Below are positions 1-64,000 of a DNA stretch of 64,000 nt, one piece after another. This stretch comes from an uncultured Spirochaetota bacterium (lineage in GTDB: Bacteria > Spirochaetota > Spirochaetia > SZUA-6 > Fen-1364), in the NCBI GenBank assembly GCA_963781885.1, contig CAWAHW010000002.1, forward strand, positions 640,001 through 704,000. Direction: 5' to 3'. How positions within the stretch are numbered: position 1 is the first letter of the stretch; the number at the start of each line of letters is the position of its first letter. Both the position numbers and the translations under genes were made by a program. Below the pieces are notes generated by a model. It did no database searches and was not told the DNA's origin. It was given only the letters and a program-made list of their open reading frames with translations.

Positions 1-2772
1 GTCCAGGGCCTTGGCATCCGCCGGCGCGAGGTTTTTCAAAAGGTCCGCGAAAGCCATGGTCTGCGTGAGATTCGACGTGCCGCGCGCGCCGGCGATCATG
101 AGCTCCGCGCTCTGGGGGTAACGGCGTATGTCCAGGAGGTATTGGGCGGCGGAGCCCAGCACTTTGCGGCGGTCGTCCGCGGAGGCGACCAGGCGCGCGG
201 CCTCCTTCTGCGCCGCCGCCGTGCCGTCAATCGCCGCGGAGGCCGCCACGGAGAGCGCCTGCAGCGTCGCCGTCGGCGCACCCTCTTGCAGCGTCGTCTT
301 GATCTCCTGGAACCTGCCGAGATAGAGGAGATCGATGGAGAGATTCGGCCAGAAGTCGCTATCCTTGATGTCCTTCTCGATGCTGCGGTACAGCGTGACC
401 GCATCATCAAGCTTTGCACCGGCCCCGTAGCGGACCAGCCCGTCGTTGTACTCGTCCAGTATTGCAAGGTTGCGCGTAAAGGACGAATCCGAGGGATCGA
501 GCTTGCGCGCGCTCTCATATTCCGCCCGCGCGCCGGCGATGTCCACGCCGCGCGTGAGGATGCGCCCGAAGGCGTCGTGCAGGAGCGTCCAGGCAAGGTT
601 GCCGTGGGCGAGGGCGAGCGCGGGCTGCAGGGCGACCGCCGCGCGCGCCTCCGCGAGCGCATCCTCGCCGAAGCCGGCGGCCAGGAGCGCGCGCGAGATC
701 TGCACGCGGTGGGATGCCTCGGCCGGGTAAAGAGCGGCCAGCGATTTGAACTCGTCCAGCGCCTCTCGATACCTGCCCGCCGCCAGGAGGGATTCGCCGA
801 CTTGCTCGAAGCTCACGACGCTCGCCTGGCCGGCGAGGAAGGCACGCGCCGCCTCGTGCAGGGCCACGGTCTCCGCCGCGGTGTACACGCGCCGCACGCT
901 GTCCAGATGCAGGACGCCGGTGACAGAGCCGTCCTGCTCGAGCGTGAACGTCTTCTTGAGGATCGCCGGGCCGAGAGGGACCGTCTGGTCCGGCGGGAGT
1001 GCCGCTGCCCGGAATCCCGGGGGCGGGATGATGTGGTAGACGTAGTCGCAGACGAAAGGCTCCCAGAGCCGCAGGTCGTTTTTTCGCGCGAAGGTGGTGC
1101 CGGCGGCATCGGCTTGCGTGACGAAATCCGGCAGGTACGACAGGAGTCCGCCGGCGCGCACGTAGACGACGGCCGAGCTGTCATCCGTGGCGCCCTCCTT
1201 CGTGCCCGTCGCTTCCACCGTCATCGTGAAGGGAGTGTCCATCGCGCGCGGGTCGCTCGTGGAAAAGCGCGCGAGCCCTTCCGCGTCGTATTCGCTCTTC
1301 ACGTACTTTTCCAGGTGGTCGTGGGCCTCCGTGGAGCTGCTCCGCTCGAAGCTGTCGCGATAGGACGCCTCGAAGCTGCCGCCCATGGTGCTCGTCTCCG
1401 TGAGCGCGGCCGGGCCGGACTCCGCGAGCCTGAACTCCCGAACTTCGCGGAACCAGTTGCGGGACGGAGGCGGATCCGGCGTGAGGGAGAGGGCCGCGGT
1501 GCCCGCGGTGATGATGAGCGCGCGTCGGGCCTGGTCCATGAGCGGAAGCTCGCCGGGAGGGACGAAGTCCGCCGTCGGATCGATCCACATCCCCTCGCCG
1601 GGCAGGTAGACGATGGCATGATTGAAAAGGCCGAATCCCGGAAGTTGGGGGGCCACGTCCAAGTCATCGCCCGCCATCAGGAGGGCCAGGCGCGCGTCGA
1701 TTCCGGCGGCCCGCAACGCGGCCGCGAGCAGGACGGCTTGGTCCTTGCAGTCTCCGTAGCCGCGCGTGAGGGTGTCCCGCGGCGGGTGCGGGACGATGGC
1801 GTTCTGGCCGAAATTGATGCCCGTGTAGCGCACGTCCTTGCGCACGCGATAAAGGATGGCGGCAATGAGGGCATCCGTCTTCATGGGCGTTCCGCCCGTG
1901 ATGCTCTGGACATAGGCCTTGAGGGACGTGCCGTCCAGCAGGGGGTCGGTCATTTGCGCGTATGCCCGCGCGATGTCCTTCCACGATGCGCCCGTGGAAA
2001 AATCCACGCAGGGCACCGGCGGCGTGTCCGACGTGAGGAGCTCCTCCTGCTCCTTCAGGCCCGCGATGTTCGTCGCGTCGAAACGGAGGGTGAGACGGCC
2101 TCCCGCCTCCTGGCGTACGGGGGCGAGGGCCTGCGTGCCGCGCACGGCGTAGCGCAGCGCCATTCCCGTCGGGCAGTCGATCAGGAGCCGGCGGGAAAGA
2201 ACGATGTCGGTGTGCCCGAACCAGACCCGCTCGGAGCTCCCGGCACCCAGCAGCGGCGCCTTGTCCGTCATGACGATCTGGTACTCCACGACGCATCCCG
2301 GCTCCAGGTTCGGCAGGGGCGCGTTGAGGACGCGCGAGTCGGAGTAGACGTCGGGTTCGTCTGAGCTCGCCGTGCTGTCGGCGACGGTCGTCGGGTCGAG
2401 CAGGGACTCCCGGCCGTCCTTGCCGATGACGCGCGCCCGGATGCGCGGTGTTTCCTGCCGCCACGGCTGCCACCAGGAGCTTGCGGTCGACCATTTCGAG
2501 ATCCCGTCCCGGTTGGCGATCTTGTAGATGACCCGGTAGGTATGCACCGCCGCGCCGGCCGTGTCGAATGTGAAGGAATCCTCCTCGTGCATGATCACCA
2601 CGTCGTCGCTCCCGGCGCCCTGGACCTGGGCCGCGGCGGCAGCGATGTCCGGGGCGGCGAGGCTGAAGGCTGGCGCGTCCCAGGCGATGGCGGAAAGTGA
2701 CACGGGGATGAACAGGGCTATTGCGAGCGCGGCGGCTGCGCCGCAGCGAGGGACGGATGGTGCTTGTTTCAT
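1..2772 (-). CDS. Secreted DUF3857 + transglutaminase-like + TPR protein (runs off the left edge)
   Basis: Translated by hand because it is missing from the ORF track. ATG at 2772 gives a signal peptide (MKQAPSVPRCGAAAALAIALFIPVSLSA), a DUF3857-like region (DDVVIMHEEDSFTFD...LPNLEPGCVVEY) and transglutaminase motifs (GYGDCKDQAVLL, FNHAIVY, WIDPT), then TPR-like helices. Confidence 0.85.
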   Translation of the reverse strand, partial: MKQAPSVPRCGAAAALAIALFIPVSLSAIAWDAPAFSLAAPDIAAAAAQVQGAGSDDVVIMHEEDSFTFDTAGAAVHTYRVIYKIANRDGISKWSTASSWWQPWRQETPRIRARVIGKDGRESLLDPTTVADSTASSDEPDVYSDSRVLNAPLPNLEPGCVVEYQIVMTDKAPLLGAGSSERVWFGHTDIVLSRRLLIDCPTGMALRYAVRGTQALAPVRQEAGGRLTLRFDATNIAGLKEQEELLTSDTPPVPCVDFSTGASWKDIARAYAQMTDPLLDGTSLKAYVQSITGGTPMKTDALIAAILYRVRKDVRYTGINFGQNAIVPHPPRDTLTRGYGDCKDQAVLLAAALRAAGIDARLALLMAGDDLDVAPQLPGFGLFNHAIVYLPGEGMWIDPTADFVPPGELPLMDQARRALIITAGTAALSLTPDPPPSRNWFREVREFRLAESGPAALTETSTMGGSFEASYRDSFERSSSTEAHDHLEKYVKSEYDAEGLARFSTSDPRAMDTPFTMTVEATGTKEGATDDSSAVVYVRAGGLLSYLPDFVTQADAAGTTFARKNDLRLWEPFVCDYVYHIIPPPGFRAAALPPDQTVPLGPAILKKTFTLEQDGSVTGVLHLDSVRRVYTAAETVALHEAARAFLAGQASVVSFEQVGESLLAAGRYREALDEFKSLAALYPAEASHRVQISRALLAAGFGEDALAEARAAVALQPALALAHGNLAWTLLHDAFGRILTRGVDIAGARAEYESARKLDPSDSSFTRNLAILDEYNDGLVRYGAGAKLDDAVTLYRSIEKDIKDSDFWPNLSIDLLYLGRFQEIKTTLQEGAPTATLQALSVAASAAIDGTAAAQKEAARLVASADDRRKVLGSAAQYLLDIRRYPQSAELMIAGARGTSNLTQTMAFADLLKNLAPADAKALD

Positions 2773-2937
2773 ATGCCGGGAAGTATAGCCCCGCGGCATG
2801 GCCCCCACAACTGGCGGGAGAGCGCGGCGATTTCTGTTTGCGCGTCCCGAGGGCGGGCTTTGGCTGTGGACGATGGGCACCGGCGACCGTACCTTGTGTA
2901 GTGTCGCGCCTTCCCCGGCGCGGAAGAGGAGGATGCA

Positions 2938-3561
2938 TTGGCAAAGACTCACCGGGCGGCCCGTTTGACCGCCCTTGTATTCGCCGCCGTGGCGGCCTTT
3001 GGAGCCCAGGGATTCGCACAGGCCGCCTCGTCCGGCAGCACGGTGGCCCCGTCCGTCGACGGCACGATCTCGGCCGTCTCCGGCTCGATGGTGACCCTCA
3101 CCCTCGCCGATGGAACGAGCAAGTCCGTGAAGCTGCAGGGCACGACGATGGTGCTCGCGCGGCAGGTCGCCACCCTGGACGGGATCATGGCGGGTGACGC
3201 GGTGGGAATCGCCGCGCGCCGGGACAGCAACGCCCTCGTGGCGACGAATATCAATATCTTCGCCCCGCAGATGTGGGACATCGTGCGCAAAGGCCAGTTC
3301 CCAATGGCCGACGGCCAGACCATGACCAATGCGGTCGTGGCGCAGGCGGTGAAGGGCGTGCAGGGCCGCACGCTCACGATGAAGCTGACCGAGGGCGTCT
3401 CCACGATCAGCGTGCCGGACGAGGTCCCGATCCACCGCCTGGTGGCCCTGACCACGGCGAGCCTGACCGTGGGGCTCCACGTCCTGATCCGCGGATCAGC
3501 CAACGCTGACGGCTCGTTCACCGCGGCGTCCGTAAGCTTCGACCAGTCTCCGAAGAGGTGA
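2938..3561 (+). CDS. Exported protein with DUF5666-like OB-fold repeats
   Basis: TTG start after GGAGG; signal peptide; two repeats of the type GTISAVSG..TLT..G...GD.V.I. Confidence 0.75.
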   Translation: MAKTHRAARLTALVFAAVAAFGAQGFAQAASSGSTVAPSVDGTISAVSGSMVTLTLADGTSKSVKLQGTTMVLARQVATLDGIMAGDAVGIAARRDSNALVATNINIFAPQMWDIVRKGQFPMADGQTMTNAVVAQAVKGVQGRTLTMKLTEGVSTISVPDEVPIHRLVALTTASLTVGLHVLIRGSANADGSFTAASVSFDQSPKR

Positions 3562-3600
3562 GAGACAGACGGGGAAGGCCGACGGCCTTCCCCGCGTCTC
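3562..3600 (+). terminator. Strong hairpin just after the stop codon (terminator or processing stem)
   Basis: GGGGAAGGCC-GAC-GGCCTTCCCC forms a perfect 10-bp stem with outer GAGAC/GTCTC; there is no U-tract. Confidence 0.45.
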
Positions 3601-3612
3601 GCTATTCAGAAA

Positions 3613-4467
3613 ATGGCATCTTGCGACGAGCTGTCAGGGGGAGTGGAGCGCTTGGCCGCGCTCATGAAGGGGAAGAATGTCCTTGCGCTGAGCGGCGCCG
3701 GGCTCAGCACGGAGTCCGGCATCCCCGACTACCGGGGGCCCCGCTCGATGCAGCGGCGCACGCGACCCATCTATTACAAGGAGTTCGTGGAGAGCGCGAC
3801 GGCACGCGCCCGGTACTGGGCACGCAGCACGGTCGGCTGGCCCACGGTGGCTGCTGCCCGGCCCAATGCGGGTCACGTGGCATTGGCTGGTCTGGAGCGC
3901 GCCGGCGCGCTCAGCGGCGTGATCACGCAGAACGTGGACAGGCTCCATCACGCGGCGGGAAGCACCGTCCTGGAGCTGCACGGCAGCCTTGCGGACGTGG
4001 TGTGCCTCGCCTGTGGGGCCGTCGAGGCCCGGTCGGACCTCCAGGAACGCGTCCTTGCCTTGAATCCTCAGTGGGCGGTCGGCGTCCATCGCGCTGCATC
4101 GGCTGAGCCGGACGGCGATGCCCGGGTGGAGCCGCCGGCGGACGGATCGTTCCTCATACCCGACTGCCTGCAATGCGGCGGCATGCTGAAGCCTGACGTG
4201 ACGTTCTTCGGCGAAAGTGTTCCCCGCGAGCGGGTGGAGCGCGGCTTTGCGATGCTCGCCTCGGCGGACGTACTGCTCGTCGTCGGCTCGTCTCTGGCGG
4301 TCTTCTCAGGCTATCGTTTCGTCGTGCGCGCCGTGGACGAGGGAAAGCCTGTGGCAATTGTCAACAACGGCCCCACGCGGGGAGATCCTGTTGCCACCGT
4401 GCGCATCGATGCCATGCTTGGTGAGGCGTTGCCACGGCTTGCGATGGCGCTTTGTGCTTCCGCTTGA
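3613..4467 (+). CDS. cobB: NAD-dependent protein deacylase, Sir2 family (class II/SIRT4-like)
   Basis: SGAGLSTESGIPDYRG, QNVDRLH, ELHG, two CxxC motifs, PDGDA, KPDVTFFGE, VGSSL. Confidence 0.93.
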   Translation: MASCDELSGGVERLAALMKGKNVLALSGAGLSTESGIPDYRGPRSMQRRTRPIYYKEFVESATARARYWARSTVGWPTVAAARPNAGHVALAGLERAGALSGVITQNVDRLHHAAGSTVLELHGSLADVVCLACGAVEARSDLQERVLALNPQWAVGVHRAASAEPDGDARVEPPADGSFLIPDCLQCGGMLKPDVTFFGESVPRERVERGFAMLASADVLLVVGSSLAVFSGYRFVVRAVDEGKPVAIVNNGPTRGDPVATVRIDAMLGEALPRLAMALCASA

Positions 4468-4492
4468 CACCGGCGCCGTTCGGTGATAATCT
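4464..4492 (+). promoter_or_regulatory. Sigma70-type promoter
   Basis: TTGACA (4464-4469), 17 bp, then TAATCT (4487-4492) with an extended -10 TG. Confidence 0.7.
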
Positions 4493-4496
4493 CCTG

Positions 4497-4633
4497 CCAG
4501 ATTTGATTGTTCTGGAGCCGCCTCTCTGATCTCGTCGCCAACGCGCGAATTGTGCGCTGGCAGAGGTGGCGCTTCGAAACTGAAAGCAAGCCATCGCTGC
4601 CACGGTATACAGTGCAGGATGGCTTTTTTATTT
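4497..4633 (+). ncRNA. Candidate structured sRNA or attenuator leader ending in an intrinsic terminator
   Basis: Starts at the predicted TSS. Stems are CCAGA/TCTGG and GGAGCCGCCTCT...AGAGGTGGCGCTTC (with G-U pairs, nested GCCA/TGGC and CGCGCG/TGTGCG), followed by a terminator. Confidence 0.55.
4588..4633 (+). terminator. Rho-independent terminator
   Basis: AAGCCATC...GATGGCTT stem with inner CTGC/GCAG, followed by TTTTATTT. Confidence 0.75.
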
Positions 4634-4731
4634 CCCCGTGCGGGCTCACCGCGTTGCGGCACGCCTGCACGGGCACTCCGTCCGCGGGCGGAAATCCACG
4701 AGCCTGCGAAAGCAGGGAAAGGAGGTGCGTG

Positions 4732-4779
4732 GTGAAGAACGATCAAGACATGCCTGACCAGAGGTGGTCCGGCATCTAG
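4732..4779 (+). CDS. Putative 15-aa small peptide MKNDQDMPDQRWSGI
   Basis: Perfect SD AAAGGAGGTG (4718-4727); GTG 6 nt after GGAGG; TAG at 4777; followed by a strong hairpin. Confidence 0.4.
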   Translation: MKNDQDMPDQRWSGI

Positions 4780-4794
4780 ACGGTCAAATCTGTC

Positions 4795-4838
4795 GTGGCC
4801 GCCCCGCAACTCCGCCCGGAGCGGAAGGGGGCGGCCAC
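4795..4838. terminator. GC-rich hairpin between the convergent small ORF and flavoprotein gene
   Basis: GTGGCCGCCCC...GGGGCGGCCAC with inner TCCGC/GCGGA. Confidence 0.6.
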
Positions 4839-4839
4839 A

Positions 4840-5398
4840 CTATATGCGGGCAAGCTCGCCCGCCATTGCGGCAGTTGAGTCCCGTATCGCCTTGATCTTG
4901 TACTCCCGATTCCACCTGTTCACCGACACCATGTCGAAACGACGCGCCCCGACATGCTGGGTGAGCCGCTCCATGCTCGCCAGGCAGCTCACCGCGCCAT
5001 TGCCCGGAGCCTCCCGCCGCTGCAACCAGGAGGAATGGCTTTCCCGCCAGCCGGCTGTGCTCTCCCGCGGTCGCCTCGCACCGGCGCAGGCGGTCGGTAA
5101 ATGCCTTTGCCGATTCGCTCATCTCCCCCCAGTAGACGGGCGTCACGAGCACCACGGCATCGGCGGCGCAAATGTCCCGGTGCACGGCCTGGAAGCCGTC
5201 CGCCACCTGGCACTCGTGCGTCTTGTTGCAGGTGCCCCAGCCATCATTGCACGCGCGGCAGTTGCCGACGCCGGCATCGTTGATGCGGATCTCCCGCGCG
5301 TCGACGCCTGAGCTGCGGGCGCCTTCGAGGGCAGACTGCGCGCAGGCCGCGGTGAGCCCATCCTTGTTGGGGCTGCTGCTGAGAACAATGATCTGCAT
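4840..5398 (-). CDS. Flavodoxin-like NADPH-dependent FMN reductase / iron-sulfur flavoprotein (frameshift at about 5004)
   Basis: SSPNKDGLT, CRACxxxxxxCxxxxxC, TPVYWG; the C-terminus NGAVSCL...ELARI continues in another frame after one extra base in CCCGG. Confidence 0.85.
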
Positions 5399-5400
5399 AG

Positions 5401-8085
5401 CTACCTTCCGGCCGCCGGAGCGGCAAAAGCGCGCAGCACCGTGGGAAGGATGCCGCCATTGCGGTAATAGGAGAGCTCCACCTCCGAGTTGATGCGTGCC
5501 GTCACGGCGAAGCTCTTCTCCCCGCTCGGCCCGCGTGCCGTGACCGTGAGCGTCTGTCCCGGCTTCTCCGCCGGCGCGATGTCGTAGATCTCCTCACCCG
5601 TGAGCCCCAGGCTCTGTGCGCTTTCCCCCTTTACGAACTGCAAAGGCAGGATGCCCATGCCGACGAGGTTCGACCTGTGGATGCGCTCGTAGCTTTCCGC
5701 GATGACCGCGCGTACGCCGAGGAGAAGCGGGCCTTTCGCTGCCCAGTCGCGGGAGCTGCCGGAGCCGTATTCCTTTCCCGCGATCACGACCAGCGGCACC
5801 TTTTCCGCCGCGTAGCGCTCCGCGGCGTCGAATATGGCAAGCTGTTCGCCCGAGGGAAGGTGGCGGGTGTAGCCGCCCTCCACGCCGGGCACCATCCGGT
5901 TGCGGATGCGGATATTCGCGAATGTGCCGCGGATGAGCACCTCGTGATTTCCCCTCCGCGAGCCATAGGTGTTGAAGTCGGCAGGCTTCACGCCGTTCTG
6001 CACCAGCCAGCGCCCGGCCGGGCTCTTTTCAGGGATGGCGCCGGCAGGGGAGATGTGGTCCGTGGTCACGGAGTCTCCCAGCACCGCAAGCACACGCGCA
6101 CCTGCGATCTTCGGGACGCCGGCAGGTGCGGTCGTCATGCCCTCGAAGAAGGAAGGCTTTCGAATGTAGGTGGACTGAGTACTCCACGCGTAGCGCCGCG
6201 CCTCGGGGATCGTGACATGTTTCCACGCCTCGTCCCCGTCAAAAACATTCGCATAGACCGTGCGGAACATCTCGGGCGTGAGATATTCTTTCAGCGCCTC
6301 GTCGATCTCCGCGAGGGAAGGCCAGATGTCGCGCAGGTACACCGGCGCGTCGGTGTGATCCCGGCCGATGGGCTGCGTTGCAAGGTCGATGTCCATGCTG
6401 CCCGCCAGCGCGTAGGCGACGACGAGCGGCGGCGAGGCGAGGTAGTTCGCCTTCACCTCGGGATGTATCCGTCCTTCGAAATTCCTGTTCCCCGACAGCA
6501 CGGAGACCACGGTGAGGTCGGAATCCTTGACGGCGGCGCTGATCGACGATGCAAGAGGCCCAGAGTTGCCGATGCAGGTCGTGCAGCCGTACCCCACGAC
6601 GTGGAAGCCCAGCGCTTCAAGGTACGGGCTGAGCCCGGCCCGGTCGAGATACTGTGTCACGACCTTGGATCCGGGGGCGAAGCTCGTCTTCACGGATGCC
6701 GGTACATGCAGTCCCAGGTGCACCGCCTTGCGCGCCAGGAGCCCCGCGGCGAGCATCACCGCCGGGTTGGACGTATTCGTGCAACTCGTAATGGCGGCGA
6801 TCACCACCGCGCCGTCGCGCAAGGTCTCCCGGGTGCCGCCCACCTGCACCTCTACTTCACGCGGGGTGCCATTTGCGGGCGTCCCTGCCTGGCGCCATGA
6901 GTCCTTGGCGCGGGAAAGCGGGACCCGGTCCTGGGGCCGCTTCGGACCGGCGAGAGAGCTCTCCACCGTGGCAAGATCCAGCGTGAGCGTCGTGGTATAG
7001 GAAGGTTCCTCCGCGTCCGCGCCCCGGAAGAGACCCTGCTCCTTGCAGTATCTTTCCACGAGGTCGACCAGCTCGGGGCTCCGGCCGGTGAATCGCAGGT
7101 AGTCGAGCGTCTTCTCATCCACGGGGAAGAAGCCTGCCGTGGCGCCGTACTCGGGGGACATGTTTCCGATGGTCGCGCGATCCGCGACGCTGAGAGACGC
7201 GAGCCCGGGGCCGAAGAACTCGACGATCTTGTCGACGACGCCGTGCGCGCGGAGCATCTGCGTGACGGTGAGCACGAGGTCCGTCGCGGTGACCCCTTCG
7301 CGGAGGCTGCCGTTCATCTTCACCCCGACGACCTCGGGGATGAGCATGTAGAGCGGCTGCCCCAGGAGCGCAGCCTCCGCCTCGATCCCGCCGACGCCCC
7401 AGCCCAGGACGCCGATGCCGTTGATCATCGGGGTGTGGGAGTCCGTTCCGACCACCGTGTCGGGAAATGCCGTGGCGAGCTTCGCCCCCGGTTGCCGGCG
7501 CACCTGCACGACCTTCGCGAGGTACTCGAGGTTGACCTGGTGCACGATGCCGGTTGCCGGCGGCACGACGCGGAAGTCGGCAAAAGCGCGCGATCCCCAG
7601 CGCAGAAACTCGTAGCGCTCCTGGTTGCGCCGGAACTCGAGTGAGGCATTGCCCGCCAGTGCGCGCGTGGAGCCGTAGAGGTCGACCTGCACGGAATGGT
7701 CGATGACGAGGTCGACCGGGATGATGGGGTTGATGCGCTGGGGATCGCCTCCCATCGCCTGCATGGCGTCCCGCATGGCCGCGAGGTCCACGATCGCGGG
7801 CACGCCCGTGAAGTCCTGCATCACGACCCGTGCGGGCTTGAACGGGAACTCGCGCGTCCCCGCGTCCGGTGCATTCCAGGCGCACAACGCCTGGACGTCC
7901 TCCTCACGGACGTCGAAGCCGTTCACCTGGCGCAACACCGATTCGAGCAGGATCCTGATGGAGAATGGCATGCGGGAGACCTTCCCCAGCCCGCGTGCTT
8001 CCAGCCGAGGCAGGCTGGCGTACTGGAAGCGCCCCATCGCCGATTTCAATATGCTCCATTCGATTGCAGGCTCCGCATGTGCCAT
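5401..8085 (-). CDS. acnA: Aconitate hydratase A
   Basis: QDFTGVPA, DHSVQVD, GTDSHT, SCTNTSNP, GCTTCIGNSG, YGSGSSRDWAAKG; ATG at 8085 with an AGGAG RBS. Confidence 0.97.
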   Translation of the reverse strand: MAHAEPAIEWSILKSAMGRFQYASLPRLEARGLGKVSRMPFSIRILLESVLRQVNGFDVREEDVQALCAWNAPDAGTREFPFKPARVVMQDFTGVPAIVDLAAMRDAMQAMGGDPQRINPIIPVDLVIDHSVQVDLYGSTRALAGNASLEFRRNQERYEFLRWGSRAFADFRVVPPATGIVHQVNLEYLAKVVQVRRQPGAKLATAFPDTVVGTDSHTPMINGIGVLGWGVGGIEAEAALLGQPLYMLIPEVVGVKMNGSLREGVTATDLVLTVTQMLRAHGVVDKIVEFFGPGLASLSVADRATIGNMSPEYGATAGFFPVDEKTLDYLRFTGRSPELVDLVERYCKEQGLFRGADAEEPSYTTTLTLDLATVESSLAGPKRPQDRVPLSRAKDSWRQAGTPANGTPREVEVQVGGTRETLRDGAVVIAAITSCTNTSNPAVMLAAGLLARKAVHLGLHVPASVKTSFAPGSKVVTQYLDRAGLSPYLEALGFHVVGYGCTTCIGNSGPLASSISAAVKDSDLTVVSVLSGNRNFEGRIHPEVKANYLASPPLVVAYALAGSMDIDLATQPIGRDHTDAPVYLRDIWPSLAEIDEALKEYLTPEMFRTVYANVFDGDEAWKHVTIPEARRYAWSTQSTYIRKPSFFEGMTTAPAGVPKIAGARVLAVLGDSVTTDHISPAGAIPEKSPAGRWLVQNGVKPADFNTYGSRRGNHEVLIRGTFANIRIRNRMVPGVEGGYTRHLPSGEQLAIFDAAERYAAEKVPLVVIAGKEYGSGSSRDWAAKGPLLLGVRAVIAESYERIHRSNLVGMGILPLQFVKGESAQSLGLTGEEIYDIAPAEKPGQTLTVTARGPSGEKSFAVTARINSEVELSYYRNGGILPTVLRAFAAPAAGR

Positions 8086-8211
8086 ATTCCTTCTCCTTGT
8101 AGGTGAATATACATGAGCGGACCTCATTCGGTCAGGCCCGCGGATTGTCGCCCCCTGGGCGGCAGCAGCGCGGCTTCGCGCAGCGGGAGCCTCGCCATCC
8201 CTTGCCACGCC

Positions 8212-8240
8212 TTGTCAATCCCGCACAATTGCTCTATCAT
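8212..8240 (+). promoter_or_regulatory. Sigma70-type promoter of the DUF151 gene
   Basis: TTGTCA, 17 bp, TATCAT. Confidence 0.55.
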
Positions 8241-8262
8241 TGAACTCGAGAGAACGCAGAAG

Positions 8263-8874
8263 ATGCTGGTCCCCGCAGAGGTTTGGACAGTGGCCAAGGC
8301 CGAGCAAGGCAATGCGGTACTCGTCCGACCCCTCGGTCTGGACGTCGCCGTACCCATATTCATCGCTCCCCTTGAAGCCCAGTCCATCCTGATCGGCCTC
8401 GGGAGCGTCAAGATGCCCCGACCGCTGACGCACGATCTTTTCATCTCCGTCCTGGAAAGCCTCGAGTCGTCCGTGAACCGTGTGGAGATCACCTCGCTGA
8501 AGGAAAGCACGTACTACGCAAAGCTCATTCTAGAATCCTCGGGCTCGGAGATCTCGGTGGATGCCCGGCCCTCCGATTGCCTCGCACTTGCCGTGCGCGT
8601 GAAATGCCCCATCTACATCGATGAAGCCGTGGTGGACGAGGCGGGCATATCCGTGAAGATGGTGGAAGAGAAGAACCGCGAGCTGAAGCAGTCGGACGTC
8701 CCGGGGGCGATCCGGGAGTCTTCAGAGGCCCCCCAGCTCACGGAGCCTGCGGTCATCGAATCTGACGCGGAAATGACGGACCTCAAGAAGCTGCTGGATG
8801 CTGCAATCGAAGAAGAAAACTACGAAGAAGCCGCCCGTATCCGCGACAAGATCCGGGACGTGGAAAACACTTAG
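8263..8874 (+). CDS. Bifunctional nuclease family (DUF151) protein with a C-terminal UVR motif
   Basis: PIFI..EAQSI, PRPLTHDL, YYAKL, DARPSDCLALA; C-terminal AIEEENYEEAARIRDKI. Confidence 0.92.
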   Translation: MLVPAEVWTVAKAEQGNAVLVRPLGLDVAVPIFIAPLEAQSILIGLGSVKMPRPLTHDLFISVLESLESSVNRVEITSLKESTYYAKLILESSGSEISVDARPSDCLALAVRVKCPIYIDEAVVDEAGISVKMVEEKNRELKQSDVPGAIRESSEAPQLTEPAVIESDAEMTDLKKLLDAAIEEENYEEAARIRDKIRDVENT

Positions 8875-8876
8875 CG

Positions 8877-9060
8877 CGGCCACGGTAGTCCGTGGCATTC
8901 ATGCCGGCCACGGTAGTCCGTGGCATTCATGCCGGCCACGGTAGTCCGTGGCATTCATGCCGGCCACGGTAGTCCGTGGCATTCATGCCGGCCACGGTAG
9001 TCCGTGGCATTCATGCCGGCCACGGCACCCCGTGGCATTCACGCGGCCACGGTAGTCCGT
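8877..9060. repeat. Tandem array of a 28-bp palindromic unit (5 perfect, 1 degenerate, 1 partial), REP-like
   Basis: Unit CGGCCACGGTAGTCCGTGGCATTCATGC starts at 8877, 8905, 8933, 8961 and 8989; a variant starts at 9017 and a partial copy at 9044; there are no spacers. Confidence 0.95.
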
Positions 9061-9081
9061 AACGCTTGGCGCCCCGAAACC

Positions 9082-9780
9082 TCAGTCTGGACCGATCGAT
9101 GTTCCCACGAAGCTTTGCCCATCGAGGATGCGCGCGACATTTTCCAGGTTGCGCCCCTCGGCGAATATCACGCGGATCCGGGATCGCGCCGCGGCGTGCG
9201 CGGCAGTCGGGTCGAATGGGGTGTTTTTCCCCGGCGTCCAATCGTCACCAATAATGGAGAGAAGCCCGGCCCAGGAGACCTTTTCCAGAGGTCGGGCGGA
9301 CGGATCGATCTTCGGGTCGGCTGAATAGACTTGCGCGATATTCGACAGGTTGATCACCGTGGACGCCGAAAAACGCTGCGCAAGCACGACCGCGTCATTG
9401 TCGGTGGAGAAGCCCGGTTTCCATCCCGCGCCGACGAGGACGCGACCGGCAAAGACCGCCACCGCGGTGGGGTCCGTGACGAGGTCCTCCACGCACCACG
9501 TCCGGAAGATGCGCCGCAGGAGCTCGCCGTTCACGCGGGTGGCGGCGATGCCGACCCAATCGAGGTCCTCCGCGCGGGCGTCCGTGGTCACCTCGCGGAG
9601 CGCTGCCTGGTAGTCGCGCGCGAGACTCCCGCCGCCGCAGACGATGATGAGCCTGCGCTCGCCGTCCTTCTCGAGGTATTTTCCCACGAGGTCGTGGAAC
9701 GCCTTCAGGAACGCGGGGTCGATGCCCCGGGGCGCGATGATCGAGCCGCCGAGTGAAATGACCGTGACTTTGTCGGACAT
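9082..9780 (-). CDS. pyrH: UMP kinase, archaeal/spirochaete type
   Basis: VISLGGSII, VCGGG..AR.YQ, LDWVGIAATR.N, GWKPGFSTD, YSADPK, PFDP.A. Confidence 0.92.
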   Translation of the reverse strand: MSDKVTVISLGGSIIAPRGIDPAFLKAFHDLVGKYLEKDGERRLIIVCGGGSLARDYQAALREVTTDARAEDLDWVGIAATRVNGELLRRIFRTWCVEDLVTDPTAVAVFAGRVLVGAGWKPGFSTDNDAVVLAQRFSASTVINLSNIAQVYSADPKIDPSARPLEKVSWAGLLSIIGDDWTPGKNTPFDPTAAHAAARSRIRVIFAEGRNLENVARILDGQSFVGTSIGPD

Positions 9781-9886
9781 GATCCTACTATAGAACATAC
9801 GGGGAGGCCCCGCCAGCGGCACGGCGTGCGCCCCATTGCGGTATGCATTACTTGCAAAAGCATGCATCTCGGTTTATATGTCCTGC

Positions 9887-10837
9887 ATGGTAAATACAAA
9901 GGTTCTCATCGCCGATACCCTGGCGAAGGAAGGCATGGAGGAGTTCGCGCGGTTCCCCAGTCTTGACCTCGTGGTGAAGACGGGCCTTCCCGTGGACAAG
10001 CTGATGGCGGAGGTGGGGGACGCTGCGGGCCTCGTCGTACGCTCGGCGACGCAGGCGACGCGTGAGGTGATCGCCGCCGGTCGCAGCCTGAAGGTCATCG
10101 GGAGGGCCGGCGCCGGCGTGGACAACATCGACGTGAAGGCGGCCGCCGAGCGCGGCATCGTCGTGCTCAACACGCCCGGCGGGAACGCTGAGGCGGCCGG
10201 TGAGCTCGCCGTTGCCATGATGTTCGCCCTGGCGCGCGACCTCGCGCGGGCGGATGCGACGATGAAGGCCGGCAAATGGGACAAGAAGAGCTTTAGCGGC
10301 ATCGAGCTCCTGGGAAAGACCCTGGGTCTCGTCGGCATCGGCAACGTGGGCAGCATCGTCGGGAAGCACGCGCGGGCCCTGGGGATGAAGGTGGTGGCCT
10401 GCGATCCATTCGTGAGTGAAGAGAAGGCCGCAGCCCTCGGCTTCCGCCTTGCAGCTTTCGACGAGGTGATCGGCATTGCCGATTTCGTCTCCATTCACTC
10501 CCCGCGCACGGAACAGACGCGGGGGCTTTTCAACGCGAAGACATTCGCGCGGATGAAGAAGGGCGTCTTCCTCATCAACTGCGCGCGCGGCGGCATCGTC
10601 GTGGAGAAGGACCTGATCGCGGCCCTGGACGACGGCACCGTGCGGGGCGCCGGCGTCGACGTGTTCGACAAGGAGCCGCCCGAAGAGTGGAGCCTCGCGC
10701 GGCATCCGAAGGTGATCGCCACGCCGCACCTGGGCGCCACCACGGGTGAAGCGCAGGTGAATGTCTCCGTGATGATCGCGCGGCAGATCGGCGCCTATCT
10801 CACCCGGGGGGAAATCGTCAACGCGGTGAAGGCGTAG
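9887..10837 (+). CDS. serA: D-3-phosphoglycerate dehydrogenase-like D-2-hydroxyacid dehydrogenase (short, no ACT domain)
   Basis: VRSAT, RAGAGVDNID, GIGNVG, NCARGGIV, TPHLGATT.EAQ. Confidence 0.85.
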   Translation: MVNTKVLIADTLAKEGMEEFARFPSLDLVVKTGLPVDKLMAEVGDAAGLVVRSATQATREVIAAGRSLKVIGRAGAGVDNIDVKAAAERGIVVLNTPGGNAEAAGELAVAMMFALARDLARADATMKAGKWDKKSFSGIELLGKTLGLVGIGNVGSIVGKHARALGMKVVACDPFVSEEKAAALGFRLAAFDEVIGIADFVSIHSPRTEQTRGLFNAKTFARMKKGVFLINCARGGIVVEKDLIAALDDGTVRGAGVDVFDKEPPEEWSLARHPKVIATPHLGATTGEAQVNVSVMIARQIGAYLTRGEIVNAVKA

Positions 10838-10940
10838 GCGGGGCTCGGCGTCGCCGCGGCGGCCGGTTCTCCTGCGCCCGGCACGCCCCTTCTTGTCGAA
10901 AAATCCCGCCGGGGGTACATTGCTTTGAGGGGCGGGAGCC

Positions 10941-11729
10941 ATGAGCGCTGACATCACGGATCTGTTGAGAGACTGGGAGTTCGACTCGGACAACCAGATA
11001 CGCATCATCCAGGCGGAGGACGGCCGTCAGGTGCTTCAGGTCCGTCAGCCAATGGGCATCGAGCAGTACGAGCTGGATGGAAGGCCGGACGGGAAGAAGC
11101 CCTTCGGCCGCGATTCGGCGCTGGAGGAGTTCCAGTCGCGCCTGGAGAGCTACACGCAGGCCCACGGCGGGGACGAAGGTTTCACCCTCTCGCATGAGGA
11201 TTTCGCCGCCCTCCAAGGCGAGGGTGTGCTTTTCTATTTCCGCTACCTCGTGCTTTTCCAGATCGGGGATTTTGCGCGCACCGCGCGCGACACGGAGCAC
11301 AATCTCGCCCTGTTCGCGCTCGTGGAAAGATTCATCGAGAACGACGACGACCGTAGGGAGCTTCTCCAGTACAAGCCGTACGTCGTCCGCATGAACGCGA
11401 TTGCCCGCGCCATGATCTCCCTGCACAAAGAGATGAAGAGCACGGCGGAAGACATCCTTGCAACGGCGATCTCCGCAATTGAAGGCATGCACGAAATCGA
11501 CACGCCGGCATTCCAGTTCGAGCGGGTGCGCTCGCTGAACTACCTGAAGGCCACGCTGAAGCAGATCCACGAGAAGAAGGATTCCCCGCTGGAGGCGTTG
11601 AAAGGAGAGCTGCAGACCGCGATCGACGACGAGGACTACGAGAAAGCGGCCTCGTTGCGTGACCGGATACGGCAGCTCGACGTGAACGACGACGACCCGG
11701 GAGAGGTGCTGCGGGACACGGAGGAATAG
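10941..11729 (+). CDS. Conserved protein with a C-terminal UvrB/UvrC (UVR) motif
   Basis: N-terminal DGRPDG..P.G conserved stretch; C-terminal AIDDEDYEKAASLRDRI; GGAG RBS. Confidence 0.8.
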   Translation: MSADITDLLRDWEFDSDNQIRIIQAEDGRQVLQVRQPMGIEQYELDGRPDGKKPFGRDSALEEFQSRLESYTQAHGGDEGFTLSHEDFAALQGEGVLFYFRYLVLFQIGDFARTARDTEHNLALFALVERFIENDDDRRELLQYKPYVVRMNAIARAMISLHKEMKSTAEDILATAISAIEGMHEIDTPAFQFERVRSLNYLKATLKQIHEKKDSPLEALKGELQTAIDDEDYEKAASLRDRIRQLDVNDDDPGEVLRDTEE

Positions 11730-11811
11730 GGCGCGGGAGCGCCTTGTACCGGCTCCATCCTCGCTTGCCCCTCCTGCCGCGTCCTGCTATTCTGGCGACC
11801 GGAGCGTCCCC

Positions 11812-12159
11812 ATGATCAAGAGAAAAAGCGACATGCAGAGAGAGGTGCGCGAGCGCATGCGCGATGGCACGGGCGCCGTCGAGCTCCTCCACATCTACCG
11901 CAAGGAGGAGCTCGCGGCAAAAACGCGTCTCTTCGCGCGGCTGCGCCTCGCGCCCGGCAGCTCCATCGGCTATCACACCCATGACGGCGAGGAGGAGGTG
12001 TACTACATCCTCCAGGGCACCGCGACGGTGAACGACCAGGGCGTCACCTCGACGGTCGGTCCGGGCGACGCCGTGCTGACCGGCGGGGGCGCGGGGCACG
12101 CCATCTCCAACCAGGGCACCGAGGCCGTCGAGCTCCTTGCCGTGATCCTCGTGTCCTGA
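11812..12159 (+). CDS. Cupin domain protein
   Basis: PGSSIGYHTH..EEEVYYILQG...GPGD.......GH. Confidence 0.9.
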   Translation: MIKRKSDMQREVRERMRDGTGAVELLHIYRKEELAAKTRLFARLRLAPGSSIGYHTHDGEEEVYYILQGTATVNDQGVTSTVGPGDAVLTGGGAGHAISNQGTEAVELLAVILVS

Positions 12160-12169
12160 GCCCACGCCG

Positions 12170-14651
12170 ATGCTTTTCTTCGGTCCCCGTCGTCCCCCCG
12201 AAAGGATCGCGACCTCCTTTCGCTGGCTTGAGCCGCGCCCCCTTGCCGCCATCGAATCCCCGTCCTACTCCGCACGGTACGGGAAGGGAAGCTACGCGCT
12301 GGTGCTGCACAAGGACAGCTGCTTCGCGTGGGAGACGGTCGGCGGCACGGAGGGATTCTCCGACGTCGTCGTGGAGGCGGACATCGAGCTTGGACCGGCG
12401 AACGGGCATTCGGCGATCGGCCTCCTCTTCCGCCGCGTCGACGACGAGAACTTCTACTCCTTCCTCATCTCCACGCGGGGCAATTTCCGCATCGACCTCC
12501 TTTTCAACAGGCACCCGCTGCGCCTGGTGGACTGGACGCCTGTGCCGGCGCCGGATGACGACCCGGGGGGAGCGGGCGGCGCCGCGCGGCGGGTGAAGAT
12601 CGTCGCGCACGGCTCACGCTTTTCCTTCCACGTCGACGACGAGTGGGTGGCGGAGCTGGAGGACGAGACGCTTCCGGCGGGCGGCGTCGGGTTCGCGGCG
12701 CAGAACTTTGCCGGCGCGACCCCGGGCAGCTTCCACCTGCGGCGTCTTCTCGTCGACGCGCGGCCGCTCGTCGTGGAAAAGGAACATACCCGCTGGCGCT
12801 ACTACGCCCCCATTTCACCGGCCTCGCGCGTGCGCCTGGCCGAGACTCTTGCCGGGTCCGGGGCGTTCGACTCCGCCGTCGTCCAGCTCCGGAAGGCGCT
12901 GAAGGATCGCGCCGGCACGCCGCGGGAGCATTCGCTCCTGGCCGAATGCTACCTCAGGCTTTCCTTCCACGCCGACGCCCTGACGGAGATCGACCTTGTG
13001 CGGGCCCTCCAGCCCGACTATCCGGGCGCGGCCCGCGAACGGGCCAATATCCTCTACCTCTCACAGCGCATCCTGGAGGCGCGTGATGCCCTGCGGGCGG
13101 GCTTTGCCGACGGCACGATCGAACGGGAGGCAGACGCGTTCAATCTCCTGGGCAACGCGGAGTACGCGCTGGGCAACTGGGATGAGGCGATCGAAGCTTA
13201 TCGGAAGGCCGTGGAGGGGGAACCGGAGAACCCGCTTTTCCTTCAGAACGCCGCGCGAAGCATGGAAATGGCCGCCCGGGACCCCGAGGCCGTGGACCTT
13301 TACCTGAAATCCGCGCGCATCCTTTTTTCCGAGGAAGCATTCGACGAGCTTTCCCTCATCGTTCCGCGGGTGCTCGCCCTTGCCCCGGACGACCCGCGGG
13401 TCCATGCGCTGGAAGCGAAGATGCTCTACCGCGAAGGCAAGAGCGACGAGGCATTCGCCATTCTGCGGGAGCTGGAGAACGAGGGAAGCGACGACAGCGC
13501 CGTGCACTATCTCCTGGGGCTGCTCCTGGCGGCAAAGGGCCGCAAGGCCGACGCCTTGACGCGATTCATGCGCGCCGCGGAGCTGGAGAAGGATTTCCCC
13601 CTCTACCAGTTCCGGCTTGCCGAGACGCAGCACTTCCTCGGCCGGGACCCCCACGAGGCGCTGGACAGGGCGCTTGCCCTTGCGCCGTCGGATCCCTGGG
13701 CGAACAACCTGGCCGGCCAGTTGCGCCTGGAGGCGCAGGACCCGGCAGGCGCGATCCCTTGCCTGGAGACGGCGCACGCCGCGGCGCCGGCGGAAGTGGA
13801 CATCGCCATCAACCTTTCTGAGGCCCTTTCCCTGACGGGCAGGCAGGCCGATGCGATGCGGGTCATCGAGGATGTCGCCGCCGCGGCCGGTGACAACGCG
13901 CGGCTGGCCAACCAGCGGGGGACCCTCGCGTCGCGGCAGGGTGACCGCGAGCGCGCCGTGCGCGAATATGAGACAGCCATCCGCCTCGATCCCGCGGCCC
14001 CCGTCTACAAAGAGAACTGCGCCGCGGCGTGCCTCGAGCTGGACATGGTGCACCGCGCGGAAGAGCTGCTCGCCCTGGTGGAGCCGGAGCATCCCTCGGC
14101 ATCGGTCTACAACCTGCTCGGGCAGGTGGCGGTGCTGAAGGGGGAGCGCGCGCGCGGCGTCCTGGCCTACCAGGCCGGCCTCGACCGCGACCCGGGGAAC
14201 GTCGATCTCACGCTCAATCTCGCCCTCGTGCAGAACGAGCGGGGGAAGCACGACGAGGCGCGCGACCTGCTCCTGGCGCTCCTTGCCCGAAGCCCCGGGC
14301 ACGAACGGGCGCGCGCGCTTCTCCAGCGCATCCGCAATGAGCACGAGATGAGGGATCTCCTGTGCGCTCTGCGGCCGGGAGTGGTGGGCTCCCCGGGAGC
14401 TTCCGCCGCAGCAGGGCATCCGTGTGCGCGGGGAACCCCCGGCGGACGCCCCGGCGGGAAGGTGCCCGCGCTGCGGCAAGGTCTATTGTGTGGGCTGCGC
14501 ATCGGCAACCATCCGCAACATGCGCTTCCATTGCCCGGACTGCGGCGAGCCGCTGAAGCACTCCGACGACGCGCTGAAATGGCTTCTTGCGCGCGCGATC
14601 GAAGGCCCGGCGGAGCGCTCCGGGACCGCCGCGAAAGGCTTCTTGCCTTGA
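12170..14651 (+). CDS. TPR protein with an N-terminal beta-rich (DUF1080/concanavalin-like) domain and a C-terminal Cys-rich Zn-ribbon (frameshift at about 14353)
   Basis: GLLFRR.D..NFY.F.I...G N-terminal domain, then many TPRs; removing one G in AGGGATC gives CALC...CPRC.KVYCVGC...CPDC, ending at 14651. Confidence 0.8.
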
Positions 14652-14675
14652 CAAAGCCGTTTGCATGGTTACATT
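14648..14675 (+). promoter_or_regulatory. Sigma70-type promoter upstream of lolA
   Basis: TTGACA, 16 bp, TACATT. Confidence 0.55.
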
Positions 14676-14685
14676 GGGGTCAGCC

Positions 14686-15366
14686 TTGAACAGAAAAGCC
14701 GTTTTTCCCGCCATTCTCTGTATCCTGCTGTCCGCGTTCGCCTTCGGGCAGTCGAACGAGCTCGTTTCGGCGGAGAAGTATTTCGATACGCTCTCCGCGA
14801 GCTTCAGCGCGGTGAACGACTATGTCGCCGACATCAGCATCACGAACGGCAAGGCGAGCTACCACGGCCGGCTGTCGTACAAGTCGCCCCTGTTCCTGCG
14901 CATCGACTTCGACGACCCTCCCAAAATGGTGCTCAATTTCGACGGCCAGAAGCTCCAGTGGTATTCGCCGCAGAACGCGGTGGTGCTCGAGCAGGACTAC
15001 AAGAAGCGCGGCGCCGGCCAGACGGAGGCAATGGCGAGCAATCAGAGCTTCGCCCTCTGGAAGCGGAATTTCTCCATCGCCTACCTCACGGGCCCCGCGC
15101 CCGTCCCGCTGGAGGACGGCTCCCACGAGATGGTGGTCAAGCTGAAGCTTGTCTCGCGCGGCACCACGAACTTCACGCAGATGATCCTGTCGGTGAAGGA
15201 CTCTCTCATCCGCCGCGTGGAGGGGACCATGGCAGGCGGGGACAAGGTTGTCATGGACTATGCGAATATCCGAACGAACCAGGGGGTTCCCGACTCGCGT
15301 TTCGCGTATGACGCACCGGTCACGGTGAACACGATCCAGGACTGGCTCTTCGATTCGACGCAATAG
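14686..15366 (+). CDS. lolA: Outer-membrane lipoprotein carrier LolA family protein
   Basis: TTG start and signal peptide; G.L.YKSP..LRIDF..P...L.FDG..L.WY.P; C-terminal N..TNQGVPDSRF.Y. Confidence 0.8.
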   Translation: MNRKAVFPAILCILLSAFAFGQSNELVSAEKYFDTLSASFSAVNDYVADISITNGKASYHGRLSYKSPLFLRIDFDDPPKMVLNFDGQKLQWYSPQNAVVLEQDYKKRGAGQTEAMASNQSFALWKRNFSIAYLTGPAPVPLEDGSHEMVVKLKLVSRGTTNFTQMILSVKDSLIRRVEGTMAGGDKVVMDYANIRTNQGVPDSRFAYDAPVTVNTIQDWLFDSTQ

Positions 15367-15374
15367 CAGGTAAT

Positions 15375-16502
15375 ATGGAATCGATCGGCGAGAAGCTTCG
15401 ACTGGCGCGCGAGCGCAACAACCTGACCATCGACCAGATCGCGCGGGAGACCCATGTCGCGAAGCGTTTCCTCAAGGCGCTGGAAGACGAGGACTTCGCC
15501 ACGTTCCCCGGCGAGACCTACGCCCTGGGCTTCCTCCGCAACTACGCGGAGTATCTCGGTCTTTCCCCGGACGAGCTGGTCGGCATCTACCGCAACATCA
15601 AGATCCAGGAGCAGCCGCTGCCGATGAACGAGCTGCTGGAGACGAAACCCAAGCTTCCCCCCCTGCGCCTGATCATTTTCATCGCGGCCGCGGTGCTCGT
15701 CCTGGCTGCCGCCGGCTACCTGATCTACCGGGCCACCACCCACGCGGGGGGCGGCGCCGCCGCCACGCAGCGCGCGCCGTCAGGCTCCTCGAGCGACTTC
15801 GTCTTCCAGGACGAGGTGAGCACGCAGTGGTTCAACCAGGGAGACGGCATCTCCATCCCGTACAATGGAAAGACCTACCGGATCGTGATCGCGAATATCG
15901 GCGACACGCTCACCCTCAAGGTGCCCGGCGGCACCGTGGACATGGGGCTGGGCAAGGAGCGCTACATCGACCTGGACGCCGACTCCACGCCGGAGATGCG
16001 CATCGTCTGGAACGACGTGGACCTCGGCTCCTCGTTGAAGCGCGTGAATCTCGGCCTCTACCGCACGACGGGGCAGGCTGCCACCGGTGTCACCTCCACG
16101 GTGGAGGATGCCTCTTCCACGGCGGCGTTGGCCGCGGCGCCGTCCGCGTCCTCCACGCCGCCGATCCGCACCGACACGTTCAAGACCCTGGCGATTCTCA
16201 CCGCGCCGCAGTCGGGTCTTTTCACCCTGGATTTCACATTCAAGAATGACTGCCTCTTCCGTTACCTCGTGGATGGCAAGGATCGCGAGGACCGCTTCTT
16301 CCAGAAGGGGGAGCAGTTCACCATCGACACGGGAAAGGTCCAGGTGATGATCTGGCTCTCCAACGCGGGGGCGGCCCGCATGCGCGTCCAGGGCAGGGAC
16401 TTCGAGCTGGGAGACCTCGGCGAGGTGGCCACCCGCAAGATCGCCTGGCGCAAGGACACGAATGCGGGCGGGTATGTCCTCGAGATCACGCCGCAGTACT
16501 GA
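15375..16502 (+). CDS. rodZ: RodZ-like helix-turn-helix membrane protein
   Basis: IGEKLR.ARE....TIDQIARET.......ALE.EDF..FPGETY..GFLRNYAEYLGL, then one TM helix. Confidence 0.85.
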   Translation: MESIGEKLRLARERNNLTIDQIARETHVAKRFLKALEDEDFATFPGETYALGFLRNYAEYLGLSPDELVGIYRNIKIQEQPLPMNELLETKPKLPPLRLIIFIAAAVLVLAAAGYLIYRATTHAGGGAAATQRAPSGSSSDFVFQDEVSTQWFNQGDGISIPYNGKTYRIVIANIGDTLTLKVPGGTVDMGLGKERYIDLDADSTPEMRIVWNDVDLGSSLKRVNLGLYRTTGQAATGVTSTVEDASSTAALAAAPSASSTPPIRTDTFKTLAILTAPQSGLFTLDFTFKNDCLFRYLVDGKDREDRFFQKGEQFTIDTGKVQVMIWLSNAGAARMRVQGRDFELGDLGEVATRKIAWRKDTNAGGYVLEITPQY

Positions 16503-17846
16503 GGGCGACGACCGCATCCGCAGAAGGATTTCCCCCGCCAGCAGCGCCACGCCCCATCGCAGTTTCCACGTGGAAAGTCTCGGATGCGCGAAGAACCAGG
16601 TGGATTCCGAGCTCATGATCGCGTCACTCGAGCGGGCAGGGTGGCGTCTGGCGGATTCACCCGACGACGCCGAGGTGATCGTCGTGAACACGTGCGGCTT
16701 CATCAACGCGGCGAAAAAGGAATCCATCGAGACGAGCCTCGAGATGAAGGCGCGCCATCCCGGGACGGAAGGTGATCATGGTGGGCTGCCTCTCCGAGCG
16801 CTACGGGGAGGAGCTCGCGCGGCGAGCTTCCCGAGATCGACGCCTTCCTGGGCAACCGCGACCCCGCGGCCATCGTGGACGTCGTGGAAGGCCGCGTTCC
16901 CGTCGACGCTGCCGGAGGGAGGCCGTACGAGCGGGCCCATCTCCTGTCCTATCCCGGCAGCGCGTACGTGAAGATCGCCGAAGGCTGCTCCAATCGCTGT
17001 ACCTACTGCGCCATCCCGCTGATACGCGGCGAGCTTGCAAGCCGCAGCCGGGCGGAGATCATCGATGAGGCGCGCGGTCTCCTGGACCGCGGCGCGCGCG
17101 AGCTCGTTCTGATCGCGCAGGACCTCGGATCGTGGGGCAGGGACCTCGGCGAGGCCCGGCTCACAAATCTGCTGGAGGATCTCTCCCGTCTGCCCGGCGA
17201 TTTCTGGGTCAGGCTCCTGTACATTCATCCGGATCATTTCCCCCCGGGGCTGCTCGACCTCATGGCCGGGGACGCCCGGTTTCTCCCGTACTTCGATCTG
17301 CCCTTCCAGCACGCAGCGCCTGACATCCTTCTGGCGATGGGTCGGCGGAACGATCCCGCGCGCAATGTCGGGCTCGTGACCGAAATCCGCGCCCGGCTTC
17401 CCGACGCCGTGATCAGGTCCACGTTCCTCCTCGGCTTTCCCGGCGAGACTGACGCGGATTTCGACATCCTGCTCGATTTCCAGGAACGCCTGCGTCCCGA
17501 TTGGCTGGGCTCCTTCACGTACTCGCGGGAGGAGGAGACCCCCGCGTATGAAATGGGCGGTCGCGTCACCAAGGCCGTCGCGGAGAAACGGAAGGAGGAG
17601 CTGGAGCGTCGCCAGACGGGCATCACCGACCGCGCGCTGGACCGGTACGTCGGGCGCACGCTTGACGTGCTGGTGGAAGAGCGCGTGCAGGGCGAGGAGC
17701 TGTCGCTGGGACGCGCCTACCTGCAGGCGCCCGACGTCGACGGCCTCGTGGTCGTGCGCGGCACCTTCGATGCCGGCCGCATGGTGCGGGTGCGCATCGA
17801 CAGACGCAATGGAGTTGACCTGGAGGGGGGCGTCGTTGGGCGCTGA
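16474..17846 (+). CDS. rimO: Ribosomal protein S12 methylthiotransferase (frameshifts at about 16763 and 16821; start uncertain)
   Basis: SLGCAKNQVDSE, VNTCGFI, GCL..RY, KIAEGCSNRCTYCAIP, C-terminal TRAM (QAPDVDG). Confidence 0.9.
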
Positions 17847-19936
17847 GCCGGCGTACATGGCGGTGCTCAATCCCGAGCAGCGCGAGGCCGTGATCCATTC
17901 CGGCAGCCCGCTCCTCATCCTTGCCGGCGCAGGGTCGGGAAAGACGCGCGTCATCACGACCAAGATCGCCTGGCTCATCGAGCACCACGCCATGAATCCG
18001 CGCTCCATACTCGCCGTCACCTTCACGAACAAGGCGGCGCAGGAGATGAAGGAGCGGGTCGTCTCGCTCGTGCCCCACGCGGAGGAGGTCATGGTGAAGA
18101 CCTTCCACTCCTTCGGGGCATGGTTCCTGCGGCGGAACGCGAAGCTCGCCGGGCCTTGCCCCGTCCTTCCACATCTATGACGATGACGACTCCGTGTCCC
18201 TGCTGAAGAACATACTCGGCACGACGGAGGACCGGGGCTCCCTGCGCCGCAGCCTGGAAGAGATAAGCCGGGTGAAGGACCTGGGCATCGGCCCCGACGA
18301 GCCGGAGGAGGTCATCACACGCGCGGGCTGCTCCTGTGACGTCTACCGCGCCTATGAAAAGGCGAAGCGCGCCACCGGCAATGTCGACTTCGGCGACCTG
18401 ATCCTCCTGCCGCTCCAGCTCCTCATGCATACCCCCGAGCTGCGCGAGCGAACGCGGCAGAGATTCCGCGTCGTGCTGGTCGACGAGTACCAGGACTCGA
18501 ACAAGGCGCAGTTCGAGCTCCTGCGGGAGCTCTGGGGTCCCGAGACGTATCTCTGCGTCGTGGGCGACGACGACCAGTCCATCTACCGTTTCCGCGGGGC
18601 GGAGGTGGGCAATATCCTCAATTTCCCGAAGGTGTTTCCCGGCACGCAGATCGTGCGCCTGGAGCGGAATTACCGCTCCACCCAGGCGATACTCGATGCG
18701 GCGTCCACCGTGGTGAGCAACAACGTGGGTCGGCTGGGCAAAACGCTCTGGACCGAGAAGCCGGGCGGCGAGCCTCCCCGCGTGGTCTGCTGCATCGACC
18801 AGGAGGAGGAGGCGGAGCTCTGCAGCCGTATCGTGCTTGACGGTTTTCAGGGCACCACGGCGATCCTGTACCGCATGAACGCGCAGTCCCTGCCGTTCGA
18901 GAAGCGCTTCCGCGACGACGGCATCAGATTCCGGCTGGTGGGTACCGTGCGCTTCTATTCGCGTGAGGAAGTGAAGGACGCCATCGCCTACCTCTCCCTC
19001 CTCATGAACGGGAACGACGAGGTATCGTTCCGCCGCGTCGTGAACAAGCCCAGCCGGGGTATCGGGGCGGCGAGCGTCGACAAGATCGTCGACGAGTGGC
19101 GCCGTGAGACCGCGGCCGGCAGGGACTTCGACCTGCTGCGCGCCAGTCGACGCGTCTCCGGCAGGCTTTCCGCCCGCGCGCGGGTGGGGCTCGCGGCGCT
19201 GCTCTCTGCCATGGACGAGCTCGCGCGGCGCGCCAATGAGATGCCCATCGCGGAGCTCGCCCGACTCATGCTCGGACGGACGGGGTTGTACGAGATGTAC
19301 AAGGCGCGCGACACCTCGGAGGAAACCTCCAAGACGGACAACCTCGAGGAAATGGTGAGCGACATGGCCTCCTACGGCGCGGGGCCCGCGGCACTCACGG
19401 CCTTCCTGGAAAGCGTCGCACTTGCGAGCCCCCTGGACGGGGAGACGAACGCGGAGGACGTGCAGGTCACCCTCATCACCATGCACAACACGAAGGGCCT
19501 CGAGTTCGACCGCGTCATCATCACCGGTCTGGAGGAGGGCATCTTCCCCCACGACTCCAGCAGCGGCAGCGCCGAAGACGTGGAAGAGGAGAGGCGCCTT
19601 TTCTACGTGGGCATCACGCGCGCGCGGGAGCGCCTCCTCATGACGTGGTGCCAGCGCCGGAGGCTTTTCGGCCGCACGACCGAGATGTCCCCTTCGCGCT
19701 TTCTCGACGAGCTGCCCGAGGGCATCGCGCGCACGGGCGGGGAGGGGGACACCGGGCCCGAGACGGAATTCCCCGTCGGGTCGGGCGTCTATCACGAGGA
19801 ATATGGTCCCGGCGTTGTCGAGCGATCGTGGTATAGTGATGGCGCCGTGCTCGTGCAGGTCCGTTTCGAGTCGGGTCGCGTGGGGAAATTCCTCCCGAAA
19901 TACGCGCGGCTGGAGCGGATCCACATCGGAGACTGA
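17836..19936 (+). CDS. pcrA: UvrD/PcrA ATP-dependent DNA helicase (frameshift at about 18152)
   Basis: LAGAGSGKT, TFTNKAA, VDEYQD, VGDDDQSIYRFRGA, NYRST, KGLEF, EEERRLFYVGITRA. Confidence 0.92.
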
Positions 19937-19938
19937 GA

Positions 19939-20727
19939 ATGGAGCAACGATTGAAGGACGTGCAGTCGAGCCCCGACTTTCGCAATATGCCCATCCAGAA
20001 GGTGGGGATCCGCCAGATCCGCTACCCCATCACCGTGCGGGACAAGAGCAGGGATACCCAGCAGACAGTGGCGAACGTGAGCCTGTCGGTGAATCTCCCG
20101 CACACGAACCGGGGCACCCACATGAGCCGATTCGTGGAGGTGCTCGATCGTTTCAAGAACGAGGTGAGCTACCACAACCTGGATCGCATCCTCATCGAGA
20201 TCAAGAGGACGCTCCAGGCGGAGGAGTCGCACATCGAGCTTGCCTTCCCCTTCTTCCTGCGCCGCAAGGCGCCCGTCTCGGGCATGGAATCCCTCATGTC
20301 CTACGACTGCCGCATCGAGGCGACCTACGGGGCGCACATGCAGATCGCCACCCGGGTCGACGTCCCCGTGCACACCCTTTGCCCCTGCTCCAAGGAGATC
20401 TCGGAATACTCCGCGCATAACCAACGCGGCATGGTCGCCATCACCGTGGGCATGACGAAGTTCATCTGGATCGAAGACATCATCCAGATCGCGGAAGACG
20501 CCGCCTCCAGCCCCCTCTACGCCCTCCTGAAGCGGGAGGACGAGAAGTACGTCACTGAGCGCGCCTACGAAAACCCGCGTTTCGTGGAGGACGTCGTGCG
20601 GGAGGTCGCCCTCCGCCTCCAGTCCCTCCCCGGCCTGCGCTACCACATCGTCGAGGTGGAAAACTTCGAGTCCATTCATAATCACAGCGCCTATGCGGTC
20701 ATTGCAAAAAGCTTCGATGCAGGATAG
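19939..20727 (+). CDS. folE2: GTP cyclohydrolase IB
   Basis: DVQ, RGTHMSRF, TLCPCSKEIS...AHNQR, LKREDEK, ENPRFVED, ESIHNHSAYA. Confidence 0.96.
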   Translation: MEQRLKDVQSSPDFRNMPIQKVGIRQIRYPITVRDKSRDTQQTVANVSLSVNLPHTNRGTHMSRFVEVLDRFKNEVSYHNLDRILIEIKRTLQAEESHIELAFPFFLRRKAPVSGMESLMSYDCRIEATYGAHMQIATRVDVPVHTLCPCSKEISEYSAHNQRGMVAITVGMTKFIWIEDIIQIAEDAASSPLYALLKREDEKYVTERAYENPRFVEDVVREVALRLQSLPGLRYHIVEVENFESIHNHSAYAVIAKSFDAG

Positions 20728-21550
20728 GAGCCTTCCGGCCGGCGTCCCCCGGATCCGTCGGGCCCGCGGCTTCCGTCTCTACGACACGGAGGGACGCCGC
20801 TATCTCGACCTGTACCGCGATGGCGCCCTGCTCGGGCACCGGGCCGCGGGCGTTCTCACGGTCATGAAATCCGTCCTGTCACAGGGGCTCTCCACTGCGC
20901 TGCCCACGGCGTGGGAAGGGAGGCTTTTGGCTGCCGTGAGGAAGATGATCCCCGGTGCCGCCGATGTGCGCCTGTATGCGTCGCTCGATCGCGCCCTCCA
21001 GGCAGCCGGAGACCTTCTCCACACCACCCTGACCGCGGCGGAGGTCTTTGACCCCGCCCTTGCCGGAGAGGCCCTGCCCCCCGCGCCGCAGGTTCCGGCG
21101 GCGCTCTGGAGACCGCTTCTCCCCTGTCCAGCGGCATGCGACGTGCTCCTTCTTCAGCTCCCCGTCACCGTCTGCGGCGCCCCTGTGCCCGTGTGTTGTT
21201 TTCCAACGGCCGCTGGGAAGATCAGGCCTTCCGACGCCATGCCCGGCTTTGTCCTTGCCGCTGCCGTGCGCGGTCTTGCGGCCGTGACGGGTCCTGCCGG
21301 GATGCCACTTGCGGACGGCATCGCGGCAGCGGAGCGCGCAATAGACCGGGCCCCCGGTTGGAAACGCCAGGGGCCGTACGTGCGTGCCGTTTTTCCCGAA
21401 GCGGACTACCCGCGCGTGCATGCGGAGTTCCTGGCTGCCGGTGTTTTGCTCCATCCCGGCTATCCCGGGCCGAGCGTGCTTCCCGGGGAATGCTCCCCGG
21501 GGGAAAACAGGCTCCTGGCGGATCTTTTCGCCGGGATCCCGGGAGGATGA
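20717..21550 (+). CDS. Degenerate class-III aminotransferase-like protein
   Basis: N-terminus RRARGFRLYDTEGRRYLDL.....LLGH matches AT-III; only about 277 aa; translationally overlaps folE2. Confidence 0.7.
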   Translation: MQDRSLPAGVPRIRRARGFRLYDTEGRRYLDLYRDGALLGHRAAGVLTVMKSVLSQGLSTALPTAWEGRLLAAVRKMIPGAADVRLYASLDRALQAAGDLLHTTLTAAEVFDPALAGEALPPAPQVPAALWRPLLPCPAACDVLLLQLPVTVCGAPVPVCCFPTAAGKIRPSDAMPGFVLAAAVRGLAAVTGPAGMPLADGIAAAERAIDRAPGWKRQGPYVRAVFPEADYPRVHAEFLAAGVLLHPGYPGPSVLPGECSPGENRLLADLFAGIPGG

Positions 21551-21551
21551 T

Positions 21552-21851
21552 ATGGACGTCGTGAGCTTCACCCAGGATGCCTCGCACCTCGTGCTGGGAG
21601 CATTCGCCACTTTCTGCGCCATCCTCCTCTGGTCGCGCACGCGCGACCTGGCGTGGACCTTCGTGATCATCGGGGCGATCGTCTCCTATGCCGACATCGT
21701 GCTTTCGACGCTGCGGGCATTCGGCATCCTCGGCGATGAGCTTCTCCGCTACCGCGGCGTGCCCGTGCTCCAGATCGCGCTCTCCGACCTGCCGCTCCTC
21801 TTCATGGGCATCGGTTTTCTCATCGCCGTCTCCCGCAGGAGGTTGCCCTGA
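21552..21851 (+). CDS. Small 3-TM membrane protein
   Basis: GGAGG RBS; three hydrophobic segments; sits in operon context. Confidence 0.75.
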   Translation: MDVVSFTQDASHLVLGAFATFCAILLWSRTRDLAWTFVIIGAIVSYADIVLSTLRAFGILGDELLRYRGVPVLQIALSDLPLLFMGIGFLIAVSRRRLP

Positions 21852-21853
21852 CC

Positions 21854-23368
21854 ATGGCCCGCATCCGTGTCATCCCCGCACGCGACGAGGCGAACATCGA
21901 ACAGAAGGTCGTCACCTTCCTCCTTGCCGCGGTCCAGGAAAAGCCGGACTCGATTATTTCCGTGTTCGCCGGCACACCGGCATTTGGCGTCTACAGGCTT
22001 CTGGTGGACCGGGCGCGCGCCGAGGTGGTCGATTTCTCCCGCGTCCGCTTTGTCGTGTTCGACGAGCTGCTGCCGGCGGCGGCCGCGCAGAAGATGGGCG
22101 ACCGCGGCCCGTTTCGCGTCACGCTCGACGAGCGGCTCTTCATCCCACTGGGAATACCGGCGGACAACGTGATCTGCTTCTCTCTTGCGCACGACCGTGA
22201 GGCGGAGACGACGAGGGTCGCGGGGCATCTGGCGGTGGCCGGCATCGACATTGCGCTCCTTTCCGTGGATTCCCGGGGCCACATCGGGTTCCACGTCAAC
22301 GGCTCCGATCTCGACTCGAAGGCGGGAATCGTGCGAGTGGAGAACCGCGAGCGTTGGGGCGCCGTGGAGGCTTTTTCCCTCGGGCTTGCAGACCTCGCGC
22401 AGGCGTCGCGCATCCTGCTTTTCGCCGCGGGACGCAACCTCGCCGAGATCGTGCGCCGTCTGACCGAGGGGACATTCGACCCTTCGGTTCCCATCTCCGT
22501 CCTGCAGCATCACGAGGACGTCCTGCTGGTTGCCGACACCGGCGCCCTCTCCCTCGTCGCCCGCGAGGAGCGCATCCACGGCTTCTACTCGGGGTTCCTC
22601 ATCATGGACGCGCGCTCCGCGCCCACGGGGCGGAGGATACTCGTGGTGTCGCCGCACCCCGACGACGCGCCCATCAGCCTCGGCGGCACCATGGCAATGC
22701 TGAGCCAGGCGAATACCGTGACGACCGCCATCATGACCACCGGGCATCGCTCCTTCATCTATGGCACCCAGCGCGCCGAGCGCATCGCCATCCGCGAGGC
22801 CGAGGTCCAGAAGGAGTCGCGCTTCCTCGGCGTGGAGCCGCGTTTCCTGCGGCTTCCCTTCTATGATGCCAACTACGAGATCGCGGAGCGCGACCTGGAA
22901 ATATTCGGCGCTTTGCTTGCCACGTTGACCCCGGACTGGATCTTCATGCCTCACCAGAAGGACAGCCACCCCGCGCATATCGCCACGCGCGCCGTCGTGA
23001 AGGAGGCGCTGAAGCGCCATCTCGCCGGCACCGCCCGGTCCATCGAATGCTGGCAGTACGAGGGGCCCTGGGCGCTTTTCAACCGCGGCGAGTTCAACGC
23101 CATCGTCACCGTCCCGCGCATTTTTTTCGAGCGGAAGCTGCAGGCCATCCGCGCCCACGAATCGCAGGTGGCGCGCACCCCCTACGACGTGGCGGCAGAG
23201 TCGCTCGCGCGGATGCGGTCCGCGCTGGTGCCGGAGTCGGAGCTGGCGGGTTTCGGGGCGCGACCGCCGCGCCTGGATGCATGGCTGGAATTGTTCTACC
23301 GGGAAGACGTGCGCGGGGACTCGGCCGGCTCATTGCCCTTGGCGGCGACGCCGACGGCGGCGCGGTAG
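21854..23368 (+). CDS. Fusion of a glucosamine-6-phosphate deaminase-like (NagB) domain and a PIG-L deacetylase domain
   Basis: AGTP..., DE.., GHIGF, P.SVLQ.H (NagB fold); VSPHPDD, R..E, DSHPAH, KLQAIRAHESQ (PIG-L). Confidence 0.85.
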   Translation: MARIRVIPARDEANIEQKVVTFLLAAVQEKPDSIISVFAGTPAFGVYRLLVDRARAEVVDFSRVRFVVFDELLPAAAAQKMGDRGPFRVTLDERLFIPLGIPADNVICFSLAHDREAETTRVAGHLAVAGIDIALLSVDSRGHIGFHVNGSDLDSKAGIVRVENRERWGAVEAFSLGLADLAQASRILLFAAGRNLAEIVRRLTEGTFDPSVPISVLQHHEDVLLVADTGALSLVAREERIHGFYSGFLIMDARSAPTGRRILVVSPHPDDAPISLGGTMAMLSQANTVTTAIMTTGHRSFIYGTQRAERIAIREAEVQKESRFLGVEPRFLRLPFYDANYEIAERDLEIFGALLATLTPDWIFMPHQKDSHPAHIATRAVVKEALKRHLAGTARSIECWQYEGPWALFNRGEFNAIVTVPRIFFERKLQAIRAHESQVARTPYDVAAESLARMRSALVPESELAGFGARPPRLDAWLELFYREDVRGDSAGSLPLAATPTAAR

Positions 23369-23381
23369 CGACCGGCGGCGC

Positions 23382-23409
23382 AAAAAAGCCCGGCCAAGGC
23401 CGGGCTTTT
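23382..23409. terminator. Bidirectional intrinsic terminator
   Basis: AAAAAAGCCCGGCC-AA-GGCCGGGCTTTT between convergent genes. Confidence 0.9.
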
Positions 23410-23449
23410 ATTGTCTGCCGCATCGGGCGGCAGAATGGAACGGTCGGCC

Positions 23450-23635
23450 CTACTCGACCAGGATCGCCTCCGCCGGGCAGTCGCTGGCGGCGTCCCGAAC
23501 GGCCTTTTCCATATTCGCGGGCACCTCGGGGGTGATGACCTCTGCGATGTCCTTGCCCATCTTGAAGACCTGGGGCACGCTGTCCGTGCACAGGCCGCAG
23601 GCCGTGCACAGGTCGGCGTCTATCCTCACCTTCAT
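23450..23635 (-). CDS. Single-cluster ferredoxin
   Basis: CTACGLC...CPAEAI; 61 aa; AAGGAG RBS. Confidence 0.92.
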   Translation of the reverse strand: MKVRIDADLCTACGLCTDSVPQVFKMGKDIAEVITPEVPANMEKAVRDAASDCPAEAILVE

Positions 23636-23839
23636 CGTCCGCTCCTTCCTGATGTGATTTCTCACCGTGCCGCGTTCGTCGGCAGGCAGGACCACCATAC
23701 CCCAGTTGCCATCGCTTTTCAAGGATCGGGCCATCGCGCGGCCCCGGGGGGCACCCGGGGCGCAGCCGGGGAGCGGTATTGCTTGACTAAAGCAGGTTTT
23801 TCGCTATCCTTGGCAGAGAAATACCACTGGAGGCAGCGC

Positions 23840-24094
23840 ATGATTGCTCTCATCATCGGCGTCGTTCTCGTGCTTTTTGCCGTCTACGCGGTTCTTCCTT
23901 TTTCCTGGAGCCTGAACTGGTGGCAGCCCGTTCTCGAGTTCCTCAAGGGGGGAGCCCCCATTCTCGCCGTCTTCATCGGTCTGATCGCGTTCTTCGTCGG
24001 CGTGGCGGACATCAAGGACAAGATCGAGGCGAAGAAGGAAGAGGCGGAGGAAAAGGCGGAGAAGAAGGACGAGCCTGCCAAGGGAGCCACTTGA
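23840..24094 (+). CDS. Small 2-TM membrane protein with a charged tail
   Basis: GGAGG RBS; upstream TTGACT/TATCCT promoter-like boxes; FLKG..P..A..IG..A.F.G.ADIKD. Confidence 0.8.
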   Translation: MIALIIGVVLVLFAVYAVLPFSWSLNWWQPVLEFLKGGAPILAVFIGLIAFFVGVADIKDKIEAKKEEAEEKAEKKDEPAKGAT

Positions 24095-24176
24095 CATTCC
24101 CCCCCGGGGCATGCGACTGTAGCTTTCCGCGGCAGCCATGCCGCGTTTTTCCTGATCAGGGAGTGGTTGGAGAGCG

Positions 24177-24608
24177 ATGAAAACGATATTTGTAAAGCCC
24201 AGCGAGGTCGAGCACAAGTGGTACCTCATCGACGCGGAGGGGAAGGTGCTGGGACGGCTGGCGTCCCGTGTCGTGGCGATACTCCGCGGCAAGAACAAGC
24301 CTGAATACACACCGCACTGGGACATGGGCGACTCTGTGGTCATCATCAATGCCGGAAAGATCCAGGTGACGGGCCGCAAGCCCGCGCAGAAGCTCTATTA
24401 CCGCCATTCAAAATACCCCGGTGGATTCCGCGCGGAGCCCTATGAGAAGGTTTTTGCGCGCAAGCCTGCGTGGCCCCTCGAACGGGCCATCGAGGGCATG
24501 CTGCCCAAGGGTCCCATGGGCCGCAAGATCTTCAAGAGACTGAAGGTTTACGCCGGTCCCGAGCACCCGCACGCTTCGCAGAAGCCCATCAAGCTCGAGA
24601 TTTCCTGA
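24177..24608 (+). CDS. rplM: 50S ribosomal protein L13
   Basis: WYLIDAEG..LGRLAS, LRGKNKP.YTPH, YYRHS.YPGG, LKVYAGPEHPH. Confidence 0.98.
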   Translation: MKTIFVKPSEVEHKWYLIDAEGKVLGRLASRVVAILRGKNKPEYTPHWDMGDSVVIINAGKIQVTGRKPAQKLYYRHSKYPGGFRAEPYEKVFARKPAWPLERAIEGMLPKGPMGRKIFKRLKVYAGPEHPHASQKPIKLEIS

Positions 24609-24627
24609 AAGAAGCAAGGAGAATACC

Positions 24628-25020
24628 TTGGTAAAGAATCTGACGGTTGCGACAGGCAAGCGCAAGACTTCAATCGCGCGCGTCTTCCTCCGGGACGGCG
24701 CCGGCGCGGTCATTATCAACGGAAAAACGGTTGACGAATACTTTGCCGGTCTTCCCAACGCGCACAGCGTGCTCGCCCCGTTTGACGTCACCAACACCAC
24801 GGGGAAGTTCGACGTCCTGATCACCGTGAAGGGCGGTGGGATCACGGGCCAGATCGAGGCCTGCCGGCACGGCATTGCCCGCGCCCTGAACGCCTACGAC
24901 GCGACGAACCACCTTGCCCTCCGTGCCAATGGCTTCCTCACGCGCGATTCGCGCATGGTGGAAAGGAAGAAGTACGGACAGTCCGGCGCCCGCAGACGCT
25001 TCCAGTTCTCCAAGAGATAG
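24628..25020 (+). CDS. rpsI: 30S ribosomal protein S9
   Basis: TGKRKTSIARV, VKGGG.TGQ, LTRDSRMVERKKYG...ARRRFQFSKR; TTG start. Confidence 0.98.
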   Translation: MVKNLTVATGKRKTSIARVFLRDGAGAVIINGKTVDEYFAGLPNAHSVLAPFDVTNTTGKFDVLITVKGGGITGQIEACRHGIARALNAYDATNHLALRANGFLTRDSRMVERKKYGQSGARRRFQFSKR

Positions 25021-25022
25021 AC

Positions 25023-25055
25023 CAGAGGGGGAAGACCCCGCGTCTTCCCTTTCTG
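25023..25055 (+). terminator. Hairpin terminator after rpsI, lying inside the recX reading frame
   Basis: GGGAAGAC-CCCGC-GTCTTCCC-TTTCT. Confidence 0.6.
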
Positions 25056-25663
25056 TCATTTCCGTCGAGCTCAAGGGAGCCGCCGGAGAGGCGGTCCGCA
25101 TCCACCTCTCCGACGGCTCTTTCTTCATCCTCCACTCCGAGGTATTCGCGCGCACGCAGCTCGCATCGGGATCACCCTTGGACGTCGATGCCCGGGCCGA
25201 GCTCCTTCTGCGCTCGGAGAAGCTCATGGCGCGTGACCGCGCGCTCCTTCTCCTTTCCCACGCCGGCCAGACCCGTCGCGGTCTTGCCCGGAAGCTCTCC
25301 GCACGCGGCTTCAGCGCTTCCGCCGTCCGCCATGCGGTCGCGCGCATGGTGGAGCTCGGTTACCTCGATGACAAGGCATTTGCCGAGTCGTGGCTGCGGT
25401 CGCGTCTCGCCATGCGCAAGGACGGCCTGCTCGCGCTTTCCCGCGGGCTGATCGCGCGCGGGGTCCCGCGACCGCTGGCCGACGAGGCGCTCGCGGCTTT
25501 GTATCTGCCGGACGACGAGGCGGCAGTTGCCCTCGAGCTGGTGCAGGGGCTGTCCCGGGATGCGGCGATCCGTCGGCTTACGGGGAGGGGCTTTCGCGCG
25601 CGCGCCATTGCGGCTGCTCTCCGTCAGCTCAAGGGAAGAGATCGAGAACGGGACGAGGAATGA
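25052..25663 (+). CDS. recX: Regulatory protein RecX (start codon not identifiable; left boundary approximate)
   Basis: ALLLL......RRGL.RKL..RGF, GYLDD.AFA..W..SR, L..RG, RRL..RGF. Confidence 0.8.
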   Translation, partial: SVISVELKGAAGEAVRIHLSDGSFFILHSEVFARTQLASGSPLDVDARAELLLRSEKLMARDRALLLLSHAGQTRRGLARKLSARGFSASAVRHAVARMVELGYLDDKAFAESWLRSRLAMRKDGLLALSRGLIARGVPRPLADEALAALYLPDDEAAVALELVQGLSRDAAIRRLTGRGFRARAIAAALRQLKGRDRERDEE

Positions 25664-26288
25664 AATGGAATCCGTCCTCCAGCACGCGCCGCGCGAGGTC
25701 GAAAACCTCCCGCGCATTGTCCAACAGCACGGAGTCTGACGATGCGATGACGCCGTCATATGTCTTCAGGGGGTAGTCGGCGCTCTGCGCGACGTCCACC
25801 AGCACGGGGAAGGGAAGGGGCTGGAAGCGCACGCGGAGCTCCTCGGCCATGCGTCCCGAGTACGCAATGGGCGCATCGAGCCACACATCGGCGCGCACCG
25901 GGGACGACCGCCGCAAGGTCTGCACGATGGCCGGCATTGCGCGCCCGGTGAGCTCGCTGACCCTGTAGCTGCCGTGGGTTGCCGAGGCATCGCGAAGTAC
26001 GCCGTCGTCGGCGAGGAAAACCCTGCGCCCTGCCAGATAGCTTTCGACCGTGATCAGCACATTGTACCAGTCGATGCCCAGTGCTTTTCCCGTAGCGGAA
26101 AGGAGGACTTTCTTCCTGCGGCTCGATGCTGTATCATCGACGACGATGCTGCGAAACAGGCAGTTGCGTTCAAGCCGCGTGAGCCCGTGCCTGTCGCCGA
26201 CAAGTTTTAGAGATGCTTTTTCGGGATATCCTTTATTCCTGAGAAATCGATAGGTGTTGCATGCGTCGCGGAAATTATTGGTTGACAT
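25629..26288 (-). CDS. DUF434 family protein (PIN-like acidic motifs)
   Basis: FL.NKGY....SLKLVGDRH.L...ER, IDWYNVLITVES, DDG.LRD, LDAPIAYSG, ADY.LK, SSDSVLLD. Confidence 0.85.
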   Translation of the reverse strand: MSTNNFRDACNTYRFLRNKGYPEKASLKLVGDRHGLTRLERNCLFRSIVVDDTASSRRKKVLLSATGKALGIDWYNVLITVESYLAGRRVFLADDGVLRDASATHGSYRVSELTGRAMPAIVQTLRRSSPVRADVWLDAPIAYSGRMAEELRVRFQPLPFPVLVDVAQSADYPLKTYDGVIASSDSVLLDNAREVFDLARRVLEDGFHFIPRPVLDLFP

Positions 26289-26316
26289 TATGGATATAAT
26301 TGGTATACTGTATAAT
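26282..26316 (+). promoter_or_regulatory. AT-rich divergent promoter region
   Basis: TTGACA (26282), 16 bp, TATACT (26304); extra TATAAT hexamers at 26295 and 26311. Confidence 0.6.
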
Positions 26317-26363
26317 ATTGAGAAATGGCCTGGTCGCCGCGCACGACCGAAAGGATAGCAGCA

Positions 26364-26990
26364 ATGGCGAAAAAGGAAAAGAAGGTTCGCATATTTTCGG
26401 CCCTTGAAGTTGCAGATATCTGCGGCGTCGTCAACCAGACAGCAATCAATTGGATTAAAAATGGCTTCCTCAAGGCTTTCATGACGCCCGGCGGCCAATA
26501 TCGCGTCTACGCGGAGGACCTCTTCGATTTTCTCTCTTCGCGCGGCATGCGCATTCCGGAAGAGCTTGCCGAGGCGGCCGAAGACGGACCCAACTGGGAA
26601 TGCATCCTCATCGTCGATGACGACGAGAACATCAACACGCTGTTGACGCGTTACCTGAGCAGGCGCTCCCCATCGTGGACGGTCATCCAGGCATTTGACG
26701 GCTTCGAGGCCGGCAAGCTCATCAGCGCGTCCCGGCCCGGGGTGATCCTGCTGGACATCAATCTCCCCGGCATCGACGGGCACAAGCTCTGCCGGCGCAT
26801 CAAGGAGGATCCGTCGCTCGGCGGGCCGATCATCATCGCCATCACGGGTCTCACGGACGAGGACATAGAGGGGACGGTCCTTGCGGAAGGCGCCGATGCG
26901 TTCCGGCGCAAGCCGCTTGATTTCGAGAACCTGTACCAGACGATCGGAGCGCTCTCTGCTGCGCGCGTCGGGGGAGGGGGCGCGGGATGA
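26364..26990 (+). CDS. Response regulator with an N-terminal excisionase/MerR-like HTH
   Basis: FSALEVA.ICGV.NQTAINWIK.G.LKAF.TPGGQYRV; receiver ILIVDDD...LLDINLPGIDG...ITG...KP. Confidence 0.9.
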   Translation: MAKKEKKVRIFSALEVADICGVVNQTAINWIKNGFLKAFMTPGGQYRVYAEDLFDFLSSRGMRIPEELAEAAEDGPNWECILIVDDDENINTLLTRYLSRRSPSWTVIQAFDGFEAGKLISASRPGVILLDINLPGIDGHKLCRRIKEDPSLGGPIIIAITGLTDEDIEGTVLAEGADAFRRKPLDFENLYQTIGALSAARVGGGGAG

Positions 26991-27343
26991 GCGGCGGTCC
27001 CCTGATCCTCATCGTCGAGGATGAGGATTCGATCCGTCTCACGCTGCGCGACTACCTGAAAAAGAAGGGCCACGAGGTGATTGTCGCCTCCGACGGCGTG
27101 GGCGCGATCAAACAGATCCTCGACCATCCCGTCAATCTCGTCGTGACCGACTACCGCATGGACATCCTGGGCGGCGACTACTGGATCCGTTTCCTGCGCG
27201 AGTTCTGCAAGGACAAGAAGGTCATCATCACGAGCGGCTTCCTCCAGCCGGAATTCCCCATTCCCTACACGGTGGTCTACAAGCCGTACGATTACTCGGA
27301 GCTGGAGACGCTCATCCGCGCCACCCTCGCGGAGGGCTCATAG
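26987..27343 (+). CDS. Single-domain response regulator
   Basis: ILIVEDE, VVTDYRM, ITSG, KPY; ATGA overlap with the upstream gene. Confidence 0.88.
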   Translation: MSGGPLILIVEDEDSIRLTLRDYLKKKGHEVIVASDGVGAIKQILDHPVNLVVTDYRMDILGGDYWIRFLREFCKDKKVIITSGFLQPEFPIPYTVVYKPYDYSELETLIRATLAEGS

Positions 27344-27351
27344 GACGGGCC

Positions 27352-27639
27352 GTGGCGGGGGAGACGAACGCCGCATTTCACGCGTTCGTGTCGGGACGCG
27401 TCCAGGGAGTCGGCTTCCGCTACTCCGCCGTGCGGGAAGCGCGGCGTTACGGCGTCCGGGGCACCGTCTCCAACGCTGACGATGGCAGCGTCGAGGTGCA
27501 TGCGGAAGGGGACCTTGCGAGGCTGCAGCGATTTCTCGCATGGCTCCACGAGGGACCGCCGGGGGCGCACGTGCGCGAGGTCGCGGTGACCTGGGGTGCG
27601 CCCACGGGCTCCTACACGCGGTTCGACGTCTCGTTCTGA
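27352..27639 (+). CDS. acyP: Acylphosphatase
   Basis: VSGRVQGVGFR, G.V.N..DGSVEV.AEG, GPP.A.V. Confidence 0.95.
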   Translation: MAGETNAAFHAFVSGRVQGVGFRYSAVREARRYGVRGTVSNADDGSVEVHAEGDLARLQRFLAWLHEGPPGAHVREVAVTWGAPTGSYTRFDVSF

Positions 27640-27720
27640 GCTTCCATTCGCAAGCTTGCCTATTCGCGCCGCATCTGATAGAAGAGAGCGCGACCCGGGA
27701 AACATTTGAGGAGTTGCACG

Positions 27721-29550
27721 ATGTGCGGAATCTTCGGCTACGCGGGACCGGACGCGAATCCCGATGTTCTGATCGAAGGCATCAAGCGCCTGGAGTATCG
27801 CGGCTACGACTCGTGGGGCGTCTGCGTCGCCCGGGAGGACAGGCTCTCGATTCTGCGTCGTGTCGGACGCATCGGCGGGGTCGATGCCGCGGAGCTGAAT
27901 CTTGGCACGGGCAAGGCGCGTTCGGGCCTGGCGCACACGCGCTGGGCGACACACGGCGCCCCGACCGAGGCCAACGCGCACCCGCACGTCGACTGCGCCG
28001 GCCGGATTGCCGTGATCCACAACGGCATCATCGAGAACTATGCCGCGCTGCGGTCAAAGCTGATCGCGCAGGGACACCATTTCCTCTCGGAGACCGACAC
28101 CGAGGTGATTCCCCACCTCGTGGAGGAGCTCCTGAAGTCGGAGACGGATTTCACCTCCGCATTCCTTGCTGCCACGAAGCTCCTGGTGGGCGCCTACGGC
28201 ATCGCTTGCCTGTGGGCCGGGGACCCCGATTCCATCTGGGTCGCGCGGCACGGGAGCCCCATCGTCCTGGGGCTGGGCAAGAACAGGACGCTGGTCGCGA
28301 GCGACCCCGCGCCGCTGGTGGCGCACACGCGTGATGTGATCTATCTCGACGACGGGGAGGCCGCCATCCTCCACTGCGACGGCTTCGAGACGCGCACGTT
28401 GGAGGGCACCCCCGTCAGCAAGCGCGTCCAGCAGATCGCCTTCAGTCTCCCCGACATCGAGCGCGGCGGCTTTCCCCACTTCATGCTGAAGGAGATCTCC
28501 GAGCAGCCCGAGTCCATCCGCAACGCGTTTCGGGGCCGCATCGTGCGCGCGGAGGGTACGGCGCATCTTGGCGGCGTGGACGAGGCGCTGCTGCGCAAGG
28601 TGAAGAGGTGCCACATCGTCGCCTGCGGCACCTCGTGGAATGCCGGCATGATCGGCAAGTACCTCATGGAGAATCTCGCGCGCATCCCCACCCAGGTGAC
28701 ATTCGGGGCGGAGTTCCGCTACGCGCACCCGGTCGTGGAGGCCGATACGCTCGTCGTCGCCATCAGCCAGTCCGGGGAGACCGCGGACACGCTGGCGGCG
28801 GTGCGGGAAGCGAAGCTCATGGGCGCGGAAACCATCGGCATCTGCAATGTCGTCGGCTCCACCATCGCGCGCGAGTGCGGGAAGGGGATCTACATCCACG
28901 CGGGACCCGAGATCGGGGTGGCCTCCACGAAGGCCTTCACGAGCCAGCTCGTGGTCCTGAGCCTCCTCGCGGTGCACATGGGACGCATGCGCGGCATGTC
29001 GTTGCGCGCCGGCCTCCTTTTCCTCGACGCGCTGGAGCGGCTTCCCGAACAGGCCGCGCAGCTTTTGGCGCGGAAGGAGTCGATCGCCGCGCTCGCCCGG
29101 CGGTATGCCCGGTGTCGGGACTTCCTCTTTGTCGGCCGTCTCTACGAGTATCCCGCGGCGATGGAAGGAGCGCTGAAGCTCAAGGAAATCTCCTACATCC
29201 ACGCGGAGGGCGTGCAGGCAGCGGAGATGAAGCATGGCCCCATCGCGCTCATCGATGCGGATGTGCCCACCGTCGTGCTCGCCGCACAGGCGGAGATCCG
29301 CGACAAGATGCTGGGAAACACGCATGAAATCCTCGCGCGCAAGGGTCCGGTCATCGCCGTCGGGCAGGAAGGCGATGACGAGCTTGCCGCTCTTGCCACG
29401 GAGACCATATTCATCCCGAAGACGCTCGATCCGCTCGTGCCGGTGCTCGCCATCATCCCGCTCCAGCTCCTTGCCTACTTCATCGCCGTGGAGCGTGGCT
29501 GCGACGTGGACAAGCCGCGCAATCTCGCCAAGAGCGTCACGGTGGAGTAG
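27721..29550 (+). CDS. glmS: Glutamine--fructose-6-phosphate aminotransferase
   Basis: MCGIFG, LEYRGYDS, HTRWATHG, SQSGETADT, ALKLKEISY, PRNLAKSVTVE. Confidence 0.98.
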   Translation: MCGIFGYAGPDANPDVLIEGIKRLEYRGYDSWGVCVAREDRLSILRRVGRIGGVDAAELNLGTGKARSGLAHTRWATHGAPTEANAHPHVDCAGRIAVIHNGIIENYAALRSKLIAQGHHFLSETDTEVIPHLVEELLKSETDFTSAFLAATKLLVGAYGIACLWAGDPDSIWVARHGSPIVLGLGKNRTLVASDPAPLVAHTRDVIYLDDGEAAILHCDGFETRTLEGTPVSKRVQQIAFSLPDIERGGFPHFMLKEISEQPESIRNAFRGRIVRAEGTAHLGGVDEALLRKVKRCHIVACGTSWNAGMIGKYLMENLARIPTQVTFGAEFRYAHPVVEADTLVVAISQSGETADTLAAVREAKLMGAETIGICNVVGSTIARECGKGIYIHAGPEIGVASTKAFTSQLVVLSLLAVHMGRMRGMSLRAGLLFLDALERLPEQAAQLLARKESIAALARRYARCRDFLFVGRLYEYPAAMEGALKLKEISYIHAEGVQAAEMKHGPIALIDADVPTVVLAAQAEIRDKMLGNTHEILARKGPVIAVGQEGDDELAALATETIFIPKTLDPLVPVLAIIPLQLLAYFIAVERGCDVDKPRNLAKSVTVE

Positions 29551-29552
29551 CG

Positions 29553-30788
29553 ATGAAGACACGGATCATGCTCTTCGAGGACCATCTGCTGGGCGACATG
29601 AGCCCCATCGCCCTCACGCGTCCGGCCTTTGCCGTGACGTGCGCCTGCTGCACGCTCTATGACATCGCCCGCGAGGCGGGCGGCGACGTCGGCTGGATCG
29701 TCCGCGACTATCTCCGCCAGACCGTGGGCCTGCGCTATCCCCGCGTCTCTTACGACCCGAGCGGTCCGTGGCTTTTCCTCAATGCGTCGCTCGTCCCCGA
29801 CGTACGCTACGCCGGTCACATCCGCGAGCTCATCGAGACGGGGCGGCCGTTCATCGCCACGGCGGGAAGCCGTGTCTCCGCTGCGCTCCTACCGGCCGGC
29901 ACGGAGGCCCCCCGGCCCCTCTCCTCCGACACCGTCACGCCGTGGCTGCTGGAGCTGAAGCTGCCCCTGCTCGAGCAGGAATGCTTTCGGACCCTCGACC
30001 ACCAGTTCGAAGTGATCAAGCACCTGGAGCCGCTCTTCGCGCAGAACATCGCCCATCGCATCGGCACGAGGGCCTACCACGAGATCAAGAAAGGCGTGTT
30101 CGCCGCCGCCGACGTTTCGATCGCGGATTCCGCCGTGTTCAAGACGAAGGACGGGCCGGTCGTGCTGGAGACCGGCGTGGAGGTGGCGGACTTCACCTAC
30201 CTGGTCGGACCGGTGCACGTGGGCGCCCATTCGCGCATCATCGAGCGGGCGTCGCTGAAGGAGCACGTCTGCATCGGGGAGACCTGCAAGGTGGGAGGCG
30301 AGGTGGAGGCGAGCATCATCGAAAGCTTCACCAACAAGCAGCACCACGGCTTCCTCGGTCATTCCTGGGTCGGCTCCTGGGTGAACCTCGGGGCCGGCAC
30401 GAGCAACAGCGACCTGAAGAACACCTACGGCGAGGTACGGCTGGAATACCCCCACCGGCGCGTGGAGACGGGCATGCAGTTCCTCGGCTGCATCATCGGC
30501 GACTACGCCAAGAGCGCCATCAACACGAGCATCTTCACCGGCAAGATCATCGGGGTTTCCAGCATGCTCTACGGTTTCATCGGCTCCAATGTCCCCAGCT
30601 TCTGCAACTACGCCCGGTCCTTCGGGCAGATCACCGAGTGCCCGCTTGACCAGGCCATTCTCGTGCAGAAGAGGATGTTCGAGCGCCGCGGGATCCACCA
30701 GAACGCGGAAGATGCCACGCTCCTGCGCGACGTCTTCGAGATGACCCGCGCCGAAAGGCTGCTCTCCGACGAGCCCCCCGCGCTCTAG
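29553..30788 (+). CDS. GlmU-like putative sugar nucleotidyl/acetyltransferase with a left-handed beta-helix
   Basis: P...TRPAF, CKVGGEVE.S, NKQHHGFLGHS.VGSWVNLGAGT.NSDLKNTY. Confidence 0.88.
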   Translation: MKTRIMLFEDHLLGDMSPIALTRPAFAVTCACCTLYDIAREAGGDVGWIVRDYLRQTVGLRYPRVSYDPSGPWLFLNASLVPDVRYAGHIRELIETGRPFIATAGSRVSAALLPAGTEAPRPLSSDTVTPWLLELKLPLLEQECFRTLDHQFEVIKHLEPLFAQNIAHRIGTRAYHEIKKGVFAAADVSIADSAVFKTKDGPVVLETGVEVADFTYLVGPVHVGAHSRIIERASLKEHVCIGETCKVGGEVEASIIESFTNKQHHGFLGHSWVGSWVNLGAGTSNSDLKNTYGEVRLEYPHRRVETGMQFLGCIIGDYAKSAINTSIFTGKIIGVSSMLYGFIGSNVPSFCNYARSFGQITECPLDQAILVQKRMFERRGIHQNAEDATLLRDVFEMTRAERLLSDEPPAL

Positions 30789-30809
30789 AAGACCGCGTTC
30801 TGTTTTGAT

Positions 30810-30838
30810 TTGACAATGCCCCAGCCGTGACCTATCAT
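30810..30838 (+). promoter_or_regulatory. Sigma70-type promoter of the BON gene
   Basis: TTGACA, 17 bp, TATCAT. Confidence 0.7.
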
Positions 30839-30892
30839 GGCGGCACAGGGCGTGGCTTCCAATCGAGTGGCTCGACACGAGGAGGTGCGGGC

Positions 30893-31135
30893 ATGTCGGA
30901 AGCAGAAAAGATTCAAACGGAGATCCAGAAAGTCATCGGTGAGGATCCTACGATCCACGACGCGAACCGCGTCATCGTCACGGTGGAAAAGCAGAGCTTC
31001 TGGAAGGGTGGCCGGGAGGTCGTCTACCTCAAGGGGAGCGTGCGCTCCGACGACGACAAGACGAAGATCGGCCATCTCGCGCACCTCCACGCGGCGGGTC
31101 GCAACGTCGTGGACGCCATCACCGTCCTTCACTGA
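30893..31135 (+). CDS. Small BON-domain protein
   Basis: GAGGAGG RBS; I.V.V...VVYLKGSV.S..DK........V.D.ITV. Confidence 0.75.
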   Translation: MSEAEKIQTEIQKVIGEDPTIHDANRVIVTVEKQSFWKGGREVVYLKGSVRSDDDKTKIGHLAHLHAAGRNVVDAITVLH

Positions 31136-31266
31136 TCGCGGATCCCCGCGCGTTCCCGCCGGGGCAAGGCGGGTGAATCATCTCACCAATCGCCATGCGA
31201 ACCGCGGCGGGGCTCGAAGCTCATGCCCGGTTCTCACGACCCGCGCGGTCGTGGTAGCGTCATCCC

Positions 31267-31971
31267 ATGGCCCCGAAAAAGGATCTTCCCCTCAGAGTGA
31301 TGATGATCGCCGCGCATCCTGATGACGCCGAATATGGCTGCGCCGGCACCGTGGCGCGCTGGGCCGCGGAAGGCAGGGACATCACCTACCTGCTCCTCTC
31401 CAGCGGCGACAAGGGAAGCAAGGACGCCGGCATCCGACCCGGCACCCTGGCGACGCTTCGCGAGAAGGAGCAGGCCGCAGCGGCACGAAAGCTGGGGGTG
31501 GGCAACCTCATCTTTCTGCGGCATCCGGATGGGATGCTGGAGAACACCATGGCGCTGCGGCGCGAGTTGGCGGGAGCGATCCGCACCGCGCGCCCTCATA
31601 TCGTCCTCACCATCGACCCGTGGCACCACTACCAGACGCACCCCGATCACCGGGCGGCGGGCATGGCCGCCCTCGATGCGGTCTATGCCGCAAAGGAGGT
31701 CAACCTTTTTGCGGAGCAGCTCGTCGCGGGGGTGGAGCCGTGGCGGGTGAAGGACGTCTACCTGTTCTGGACCGACTCACCCGACCATTTTGAGGACATC
31801 ACGCTCTCCATCGGCCGGCGCATCAGTGCTCTCATGCTGCACGTAAGTCAGACCGGCAAGGACAGGAAAGGCTACACGGCAACGATCCGCAAGAACGCGC
31901 GTGAAACGGCCCGCAAAGCCGGCGCGGCCTTTCCGTACGCGGAGGCATTCAAGCATCTGAAGACGGGCTGA
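31267..31971 (+). CDS. PIG-L family deacetylase
   Basis: AHPDDAEYGCAGT, R.KEQ.AA, HPDG, HPDHR. Confidence 0.92.
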   Translation: MAPKKDLPLRVMMIAAHPDDAEYGCAGTVARWAAEGRDITYLLLSSGDKGSKDAGIRPGTLATLREKEQAAAARKLGVGNLIFLRHPDGMLENTMALRRELAGAIRTARPHIVLTIDPWHHYQTHPDHRAAGMAALDAVYAAKEVNLFAEQLVAGVEPWRVKDVYLFWTDSPDHFEDITLSIGRRISALMLHVSQTGKDRKGYTATIRKNARETARKAGAAFPYAEAFKHLKTG

Positions 31972-32014
31972 GGACAGCCGACGTGGCTGAGGACAGCCGA
32001 CGGGCTGAAGCCGA
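31962..32014. repeat. About 2.7 copies of an 18-19 bp hairpin unit
   Basis: GACGGGCTGAGGACAGCC / GACGTGGCTGAGGACAGCC / GACGGGCTGAAGCC; each full copy folds GGCTG-AGGA-CAGCC. Confidence 0.75.
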
Positions 32015-32028
32015 TGGCGCGCTTTCGA

Positions 32029-32412
32029 TCAGGACGGCGACGCAGCCCCTGGCGACGGATACTGCCGAAGCGTCTCCTGCACGAACTGCGCGATCTCGGG
32101 CTGTATGCCCGCGCTTGCCGCGTGGAACTTTTCGATGATCGGATCCCGGCTGAAGACACCGTCGGCCACGACAATGGGCGTCATCTTGGAATGTCCGGGA
32201 GTCTCCCCCGCATCGATGCGGTTGTGCTGGAAGCCATGATCGCGGGTCCAGGTGATTGCCCGCTCCCGCTTCTGCTTGTCGTAGCAGAGCTGGAACCCGA
32301 CGAGGCTCTGCTCGTCGTCGTACCAGACGATTAGATCGAAGTAGTCATCCATGAACCAGCGTCGAAAGCCTTCACCCTCGACCTGCCTCGCGTTGCGGAT
32401 TTCAGAGAGCAT
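32029..32412 (-). CDS. Conserved hypothetical protein
   Basis: RQ..GEGFRRWF.DDYFDLIVWY.....GFQLCYDK; non-random composition; GGAAGGAG RBS. Confidence 0.8.
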   Translation of the reverse strand: MLSEIRNARQVEGEGFRRWFMDDYFDLIVWYDDEQSLVGFQLCYDKQKRERAITWTRDHGFQHNRIDAGETPGHSKMTPIVVADGVFSRDPIIEKFHAASAGIQPEIAQFVQETLRQYPSPGAASPS

Positions 32413-32495
32413 CGCGTTGAGTCTCCTTCCTTCACTTTTTGCCCGTCTTTTGGTACCTATAAAATATACCTCTCCGCACGGGAGATCGACAGGCA

Positions 32496-33029
32496 ATGAC
32501 AGCGACGGAAAGACAGGCGCTCATCAAGGGCGCGGTGCAGGGGGCGCGCGGCACGTGGGCAGATCTCGGGGCAGGCGAGGGGGCTTTCAGCTCGGCCCTT
32601 GCGTCCCTGCTCGGGCGGGGCTCGCGCATTTATGCGGTGGACAGGGACGTCCAGGCCCTTCGCGAGCTGGAAAGGGAGCTGGGCGCCGCCTTTCCTGACT
32701 GTCCCGTCGTGAAGGTGGAGGGGGATTTTACGGCTCCGCTGAGCCTCCCTCCCCTTGATGGAATCATCATGGCCAATTCCCTGCACTACCAGGCGGATCC
32801 CTGCGCCACTCTCTTACACGTCTCCAAGTGGCTGCGCCCGGGAGGCATGCTCCTGATCGTCGAGTACGACGTGCGCTCGGGCAACCCCTGGGTCCCGTAT
32901 CCCGTGCCGGCGGCGCAGATGCCTGCTGTCGCAGATTGCGCGGGTCTCGTCGGGTGCAGGATCGTCGCCTCGCTGCCAAGCAGGTTCCATCGGCGCATGT
33001 ATGCGGCGGCCTGCCGGAAGGCGGAATGA
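32496..33029 (+). CDS. Class I SAM-dependent methyltransferase
   Basis: WADLGAGEGAF, AVD, GDF, ANSLH, LRPGG. Confidence 0.9.
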   Translation: MTATERQALIKGAVQGARGTWADLGAGEGAFSSALASLLGRGSRIYAVDRDVQALRELERELGAAFPDCPVVKVEGDFTAPLSLPPLDGIIMANSLHYQADPCATLLHVSKWLRPGGMLLIVEYDVRSGNPWVPYPVPAAQMPAVADCAGLVGCRIVASLPSRFHRRMYAAACRKAE

Positions 33030-33048
33030 AGGTCCTGTCGCGCGGCGC

Positions 33049-34206
33049 CTATTCAACCCGGTCGGCAATTGGCACGTAGGGCCTCTCCGGGGGGCCTTTG
33101 TACAGGCTCTCGGGACGATAGAGGCGGTTGCCGTGCTCGCGCTGTTCCAAGATGTGGGCAAGCCAGCCGGAGACGCGCGCCATGGCGAAAATGGGCGTGA
33201 AGAGCATCTTGGGGATGCCCAGGAGCGTGTAGACCGCGCCGGAGAAGAAATCGACATTCGGGTAGAGGGGCTTCCCCTTTTCCTCCATGCGGGCCCGGAA
33301 CTGCTTTTCGATTTCCTTCAGGATGTCGTAGAGGCGATGATCGTTCTTTTTCGCAGAAATCTCCTGCAGCAGCTCTTCCATCACGTACGAGCGCGGGTCC
33401 TTGACCTTGTATTCGCGGTGGCCCATGCCCATGACCTTGCGCTTTTCCGCAATTGCCTTGTCCATCCACGCGCTCACCTTGCCCGGAGCTCCGATCTCTT
33501 CCAGCATGTCGAGCACCTTTTCGTTCGCCCCGCCGTGGAGCGAACCGAAGAGAGCGCCCATCGCGGCGGAAATACTGCAGTAGCAGGTGGACATGGTGGA
33601 GGCGACGACGCGCGCCGTGAAGGTGGAGGCATTGAACTCGTGCTCTGCATGCAAGACCATGCAGGAGTCCATGATCCTTCCTTCGTATTCCTCGGGCTCC
33701 GTGCCGCGCATCATGTAGAGGAAGTTTGCGCCATGGGAGAGATCGGCGCGGGGCCGCACATAGCCGCGGCCTTCGCGGAAGCGCTGATACGAGGCCACGA
33801 CGCTGGAGGACTGCACCACCTGGTGCAGGGTCTGGCGGCAGTTGCAGGTGGCGCTGTGGTGGATGGTGTGCTCGACGTAGCTGGAGATGTAGGCGATCAC
33901 CGACTGCAGGAGCTGCATGGGATGCGCCCCCGCGGGGAATGCATGGATCATGCCCTGGACCGGTGAAGGGATGTCGCGGCTGGCGCGCATCCGGGTCCGC
34001 CACTCCGCGAGCTCCGCGGTCGTGGGAAGCTTCTCATTGAGCAGGAGGTAGGTGACCTCCTCGAAGTCGGATTTGCGCGCGAGCTCCTCGATGGGGTAGC
34101 CCCGGTAGAAGAGCCTCCCCTTCGGGCCGTCCAGACGACAAATGGCCGTCTCGTCCGCGATGACGCCCTCAAGACCCTTGGAATACGTGCCAGTCTCCAC
34201 GCTCAT
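33049..34206 (-). CDS. gltA: Citrate synthase (Si-type)
   Basis: KGLEGV, YRGY, LHAEHEFNASTFTARV, LHGGANE, GHREYK..DPR, YPNVDF. Confidence 0.93.
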   Translation of the reverse strand: MSVETGTYSKGLEGVIADETAICRLDGPKGRLFYRGYPIEELARKSDFEEVTYLLLNEKLPTTAELAEWRTRMRASRDIPSPVQGMIHAFPAGAHPMQLLQSVIAYISSYVEHTIHHSATCNCRQTLHQVVQSSSVVASYQRFREGRGYVRPRADLSHGANFLYMMRGTEPEEYEGRIMDSCMVLHAEHEFNASTFTARVVASTMSTCYCSISAAMGALFGSLHGGANEKVLDMLEEIGAPGKVSAWMDKAIAEKRKVMGMGHREYKVKDPRSYVMEELLQEISAKKNDHRLYDILKEIEKQFRARMEEKGKPLYPNVDFFSGAVYTLLGIPKMLFTPIFAMARVSGWLAHILEQREHGNRLYRPESLYKGPPERPYVPIADRVE

Positions 34207-34232
34207 CAATGACTCCTTGCCGCGATCGGGTG

Positions 34233-35372
34233 CTACGCCTCGATGAAAAGCCTCCACGGATCCTCGACCAGCTCCTTCACCCGGCGGAGGAAGCTCACCG
34301 CCTCTCGCCCGTCGATCAGGCGGTGGTCGTAGGTGAGTGCAACGTACATCATCGGGCGGATGACCACCAGCTCCCCTTTGCCGTCCGCGGCCGGCTCCGC
34401 GATCGGCCGGCGCTGGATCGTGTGCATGCCGAGTATTGCCGACTGCGGGTAGTTCAGGAGCGGCGTGGAAAGGAGCGAGCCGAAGACGCCGCCGTTGGTG
34501 ATGCTGAATGTGCCGCCCGCGAGCTCGTCGGGGAGTATCTTCCTGTCGCGCGCGCGGGCGGCAAGGTCCGCGATGGCCGATTCGATCTCCGCGAGGCTCA
34601 AACGATCCGCGTCGCGGACCACGGGGACGACAAGGCCGCGCTCCGTGGAAACGGCGACGCCGATGTCAGGGGCGGCGTTGTAGACGATCTCGTCTCCCTC
34701 GATCCGCGCATTCACGATGGGCATCTCCGCGAGGGCGAGACAGCATGCCTTCACGAAGAAGGACATGAAGCCCAGCCGCACGCCGTGGGCCTTTTCGAAG
34801 TCATCCTTGTAACGACTGCGCAGGTCCGACACCTTCTGCATGTTCACCTCGTTGAAGGTGGAAAGCGATGCGCTGGCATGCTGCGCCTGCACGAGCCTCT
34901 CCGCGATCCGTTTGCGCAGGCTCGTCATCGGCACCCGGCGCTCACCCTCAAGCGGCTCGGGCCGCGGCGCGGGAGCGCGCGGGGTCGGGGCGGGAGCCGC
35001 AGCCGTCTGCGGCCCTGCGGGACGCGGGTCGGCCTTCTGCGCGGAGGCCGCGGGCCGGGGCTGCGGGGCCTGCCGGGGAGCAGGCTCTTTCGGGGGAGCG
35101 ACGACAGTCGGCGCGGGCGGCGCCGCGGGGGCCGCTTCCGACGGCTCGATGCCGCCGACCACCTGCCCGATGGTCACCTCGGTTCCTGCCTTCACGGAGA
35201 TCGAAAGGATGCCCGACGCAGGGGCGGGAACGGTGACTGTTGCCTTGTCCGTCTCCAGCTCGTACAGGTCGCTTCCCTCGGAGACGGCGTCTCCTTCTGC
35301 CTTCAGCCACGCGGCCAGTATTCCCTGCGTGACAGACTCGCCGACCGACGGCACCGTGATGTCCAGTTTCAC
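34233..35372 (-). CDS. sucB: 2-oxoglutarate dehydrogenase E2 (dihydrolipoyl succinyltransferase)
   Basis: Lipoyl motif ELETDKAT; [30 protein letters not shown]; GTG start at 35372. Confidence 0.96.
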
Positions 35373-35382
35373 CGCTGTCTCC

Positions 35383-38170
35383 TTACTTTCCGACTGCCGC
35401 AACCCGGTCCGCCGACAAAGCCGCATCGACGATCTCGGCCTGCTCGCGCTCGTGGCGGGCGTGAGAGCCCGTCGCGGGGCTCGCGCTTTCTTCCCGGCCG
35501 ACGTAGTGGAGCGCGAGCGCGGGGAAGGAACGCTGGAAATGGTCCTTCACGAAAAGCCAGGCCCCCCTGTTCCGCGGCTCTTCCTGCACCCACGTCGCCT
35601 CGATGAGGCCCGCATGCCTTTCCAGGAGCGCGGCGATCTTCGCCTCGGGGAACGGGTAGAGCTGCTCGATGCGGACGATCTCGGTGACTGCATCCTTCTG
35701 CTTGTCCCGCGCAGCCGCCAGGTCGTAGAAGATCTTTCCCGCGCAGAAGACAAGGCGCTGCGGCGCGCGGGGCGCCGCGGGGTCGGGAAGCATCTCCTGG
35801 AAGGCGCCCTCCGAGAGCTCACGGAACTGCGAGACGGCGCGGGGATTCCTGAGAAGGCTCTTCGGCGTCATGACGATGAGCGGCTTGTGGACGCAGCTGC
35901 GCGCCTGGCGCCGCAGGAGGTGGAAATACTGCGCCGGGGTGCTGCAGTTGCAGACCTGGATGTTGTCGCGCGCGCACAGCATGAGGAAGCGCTCCATGTG
36001 ACCCGACGAGTGCTCGGGTCCCTGGCCCTCGAAACCGTGCGGGAGCAGGAGCGCGATCCCGTTCGTGGTCCCCCACTTGGCCTCGCCCGCGGCGACATAA
36101 TTGTCGATGATCACCTGGCCGCCATTGGAGAAATCACCGAACTGCGCCTCCCACATGACGAGCGTTTTCGGCCTGCCCTGCGCGAAACCGTATTCGAAGC
36201 CCAGCACCGAGTATTCCGACAGGGGGCTGTCGTAGACGGAGAACTGGGCCTGGTCCGGGGCAAGATTGGACAGCGGCAGATAGGGCTGCGGGAGCAATGT
36301 CTCGGAGTCCCACCAGACGAGGTGGCGCTGGGAGAATGTGCCGCGCGCGCTGTCCTGCCCGCTCAGCCTGAGCGGCGTGCCCTGGAGGAGGAGCGAGCCG
36401 AACGCGAGCGATTCCGCGAACGCCCAGTCCACGGTGCCGTCGCGCTCCAGGCGCGCCGCCTTCTCCTCCACGATGCGCTTGAGCTTCGGATGCATGTGAA
36501 AGCCCGCCGGCGCGGCGGTCAGGGCGCGCGCGATCAGCCGCAGCCGGTCCTCCGGCGGGGCCGGTATCCTCTCGTTCCAGTTCCAGGCATTGCGCTCTTT
36601 TTCGGGTGCGCCGGCTGCGACGGCCGGCGCGCGCGACGCCTGGAGCGCCTTCTTCAGATGCGTGCGGAAGTCCGTCCGCATCGCTTCCTCCCGCTCCTGC
36701 GGGAATATGCCCGCCGCGCGGCACCTCTCGGCATAGATCGTCGGGGGGCTCTTCTTGCCCTCGATGATCCGGTACATCAGCGGGTGCGTGAAGGAGGGGT
36801 CGTCGCCTTCATTGTGCCCGTACTTGCGGTAGCAGAAGATGTCCACCACCGCGTCGCGGCCGAATGTCTGGCGGAAGCGCAGGGCGAGATCCATCGTAAA
36901 GACCACCGCCTCGGGATCGTCGCCGTTCACGTGGAAGACCGGGAACGGGGAGCATCTTTGCCACGTCCGTCGGGAAGAACGTGGAGCGCGCATCGCGGGT
37001 GGAGGTCGTGAAACCGATCTGGTTGTTGATCACGACGTGCACCGTGCCGCCGGTCTTGTACCCTTTCAAGGTGGAAAGGTTGAAGGTCTCCGCCACGATG
37101 CCCTGGCCCGAAAAGGCCGCGTCCCCGTGCAGGACGATGGGGACGACCATCTTGCGCTCCGTATCGTCCCATTCCTTCTGCATCGCGCGCGCCATGCCCT
37201 GCACGACGGGTCCCACCGATTCGAGATGGCTGGGATTGGCCACGAGGTTGACGCGCACGGACTGCCCGTTCGGGCCGGCGTGGTCCATCTTGTACCCGAG
37301 GTGGTAGCGCACGTCGCCGCCGCCGCCATAATCGCCCGGGTCCTCGTGACCCTCGAACTCGGAGAAGACGTCCTCCAGCGGCTTTCCCAGGATGCGGTTG
37401 AGGACCGTGAGCCTTCCCCGGTGCGTCATGCCGAGGATGATCTCCTTGATGCCCATCGACGGAGCGGCATCCACGACGTGGTGGAGCGCCGGGATGACGA
37501 CCTCGGCGCCCTCCAGGGAGAAGCGCTTCTGCCCGATGAAGGCCGTGTGCATGAAATGCTCGAACTCCTCCGCGTGGATGAGGTCCTCCAGCACGACGTG
37601 CTTTTTGTCGGCGTCGAAGGAAGGGCGGTTGCGCGTGGACTCCATCTCCTGGATGAGCCAGCGCCGCATCGGCTTGTTCTGGATGTGGAGGAACTCCACG
37701 GCGATCGTGGAGCAGTAGGTCTCCCGCAGCGCCCGGATGATGGCGGAGAGCCTCATGGAGCCGGACGACAGCACGCGGCCGGGGGAGAACTCGCGGTCGA
37801 GGTCCTGCTCGGACAGCCCGAACTCGGCGAGCGTGAGCTGCTCGTAGGAATGCTCGGGCTCCGCGTAGAAATTCTTGAGCTCCCCTTTCGCGGCGGAGAG
37901 GGGGTTCAGGTGCGCATACAGGTAACCCACGTCGCGGTAGGCCCAGATGAGGCTGTCGACCCGGCTCTGCTTGTAGACGGTATCGGAGGGAACGAGCTGC
38001 GGGCCCCCCGGCTGCACCGTGGCGTCCTGCAGCCTGCTCGTGCTCTCCTGGTCCTCGAAGAACTCCTTCCAGCTCTCCCCGACTGCCTGCGCGTCGCGCT
38101 GCCACTCCGCCTGGAGCTCCTCCAGCCAGGGGAGATTGGCGGGAGAGAGCGGCGATCCGTCCCTGCTCAT
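35383..38170 (-). CDS. sucA: 2-oxoglutarate dehydrogenase E1 (frameshift at about 36942)
   Basis: [41 protein letters not shown]; two ORFs join on removing one base. Confidence 0.95.
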
Positions 38171-39054
38171 CGGCGGCCGCCCCGCGCGGAAAGCCGTGCC
38201 GCCAGGAGACCGGGGATCTCGTCCGGTCTGTCCGCCACCGGCACGCCGGCCGCCTGCAGCGCGGCCACCTTCGCCTCCGCGGTTCCGCGTCCGCCCGAGA
38301 CGATGGCACCTGCATGCCCCATGCGCTTTTCCGGTGGCGCCGTGCGGCCCGAGATGAAGGAGACGACGGGCTTCCGCATGGACGAGCGGATGAAATCAGC
38401 CGCGTGCTCCTCGTCCTCTCCGCCGATCTCTCCGATCAGGACGACGCCCGCCGTGCCCGGGTCTGCCTCGAAAAGACGCAGGAGGTCCACGAAACCCGTG
38501 CCGATCACCGGGTCGCCGCCGACGCCGACGCACGTGGACTGACCCATGCCGGCGCGGGTGAGCGCCCAGACGACCTCATAGGTGAGGGTGCCGCTGCGGG
38601 AGATCACCCCGATGTCGCCTTCCTTGTGGATGCGCCCCGGCATGATGCCCGCCTTTGCCCCGCCGGGTGTGATGAGCCCCGGACAGTTGGGGCCGATGAG
38701 CCTGCACCCATGGTCGGACAGATACGAGATGTTTCCGATCATCTCCAGCACCGGCACGCCCTCCGTGATGCAGACCACGAGGGGCACGTGCGCATCCGCC
38801 GCCTCGCGGAGCGCGGCGCTCGTGAAGCGCGCGGGCACGAAGATCACCGTGCAGTCCGCACCGGTCTTGTCCCGCGCCTCGGCGACCGTGTCGAAGACGG
38901 GTATGCCCTCCACCTCCTGGCCGCCCTTTCCGGGCGTCACGCCGCCGACCACCTTCGATCCGTACTCCCGCATCGACTTCGCGTGGAAGGAGCCGTCCCG
39001 GCCGGTGATGCCCTGCACGATGATGCGCGTGTCTTTTCCGATGAGTATGCTCAT
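38167..39054 (-). CDS. sucD: Succinyl-CoA synthetase alpha subunit
   Basis: [27 protein letters not shown]. Confidence 0.97.
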
Positions 39055-40191
39055 GCCTTCGCTCCCGCGCGGGCGACGACGCCCTTCACCGCTTCGGAAA
39101 GATCGTCATACGCGTCGATGCCCGCCGATGCCAGCAATTCCCGGCCCTCCTTCTCATTCGTGCCGATCGAGCCGGATCACCAGCGGCACCGACAGCGTGA
39201 GCTTCTCCCGCGCCATGAGGATGCCGCGGGCGATGTCGTCGCAGCGCGTGATGCCCCCGAATATGTTGATGAGCACCGCCGTGACGCGCGGATTCTTCAA
39301 TATTATGCGCAAGGCGTGGAAGACCTTGTCGGGGCTGGAGCTGCCGCCCACGTCGAGGAAATTGGCGGGGCTTCCACCAGCGAACTTGATGAGGTCCATG
39401 GTCGCCATGGAGAGTCCTGCACCGTTGACGATGCACCCGATGCTGCCGTCCAGCCCGACGTAGGAAAGCCCGTTGGATCGCGCGTCCATCTCGTCGGCGC
39501 TGTACTCCTCGGGGCTGCGAAACGATTCCAGCTCGGGGTGCTTGTACAGCGCGTTGTCGTCGAAGATGACCTTGGCATCCGCCGCCATGAGCTTCCCCGC
39601 GGGGTCCAGCGCGCAGGGGTTGATTTCCACCAGCGAGCAGTCCTTTTCGGAGAAGAGGCGGTACATGTTCGCCACGATGGTCCAGGCCTGCTCGGCCACG
39701 CCTTTGCCGGAGAAGGCCCGGGCCAGTGCATCGAAATGCCGCGCCTTCACGAGCCCCGCCTCGGGGTCCAGCGCGATGCGCACGATCTTTTCCGGCTCCT
39801 TCACCGCCACCTCTTCGATCTCCATGCCGCCGGATGCGCTGGCGATGCATTGGACGCTGCGCGTCGACCTGTCCACGGTGAGGCTGACGTAGAACTCGGA
39901 GGCGATGTCCACGGCCTGGGCCACGAGCACCTTCTGCACCTCGATGCCCTTGATCCTCATGCCGAGGATGTCCCGCGCGCGCGCTTCCGCCTCCTCGGGG
40001 CTTTTTGCCATTTTCACGCCGCCGGCTTTGCCGCGGCCGCCGACGAGCACCTGGGCCTTTACCATGACGGCGCCGCCGATCTTCTGTGCGATGGAACGCG
40101 CCTCCGCGGGCGTCGAGGCAACGTTGCCGTCAGGAACGGGGATGCCGTATTCCCTCAGGAGAGTTTTTGCCTGATATTCGTGCAGCTTCAT
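39051..40191 (-). CDS. sucC: Succinyl-CoA synthetase beta subunit (frameshift at about 39168)
   Basis: [44 protein letters not shown]; the RL.GTN motif is restored by removing one base; the stop overlaps the sucD ATG. Confidence 0.95.
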
Positions 40192-40205
40192 TCACACTCC
40201 TTTGT

Positions 40206-41936
<1,731 letters not shown>

Positions 41937-41945
41937 GCCGCCCCC

Positions 41946-42869
41946 CTACAGACCTTCCAGCTCTGCGATCCCCTTGCGCACCGACTCTGCGGACGCGGCG
42001 AGCGCCGCGCGCTCCGCGTCGGTGAGGGGAAGCTCCACGATTTTTTCCACGCCGTGGCGTCCCATGATGACGGGCACCCCGAGATAGATATCGCGGAAAC
42101 CGTACTCCCCGCGTAGATACGCCGAGGCGGGGAAAAGGCGCCTTTCATTCTTGATCACGGCCTCCACCATCTTGGCCACCGAGGCGCCCGGTGCGTAATA
42201 GGCGCTTCCCGTTTTCAGGAGCGACACGATCTCCGCCCCGCCGGTGCGTGTCCGCTTCACGAGCTTTTCTATCGTTTGGGCGTCCATGAGCTCGGAGATC
42301 GGGATGCCGTCCACGGACGTGTAGCTGGTAAGCGGCACCATGTCGTCCCCGTGGCCGCCCAGGACCATCGCCTGCACGTCGCCCGGCCAGACGCCGAGTG
42401 TCTCCGCGATGAAAAGGCGGAACCGGGTGGAGTCGAGGACCCCTGCCATGCCGACGACGTTGCGCAGCGCGAAGCCCGTTTCCCGCAGCACGACCATCGC
42501 GATGATGTCCAGCGGGTTGGTGACGACGATGACCACGGCGGAGGGGGCGCGGCGCGCGATCTCCTGCGCCGTCTGGCGCGCGATGCCCACATTCACCTTG
42601 AGCAGGTCCATGCGATCCATGCCGGGCTTGCGCGCAATGCCCGCCGTGATCACCACGACGTCGCTGCCTTCTATCTCCGCAAGATCCGTCGTGCCGCGGA
42701 TGCGCACCTCGTAGCCGCGCAGCGGGGCGGCATGCAGGAAGTCCATCGCCTTCGACCGGGCAAGCCCCTCGGCAACGTCCACCATCACGATGTCGGCGAT
42801 ATTCTTCTCCGCGATGTAGTAGACGGCCTTTGCGCCGACGTTGCCGGCGCCGATCACCGACACCTTCAT
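41946..42869 (-). CDS. mdh: Malate dehydrogenase (LDH-like), canonical copy
   Basis: GAGNVG, TAGIARKPGMDRMDL, TNPLD, LDSTR, LGGHGD. Confidence 0.93.
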   Translation of the reverse strand: MKVSVIGAGNVGAKAVYYIAEKNIADIVMVDVAEGLARSKAMDFLHAAPLRGYEVRIRGTTDLAEIEGSDVVVITAGIARKPGMDRMDLLKVNVGIARQTAQEIARRAPSAVVIVVTNPLDIIAMVVLRETGFALRNVVGMAGVLDSTRFRLFIAETLGVWPGDVQAMVLGGHGDDMVPLTSYTSVDGIPISELMDAQTIEKLVKRTRTGGAEIVSLLKTGSAYYAPGASVAKMVEAVIKNERRLFPASAYLRGEYGFRDIYLGVPVIMGRHGVEKIVELPLTDAERAALAASAESVRKGIAELEGL

Positions 42870-43789
42870 GCCGCCGCTCCTTTCACGGCCGCGCTCACCT
42901 TGCGCGCGGATTCCACGAAGACGGCCTTCTCCTCGTCCGTGAGCACGGGCGTGAGGATGCGCGAGATGCCCGTCTCACCGATCACCACGGGGAGGCTGAG
43001 CGCCGCATCGCGGACGCCGTATTCCCCGTCCAGCGCGACGGAGACGGGGAAGATGCGATGGAGGTTCATGTGAATGGCATCCGCAAGCTCGGCGACGGCC
43101 GCCGACGGCGCGTAGTAGGAGCTGGAGCGTTTGGCCATCTCCACGACGAGGTCACCCGCCGTCCGCGTCTCCTCCACGAGTGCGCTGATGCGCTCGGGGG
43201 CGAGGAGATGGGGGAGCGGGACGCCGGAGACGCTGCAGTAGCGGGGCAGGCAGATCATGTCGTCGGAGTGCCGGCCGATGACCATCGCCGAGACGATCTC
43301 CATGGAGACGTCGAGCTCCCGGGCAATGAGCGCCCGCAGACGGGTGGAGTCGAGGATGCCCCCGAGGCCGACCACCCGCGTGCGCGGCATGCCCGATTCA
43401 CGGACGAACAACGCGGTGAGCGAATCCACCGGCTCGGTGGCGATCACGACGGTGCTTTCCGGGGCGCGCGCGAAAATCTGCGGCGCGAGGCTCCTGACGA
43501 GGCCCGCGTTGCGCGTGAACAAGTCCTCGCGCCGCATGCCCGGCGCGCGGATCGCGCCTGCCGCGACGACGACGAGACGCGAGCCTTTGATGTCGTCCAG
43601 CGATTCCGAGCCGGTGAGCGTGTTGCGGTAGCGGCGGATGGGTGCCGCTTCCATGATGTCCAGCATCTTTCCCTGCGACACCCCGGGCTGGATGTCCACG
43701 ACATGCACGTCCGTGACGCCTTTTTCGGCGATGAAAAAAGCGGCATTTGCGCCCACATTGCCGCCCCCCACGATGCTCACCCAGGCCAT
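42866..43789 (-). CDS. Malate dehydrogenase-like paralogue, divergent
   Basis: GGGNVG, AAGAIRAPGMRREDL, TEPVD, LDSTR, IGRHSD; the stop overlaps the mdh ATG. Confidence 0.88.
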   Translation of the reverse strand: MAWVSIVGGGNVGANAAFFIAEKGVTDVHVVDIQPGVSQGKMLDIMEAAPIRRYRNTLTGSESLDDIKGSRLVVVAAGAIRAPGMRREDLFTRNAGLVRSLAPQIFARAPESTVVIATEPVDSLTALFVRESGMPRTRVVGLGGILDSTRLRALIARELDVSMEIVSAMVIGRHSDDMICLPRYCSVSGVPLPHLLAPERISALVEETRTAGDLVVEMAKRSSSYYAPSAAVAELADAIHMNLHRIFPVSVALDGEYGVRDAALSLPVVIGETGISRILTPVLTDEEKAVFVESARKVSAAVKGAAA

Positions 43790-43971
43790 GGACACCACCT
43801 TTCCGCGTCCGTACGCGAAGCGACGTCAAACAACGCGGCAGCCAGAAGGGATTCGGCGCCGACGATTGCGTTCTCCATGCCTCATTGAACTCCAAAATAA
43901 TATACAGAAAGTCGCGAACGCAAGCGAGCACGATCGCGGAAGGAAAACGCGATTTCGTGCACGAGTATTCA

Positions 43972-44000
43972 TTGACTGCACCGGATTGCGTTATTATACT
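43972..44000 (+). promoter_or_regulatory. Sigma70-type promoter of the atp operon
   Basis: TTGACT, 17 bp, TATACT, ending 9 nt before the atpB ATG. Confidence 0.7.
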
Positions 44001-44009
44001 TGCTTTGCC

Positions 44010-44741
44010 ATGGCGACCTCCGGGCCCGAGACGATCTTCAGCCTTGCCGGATTTCGCGTGACAAATACGCTCCTGGCCACCCTCCTGGTGGACGTCGTGA
44101 TTCTTCTCCTCGTGTTCGGCGTTCGGCGGCGCCTCTCCCTTCGTCCCGGCCGGCTCCAGTCAATCGTGGAAGGAATAGTAGATTACCTGCACACCACCAC
44201 GGAGCAGGTCGCGCAGTCCCGGGCCGCCATGATATTCCCCTGGGTCGCGATTTTTTTCATCTATATTGCTTTGTCAAATCTCATCGGTCTTCTTCCCGGC
44301 TTTGGGACGATTGGCTTTCACCGGCCGGACGGCTTCGTTCCGCTCCTGCGTGTGAGCACCTCGGACCTCAATCTTACCCTGGCCCTCGCCGTTGTCTCGG
44401 TCGTTGCGTCGAACACACTCTCCATCCGCACGCTCGGACTGGGCGGCTACCTGAAGCGGTTCTTCTCCATCAATCCGATGCTTCTTTTCGTCGGGCTGCT
44501 GGAGCTCCTGCAGGAGTTCACCAAGTTCATCACCTTCTCCTTCCGTCTCTATGGGAATATCTCCGCGGGTGAAGCGGTGCTGGGCACGATGTCCGCCATC
44601 GGGGCGTTCGTCGTCCCCATGCCGTTCCTCGTTTTCGAATTGCTCGTTGCGGTCATCCAGGGCGCCATCTTCGCGCTCCTGACCCTCGCGTTCATGACGA
44701 TACTCACGGAATCACACGGCAAGGAGGAATCACACACATGA
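44010..44741 (+). CDS. atpB: F0F1 ATP synthase subunit a
   Basis: SNLIGLLPG, T.DLNLTLALA, SFRLYGNI.AGE, E..V..IQ..IF..LT. Confidence 0.95.
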   Translation: MATSGPETIFSLAGFRVTNTLLATLLVDVVILLLVFGVRRRLSLRPGRLQSIVEGIVDYLHTTTEQVAQSRAAMIFPWVAIFFIYIALSNLIGLLPGFGTIGFHRPDGFVPLLRVSTSDLNLTLALAVVSVVASNTLSIRTLGLGGYLKRFFSINPMLLFVGLLELLQEFTKFITFSFRLYGNISAGEAVLGTMSAIGAFVVPMPFLVFELLVAVIQGAIFALLTLAFMTILTESHGKEESHT

Positions 44742-44950
44742 ACTTCACACTCAGCGTATCAGGCGGGCTCATCGTTGCAATCGGCGGCTCCCTTCCCGGT
44801 CTTGCCATCGGCCTCATTGGCATGAAGGCCATGGAAGCCATCGGCAGGAACCCCGAGGCGTCGGGCAGGATCGTTCCCATCATGATCCTCGCCATGGCCT
44901 TCGCGGAATCCATCGCGATCTATTCGCTGATCTTCGCCTTCCTGCGCTAG
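44738..44950 (+). CDS. atpE: F0F1 ATP synthase subunit c
   Basis: IGRNPEA loop; FAESIAIY. Confidence 0.96.
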   Translation: MNFTLSVSGGLIVAIGGSLPGLAIGLIGMKAMEAIGRNPEASGRIVPIMILAMAFAESIAIYSLIFAFLR

Positions 44951-44965
44951 GCGGAAAGGCACGCG

Positions 44966-45475
44966 ATGGACGCGCTCGGGCGGTTCGGCCTCAACCCGAT
45001 CATGTTCGCGGCCCAGCTGGTCAACTTCCTCGTCATTGCATTCGTGATCTGGCGCTTCCTGCTGCGCCCCGTCATGGCGACCATGAAGAGGCGGCGGGAG
45101 AAGATCGCGCAGGGGCTGGCGGATGCCGACGCGGCGCGCGCGGCGCTCGCACAGGCGGCCGCGGAGAGGGAGAAGATCCTCCAACAGGCCTCCGCGGACG
45201 CCTACCGGCTGCTGGAAAACGCGCGCGACGAGGCCGAGCGTCTTCGCGCCGCCTCGCTGGAAAAGGCGGGCAGGGACGCGGACCGTCTCATTGCGGAGGC
45301 GCGCGCCGCCATGGAGCTGGAGCGGCGCGACATGGAGCGCGCCATCCAGGGGCTGTCGCTGGAGCTGTCGGGGCGCATCCTTGAAAGCGCGATGGAAGGC
45401 CTGTTCAGCGACGAGGAGAAGGCGCGCATCGTCGCGCGCGGCGTGCAGCGCATCGCGCAGGCAGGCGGCAGGTGA
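44966..45475 (+). CDS. atpF: F0F1 ATP synthase subunit b
   Basis: AQLVNFLVI...WRFLLRP.....RRREKI..GL, then coiled coil. Confidence 0.93.
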   Translation: MDALGRFGLNPIMFAAQLVNFLVIAFVIWRFLLRPVMATMKRRREKIAQGLADADAARAALAQAAAEREKILQQASADAYRLLENARDEAERLRAASLEKAGRDADRLIAEARAAMELERRDMERAIQGLSLELSGRILESAMEGLFSDEEKARIVARGVQRIAQAGGR

Positions 45476-45810
45476 AGCGCCTCATCGACATCGCGCTGGA
45501 CGCGGACGGGGAGGTCCGCGACGATGTCGCCGCACGCGTGCTGGAAAGCCTTTCGCGCTCCGATCTGAAGCGATTCCTCGCGGCGCTGCGCCGGGAGCTG
45601 AAGCAGCGGCGGGTCTTCGTCACCCTTGCCGGAGAGGCTTCGGCGGGCATGGACGAATCGATCTCGGGCAGCTACGGAGGGCGCGCGCTTTCCATCGAGC
45701 GCGACGAAAGCATGGGCGCGGGCGTGCGCGTGCGGGCGGGTGACGACATCGTCGACGCGAGCGTCCGCGGATATATCAAAGACATCATCGAAAAGCTCGA
45801 GGGCACATGA
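45472..45810 (+). CDS. atpH: Short F0F1 ATP synthase delta-like subunit (112 aa)
   Basis: Lies between atpF and atpA; C-terminal DESMGAGVRVRAGDDIVDASV motif. Confidence 0.85.
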   Translation: MKRLIDIALDADGEVRDDVAARVLESLSRSDLKRFLAALRRELKQRRVFVTLAGEASAGMDESISGSYGGRALSIERDESMGAGVRVRAGDDIVDASVRGYIKDIIEKLEGT

Positions 45811-47325
45811 AAGCTGAAGATCTCGTCCGGGAGATCGAGCGAAAGCTCGGGAAGGTCAAGGCGGAGCCGGGCGTCGCCAATGTCGGCCGCATCGCAAGCG
45901 TGGCGGACGGCATCGTGCGCGTGGAGGGCTTATCCCGCGCCGGTTTCGGGGAAGAGGTGGAATTCGAGGACGGCCGTCGCGGGCTTGTCATGAATCTCGA
46001 CGAGGATTTCGCCTCCGTGCTCGTCCTGTCGGAGAACACGGACCTCGCGGAGGGCTCCGAGGTGAAGAGCACCGGCCGGCCCCTTTCCATCGACGTGTCG
46101 GAAGATCTCCTGGGCCGGGTCATCGACCCGTTCGGCGCCCCCCTGGACGGCAAGCCGCTCACCGTGACGAACGGAACCGCCATGGCGCTGGAGCGTATCG
46201 CGCCGGGGGTCACGAAACGGGCACCCGTGGAGGTGCCGCTGAAGACGGGCGTGAAAGTGGTGGACGCCCTCACGCCCATCGGCCGGGGCCAGCGCCAGCT
46301 TGTCGTCGGGGACCGCAACACGGGAAAGACCGCCTTCACGGTGGACACCATCATCAACCAACGCGCGAAAGACCTCGACCTGCCGCAAGTCATCTGTATC
46401 TACTGCGCGATCGGGCAGAAGCGCGGCAGCATTGCACGGACGGTTGCAAAGCTCCAGGAAGAAGGAGCGCTGGGATTCTCCGTGGTCGTGGTCGGAAGCG
46501 CGTCGACACCGGCGGCAATGCAATACCTTGCGCCTTTTGCCGCCTGTGCCATCGGCGAGTACTTCATGGAGCATGGCCGGGACGCGCTGGTCGTCTACGA
46601 TGACCTCTCGCGCCACGCGTGGGCCTACCGGGCAGATCTCGCTCCTCTTGGGGAGACCCGCCGGCCGCGAGGCATACCCCGGGGACATCTTCTACCTCCA
46701 CGCGAGGCTCCTGGAGCGCGCCGCGCGTCTTTCCAAGGCGAATGGGGGCGGGTCGCTCACGGCGCTTCCCGTCATCCAGACCCAGGCGGGCGACATCTCG
46801 GCCTACATTCCCACGAATGTCATCTCCATCACGGACGGACAGATCTACCTCGAGTCGGATCTATTCAACTCGGGTGTGCGTCCCGCCGTGAACGCGGGTC
46901 TTTCCGTCTCGCGCGTCGGGGGCAAGGCGCAGTCCAAGGCGCTGCGGCAGGTATCGGGCCTTCTGCGCCTGGAGCTCGCCCAGTACCAGTCGCTCGCAGC
47001 CTTCTCCCAGTTCGGCTCCGACCTCGACGAGGCCACGCAGAAGCGCATCACGCGCGGCAAGCGCATCGTGGAGATACTCAAGCAGGCGCAGTTCTCCCCG
47101 ATGCCGGATCTCGCCCAGACCGTGAGCATCCACGCCGCGGGAGCGGGCCTCCTGGACACCGTGCCGGCGGAGAGGGTGGCCGAGTTCGAGCGGCGGATCA
47201 TGGATCACCTGCGGACGGGCCACGCGGCGCTCTGCGCGAAGCTTGCCACGGCGGCGCGGATGGACGATGAGACGCTGCGCGAGCTGGGTGAGGCCATCAC
47301 GGAGCTCGCCCGGACCCTCCTGTAG
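45807..47325 (+). CDS. atpA: F1 alpha subunit (frameshift at about 46631)
   Basis: [47 protein letters not shown]. Confidence 0.95.
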
Positions 47326-47335
47326 GAGGCAGGCG

Positions 47336-48180
47336 ATGCCGGAGAATCTCCGCGTCCTCAAGGGGCGCATCAGGACGGCAAAGAACATCGGCCAGCTCGC
47401 AAAGACCCTGGAGATGGTCTCCGTGTCGAAGATACGCCGCGCCCGCGGTCTTGCCGACACCGTGCGGCCCTACGCGGAGCGGATCACGGCGCTCACGGCC
47501 ACCACGCTCCGTTCGCTCTCCCCGGAGCAGCGCGATCATGCCTACCTTGGAAGCGCGAAAAGCCCGGCGCGCATCCTGCTTGCCATCGGACCCGACAAGG
47601 GCCTCTGTGGACCCCTTACGGGCAATCTCGTGCGGAAGCTGGCAGATGCCATCGACGACGACACGCTCCTCATCACCGTGGGCAAGCGCATGGAAAGGCC
47701 CGGCGCGCGCCTGGCGGGTGACAGGCTTCTGGCGTCCTTCATGATGGGAGCGCGCCTGCCGCAATACTCGCTGGTCTTCGAGCTGGTGCGCGTCATCAAC
47801 GAGCAGGTGCTCGCGGGCCGGGCATTCACGCTGGACGTCCTGTACGGCAGGTTCGTCTCCTACTTCTCCCAGGTGCCGACCATCGAGCGCCTGCTGCCCC
47901 TGGACACCACTGCCATTGCAGGCGCTGCCGTGCCGCCCGCTTTCGAGCCTGGCAATACCGCACTTCTGGCCGCGCTCCTGCCGCATTTCCTGGAGGTGCG
48001 GCTCTTCGACGCCGTGGTCCAGGCCTTTTCCGCCGAGCATGCCGCCCGGATGGTGGCGATGCAGAACGCCAAGTCGAACGCGCTGGACATCGCGGAAGCC
48101 TTCACGCTGCTGTACAACAAGACCAGGCAGGAGAGGATCACCAGCGAGATCCTGGATCTTGCCAACAAGGGGAAAAAGAG

Positions 48181-48184
<4 letters not shown>
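47336..48184 (+). CDS. atpG: F1 gamma subunit
   Basis: RI.TAKNI.Q...LEMVS.SK, DKGLCG, EHAARMVAMQNA, NK.RQ..ITSEI. Confidence 0.95.
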
Positions 48185-50099
<1,915 letters not shown>

Positions 50100-50163
50100 C
50101 CGCGCTGCTTGACGATGCGGGAAGGCGGTCGGATATTTTCGTTATCAACCAAGGGAGGCTGAC

Positions 50164-50865
50164 GTGAAGGAAAAAGGCGTGACCCAGCTCTTCGACCTTT
50201 CCAATCCCCAGACCGCGGAGGCCATACAGTTCCACCTGCTCGGCGATCGCGAGGGCGCCCTGCGCGCATTCAATGACCTTGTGAAGAAGGACGGGAAGAA
50301 CTTCTTCTTCCATTACCTTCTCGGGGAGACGAAGTACGCCCTCGGGTTCCTGGACGAGGCTGTCCGGCACTACCAGGATGCCATCGACCTGAAGCCGGAT
50401 TTCGGCGTCGCCTACTACAAGATGGGGGTCTGCTACCACCGCCAGGGCGAGCTGGAGAAGAGCCTCCAGTGCTTCACGAAGCTCCTGGAAATGAAGGGCC
50501 AGGGGCACGCGATGGCCAGCTACTTCTTCGGCCTCATCAACCAGCTGCTCGGCAATGACGACAAGGCGGAGGAAGGTTTCCGTGTCTTGCGGAAGGAATC
50601 GCGGCAGTCCCTGATCGCCAATTACTACCTTGCGCAACTGAAGCTGAAACACAACCAGTACAAGGAGGCCCTCGAGCTGCTCGACGAGCTCCTTGTTGCC
50701 ACGCCGAATCTCGCGGAGGTGCATTACCTCAAGGGCATGGTGTTCATGGGTCTGCACCGCAACATGGACGCCATCGGCAGCTTCCGAAAGACCCTGGAGA
50801 TCAACCCGGACGACAAGAGGTCCCGCGCCAACCTGGAAATGCTGACGGAAGTTCCGGAGCCGTAG
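50164..50865 (+). CDS. TPR protein
   Basis: GGAGG RBS; consecutive TPRs (AYYKMG..Y...GE.EK.L..F). Confidence 0.88.
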   Translation: MKEKGVTQLFDLSNPQTAEAIQFHLLGDREGALRAFNDLVKKDGKNFFFHYLLGETKYALGFLDEAVRHYQDAIDLKPDFGVAYYKMGVCYHRQGELEKSLQCFTKLLEMKGQGHAMASYFFGLINQLLGNDDKAEEGFRVLRKESRQSLIANYYLAQLKLKHNQYKEALELLDELLVATPNLAEVHYLKGMVFMGLHRNMDAIGSFRKTLEINPDDKRSRANLEMLTEVPEP

Positions 50866-50875
50866 GGAGCACGCG

Positions 50876-52285
50876 GTGACCGACAAGGATTTCCGCATCG
50901 AAACAGACAGCATGGGCGAGGTGAAGGTGCCCTCCTGGGCATGCTGGGGGGCGCAGACCCAGCGCGCGGTGGAGAACTTCTCCGTTTCCGACCTGCGCAT
51001 CCCGGTCCCGCTCATCCGCGCTCTGGGCATCGTGAAAGGGGCGGCCGCAACGGTGAATGGCAGGCTCGGACTGCTGGAGCCGCGTATCGCCGGGGCGATT
51101 GCGCGCGCGGCGCAGGAGGTGGCGGACGGAGCCTGGGACGCGCATTTTCCCATCGATGTTTTCCAAACCGGCTCGGGCACGTCGTGGAACATGAATGCCA
51201 ACGAGGTGATCGCCAACAGGGCAAACGAGCTGCTGGGCGCGCCGCGCGGCTCGAAGAAGCCCGTGCACCCCAACGACCAGGTGAACCGCGGCCAATCATC
51301 AAACGACGTGATCCCCACGGTCATCTCCATCGCGGACAGGCTCCTGCTGGATCCGCTTGCGCGCTCCATGGAGAAGCTCCACAAGAGCCTGGAGCGCAAG
51401 GCGGCCGAGCTTTCGGGCGTGCTGAAGATCGGGCGGACCCATCTGCAAGATGCCGTGCCCATGACCCTGGGCCAGGAGCTTTCGGGGTATGCGCGCCAGG
51501 TGGAGAAGGCAAGGGCCCTCGCGCTGCGCTGCGCCCCTGCGCTGGAAGAGCTCGCGCTGGGCGGCACGGCCGTCGGCACGGGGATCAACACGCATCCCGA
51601 TTTCGCGCGGCAGGCAATCGCCGCGATCGCGGAAAAGACGGGTGTGCCCTTCCGCGGGGCGGTGAATCGTTTCGAGGCCATCGGCGCCCGGGACTCCCAG
51701 GTCGAGCTCATGGGCGCGCTGAATGCGGCGGCCGTGAGCCTTGCCAAGATCGCCAACGACCTGCGCCTGCTTGCAAGCGGCCCGCGGACCGGCCTTGCGG
51801 AGATCGTGCTGCCCTCCCTCCAGCCGGGAAGCTCGATCATGCCGGGCAAGGTGAATCCCGTGATCCTCGAGATGACGATACAGGCGTCCGCGCGCGTGAT
51901 GGGCTCCGCATTGTCTGTGAGCATCGGCGGACAGTCGGGCCCGCTGGAGCTCAACATGATGCTCCCGCTCATCGCGTGGGAGACGCTCAGCTCATTGTCG
52001 CTGCTGGAGAAAACCTGCGACGCGCTGGCGGTGCGCTGCATCGACGGGCTCGCCGCGGACGCGGCGCGCAGCCGGGAGTGGGTCGAGCGCAGCCTCGCGC
52101 TCGTGACGCCGCTCGCGCTTTCCATCGGCTACGACAAGGCTGCCGCGCTGGCGCACAAGGCCCTGGAACAGAACAGGACTATCCGGGAGATCGTGATCGC
52201 GGAAGGCGTGCTGAGCGAAGCGGAAGCGGACAGGATCCTGGACCCCTCCACCATGCTCGGGCCTTCCGAAACCGGCGTCTCCTGA
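50876..52285 (+). CDS. fumC: Class II fumarate hydratase
   Basis: RIETDSMG, QTGSGT..NMNANEVIAN, GRTHLQDA.P, GSSIMPGKVNP. Confidence 0.95.
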   Translation: MTDKDFRIETDSMGEVKVPSWACWGAQTQRAVENFSVSDLRIPVPLIRALGIVKGAAATVNGRLGLLEPRIAGAIARAAQEVADGAWDAHFPIDVFQTGSGTSWNMNANEVIANRANELLGAPRGSKKPVHPNDQVNRGQSSNDVIPTVISIADRLLLDPLARSMEKLHKSLERKAAELSGVLKIGRTHLQDAVPMTLGQELSGYARQVEKARALALRCAPALEELALGGTAVGTGINTHPDFARQAIAAIAEKTGVPFRGAVNRFEAIGARDSQVELMGALNAAAVSLAKIANDLRLLASGPRTGLAEIVLPSLQPGSSIMPGKVNPVILEMTIQASARVMGSALSVSIGGQSGPLELNMMLPLIAWETLSSLSLLEKTCDALAVRCIDGLAADAARSREWVERSLALVTPLALSIGYDKAAALAHKALEQNRTIREIVIAEGVLSEAEADRILDPSTMLGPSETGVS

Positions 52286-52290
52286 GCGCC

Positions 52291-53506
52291 GTGGCGTCGC
52301 CCTTCAAGGTCGCGATTGTCGGCAACGGCATTGCCGGCATCATGACCGCGGCAAAGCTGCGGGCGCTGGAGCCTGACGCCGAAAAGCTCCAGATCGAGAT
52401 CTACACGCGGGAGCCGTTCGAATACTACTCGCGCATACGCCTGCCGGAGGTTTTCGCCTCCGGCCTCAACGCCGGGGACCTCGCCATTTACAAGACAGGA
52501 TGGTACGAGGAGAAGCGGATCCGCGTCTTCAAGAACCAGGAGGTCGTCCGCATCGACAGAGCGGAGCGCACGGTGGCGATGCGCAGCGGCGTCGAGACGC
52601 CCTACGACGCGCTTGTGCTCTGCATGGGCGCGGACAGCTTCAGGCCGCCCATCCAGGAACATCGACCTGAGCGGCGTGTTTACCATCCGCGAATACGGCG
52701 ACGCGGATGCCATCCGCAGCTACCTGACCGCCGGCACGCGGGATGCCGTCGTTGTCGGCGGCGGCCTGCTCGGGCTGGAGGCTGCCCGATTTCTGCAGGG
52801 CCCCGGCGTCCAGAGCGTGACGATCCTGGAGATCATGCCGCGCCTCCTGCCGCGTCAGCTCGACGAGACCGGATCCCGGCTTTTGCAGGCAGTGATCGAA
52901 CGGCAGGGTTGCACCATACGCCTGGGCGTCGAGGTGGCGGAGTTCACCGGGGAACGCGCCGTGCGGGGCCTGCGTCTTGCCGACGGCAGCGAGCTTCCCG
53001 TCCAGACGGCGCTTATTTCCGCCGGCATCAGCCCCCGGGTGGGAATCGCGCGCGACGCCGGGCTTGCCGTGCGCAAGGGCGTGATCGTGGACGAGCATCT
53101 CTGCACGTCCGACCCGCACATCTGGGCGGCCGGGGACCTTGCCGAGTTCCACGGCGTCGTGTGGGGCATCATTCCCGCGGCCATGGATCACGCGCCGGTC
53201 GTGGCGGCGAACATCCTCGGCAGGGGGCCGTCGGTCTATCACCAGACCATCCCGCAGAACACGCTGAAGGTTGCCGGCATGACCCTCACGAGCTTCGGGA
53301 CGGTCACCGTGGACCCGGCGGAAGAAGCCGCGTACGATGTCGTGGAGAAAGTGGACGCCGCGCTGCCGCGCTACGAGAAGTACCTGCTGCGTGACGGCCT
53401 GCTCACCGGGTGCATCCTCCTGGGCTCGCGCGACAATTACGCTTTTGCCGCCCGGCACATCGGCAAGCCCACGACCCGGCAGGATGCCGCCGCGCGACTC
53501 TGGTAG
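52291..53506 (+). CDS. FAD/NAD(P)H-dependent oxidoreductase, NADH:rubredoxin reductase/NirB N-terminal-like (frameshift at about 52655)
   Basis: IVGNGIAG, YSRIRLP, YDALVLCMG, VGGGLLGLEAA, TSDPHIWAAGD. Confidence 0.88.
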
Positions 53507-53509
53507 CGC

Positions 53510-54745
53510 TCAGCCGCGGCCGTCGATCAGCTCGTTGAGCCTTCTGCGATAGTAGCTGAACTCTTTCCAGTGCACCTCGGGCGGGATGAGGTGGTCGCCG
53601 AAGGGGATGTATCCGCCGGTGGCAAGAACGGCCTTGACCGGCTCAAGGATCTGCTCAATCCGCGCGGGGCCTTTCACGATCTCCGACTTGGGGATTCCCC
53701 CCATGAGCTGGAGCCGAGGATAGAGCGTGCGCACTTTCACGATGTCCACGCCGCAGCTCGCCTCCATTGGATAGAGACCGGTGACGCCTGCCTCGAGAAA
53801 GAAGGGGATCAGGTTCGTGCATTCCCCGTCCGTGTCGACGAATATCGTCTTCACCCCGTGCGCCTTGAGGAAGCCGGTGAGGCGCTTGTAGGACGGCAGC
53901 ATGAACTCCCGCATCGTGTCCGGAGCGACCATGGAACCGGTGCCTGCCGAGATGTCCTCCCAAATCACGAAGAGGTCCACGTCGGTCTGGGCGAGCACTT
54001 CCTCATAGACGGCGATCCACAGGTCCGTGAATGTCCGCTCGATGTCGTGTATCAGGTCGGGCTGGTCGTGGTAGTTGTAGAAGAGGTGCTCGTAGCCCAT
54101 GAGGTGGGCCAGCGTGCCGAAGAAGCCGTGGGGGTATCCGCCGAGTGCCAGCGGATAGTCGCGGTTTCTGTAGCTTTCCACCAGCCGGGGCCAATGCGCC
54201 GGGAACCTTGCCGTGATGTCCCGCGGGGAAAGCCGTTCCTCCTTGAGCCGGTTCCACGTCGGCCAGTCCTTGATGGGGTTCTCCACGGCCGTCGGGATCA
54301 CACCCGTGTGCTTGGAGAAATTGCGCGTCACGCCGTCCACGTCCACGTAGAGGAGGGAATCCTCCGTCTCCTCGAGGATGCTCACGTCGAAGCGCGGGCT
54401 GAACAGGAGGTCCACGTTGACAAGCACCTGCCCCTTGTCCATGGCGCATTCCCGGCGCACGTCGTCGTCCAGCGCGAAACCCTGCGTCGGCCAGTACAGG
54501 CCGCCGCCGAGCACGGCCATGCCCGCGGCAAGCTCGCCGCGCGGCAGCGCGTTCCAGCAGGGGATGTAGAGGGAGGCGGTGGCGGTGGTGATCTTCGTGA
54601 GCGGCCGCGGCGTGCGGTGGCGGGGAAGGCCTTCCCGGTACCAGTTGGCATAGTTGGCGCCCCAGTAACCGAACTCCCATTTCGGCGGGCTCACCGAGTC
54701 GGAGAAGCCTTCCATGACCTCGCGGAAACGTTCCCTGACGTTCAT
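53510..54745 (-). CDS. Uroporphyrinogen decarboxylase (URO-D)/MtaA-like family protein
   Basis: LMGYE...Y..D.P, WEDI....G.MV.P...REF..P.YK, DTDG, P.E, GGYIP..DH. Confidence 0.85.
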   Translation of the reverse strand: MNVRERFREVMEGFSDSVSPPKWEFGYWGANYANWYREGLPRHRTPRPLTKITTATASLYIPCWNALPRGELAAGMAVLGGGLYWPTQGFALDDDVRRECAMDKGQVLVNVDLLFSPRFDVSILEETEDSLLYVDVDGVTRNFSKHTGVIPTAVENPIKDWPTWNRLKEERLSPRDITARFPAHWPRLVESYRNRDYPLALGGYPHGFFGTLAHLMGYEHLFYNYHDQPDLIHDIERTFTDLWIAVYEEVLAQTDVDLFVIWEDISAGTGSMVAPDTMREFMLPSYKRLTGFLKAHGVKTIFVDTDGECTNLIPFFLEAGVTGLYPMEASCGVDIVKVRTLYPRLQLMGGIPKSEIVKGPARIEQILEPVKAVLATGGYIPFGDHLIPPEVHWKEFSYYRRRLNELIDGRG

Positions 54746-54883
54746 GATCGCCTCCCCGGCCGATGACTATGGTCCGTCCCCGGCGCGCGCAATCAGAGGC
54801 GCGACGCTGGAAGATAATTCTGGGCGGTGTCGCTGCCGCGATCCGCCGGGCGCTGGCCGGAAGAGCGTCGACGTGGGTCCCGC

Positions 54884-56355
54884 TTACAGCCCGCCCACCG
54901 TGAATGAGCCGATGAACGAGAGCAACGGAGAGGGATAGACACCGAGGGCGACGATGCCGATCGTCAGCACGGCCAGGGCCAGAGCGGCAAGGAACGGGGC
55001 CTGTACCGCGATGACGCGTCCCGTCGTCGGCGCGGATTCCGCCAGGCCTCGGAACATCGCGGAGACGATCTTCAGATAGTAGAAAATGGATATCGTCCCG
55101 TTCACGGCAAGGATGACGGCGAGCACCCACAGCTCCGCCCCCGCGCCGGCGCGCAGGATGATGAACTTCCCGACAAAACCCGCCGTGAGCGGGAGCCCCG
55201 CCAGGGAGAGGAGCATCGCCGTGAGCGTCGCGGCAAGCCAGGGACGACGTGCCGCGAGCCCCTTGTAATCCTCCAGAGCGTCCGCCTCGCGATCGGGCGT
55301 TGAAAGCTCGGAGATGACGGCGAATGCGCCGAGCGTGGTGGCGAAGTAGGCCACGAGGTAGAAGGCGATGGCGCGGAGGGCCTCGCCCCCGCCCGCGAGG
55401 AATGCCACGAGCACGTAGCCGAGGTGAGCGATCGATGAGTAGGCGAGGATGCGCTTCACGTTCGATTCACGCAGGGCCAGGATGTTGCCGGCGAACATCG
55501 ACAGACCGGCGATCAGCGCGAAGACGAGCGGGAACGCCGGAATCGTCCCCGAACCCGAGGCGAGGAGCCCGCCGCCGGGACCGAGGAGAGCCGGCCCAAT
55601 GAACGCGCCAGCACGACGACCATGGCGCCTTTGGACACCGTGGCGACGAAGCCGGTCACCGGCGCCGGCGCCCCGTCGTAGACGTCGGGCGTCCACAGAT
55701 GGAAGGGCACGACGGCGAGCTTGAAACCGATGCCGACGAGCATCATGGCAAGACCCACCGAGGTGAGCGCACCCTGGTTGCCGCCGGCGGTCGCCAGCTG
55801 CGAAAGGACCATATTCCCCGTGTCGGCGTAGATGAGCGCCATGCCGAAGAGGAGAAAGGCGGAGGAAGCGCCCGCGAGGATCAGATACTTGATCGCGGCC
55901 TCCGTGGACGGCGCCCGTTCGCGCCGCCAGCCGATCATCGCGTAAAGGGCGACGCTCATGAGCTCCAGCCCGAGGAAGAACGTGGCGAAGGAGTTCGCCG
56001 CGGCGAGGATGCAGGCCCCCAGCGCGGAGAGCAGCAGGAGGAAGAAGAAGTCGCCGCCCTCGTCGTCGCGCCGGCGCAGGTACGACCAGGAGCTGATGGC
56101 GGCGAATACCGTCGCTCCGATGAGGAGGAGGAGGCCGAACAGGACGAATCGATCGAAGACCATGAGCGCGCCGGGCGCGGCAGGCGCCCCGTTCCAGGCG
56201 AAGGGAACGGACGCAAAAGCCACCAGGAGCCCGACGAGCGTGATCCAGAAGCAGACGGCCAGGTTCCGCGTGAATGCCGCCGCCAGGAGCACGATCAGGG
56301 AAAAGACGGCCAGCGTGCCGAGGGGGAGGAGCCCCACGAGATCGATCCCGCTCAT
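54884..56355 (-). CDS. nuoN: NADH-quinone oxidoreductase subunit N (frameshift at about 55604)
   Basis: EAAIKY, FKLAVVPFHLWTPDVYDGAP, KRILAYSSIAHLGY, SLAGLPLTAGF.GK. Confidence 0.93.
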
Positions 56356-57860
56356 CACATCCCTCCCTGCTGCACGGCGGCGAGCACGCCCGTCACGACG
56401 CTCTGCACCATGTCCAGCAGCGGTCGGGGATAGAAGCCGAAGACGACAAGCGCAGCGATCATGACGAACAGCGCAACGGTCTCAATGGTGGACAGATCCG
56501 GCAGGACCCACGTCTCCCGCGGCGCGCCGTGGAACGCGGTCTGGAACAGGCGCAGCGCATAGATCGTGGCGATGACGAGCCCGACGCCCGCAAGAACGGT
56601 CGCCACGCCGCTTGCCTGCCACGTGCCGACCAGGACCAGGAACTCAGAGACGAAGTTCAGGAGCCCGGGCAGACCGACGAGCGCCATGGAAAGAACGAGC
56701 GCGGCGGCGCCCATGCGCGGCACCTGGGACCAGAGGCCCCCCATGCGCGTCAGGTCGCGCGTGTGGATGCGGTCCTGCAGGGCGCCGACGAGCATGAACA
56801 ACGCGCCCGTGCTGATGCCGTGGCTCACCATCTGGAGGATGGCACCCGACAGGGCCTGCGGCGTGAAGGCATAGATGCCGAGCAGCACGAAGCCGAGGTG
56901 GCTGACGCTCGTGTACGCGACGACGCGCTTCATGTCGGTCTGGCTGAAGGCCATGATGCCGCCGTAGATGATGCCCGCCACGGCCATGCCGATGGCGACC
57001 GGTGCGAAGGCGTGCGAGGCCGACGGGAACAGGGGGAGCGCGAAACGGATGAGCCCGTATCCGCCCGTCTTCAGCAGGAGGCCGGCGAGGATCACGCTGC
57101 CCGCCGTGGGCGCCTCGGTATGCGCATCCGGCAGCCACGTGTGCAGCGGGAAGGCGGGCAACTTGACGGCGAAGGCGGCGAAGAAGCCCAGCATGACGAG
57201 CGTGCCGACCACGGGCGACATGACCGTGCCGATCAGCTGGTCATAGGCGAATGTCCAGGTGCCGGTGGCCATGCCGTGGATCACCACCAGCGCGATGATG
57301 GAGACGAGCATCAAGAGGCCGCCGATCTGCGTGAAGAGGAAGAACTTGACGGCCGCCTTGTGCCGGTTCTCGTGACCCCAGACGTCGATGAGGAAATACA
57401 TCGGGATCAGCATGAGCTCCCAGAAGAAGGCGAAGAGGAAGAGGTCCGTGGCGAGGAAGACGCCGTTGACGCCCGCCAGCACGAGCGCCAGATTGAAGTG
57501 GAAGAATGCAACCTTTTCCGTGATGCCCTTCCAGGAGGCAATCACCGACACGATGCCCAGGAAGCCGGTGAGGGCGAGCAGCGTGAGGGAGAGCCCGTCC
57601 AGGCCGAGGGAGAAGGTGATGCCCAGGCCCGGGATCCAGGGCGCGTGGAGCTCCGCAAGCCAGGTCGTGCCTCCCGTCGAGAGCACGGAGGGAAGACTCC
57701 ACGCTCCCGCCGCGGCTCCCCACAGCACCCCTGCGAGACAGAGATTGATGGCGTTTGCCGCAAGCGTGAGCCAGCGGGACCAGCCCGTGTTGGCCCTGCC
57801 GAGCATCCAACCGATGAGCCCCAGGACCAGCGGGGACAGTATGAATAGTGAGAGCGTCAT
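56355..57860 (-). CDS. nuoM: NADH-quinone oxidoreductase subunit M
   Basis: LGLDGLS, FWELMLIPMYFLI, PLHTWLPDAHTEAPTAGS, AYTSVSHLG. Confidence 0.96.
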   Translation of the reverse strand: MTLSLFILSPLVLGLIGWMLGRANTGWSRWLTLAANAINLCLAGVLWGAAAGAWSLPSVLSTGGTTWLAELHAPWIPGLGITFSLGLDGLSLTLLALTGFLGIVSVIASWKGITEKVAFFHFNLALVLAGVNGVFLATDLFLFAFFWELMLIPMYFLIDVWGHENRHKAAVKFFLFTQIGGLLMLVSIIALVVIHGMATGTWTFAYDQLIGTVMSPVVGTLVMLGFFAAFAVKLPAFPLHTWLPDAHTEAPTAGSVILAGLLLKTGGYGLIRFALPLFPSASHAFAPVAIGMAVAGIIYGGIMAFSQTDMKRVVAYTSVSHLGFVLLGIYAFTPQALSGAILQMVSHGISTGALFMLVGALQDRIHTRDLTRMGGLWSQVPRMGAAALVLSMALVGLPGLLNFVSEFLVLVGTWQASGVATVLAGVGLVIATIYALRLFQTAFHGAPRETWVLPDLSTIETVALFVMIAALVVFGFYPRPLLDMVQSVVTGVLAAVQQGGM

Positions 57861-59821
57861 AGCAGCACCACCGCAACGACGACCAGGACGGCCCCTCCGG
57901 CGATGCCCGCCGCGTACCATCGCACCTTGCCGCTCTGCGTCCAGCGGAATGCCCGCGAGAGGAGCAGCAGGAGGGCGCCGATGCCGTCAAAGAGCCTGTC
58001 CACGACGTCCCGTACGTTGACGCGCGCGATCCAGACGAAGGGACGCACGAGCAGCGTGTCATAGAGCCAGTCGAAGCCCCACCCGTTCTGGAGGAAGCGT
58101 ATCGGGGCCGCGCGGCGGGCGGGCAGAGGCTTGCGCGCGCGTCGGGCGATGAGCCACGCCACGGGGATGCCCAGCAGGGATGCCGCCTCCGAGACGATCT
58201 GCAGGATCAGCTCGAGGCGCGCCGAAGGCTCGGGCATGGTCTCCGTGGGCAGCGCGGTGTGGAGGAAGCGCAGCAGGTACGGGGTGCCGCCGACATTGCC
58301 CGGCAACCCGAGGAAGCCGCCGACGAGGCAGAGCGCGGCAAGAATGGCAAGCGGGATGCCCATGATGGCGCCCGCCTGCATGCGGTTCTTTCCTTCCGCC
58401 TGCCCGGTGCCGGGGGCGTGGCCGGCGTGCGCGGCGTCAGGCGCGTGCGGCGCGGCAGCAGCCTCGCGCGGTGCGCCGCCGAAGACGACGAACACGAGAC
58501 GGAAGATGTAGACCGACGTGATGAAGACCCCCGCGATTCCCAGCGCCCAGAATATCCGGCCCGCACCGCCCGCCTGCCAGGCGTCGGCAAGGATGAGGTC
58601 CTTGCTCGCGAATCCCGCCGTGGTGGGCGGAACGGCCGCGATGGCGAACGCGGCGATCAGGAACATCCAGAAGGCGAAGGGCGATTTTTTCGCCATGCCG
58701 CCCATCGCGAAGATGTCGTGCTCGTGGTTCATGGCGAGGATCACGACACCCGCGCCGAGGAAGAGAAGCGACTTGAAGAAGGCATGGGTGACGAGGTGGA
58801 AGATCGCCCCGGACCATGCCCCAATGCCCAGCGCCAGGAACATGTAGCCGAGCTGGCTCATGGTGGAGTAGGCGAGCACGCGCTTGATATTCCTCTGCAC
58901 CGTGGCGCTCAGGCCCGCGACCAGAACGCCGGCGATGCCGATGATCGCCACGGCGAGCTGCACGGCCGGCGCCAGGGAGAAGAGCACGTTCGTGCGCGCG
59001 ATCAGGTAGACGCCCGCCGTGACCATGGTGGCGGCGTGGATCAGGGCGCTCACGGGTGACGGTCCTGCCATGGCGTCCGGGAGCCACGTCTGCAGCGGGA
59101 GTTGCGCGGACTTGCCCACGGCGCCGCCCAGGAGAAGGGCAGCCACCGCCACCGCGATGGTGGAGCCGATCTGCCACTGCGCGGAAGCCTGCTTTGCGAT
59201 CCCGGCGAAATCGAGCGTGCCCAGATTCGTGGCGATGAGGAAGAGCGCGATGGCAAGCGACACGTCACCGACCCGGGTGACGATGAAGGCCTTGCGCGCC
59301 GAGCGGCCGTTTTCCGGGTCCTTGTACCAGAACCCGATGAGGAGGAAGCTGCACAGGCCCACGCCTTCCCACCCGAGGTAGAGGAGAAGGAGATTGCTCG
59401 CCATGACCAGGAGGAGCATGGAGCCGACAAAAAGGTTCATGTAGGCAAAGAACCGGCTGTAGCCCTCCTCATCCGCCATGAAGCGCATGGAGTAGAAATG
59501 GATGAGGAAGCCCACGCCGGTGACCACGAGCATCATGACCACGGACAGGGCATCGACGGTGAAGGCGATGCCGGGATTGAATCCCCCCGCGCTGATCCAC
59601 TGCCAGAGCACGATCGTGATGCTTCCCGAGGCCGGGGGTGAGGAGGCGAAAAGCGCCGATGCCACCGCGGCGGCGGCAAAGGCAAGCCCCACGGAGCCCG
59701 CGCCGATGAGCGCGGAGACGGCCTTGGAGAACCGGCCGCCGCCGATGGCCAGGGCAAGGAAGCCGGCAAAGGGCAACGCGGGAATGCACCAGATCCAGCT
59801 CAGGCTGTTCATCCCCCTCAT
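57857..59821 (-). CDS. nuoL: NADH-quinone oxidoreductase subunit L
   Basis: [50 protein letters not shown]. Confidence 0.96.
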
Positions 59822-60126
59822 CCTCCCCGGGCGCGCATGGCGTCCGCGTCAAGGGTCTTTCCGCGGCCGAAGTGCAGGAGAAGAAGCGCGAGTCCCACGG
59901 CGACCTCCGCCGCTGCCATGGCCAGGAGGAAGATGAACATCACCTGGCCGTCCGCCTGCGCCCAGCGCGCGCCCGCGACGATGAAGGCAAGCCCCGCGGC
60001 GTTCAGCATGATCTCCACGCAGAGGAGGATGAAGAGGAGGTTGCGCCGCACGATGAGGCCGACAAGGCCGAGAGAGAAAAGCACCGCGGCGACGATCAAT
60101 CCGTACTCGAAGGGGATGGACGCCAT
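59818..60126 (-). CDS. nuoK: NADH-quinone oxidoreductase subunit K
   Basis: RRNL.F.L...[16 protein letters not shown]. Confidence 0.96.
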
Positions 60127-60618
60127 CTAGTTCCTCCTCTCCTCGGACGTCGACGCGCGACGTCCGAGATGGAAGGCCCCCACGAGCCCCGCCAGGAGCA
60201 GGAAGGCGGCGATCTCCGCACCGAGGATGTACGGCCCGAAGAGGGCCATGCCCACCTGTTTCGGGCCGATCTCCGTCGTCGGCTGCGGCGCAAAGGAGCC
60301 CTGCGCGAGCGCCCAGGCAAGCAGCCCCAGCAGGATGGCGCCGAGCAGGGAAGGTCCGATCCACGTCCGGGGCGGCACCCGGATGCTTTCGGGTCCGATG
60401 AGCATGATCACGAATATGAAAAGCACCATGATGGCCCCGGCGTAGATGATCACCTCGAGGGCCGCGACGAAGGCGGCCCCCAGCACGAACATGATCACCG
60501 CGGCCGCGAGCAGCGAGACCACGAGGTAGAGCAGCGCGTGCACGGCGCTTCGCCGGGTGATGACCATCACCGTTGCCGCTATTGCCACCAGGCCGCTCGC
60601 CCAGAACACCGCGTTCAT
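60127..60618 (-). CDS. nuoJ: NADH-quinone oxidoreductase subunit J
   Basis: [27 protein letters not shown]. Confidence 0.95.
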
Positions 60619-61130
60619 GGCAGGAGGCTCCGCAGGTCCACCGGGGGCGCCTCGTTCTCCGCCTCCCCCTTGCCCTTCCCGCTGATCTCCATGCCGGAGA
60701 CCTTGTAGAAGTTGTAGCCGGGGTACTTGCCCGTCCCCGAGATCAGGAGGTCTTCCTTTTCATAGACGAGGTTCTTCCGTTCGTATTCGGCCATCTCGTA
60801 GTCGGGGGTGAGCTGGATGGCGAATGTCGGGCAGGCTTCCTCGCAGAGGCCGCAGTAGATGCAGCGCGACATGTTGATGCGGAAGAAATCCGGTTTCCGC
60901 CGCCCCTTCTCGTCGATGGAGGCCTGCAGCGCGATGCAGGAGACGGGGCACACGGCGGAGCAGAGGTGGCATGCCACGCAGCGCTCCTCCCCGTCGGGGT
61001 CGCGCGTGAGCACGATCCGTCCGCGCCAGCGGGCGGGAAGCCTCCGCTTCTTCTCGGGATAGAGGACGGTCACGCGCGCGTGGAACGCGTGACGAAATGT
61101 GATCCAGAGCGTCCGAAGGATGCTCCACAT
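60615..61130 (-). CDS. nuoI: NADH-quinone oxidoreductase subunit I
   Basis: [22 protein letters not shown]...[15 protein letters not shown]; ATG at 61130 with an AAGGAG RBS. Confidence 0.96.
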
Positions 61131-61225
61131 AGGTTCCACTCCTTGGGCGCCCCCCGTCCGCCCCTCCGCTCACCTCAGCGGCAAACCGCTGAAGGGCGGC
61201 GTCGGCGCCGATCGGGGGCTGCCGG

Positions 61226-62182
61226 CTATTTTCCCACGGCGAGCACGATGCCGCCGGTCACAGCGAGGTTGAGCAGAGAGAGGGGAAGCATGAGCTTCCA
61301 CCCGAAGGAGAGAAGCTGGTCGTAGCGGGGCCGCGGGAGGGCCGCGCGCACGAGGATGAAGAAAGCGATGAACGCCAGCGTCTTCACGATGAACCAGATG
61401 AAGGGCGGCAGGAACGGACCCTGCCAGCCGCCGAAGAAGAGGGTCACGATCATCATGGAGATGAGGGTGATGCCGATGTATTCACCGACGTAGAACATGG
61501 CGAACTTGAAGCCGGAATACTCGGTGTGGAAACCGGCCACCAGCTCGCTTTCCGCCTCGGGAAGGTCGAAGGGGATGCGGCGCGTTTCCGCCAGACCCGC
61601 GATGAAGAACACGACGAAGCCGACGAACTGTGGCACGACGTACCACAGCCGCGCCTGCGCCTCCACGATGTCCCGCATGCTGAAGGAGCCCGCCATGAGC
61701 ACGACGCCCATGAGGGAGAGGCCCATGAACACCTCGTAGCTCACCATCTGGCCCACGGCGCGGATGCCGCCCAGGAGGGAGTACTTGTTGTTGGAGGCCC
61801 ACCCCGCGAGCGCCACGCTGTAGACGGCGAACGACGACATGGCGAGGAAATAGAGGAGCCCGATGTCGATGTCGGACACGAGTATTGCGGGGGCAATCGG
61901 GATGACGGCGAACGAGGCGAGCGTCGTGATCATGATGATCGCGGGGGCGATCACAAAGATGGCCTTGTCCGCGAATGGGGCGATCCAGTTCTCCTTCGTG
62001 AAGATCTTGAGCATGTCGGCCACGACTTGTAGAACGCCGAAGGGACCCGCGCGGTTCGGTCCGTAGCGCTCCTGGAAGACGCCGAGGAGCCTGCGCTCGA
62101 ACCAGATGATGCCCGCGGCGAAGAGGAGCGCGCCGATGAGGACGCCGAGGATGACGATGATGGAAAGACCGACAGAGCTCAT
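61226..62182 (-). CDS. nuoH: NADH-quinone oxidoreductase subunit H
   Basis: [44 protein letters not shown]. Confidence 0.96.
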
Positions 62183-64000
62183 CGTCCGCCTCCCGTGACG
62201 CGCGCCCACACCGGCAGAGCCGCACCCGCGCTGTCTCCTGCCATCAGGGAAGCGATGCCCGCGGCCATCTCCCGAATCTGCACGACCAGCTCCACCGTTG
62301 CGCCGCCTTCCATCTGGATGAGCACCTTCTGGCCGTTTGCAAGGTCGCGGGCGTGTGCGTCCGGCTCAGAGAGTGAAAGGCGAGGGCCGGTGGAACGCGC
62401 CGCGACGCCGGGTGCAAAGGACGACAGCTCTTCAGACCCGAACACATTGTGCCGGGCAACGAGGAGAAGCTGGCCTTCCCGCGCGGCGTGGGCGGCAGGC
62501 ACGGTGGCGAACCACGCGCCTGCATCCGTGTCGGCAGGCTCGAAGAGCCGCACGCCGGGGTCCCCGCCCACGAGCTGGCCGCTCACCTCCGCCTGGAACT
62601 TGCTGAGGGACTGGTCGGAGTTCCATCCCGGCGACCAGAAGCGCGCGTTGAGGCTTGCCGGCGCGCCGCGCGAGGCGCCTTCCATCGAATACGCAAGCGA
62701 AGAGTCCAGGTCCAAGGGGGGACGCGGCTCGTGGACACTCAGGTTGGCGGTGACAGCGGTCCTGCCGCTTTCCCGGATGGACTTGCGGGGCACGCGTAGG
62801 CCATGCAGCCTGTAGTCGGCGCCCGGCGCGGCGTCACGGATGCCGGCCAGCTCGGGCAGCTCGGCCGCGAGCGCCTGGATCAGCTCGTCGAGACGGGCCC
62901 ACGCGGCGGCCTTTCGCTTCGACGCAACGGCAACACGCTCCACCCACCGCCAAGAATCGGTCATGGTCCCGACCGCGGGCATGACGGAGAAGTACCTCTG
63001 GGCCCGGCCCTCGCTGGAGACGAGCGTGCCGGAGGATTCGGCAAAGCTCGCCGCGGGCAACACGATTTCGGCGGCGGCGCTGGTTGGCGTGGCCGTGTGG
63101 TCAATGGCGATGACGTGGGCGGCGGAGGAGAGCAGGCTCTCCGCGGCCGCCGACCCGACTTCCCGGTACACATCGGCTTCCAGCACGACAAGGGCTGCGC
63201 CCGGCAGCGACGTCGACACGTGGGCCGCCGATTCGATGCCGCCCGCGGCGAGCATCGCCGCGCCCACGCTGTTCGCCTCCGGAAATACCAGACTGATGCG
63301 CGCGTCACGCGCGGCCTTCTTCAGCGCACGCGCAACGTTCGCCGCTGCCTGCACGATAGCGGGGGAGGCAAGGCTGCCGCCGCTCACCACCAGCGGATGT
63401 TCGGCGGTGCGCAGCGCTTCGGCGATCCTTCGCGCCGCGGCCTGAAAGGGCTCCGCGAGGCCGGGGACGGCGGGGCTGGAAGAGTCTATTTCACGCGCGA
63501 CGGCAAAACCCAGGCGCGCGATGTCGGCCGGCGCCGCGCGGAAGGTCTCACGCGCCACCTCGTCGAGCTTCGTTGCCTCCGGCGTGGCCACGAAGAAGGG
63601 GCCCTTCTCATACCGGATGGCCTCCCGAACCGCGGCGTCGTCCCAGCGGTTGAGCTTCTTCTGCTTCACCGCGGCAGCGGCGGGCGCGTTGGCGGCTGCC
63701 TGCCGCAGGTTGAGGCCAAGAATGGGCGCCGTATTCCAGGCGTCTTCGCCAAGCACCAGAACCGCGTCCGCGCCCGCCGCCTGGCGGAGCGTGGCACTCG
63801 GGGCAGGTCCTTCCTTCAGCACGCGGATCATGAGCCGGTGCAATTCCAGCCGGGCATCCGGCACGTTGATGAAGAAATGGTCGGGCCCCACGAGGCTGCG
63901 CAGCGCGAAATTGGATTCAAGCGATGCGCGCGGCGACCCGATGCCGATGACGCTTCCCTTTCCGACCGCCTCCGCGGCGCGCTCCAGAGCCTCCTCCGCC
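62179..64000 (-). CDS. nuoG: NADH-quinone oxidoreductase subunit G, C-terminal part (runs off the right edge)
   Basis: [58 protein letters not shown]; immediately upstream of nuoH. Confidence 0.93.

Follow-up and report, generated by a model that had tools for sequence, protein, structure and literature searches.

The window (the whole stretch of DNA that was analysed, 64,000 nt) carries a Sir2-family ORF at 3613..4467, and the TGA stop codon of this gene (4465-4467) is contained in the -35 hexamer TTGACA (4464-4469) of a predicted promoter. Downstream of it lies a strongly folding stretch of about 135 nt, which the earlier note had described as an orphan structured RNA with its own terminator. 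On the best reading of the comparisons described below, it forms the 5' leader of a unit that stands by itself, spans about 340 nt (4464-4838) and includes a mini-ORF of 15 codons. The unit is ordered as promoter, 5' box, P2, T1, P3, Pa, Pb, Shine-Dalgarno (SD) sequence, mini-ORF, 3' box and T2, with the following features.

4464..4469, + strand: -35 hexamer TTGACA; TTGACR in 23 of 26 unique homologues
4484..4492, + strand: extended -10 element TG-N-TAATCT, separated from the -35 hexamer by a 17-nt spacer
4498..4514, + strand: 5' box, the 5' strand of the end-to-end helix P1; predicted transcript start at about 4498-4499
4517..4570, + strand: P2, a long hairpin with a nested helix; varies between lineages, its sequence being kept only in close relatives
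4588..4633, + strand: T1, GC-rich hairpin GCCATC..GATGGC with a T-run; putative attenuator resembling an intrinsic terminator, before the core
4635..4673, + strand: P3 hairpin, a genus-level insertion with a conserved tip
4677..4692, + strand: Pa hairpin, TCCGNC-CGCG-GNCGGA, next to a conserved AAATCCA linker
4703..4716, + strand: Pb hairpin with a GNRA-type loop; covaries, with 97% of cells paired and two pairs with changes on both sides
4720..4727, + strand: SD sequence AGGAGGTG, invariant (position 7 is T or C)
4732..4779, + strand: mini-ORF with GTG start, 15 codons (MKNDQDMPDQRWSGI) and TAG stop
4750-4775, + strand: Pc hairpin, made by mini-ORF codons 7-15
4777..4794, + strand: 3' box, made up of the stop codon and 15 further nt, which forms the 3' strand of P1
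4779-4794, + strand: Pd, an alternative local hairpin of the 3' box; 5/5 pairs with changes on both sides
4796..4838, strand unassigned: T2, a GC-rich REP-like hairpin between the unit and a convergent flavoprotein gene

The promoter postulated over the sirtuin stop codon was found where it had been placed, and the spacing of its -35 and -10 elements is kept in 23/26 homologues. Among the unique homologues with enough upstream sequence, 23/26 carry TTGACR followed by exactly 17 nt and NANNNT, and 16 of these 23 also have the TG of an extended -10 element. The distance from the promoter to the 5' box is likewise fixed in 23/26. In the window, TG occupies 4484-4485 and TAATCT 4487-4492, the -10 element matching three of the six consensus bases. 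The -10 element originally proposed, GATAAT (4485-4490), would leave a spacer of just 15 nt, and TG with TAATCT at 17 nt fits better.

A simple promoter and terminator scanner, which demands four of six -10 matches and a short simple hairpin, called zero promoters and zero terminators in 3400-5600. This outcome is explained by the 3/6 match of the -10 element and by the T1 stem, which is interrupted and does not form one continuous short inverted repeat; for the putative promoter and terminator, the comparison of homologues was given precedence over the scanner. No -35/-10 pair was seen between T1 and the core in the printed homologue sequences, and there appears to be no room for a second promoter in that interval, which measures about 40-146 nt among the homologues. 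A sigma-54-like pattern, GG-N10-GC, fits the window and loci L037 and L040; it fails in L057, L059, L060/L064 and L068 and was dropped.

The extensive folding described earlier, with its named stems, was reproduced when 4497-4633 was folded. The stems comprise CCAGA/TCTGG and the hairpin 4517-4570, in which another helix is nested. A small hairpin in the linker comes next, then the hairpin 4588-4625, which is followed by six T residues at 4624-4629. The minimum free energy (MFE) was -57.9 kcal/mol, compared with -42.2 ± 3.7 for shuffled sequences (z = -4.27, 0/200 shuffles as good). The opposite strand folds about equally well (z = -4.70), and the strand is therefore not given by folding alone.

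The terminator thought to end the flagged stretch is likewise present as T1, a hairpin with an unpaired base between its helices and with a T-run resembling that of an intrinsic terminator. T1 is the part of the leader that is kept in nearly all lineages, its 3' arm reading GGRTGGC plus T4-9 in the printed homologues. A common leader architecture, consisting of a free 5' tail, one or more variable hairpins and a hairpin with a T-run, was found in 23/23 leaders, although the sequence is not kept. P2 is variable in shape and sequence and is fused with T1 in L059, L060, L064 and L075. In L077 and L062 the leader is missing (P2 is absent), and in L077 an RNA ending at T1 would be only about 30 nt long, without a 5' box.

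By BLAST among 40 relatives, the 135-nt stretch was found only in genome G005 and, weakly, in G019; the downstream stretch 4677-4801 is kept in 9/40. On the sequences compared, the leader is the least conserved part of the locus. Two ideas on its function were discarded. GCCNCCTCTCT in the leader could pair with the SD in genus-level relatives as an anti-SD; it is absent in f6-type leaders and hence not general. An iron-responsive element was suggested by CAGTG in the T1 loop and by an adjoining aconitase; CAGTG occurs only in the window and G005, and elsewhere the T1 loops are short and unrelated.

The search for homologues and covariation that had been recommended yielded 27 unique homologues, and in both the core and P1 the covariation was as high in 0/500 shuffles. 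In the core, 89.1% of cells in the helices are paired compared to 80.6% in shuffles, and 9 of 23 pairs change on both sides; the covariation score was 0.275 versus 0.146, as computed on an alignment fitted to the model. The register of Pa was read from the alignments by eye, and the RNAalifold consensus pairs Pa differently. In most homologues T2 has a T-run and makes a good terminator; the copy in the window has no T-run.

The mini-ORF begins with GTG in 14, ATG in 9 and TTG in 4 of the 27 unique sequences, with no other start codon. The spacer between SD and start is 4 nt in 26/27 and 3 nt in 1/27, and the length is 15 codons in 26/27, the remaining homologue having 13 through an in-frame 6-nt deletion. 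In-frame stops were found in 0/27 sequences, compared to 17/27 and 13/27 for the other two frames. Ten of the 27 sequences came from a pattern search that presupposes the SD, a start codon, CCN-GAN, GGC and a stop, so they give no independent support for these elements; the same ORF features are present in the 17 sequences found by BLAST or by the covariance model alone. To judge from the SD, start codons, frame, in-frame indel and lack of stops, the mini-ORF is presumably translated. In predicted ensembles the SD is partly exposed, with unpaired probabilities of 0.15-0.61.

The 21 distinct peptides share the C-terminal motif x-P-[DEC]-x-x-[RWG]-x-G-[IVAFT]. The 15 residues are rich in K, N, D, E, Q, R, P and G and include no hydrophobic stretch; no codon is repeated, and Trp occurs only in one subgroup. 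Codons 2-7, which are unstructured, vary freely yet remain open and hydrophilic. Pc encodes the conserved motif, and the CC of the Pro codon pairs with the GG of the Gly codon; some of what looks like conservation of the peptide could therefore be due to RNA structure. Titration of CsrA was rejected as a role, the RNA having just two or three GGA sites, of which those in Pa sit in the stem.

The mini-ORF stop codon and the sequence directly after it are complementary, over 13-22 nt, to the 5' end of the leader. When the best partner of the 3' box was sought up to 360 nt upstream, it was the stretch directly after the promoter in 17/26 homologues, and the only pairing partner found for the 5' box was the 3' box of the same unit. 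In a MAFFT alignment that had not been fitted to the model, 75.4% of P1 cells pair, compared with 24-47% when the partner is slid along. Five measures of covariation were applied to P1. The covariation score was 0.233 versus 0.162 (0/500 shuffles as high), and two of the five measures, the number of double-change pairs and of further pair types, do not exceed the shuffles (371/500 and 425/500 as high).

The lineage-specific pairs of 5' and 3' boxes are all complementary, with compensatory changes between lineages. The helix is absent in L077, L062 and L071 and weak or different in L063, L070, L073 and family f5. It takes in the stop codon together with the sequence 3' of it and leaves the SD outside. 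The MFE structure of the full-length RNA contains P1 in 15/23 cases, including the window, where this RNA reaches -180.1 kcal/mol (z = -7.19). At the sequence level, the predicted promoter, T1, the core helices, the ORF frame and P1 are all brought out by comparison among the homologues.

The unit was detected in 17/92 genomes of one Spirochaetia order and in 0/150 other genomes sampled from the class, so that in this sample it is confined to a single group of uncultured spirochaetes with high-GC genomes. Each genome has one copy, apart from G005, in which two contig variants of the same locus occur. Five genus-mates that are 95-97% complete are without the element and its distribution is patchy; the element is therefore dispensable. 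No neighbours shared between subgroups were found by all-against-all BLAST of flanking ORFs or by Pfam on 62 ORFs, many of the longest flanking ORFs in this high-GC DNA being spurious and without a Pfam match. The unit lies beside housekeeping genes that are unrelated to one another, and the genes beyond T2 are convergent or unrelated. The survey of downstream genes that had been suggested thus gave no gene common to the subgroups beyond the mini-ORF. The suggestion that similar leaders precede genes of the cold-shock, DEAD-box or RNA-binding kinds gained no support: the neighbours are none of these, and no copy of the element turned up beyond one order.

Metatranscriptome contigs, which are silent on strand, ends and level, bridge T1 in 4/4 runs from four studies. 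The RNA contig of run X1 begins at about 4495-4498, a weak hint of the transcript start; contig X4 extends from 30 nt upstream of the predicted start to 56 nt beyond T2. No contigs of the four runs cover 4300-4475. This gap is not evidence for a silent sirtuin gene, because the runs were found with the flagged stretch and contigs drop rare sequence.

Comparison with known RNA families agreed with the view that no known riboswitch is present: Rfam 15 gave no match in 4464-4840 at E up to 10. Within the window at 3500-6000, the same threshold returned two chance matches, both inside the sirtuin gene. For 19 homologous loci, searched at E up to 1, the only match was BjrC68 on L056 (24.3 bits versus a gathering score of 39), which was dismissed as mere likeness of a terminator hairpin.

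Further identities were rejected on their architecture. The paired ends, the ORF between them and a 3' hairpin resembling a T-loop suggested a tmRNA; unlike the tag ORF of a tmRNA, the mini-ORF has an SD and a start codon, and the Pd loop has 6 nt, not 7. RF00023 has no match at the locus, and the canonical tmRNA lies elsewhere in the genome (G000:C2:1491275-1491625, 157 bits). The SD, ORF and internal terminator do not fit 6S RNA, for which RF00013 gave no match in the genome, its control being positive in merely 5/14 genomes. A ribosome-mediated attenuator of the trpL type was discarded, the ORF lying downstream of T1, with no repeated codon, and T2 being followed by convergent or unrelated genes. 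A type I toxin peptide is not compatible with 15 hydrophilic residues without a hydrophobic stretch, nor is a MITE or other small mobile element with one match per genome.

On balance, the unit is probably a free-standing mini-ORF mRNA or dual-function sRNA, in which T1 would act as an attenuator before the ORF and the end-to-end helix would lock the RNA. Between the two alternatives offered in the earlier note, attenuator and sRNA, the attenuator before a downstream small ORF comes closer, and a stand-alone sRNA unit was left unsupported. The orphan unit of about 135 nt was not upheld: no other part of the 340-nt unit is less conserved, RNA contigs bridge T1, and the 5' end of the stretch is complementary to sequence past the ORF.

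We infer partial termination at T1 and a locking or stabilising role of P1, according to the following scheme. Transcription would start at about 4498 from a sigma-70 promoter, and the first 13-17 nt (the 5' box) would remain single-stranded while P2 and T1 form. Some polymerases would stop at T1, releasing a transcript of about 135 nt whose 5' box is free. Others would read through into Pa, Pb, the SD, the mini-ORF with Pc, the 3' box and T2. In the read-through RNA, the 5' box would pair with the 3' box and stop codon into a panhandle (P1), which should stabilise the RNA and which a ribosome would have to melt to complete the mini-ORF.

A more far-reaching version, in which the unit is a self-antisense, translation-gated RNA switch of an undescribed kind, is rather unlikely; it combines two RNAs, a lock, competition in trans, opening by the ribosome and a nascent-chain motif. 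The short leader released at T1 might carry a 5' end that is exactly antisense to the stop-codon box. The 5' box might lock the mRNA in cis, and the released leader might compete in trans. A ribosome completing the ORF might open the lock, so that the module would read translation capacity. The C-terminal P-D-x-x-R/W-x-G-I/V-stop might serve as a nascent-chain element at termination.

Somewhat less likely is a stand-alone sRNA, that is, a functional T1-terminated RNA of about 135 nt whose free 5' box is a trans-pairing seed. Its partner would be the stop-codon box of the read-through mRNA (as self-antisense or sponge) or other mRNAs. The 23/23 leader folds with an unpaired 5' box and a hairpin/U-run end follow the usual build of trans-acting sRNAs, T1 is kept in nearly all lineages, and a complement of 13-22 nt exists at the mini-ORF stop. 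However, the seed is not conserved and changes between lineages jointly with the 3' box, which indicates that its partner is the cognate 3' box and not conserved trans targets. The L077 version, of about 30 nt, has no 5' box, the contigs bridge T1 in all four runs, and no second copy or clear target was found in the genome.

A riboswitch or factor-dependent attenuator, sensing a ligand or protein and gating read-through of T1 into the mini-ORF, is improbable, in spite of the matching order of promoter, structured leader, intrinsic terminator, SD and ORF. Pa, Pb and the invariant linker bases before the SD are conserved and could be a binding site. Sensing of a ligand is unlikely: no core is conserved in the leader, which L077 and L062 lack altogether and which forms one hairpin with T1 in four lineages. 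An aptamer was rejected in the absence of a conserved core upstream of T1, the leader being detected by BLAST only in G005 and G019. No conserved antiterminator or competing helix was seen by eye in the printed sequences, there is no Rfam match, and the sole gene to be regulated would be a 15-codon ORF without a downstream partner.

A purely non-coding structured RNA, in which the SD-like box and the ORF serve structure or protein binding and are not translated, is considered just as improbable. Pc, Pd and P1 together span codons 7-15, the stop codon and its flank, with Pro and Gly codons pairing, and the whole RNA is highly structured (z = -7.19). The start position, on the other hand, holds only GTG, ATG or TTG at a fixed distance from the SD, the sole indel is in frame, in-frame stops number 0/27 versus 17/27 and 13/27, and codons 2-7, unstructured and free to vary, remain open and hydrophilic.

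The boxes might also act as DNA, either as inverted, quasi-palindromic operator copies of the CAG-N6-CTG type for a dimeric regulator or as terminal inverted repeats of a mobile element; this is very unlikely. Each box is nearly palindromic, one copy lying over the transcription start (+1 being a common operator position) and the other about 285 bp downstream, and the element is patchy among close relatives and occurs in differing gene contexts. Against this, the boxes stay complementary past the palindrome in a lineage-specific manner, over 20 nt or more and with the stop codon included, P1 is in the predicted MFE structure of 15/23 full-length RNAs, and one copy per genome was found with no transposase and no target duplication seen. 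Mismatches within P1, counted over all distinct rows, comprise 17 G-U (wobble on the + strand) and 10 A-C, weak evidence leaning towards RNA; a ratio of 6 to 1 in well-paired rows is biased by the choice of rows.

A type I toxin-antitoxin-like system, with the mini-ORF mRNA kept inert by the 5'-3' lock and the leader RNA as antitoxin, is hardly credible: aapA1 is characterised by just such pairing between the distant 5' and 3' ends of a small-ORF mRNA (PMC5416894) and a complementary small RNA is predicted from the same locus, but the peptide of 15 residues is hydrophilic and charged and not a membrane peptide, P1 lies on the stop codon and not on the SD, and the other strand of this single-copy locus has no antisense gene.

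As regards known systems, SgrS/SgrT, RNAIII/delta-haemolysin and SR1/SR1P are dual-function sRNAs, and hok/sok exhibits fold-back inhibition via 5'-3' pairing. The unit resembles the former as a free-standing, sRNA-sized transcript that encodes a small peptide, and indeed a promoter of its own (23/26), a terminator (T2) and no operon, with no conserved neighbour, were found. It differs in its shorter ORF (15 codons), in the internal terminator before the ORF and in the pairing of its ends. With riboswitch and attenuator leaders it shares the order of promoter, structured leader, intrinsic terminator and SD; unlike riboswitch leaders, it has no conserved ligand-binding core, Rfam match or downstream gene for an enzyme or transporter.

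A full-text literature search for the RNA element gave analogues only, namely rnTrpL, aapA1 and Borrelia termination maps, and no account of the element itself. The system rnTrpL/peTrpL of Sinorhizobium meliloti is an attenuator-derived sRNA with a 14-codon leader ORF containing consecutive Trp codons (PMC6614838). There the ORF lies upstream of the terminator, trpE(G) is controlled in cis, and the released RNA can base-pair (PMC6614838). Both cases involve a small RNA that runs from a promoter to an intrinsic terminator and carries an ORF of about 14-15 codons, which is translated in rnTrpL; in the present unit, the ORF is located downstream of T1 and has its own terminator, with no structural gene and no regulatory codon run.

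In aapA1/IsoA1 of Helicobacter pylori, a long-distance 5'-3' helix hides the SD of an mRNA for a toxic 30-residue peptide, and the antitoxin is an antisense RNA from the opposite strand (PMC5416894). The unit resembles type I toxin mRNAs as a small-ORF mRNA of 250-340 nt with paired ends, which would make the full-length RNA compact and stable. It differs in that the helix lies on the stop codon and 3' flank and does not include the SD, and in its 15 hydrophilic residues.

The importance of the unit is limited, as the element is dispensable. It nevertheless represents an undescribed RNA family, with RNA contigs in metatranscriptomes and a conserved micro-ORF, in uncultured soil, sediment and peat spirochaetes without any genetics, and it supplies a ready covariance model and search pattern. 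Its build is unusual, the intrinsic terminator standing before the ORF and not behind a leader peptide, and the end-to-end helix lying on the stop codon and not on the ribosome-binding site. To our knowledge, this combination is absent from known attenuators, dual-function sRNAs and type I toxin mRNAs. If the reading as a lock and attenuator is true, the unit would be a compact, portable module in which the interplay of translation termination and long-range RNA pairing could be studied.

The stretch at 4464–4633 was found to contain the promoter, stems and terminator hairpin that the earlier note had described downstream of the Sir2-family gene:

4464–4469, plus strand: -35 hexamer TTGACA, spanning the TGA stop codon (4465–4467) of the Sir2-family ORF at 3613–4467
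4484–4485, plus strand: TG of an extended -10, one base ahead of the hexamer
4487–4492, plus strand: -10 hexamer TAATCT, at a 17-nt spacer
4517–4570, plus strand: long stem with a nested helix
4588–4625, plus strand: GC-rich hairpin followed by six T residues (T1)

The note had taken GATAAT as the -10, which leaves a spacer of only 15 nt; the comparative reading listed here, TG-N-TAATCT with a 17-nt spacer, predicts a transcript start at about 4498–4499. RNA folding of 4497–4633 yielded a CCAGA/TCTGG stem, the long stem, a small linker hairpin and T1, with an MFE of −57.9 kcal/mol and a z of −4.27 (0/200 shuffles as stable); the opposite strand folded comparably (z −4.70). A consensus scanner called no promoter and no terminator over 3400–5600; its rules exclude a 3/6 -10 match and an interrupted long hairpin. 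Rfam gave no match within 4464–4840 at E up to 10, and no family came near its gathering score on the whole unit (4464–4838) or on 19 homologous loci.

Within its own genome the flagged stretch is single-copy (next best match E 0.11). BLAST against 40 relatives found it only in G005, as two contig variants of one locus (91% and 84% identity), and weakly in G019 (68%, E 2e-5). The region 4677–4801, in contrast, was kept at 73–85% identity in eight relatives (G019, G004, G015, G018, G014, G022, G023 and G024), with G005 more similar still.

Alignment revealed a common build. The 5′ part consists of the promoter, a 5′ box, variable hairpin(s) and T1, followed within the genus only by a further hairpin, P3. 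The core comprises hairpin Pa, a linker rich in A, hairpin Pb, whose loop is of the GNRA type, and an invariant AGGAGGYG that stands four bases ahead of a start codon. Then come 15 codons, the second half of which forms hairpin Pc, a stop codon, a 3′ box that can alternatively fold as a local hairpin (Pd), and a GC-rich terminator, T2. In two loci (L060, L075) a 39-nt hairpin is inserted between the stop codon and the 3′ box, and in L071 about 75 nt of unrelated sequence replaces that box. The T2-type hairpin (4796–4838) is a REP-like repeat with many copies in this genome and its genus-mates, among them G000:C6:396401-396506, C4:466859-466960 and C2:1045516-1045659, some in tandem arrays at about 40–42-nt spacing.

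Covariance models of the core were built from 10 (R1) and 17 (R2) sequences. In the family search, an E cut-off of 0.01 gave matches in 14/25 genomes, 11 of them scoring at least 55 bits; three weak matches (20–26 bits) were excluded from the counts. Under the stricter filters of the order search, 17/92 genomes were positive: 10/24, 1/2, 2/8 and 3/21 in families f1, f4, f5 and f6, and 0/24, 0/5, 0/2 and 0/5 in f7, f2, f3 and f8, respectively. None was found in 150 other genomes sampled from the class beyond the order. Genomes that carry the element have one copy.

A pattern scan, encoding the Shine–Dalgarno sequence (SD), start codon, Pro-Asp codons, Gly codon and stop codon, returned 13 places in the genome collection and 11 in the metagenome collection. 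Twelve of the 13 lie in MAG records titled Spirochaetota, Spirochaetia, Spirochaetaceae, Spirochaetales or Spirochaetes; the thirteenth (L065) lies on a 2.2-kb (2244 bp) contig of an Alphaproteobacteria MAG. R2 matched 33/34 sources (pattern places plus earlier loci), the sole exception being L065, which is therefore most likely a chance match. De-duplication left 27 unique sequences, 17 found without the pattern and 10 by it only.

The promoter, TTGACR and NANNNT exactly 17 nt apart, was present in 23 of the 26 unique sequences with sufficient upstream DNA, 16 of the 23 having the extended -10 TG; it is absent from L058, L069 and L062. The 23 leaders folded all show an unpaired 5′ tail, variable hairpin(s) and a hairpin with a T-run. 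The hairpin preceding T1 (P2) is merged with it into one long hairpin in four loci (L059, L060, L064, L075), and the leader of L077 is reduced to T1, beginning about 7 nt past the start site. The most constant leader part is the 3′ arm of T1, GGRTGGC followed by 4–9 T residues. Since only 41–146 nt separate the T-run from the SD, with no promoter seen there in the homologues, the core must be reached by read-through of T1; in L062, whose T1 terminates an FHA-domain gene lying upstream, read-through would come from that gene.

In an index search, seven peat and wetland metatranscriptome runs, spread over six studies, contained a small share of the stretch. Contigs from four runs of four studies were placed at 85% likeness, all from a close relative (90–95% identity).

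Metatranscriptome contigs placed on the window
X1: 4498–4735; 241-nt contig, beginning 3 nt ahead of the aligned part
X4: 4497–4894; 30 further unaligned upstream nt match the relative's promoter region; exceeds both predicted ends
X5: 4574–4712; adapter sequence at both ends
X6: 4569–4720

T1 was bridged in all four runs by contigs that are blind to strand, ends and level. This cover is compatible with read-through at T1 and with transcription beginning near 4498.

In the 27 unique sequences the mini-ORF begins with GTG (14), ATG (9) or TTG (4), at 4 nt from the SD in 26 and 3 nt in one, and ends with TAG (23) or TAA (4). It has 15 codons in 26 and 13 in one, through an in-frame 6-nt deletion. 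In-frame stops occur in 0/27, compared with 17/27 and 13/27 for the other two frames. Pattern-found sequences do not count as support for SD, start and stop; the 17 found without the pattern have the same features. The 21 distinct peptides are variable yet hydrophilic in their N-terminal half, and the C-terminal half follows x-P-[DEC]-x-x-[RWG]-x-G-[IVAFT]. Hairpin Pc encodes this C-terminal motif, with its Pro and Gly codons paired together, so that RNA and peptide constraint are inseparable there.

In the model-fitted alignment of 16 distinct sequences, which leans towards its own structure, 89.1% of core cells were paired versus 80.6% in shuffles and 27–43% with a slid partner. The covariation score was 0.275 versus 0.146 (0/500 shuffles as high), with both-sided changes in 9/23 pairs, including all five of Pd. 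For Pa, the alignment-derived register TCCGNC-CGCG-GNCGGA is preferred over that of RNAalifold.

The 3′ box and stop codon are complementary to the first 13–22 nt of the transcript, a putative end-to-end helix (P1). In 17/26 sequences the best partner of the 3′ box within up to 360 nt upstream is the stretch right after the promoter, and both boxes differ between lineages with complementarity kept. P1 was scored over 13 pairs in 22 distinct full-length sequences, whether or not they have it, on an unfitted alignment made with MAFFT: 75.4% of cells were paired versus 24–47% when slid, and the covariation score was 0.233 versus 0.162 (0/500 shuffles as high). Eighteen cells changed on both sides; the number of pairs so changed (4) and of further pair types was not above shuffles. 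P1 lies within the full-length MFE in 15/23 cases, including window 4497–4845 (−180.1 kcal/mol, z −7.19). It is absent from L077, L062 and L071, weak or different in L063, L070, L073 and two f5 sequences, and mutually exclusive with Pd, which uses the same bases.

Flanking genes are common only to close subgroups. Pfam identified aconitase, FMN reductase, Sir2, OmpA, ABC permeases, phosphoketolase, PrkA, FHA, shikimate dehydrogenase, Lgt and others, with no cold-shock, DEAD-box or RNA-binding genes among them, so that the link to such genes mentioned in the earlier note found no counterpart. In four genus-level genomes (window 5401–8208, minus strand; L040, L059, L037) the element and an aconitase gene of the AcnA/IRP type converge, the element facing the 3′ end of that gene. 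Aconitases can bind RNA; no conserved IRE-like loop was found in the element. Five genus-mates, 95–97% complete, lack it and have other genes directly downstream of their aconitase. The FMN_red flavoprotein gene (4784–5398, minus strand) appears frameshifted near 5000–5030: its N-terminal frame continues to 4784, and the C-terminus known from the G005 ortholog is encoded in a different frame of the window (4840–5025), so that the gene is a pseudogene or the assembly is wrong here. A canonical tmRNA lies elsewhere on the contig (G000:C2:1491275-1491625, RF00023, 157 bits), and 6S RNA (RF00013) had no match in the genome, in a search whose control was positive in only 5/14 known genomes.

Promoter, T1, core helices, ORF frame and P1 are grounded in comparison; that T1 terminates in part, that the ORF is translated and that P1 stabilises or locks the RNA are inferences. 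The reading we somewhat favor is a free-standing mini-ORF mRNA. T1 would be a conserved attenuator between promoter and ORF, giving terminated RNAs of about 135 nt with the 5′ box free, and read-through transcripts that would carry the mini-ORF and close on themselves via P1. P1 takes in the stop codon with its flanking bases and leaves out the SD, whose predicted unpaired probability is 0.15–0.61; a ribosome completing the ORF would have to open Pc and P1. The earlier interpretation, a stand-alone small RNA or an attenuator of the downstream small ORF, is partly supported, its second form being the closer.

That the short RNA, with its free 5′ box, is itself a functional self-antisense sRNA seems unlikely. 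An attenuator sensing a ligand or factor is rather less probable, and a purely non-coding RNA equally so. DNA-level operators or a mobile element are improbable. Each box is nearly palindromic, which would allow a reading as two operators; P1 mismatches (G-U 17 versus A-C 10) lean only weakly to plus-strand RNA. A type I toxin module is very improbable.

The attenuator RNA rnTrpL/peTrpL, whose ORF has 14 codons, works in trans as well (PMC6614838); its ORF lies upstream of the terminator and it controls trpE(G), whereas here the terminator precedes the ORF. The full-length aapA1 mRNA is kept inert by a 5′–3′ long-distance helix, which hides the SD of a 30-residue toxin (PMC5416894), whereas P1 lies over the stop codon.

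The unit fits none of the rnTrpL, aapA1 or dual-function sRNA kinds, and a full-text literature search returned nothing on it. The weight of the finding is limited by the element's dispensability and its uncultured hosts. The element joins parts of known systems in a new order, the ORF coming after a terminator and the stop codon being covered by a putative lock, and, judged by comparative sequence analysis, represents a new RNA family that is restricted to one lineage and has a conserved micro-ORF.
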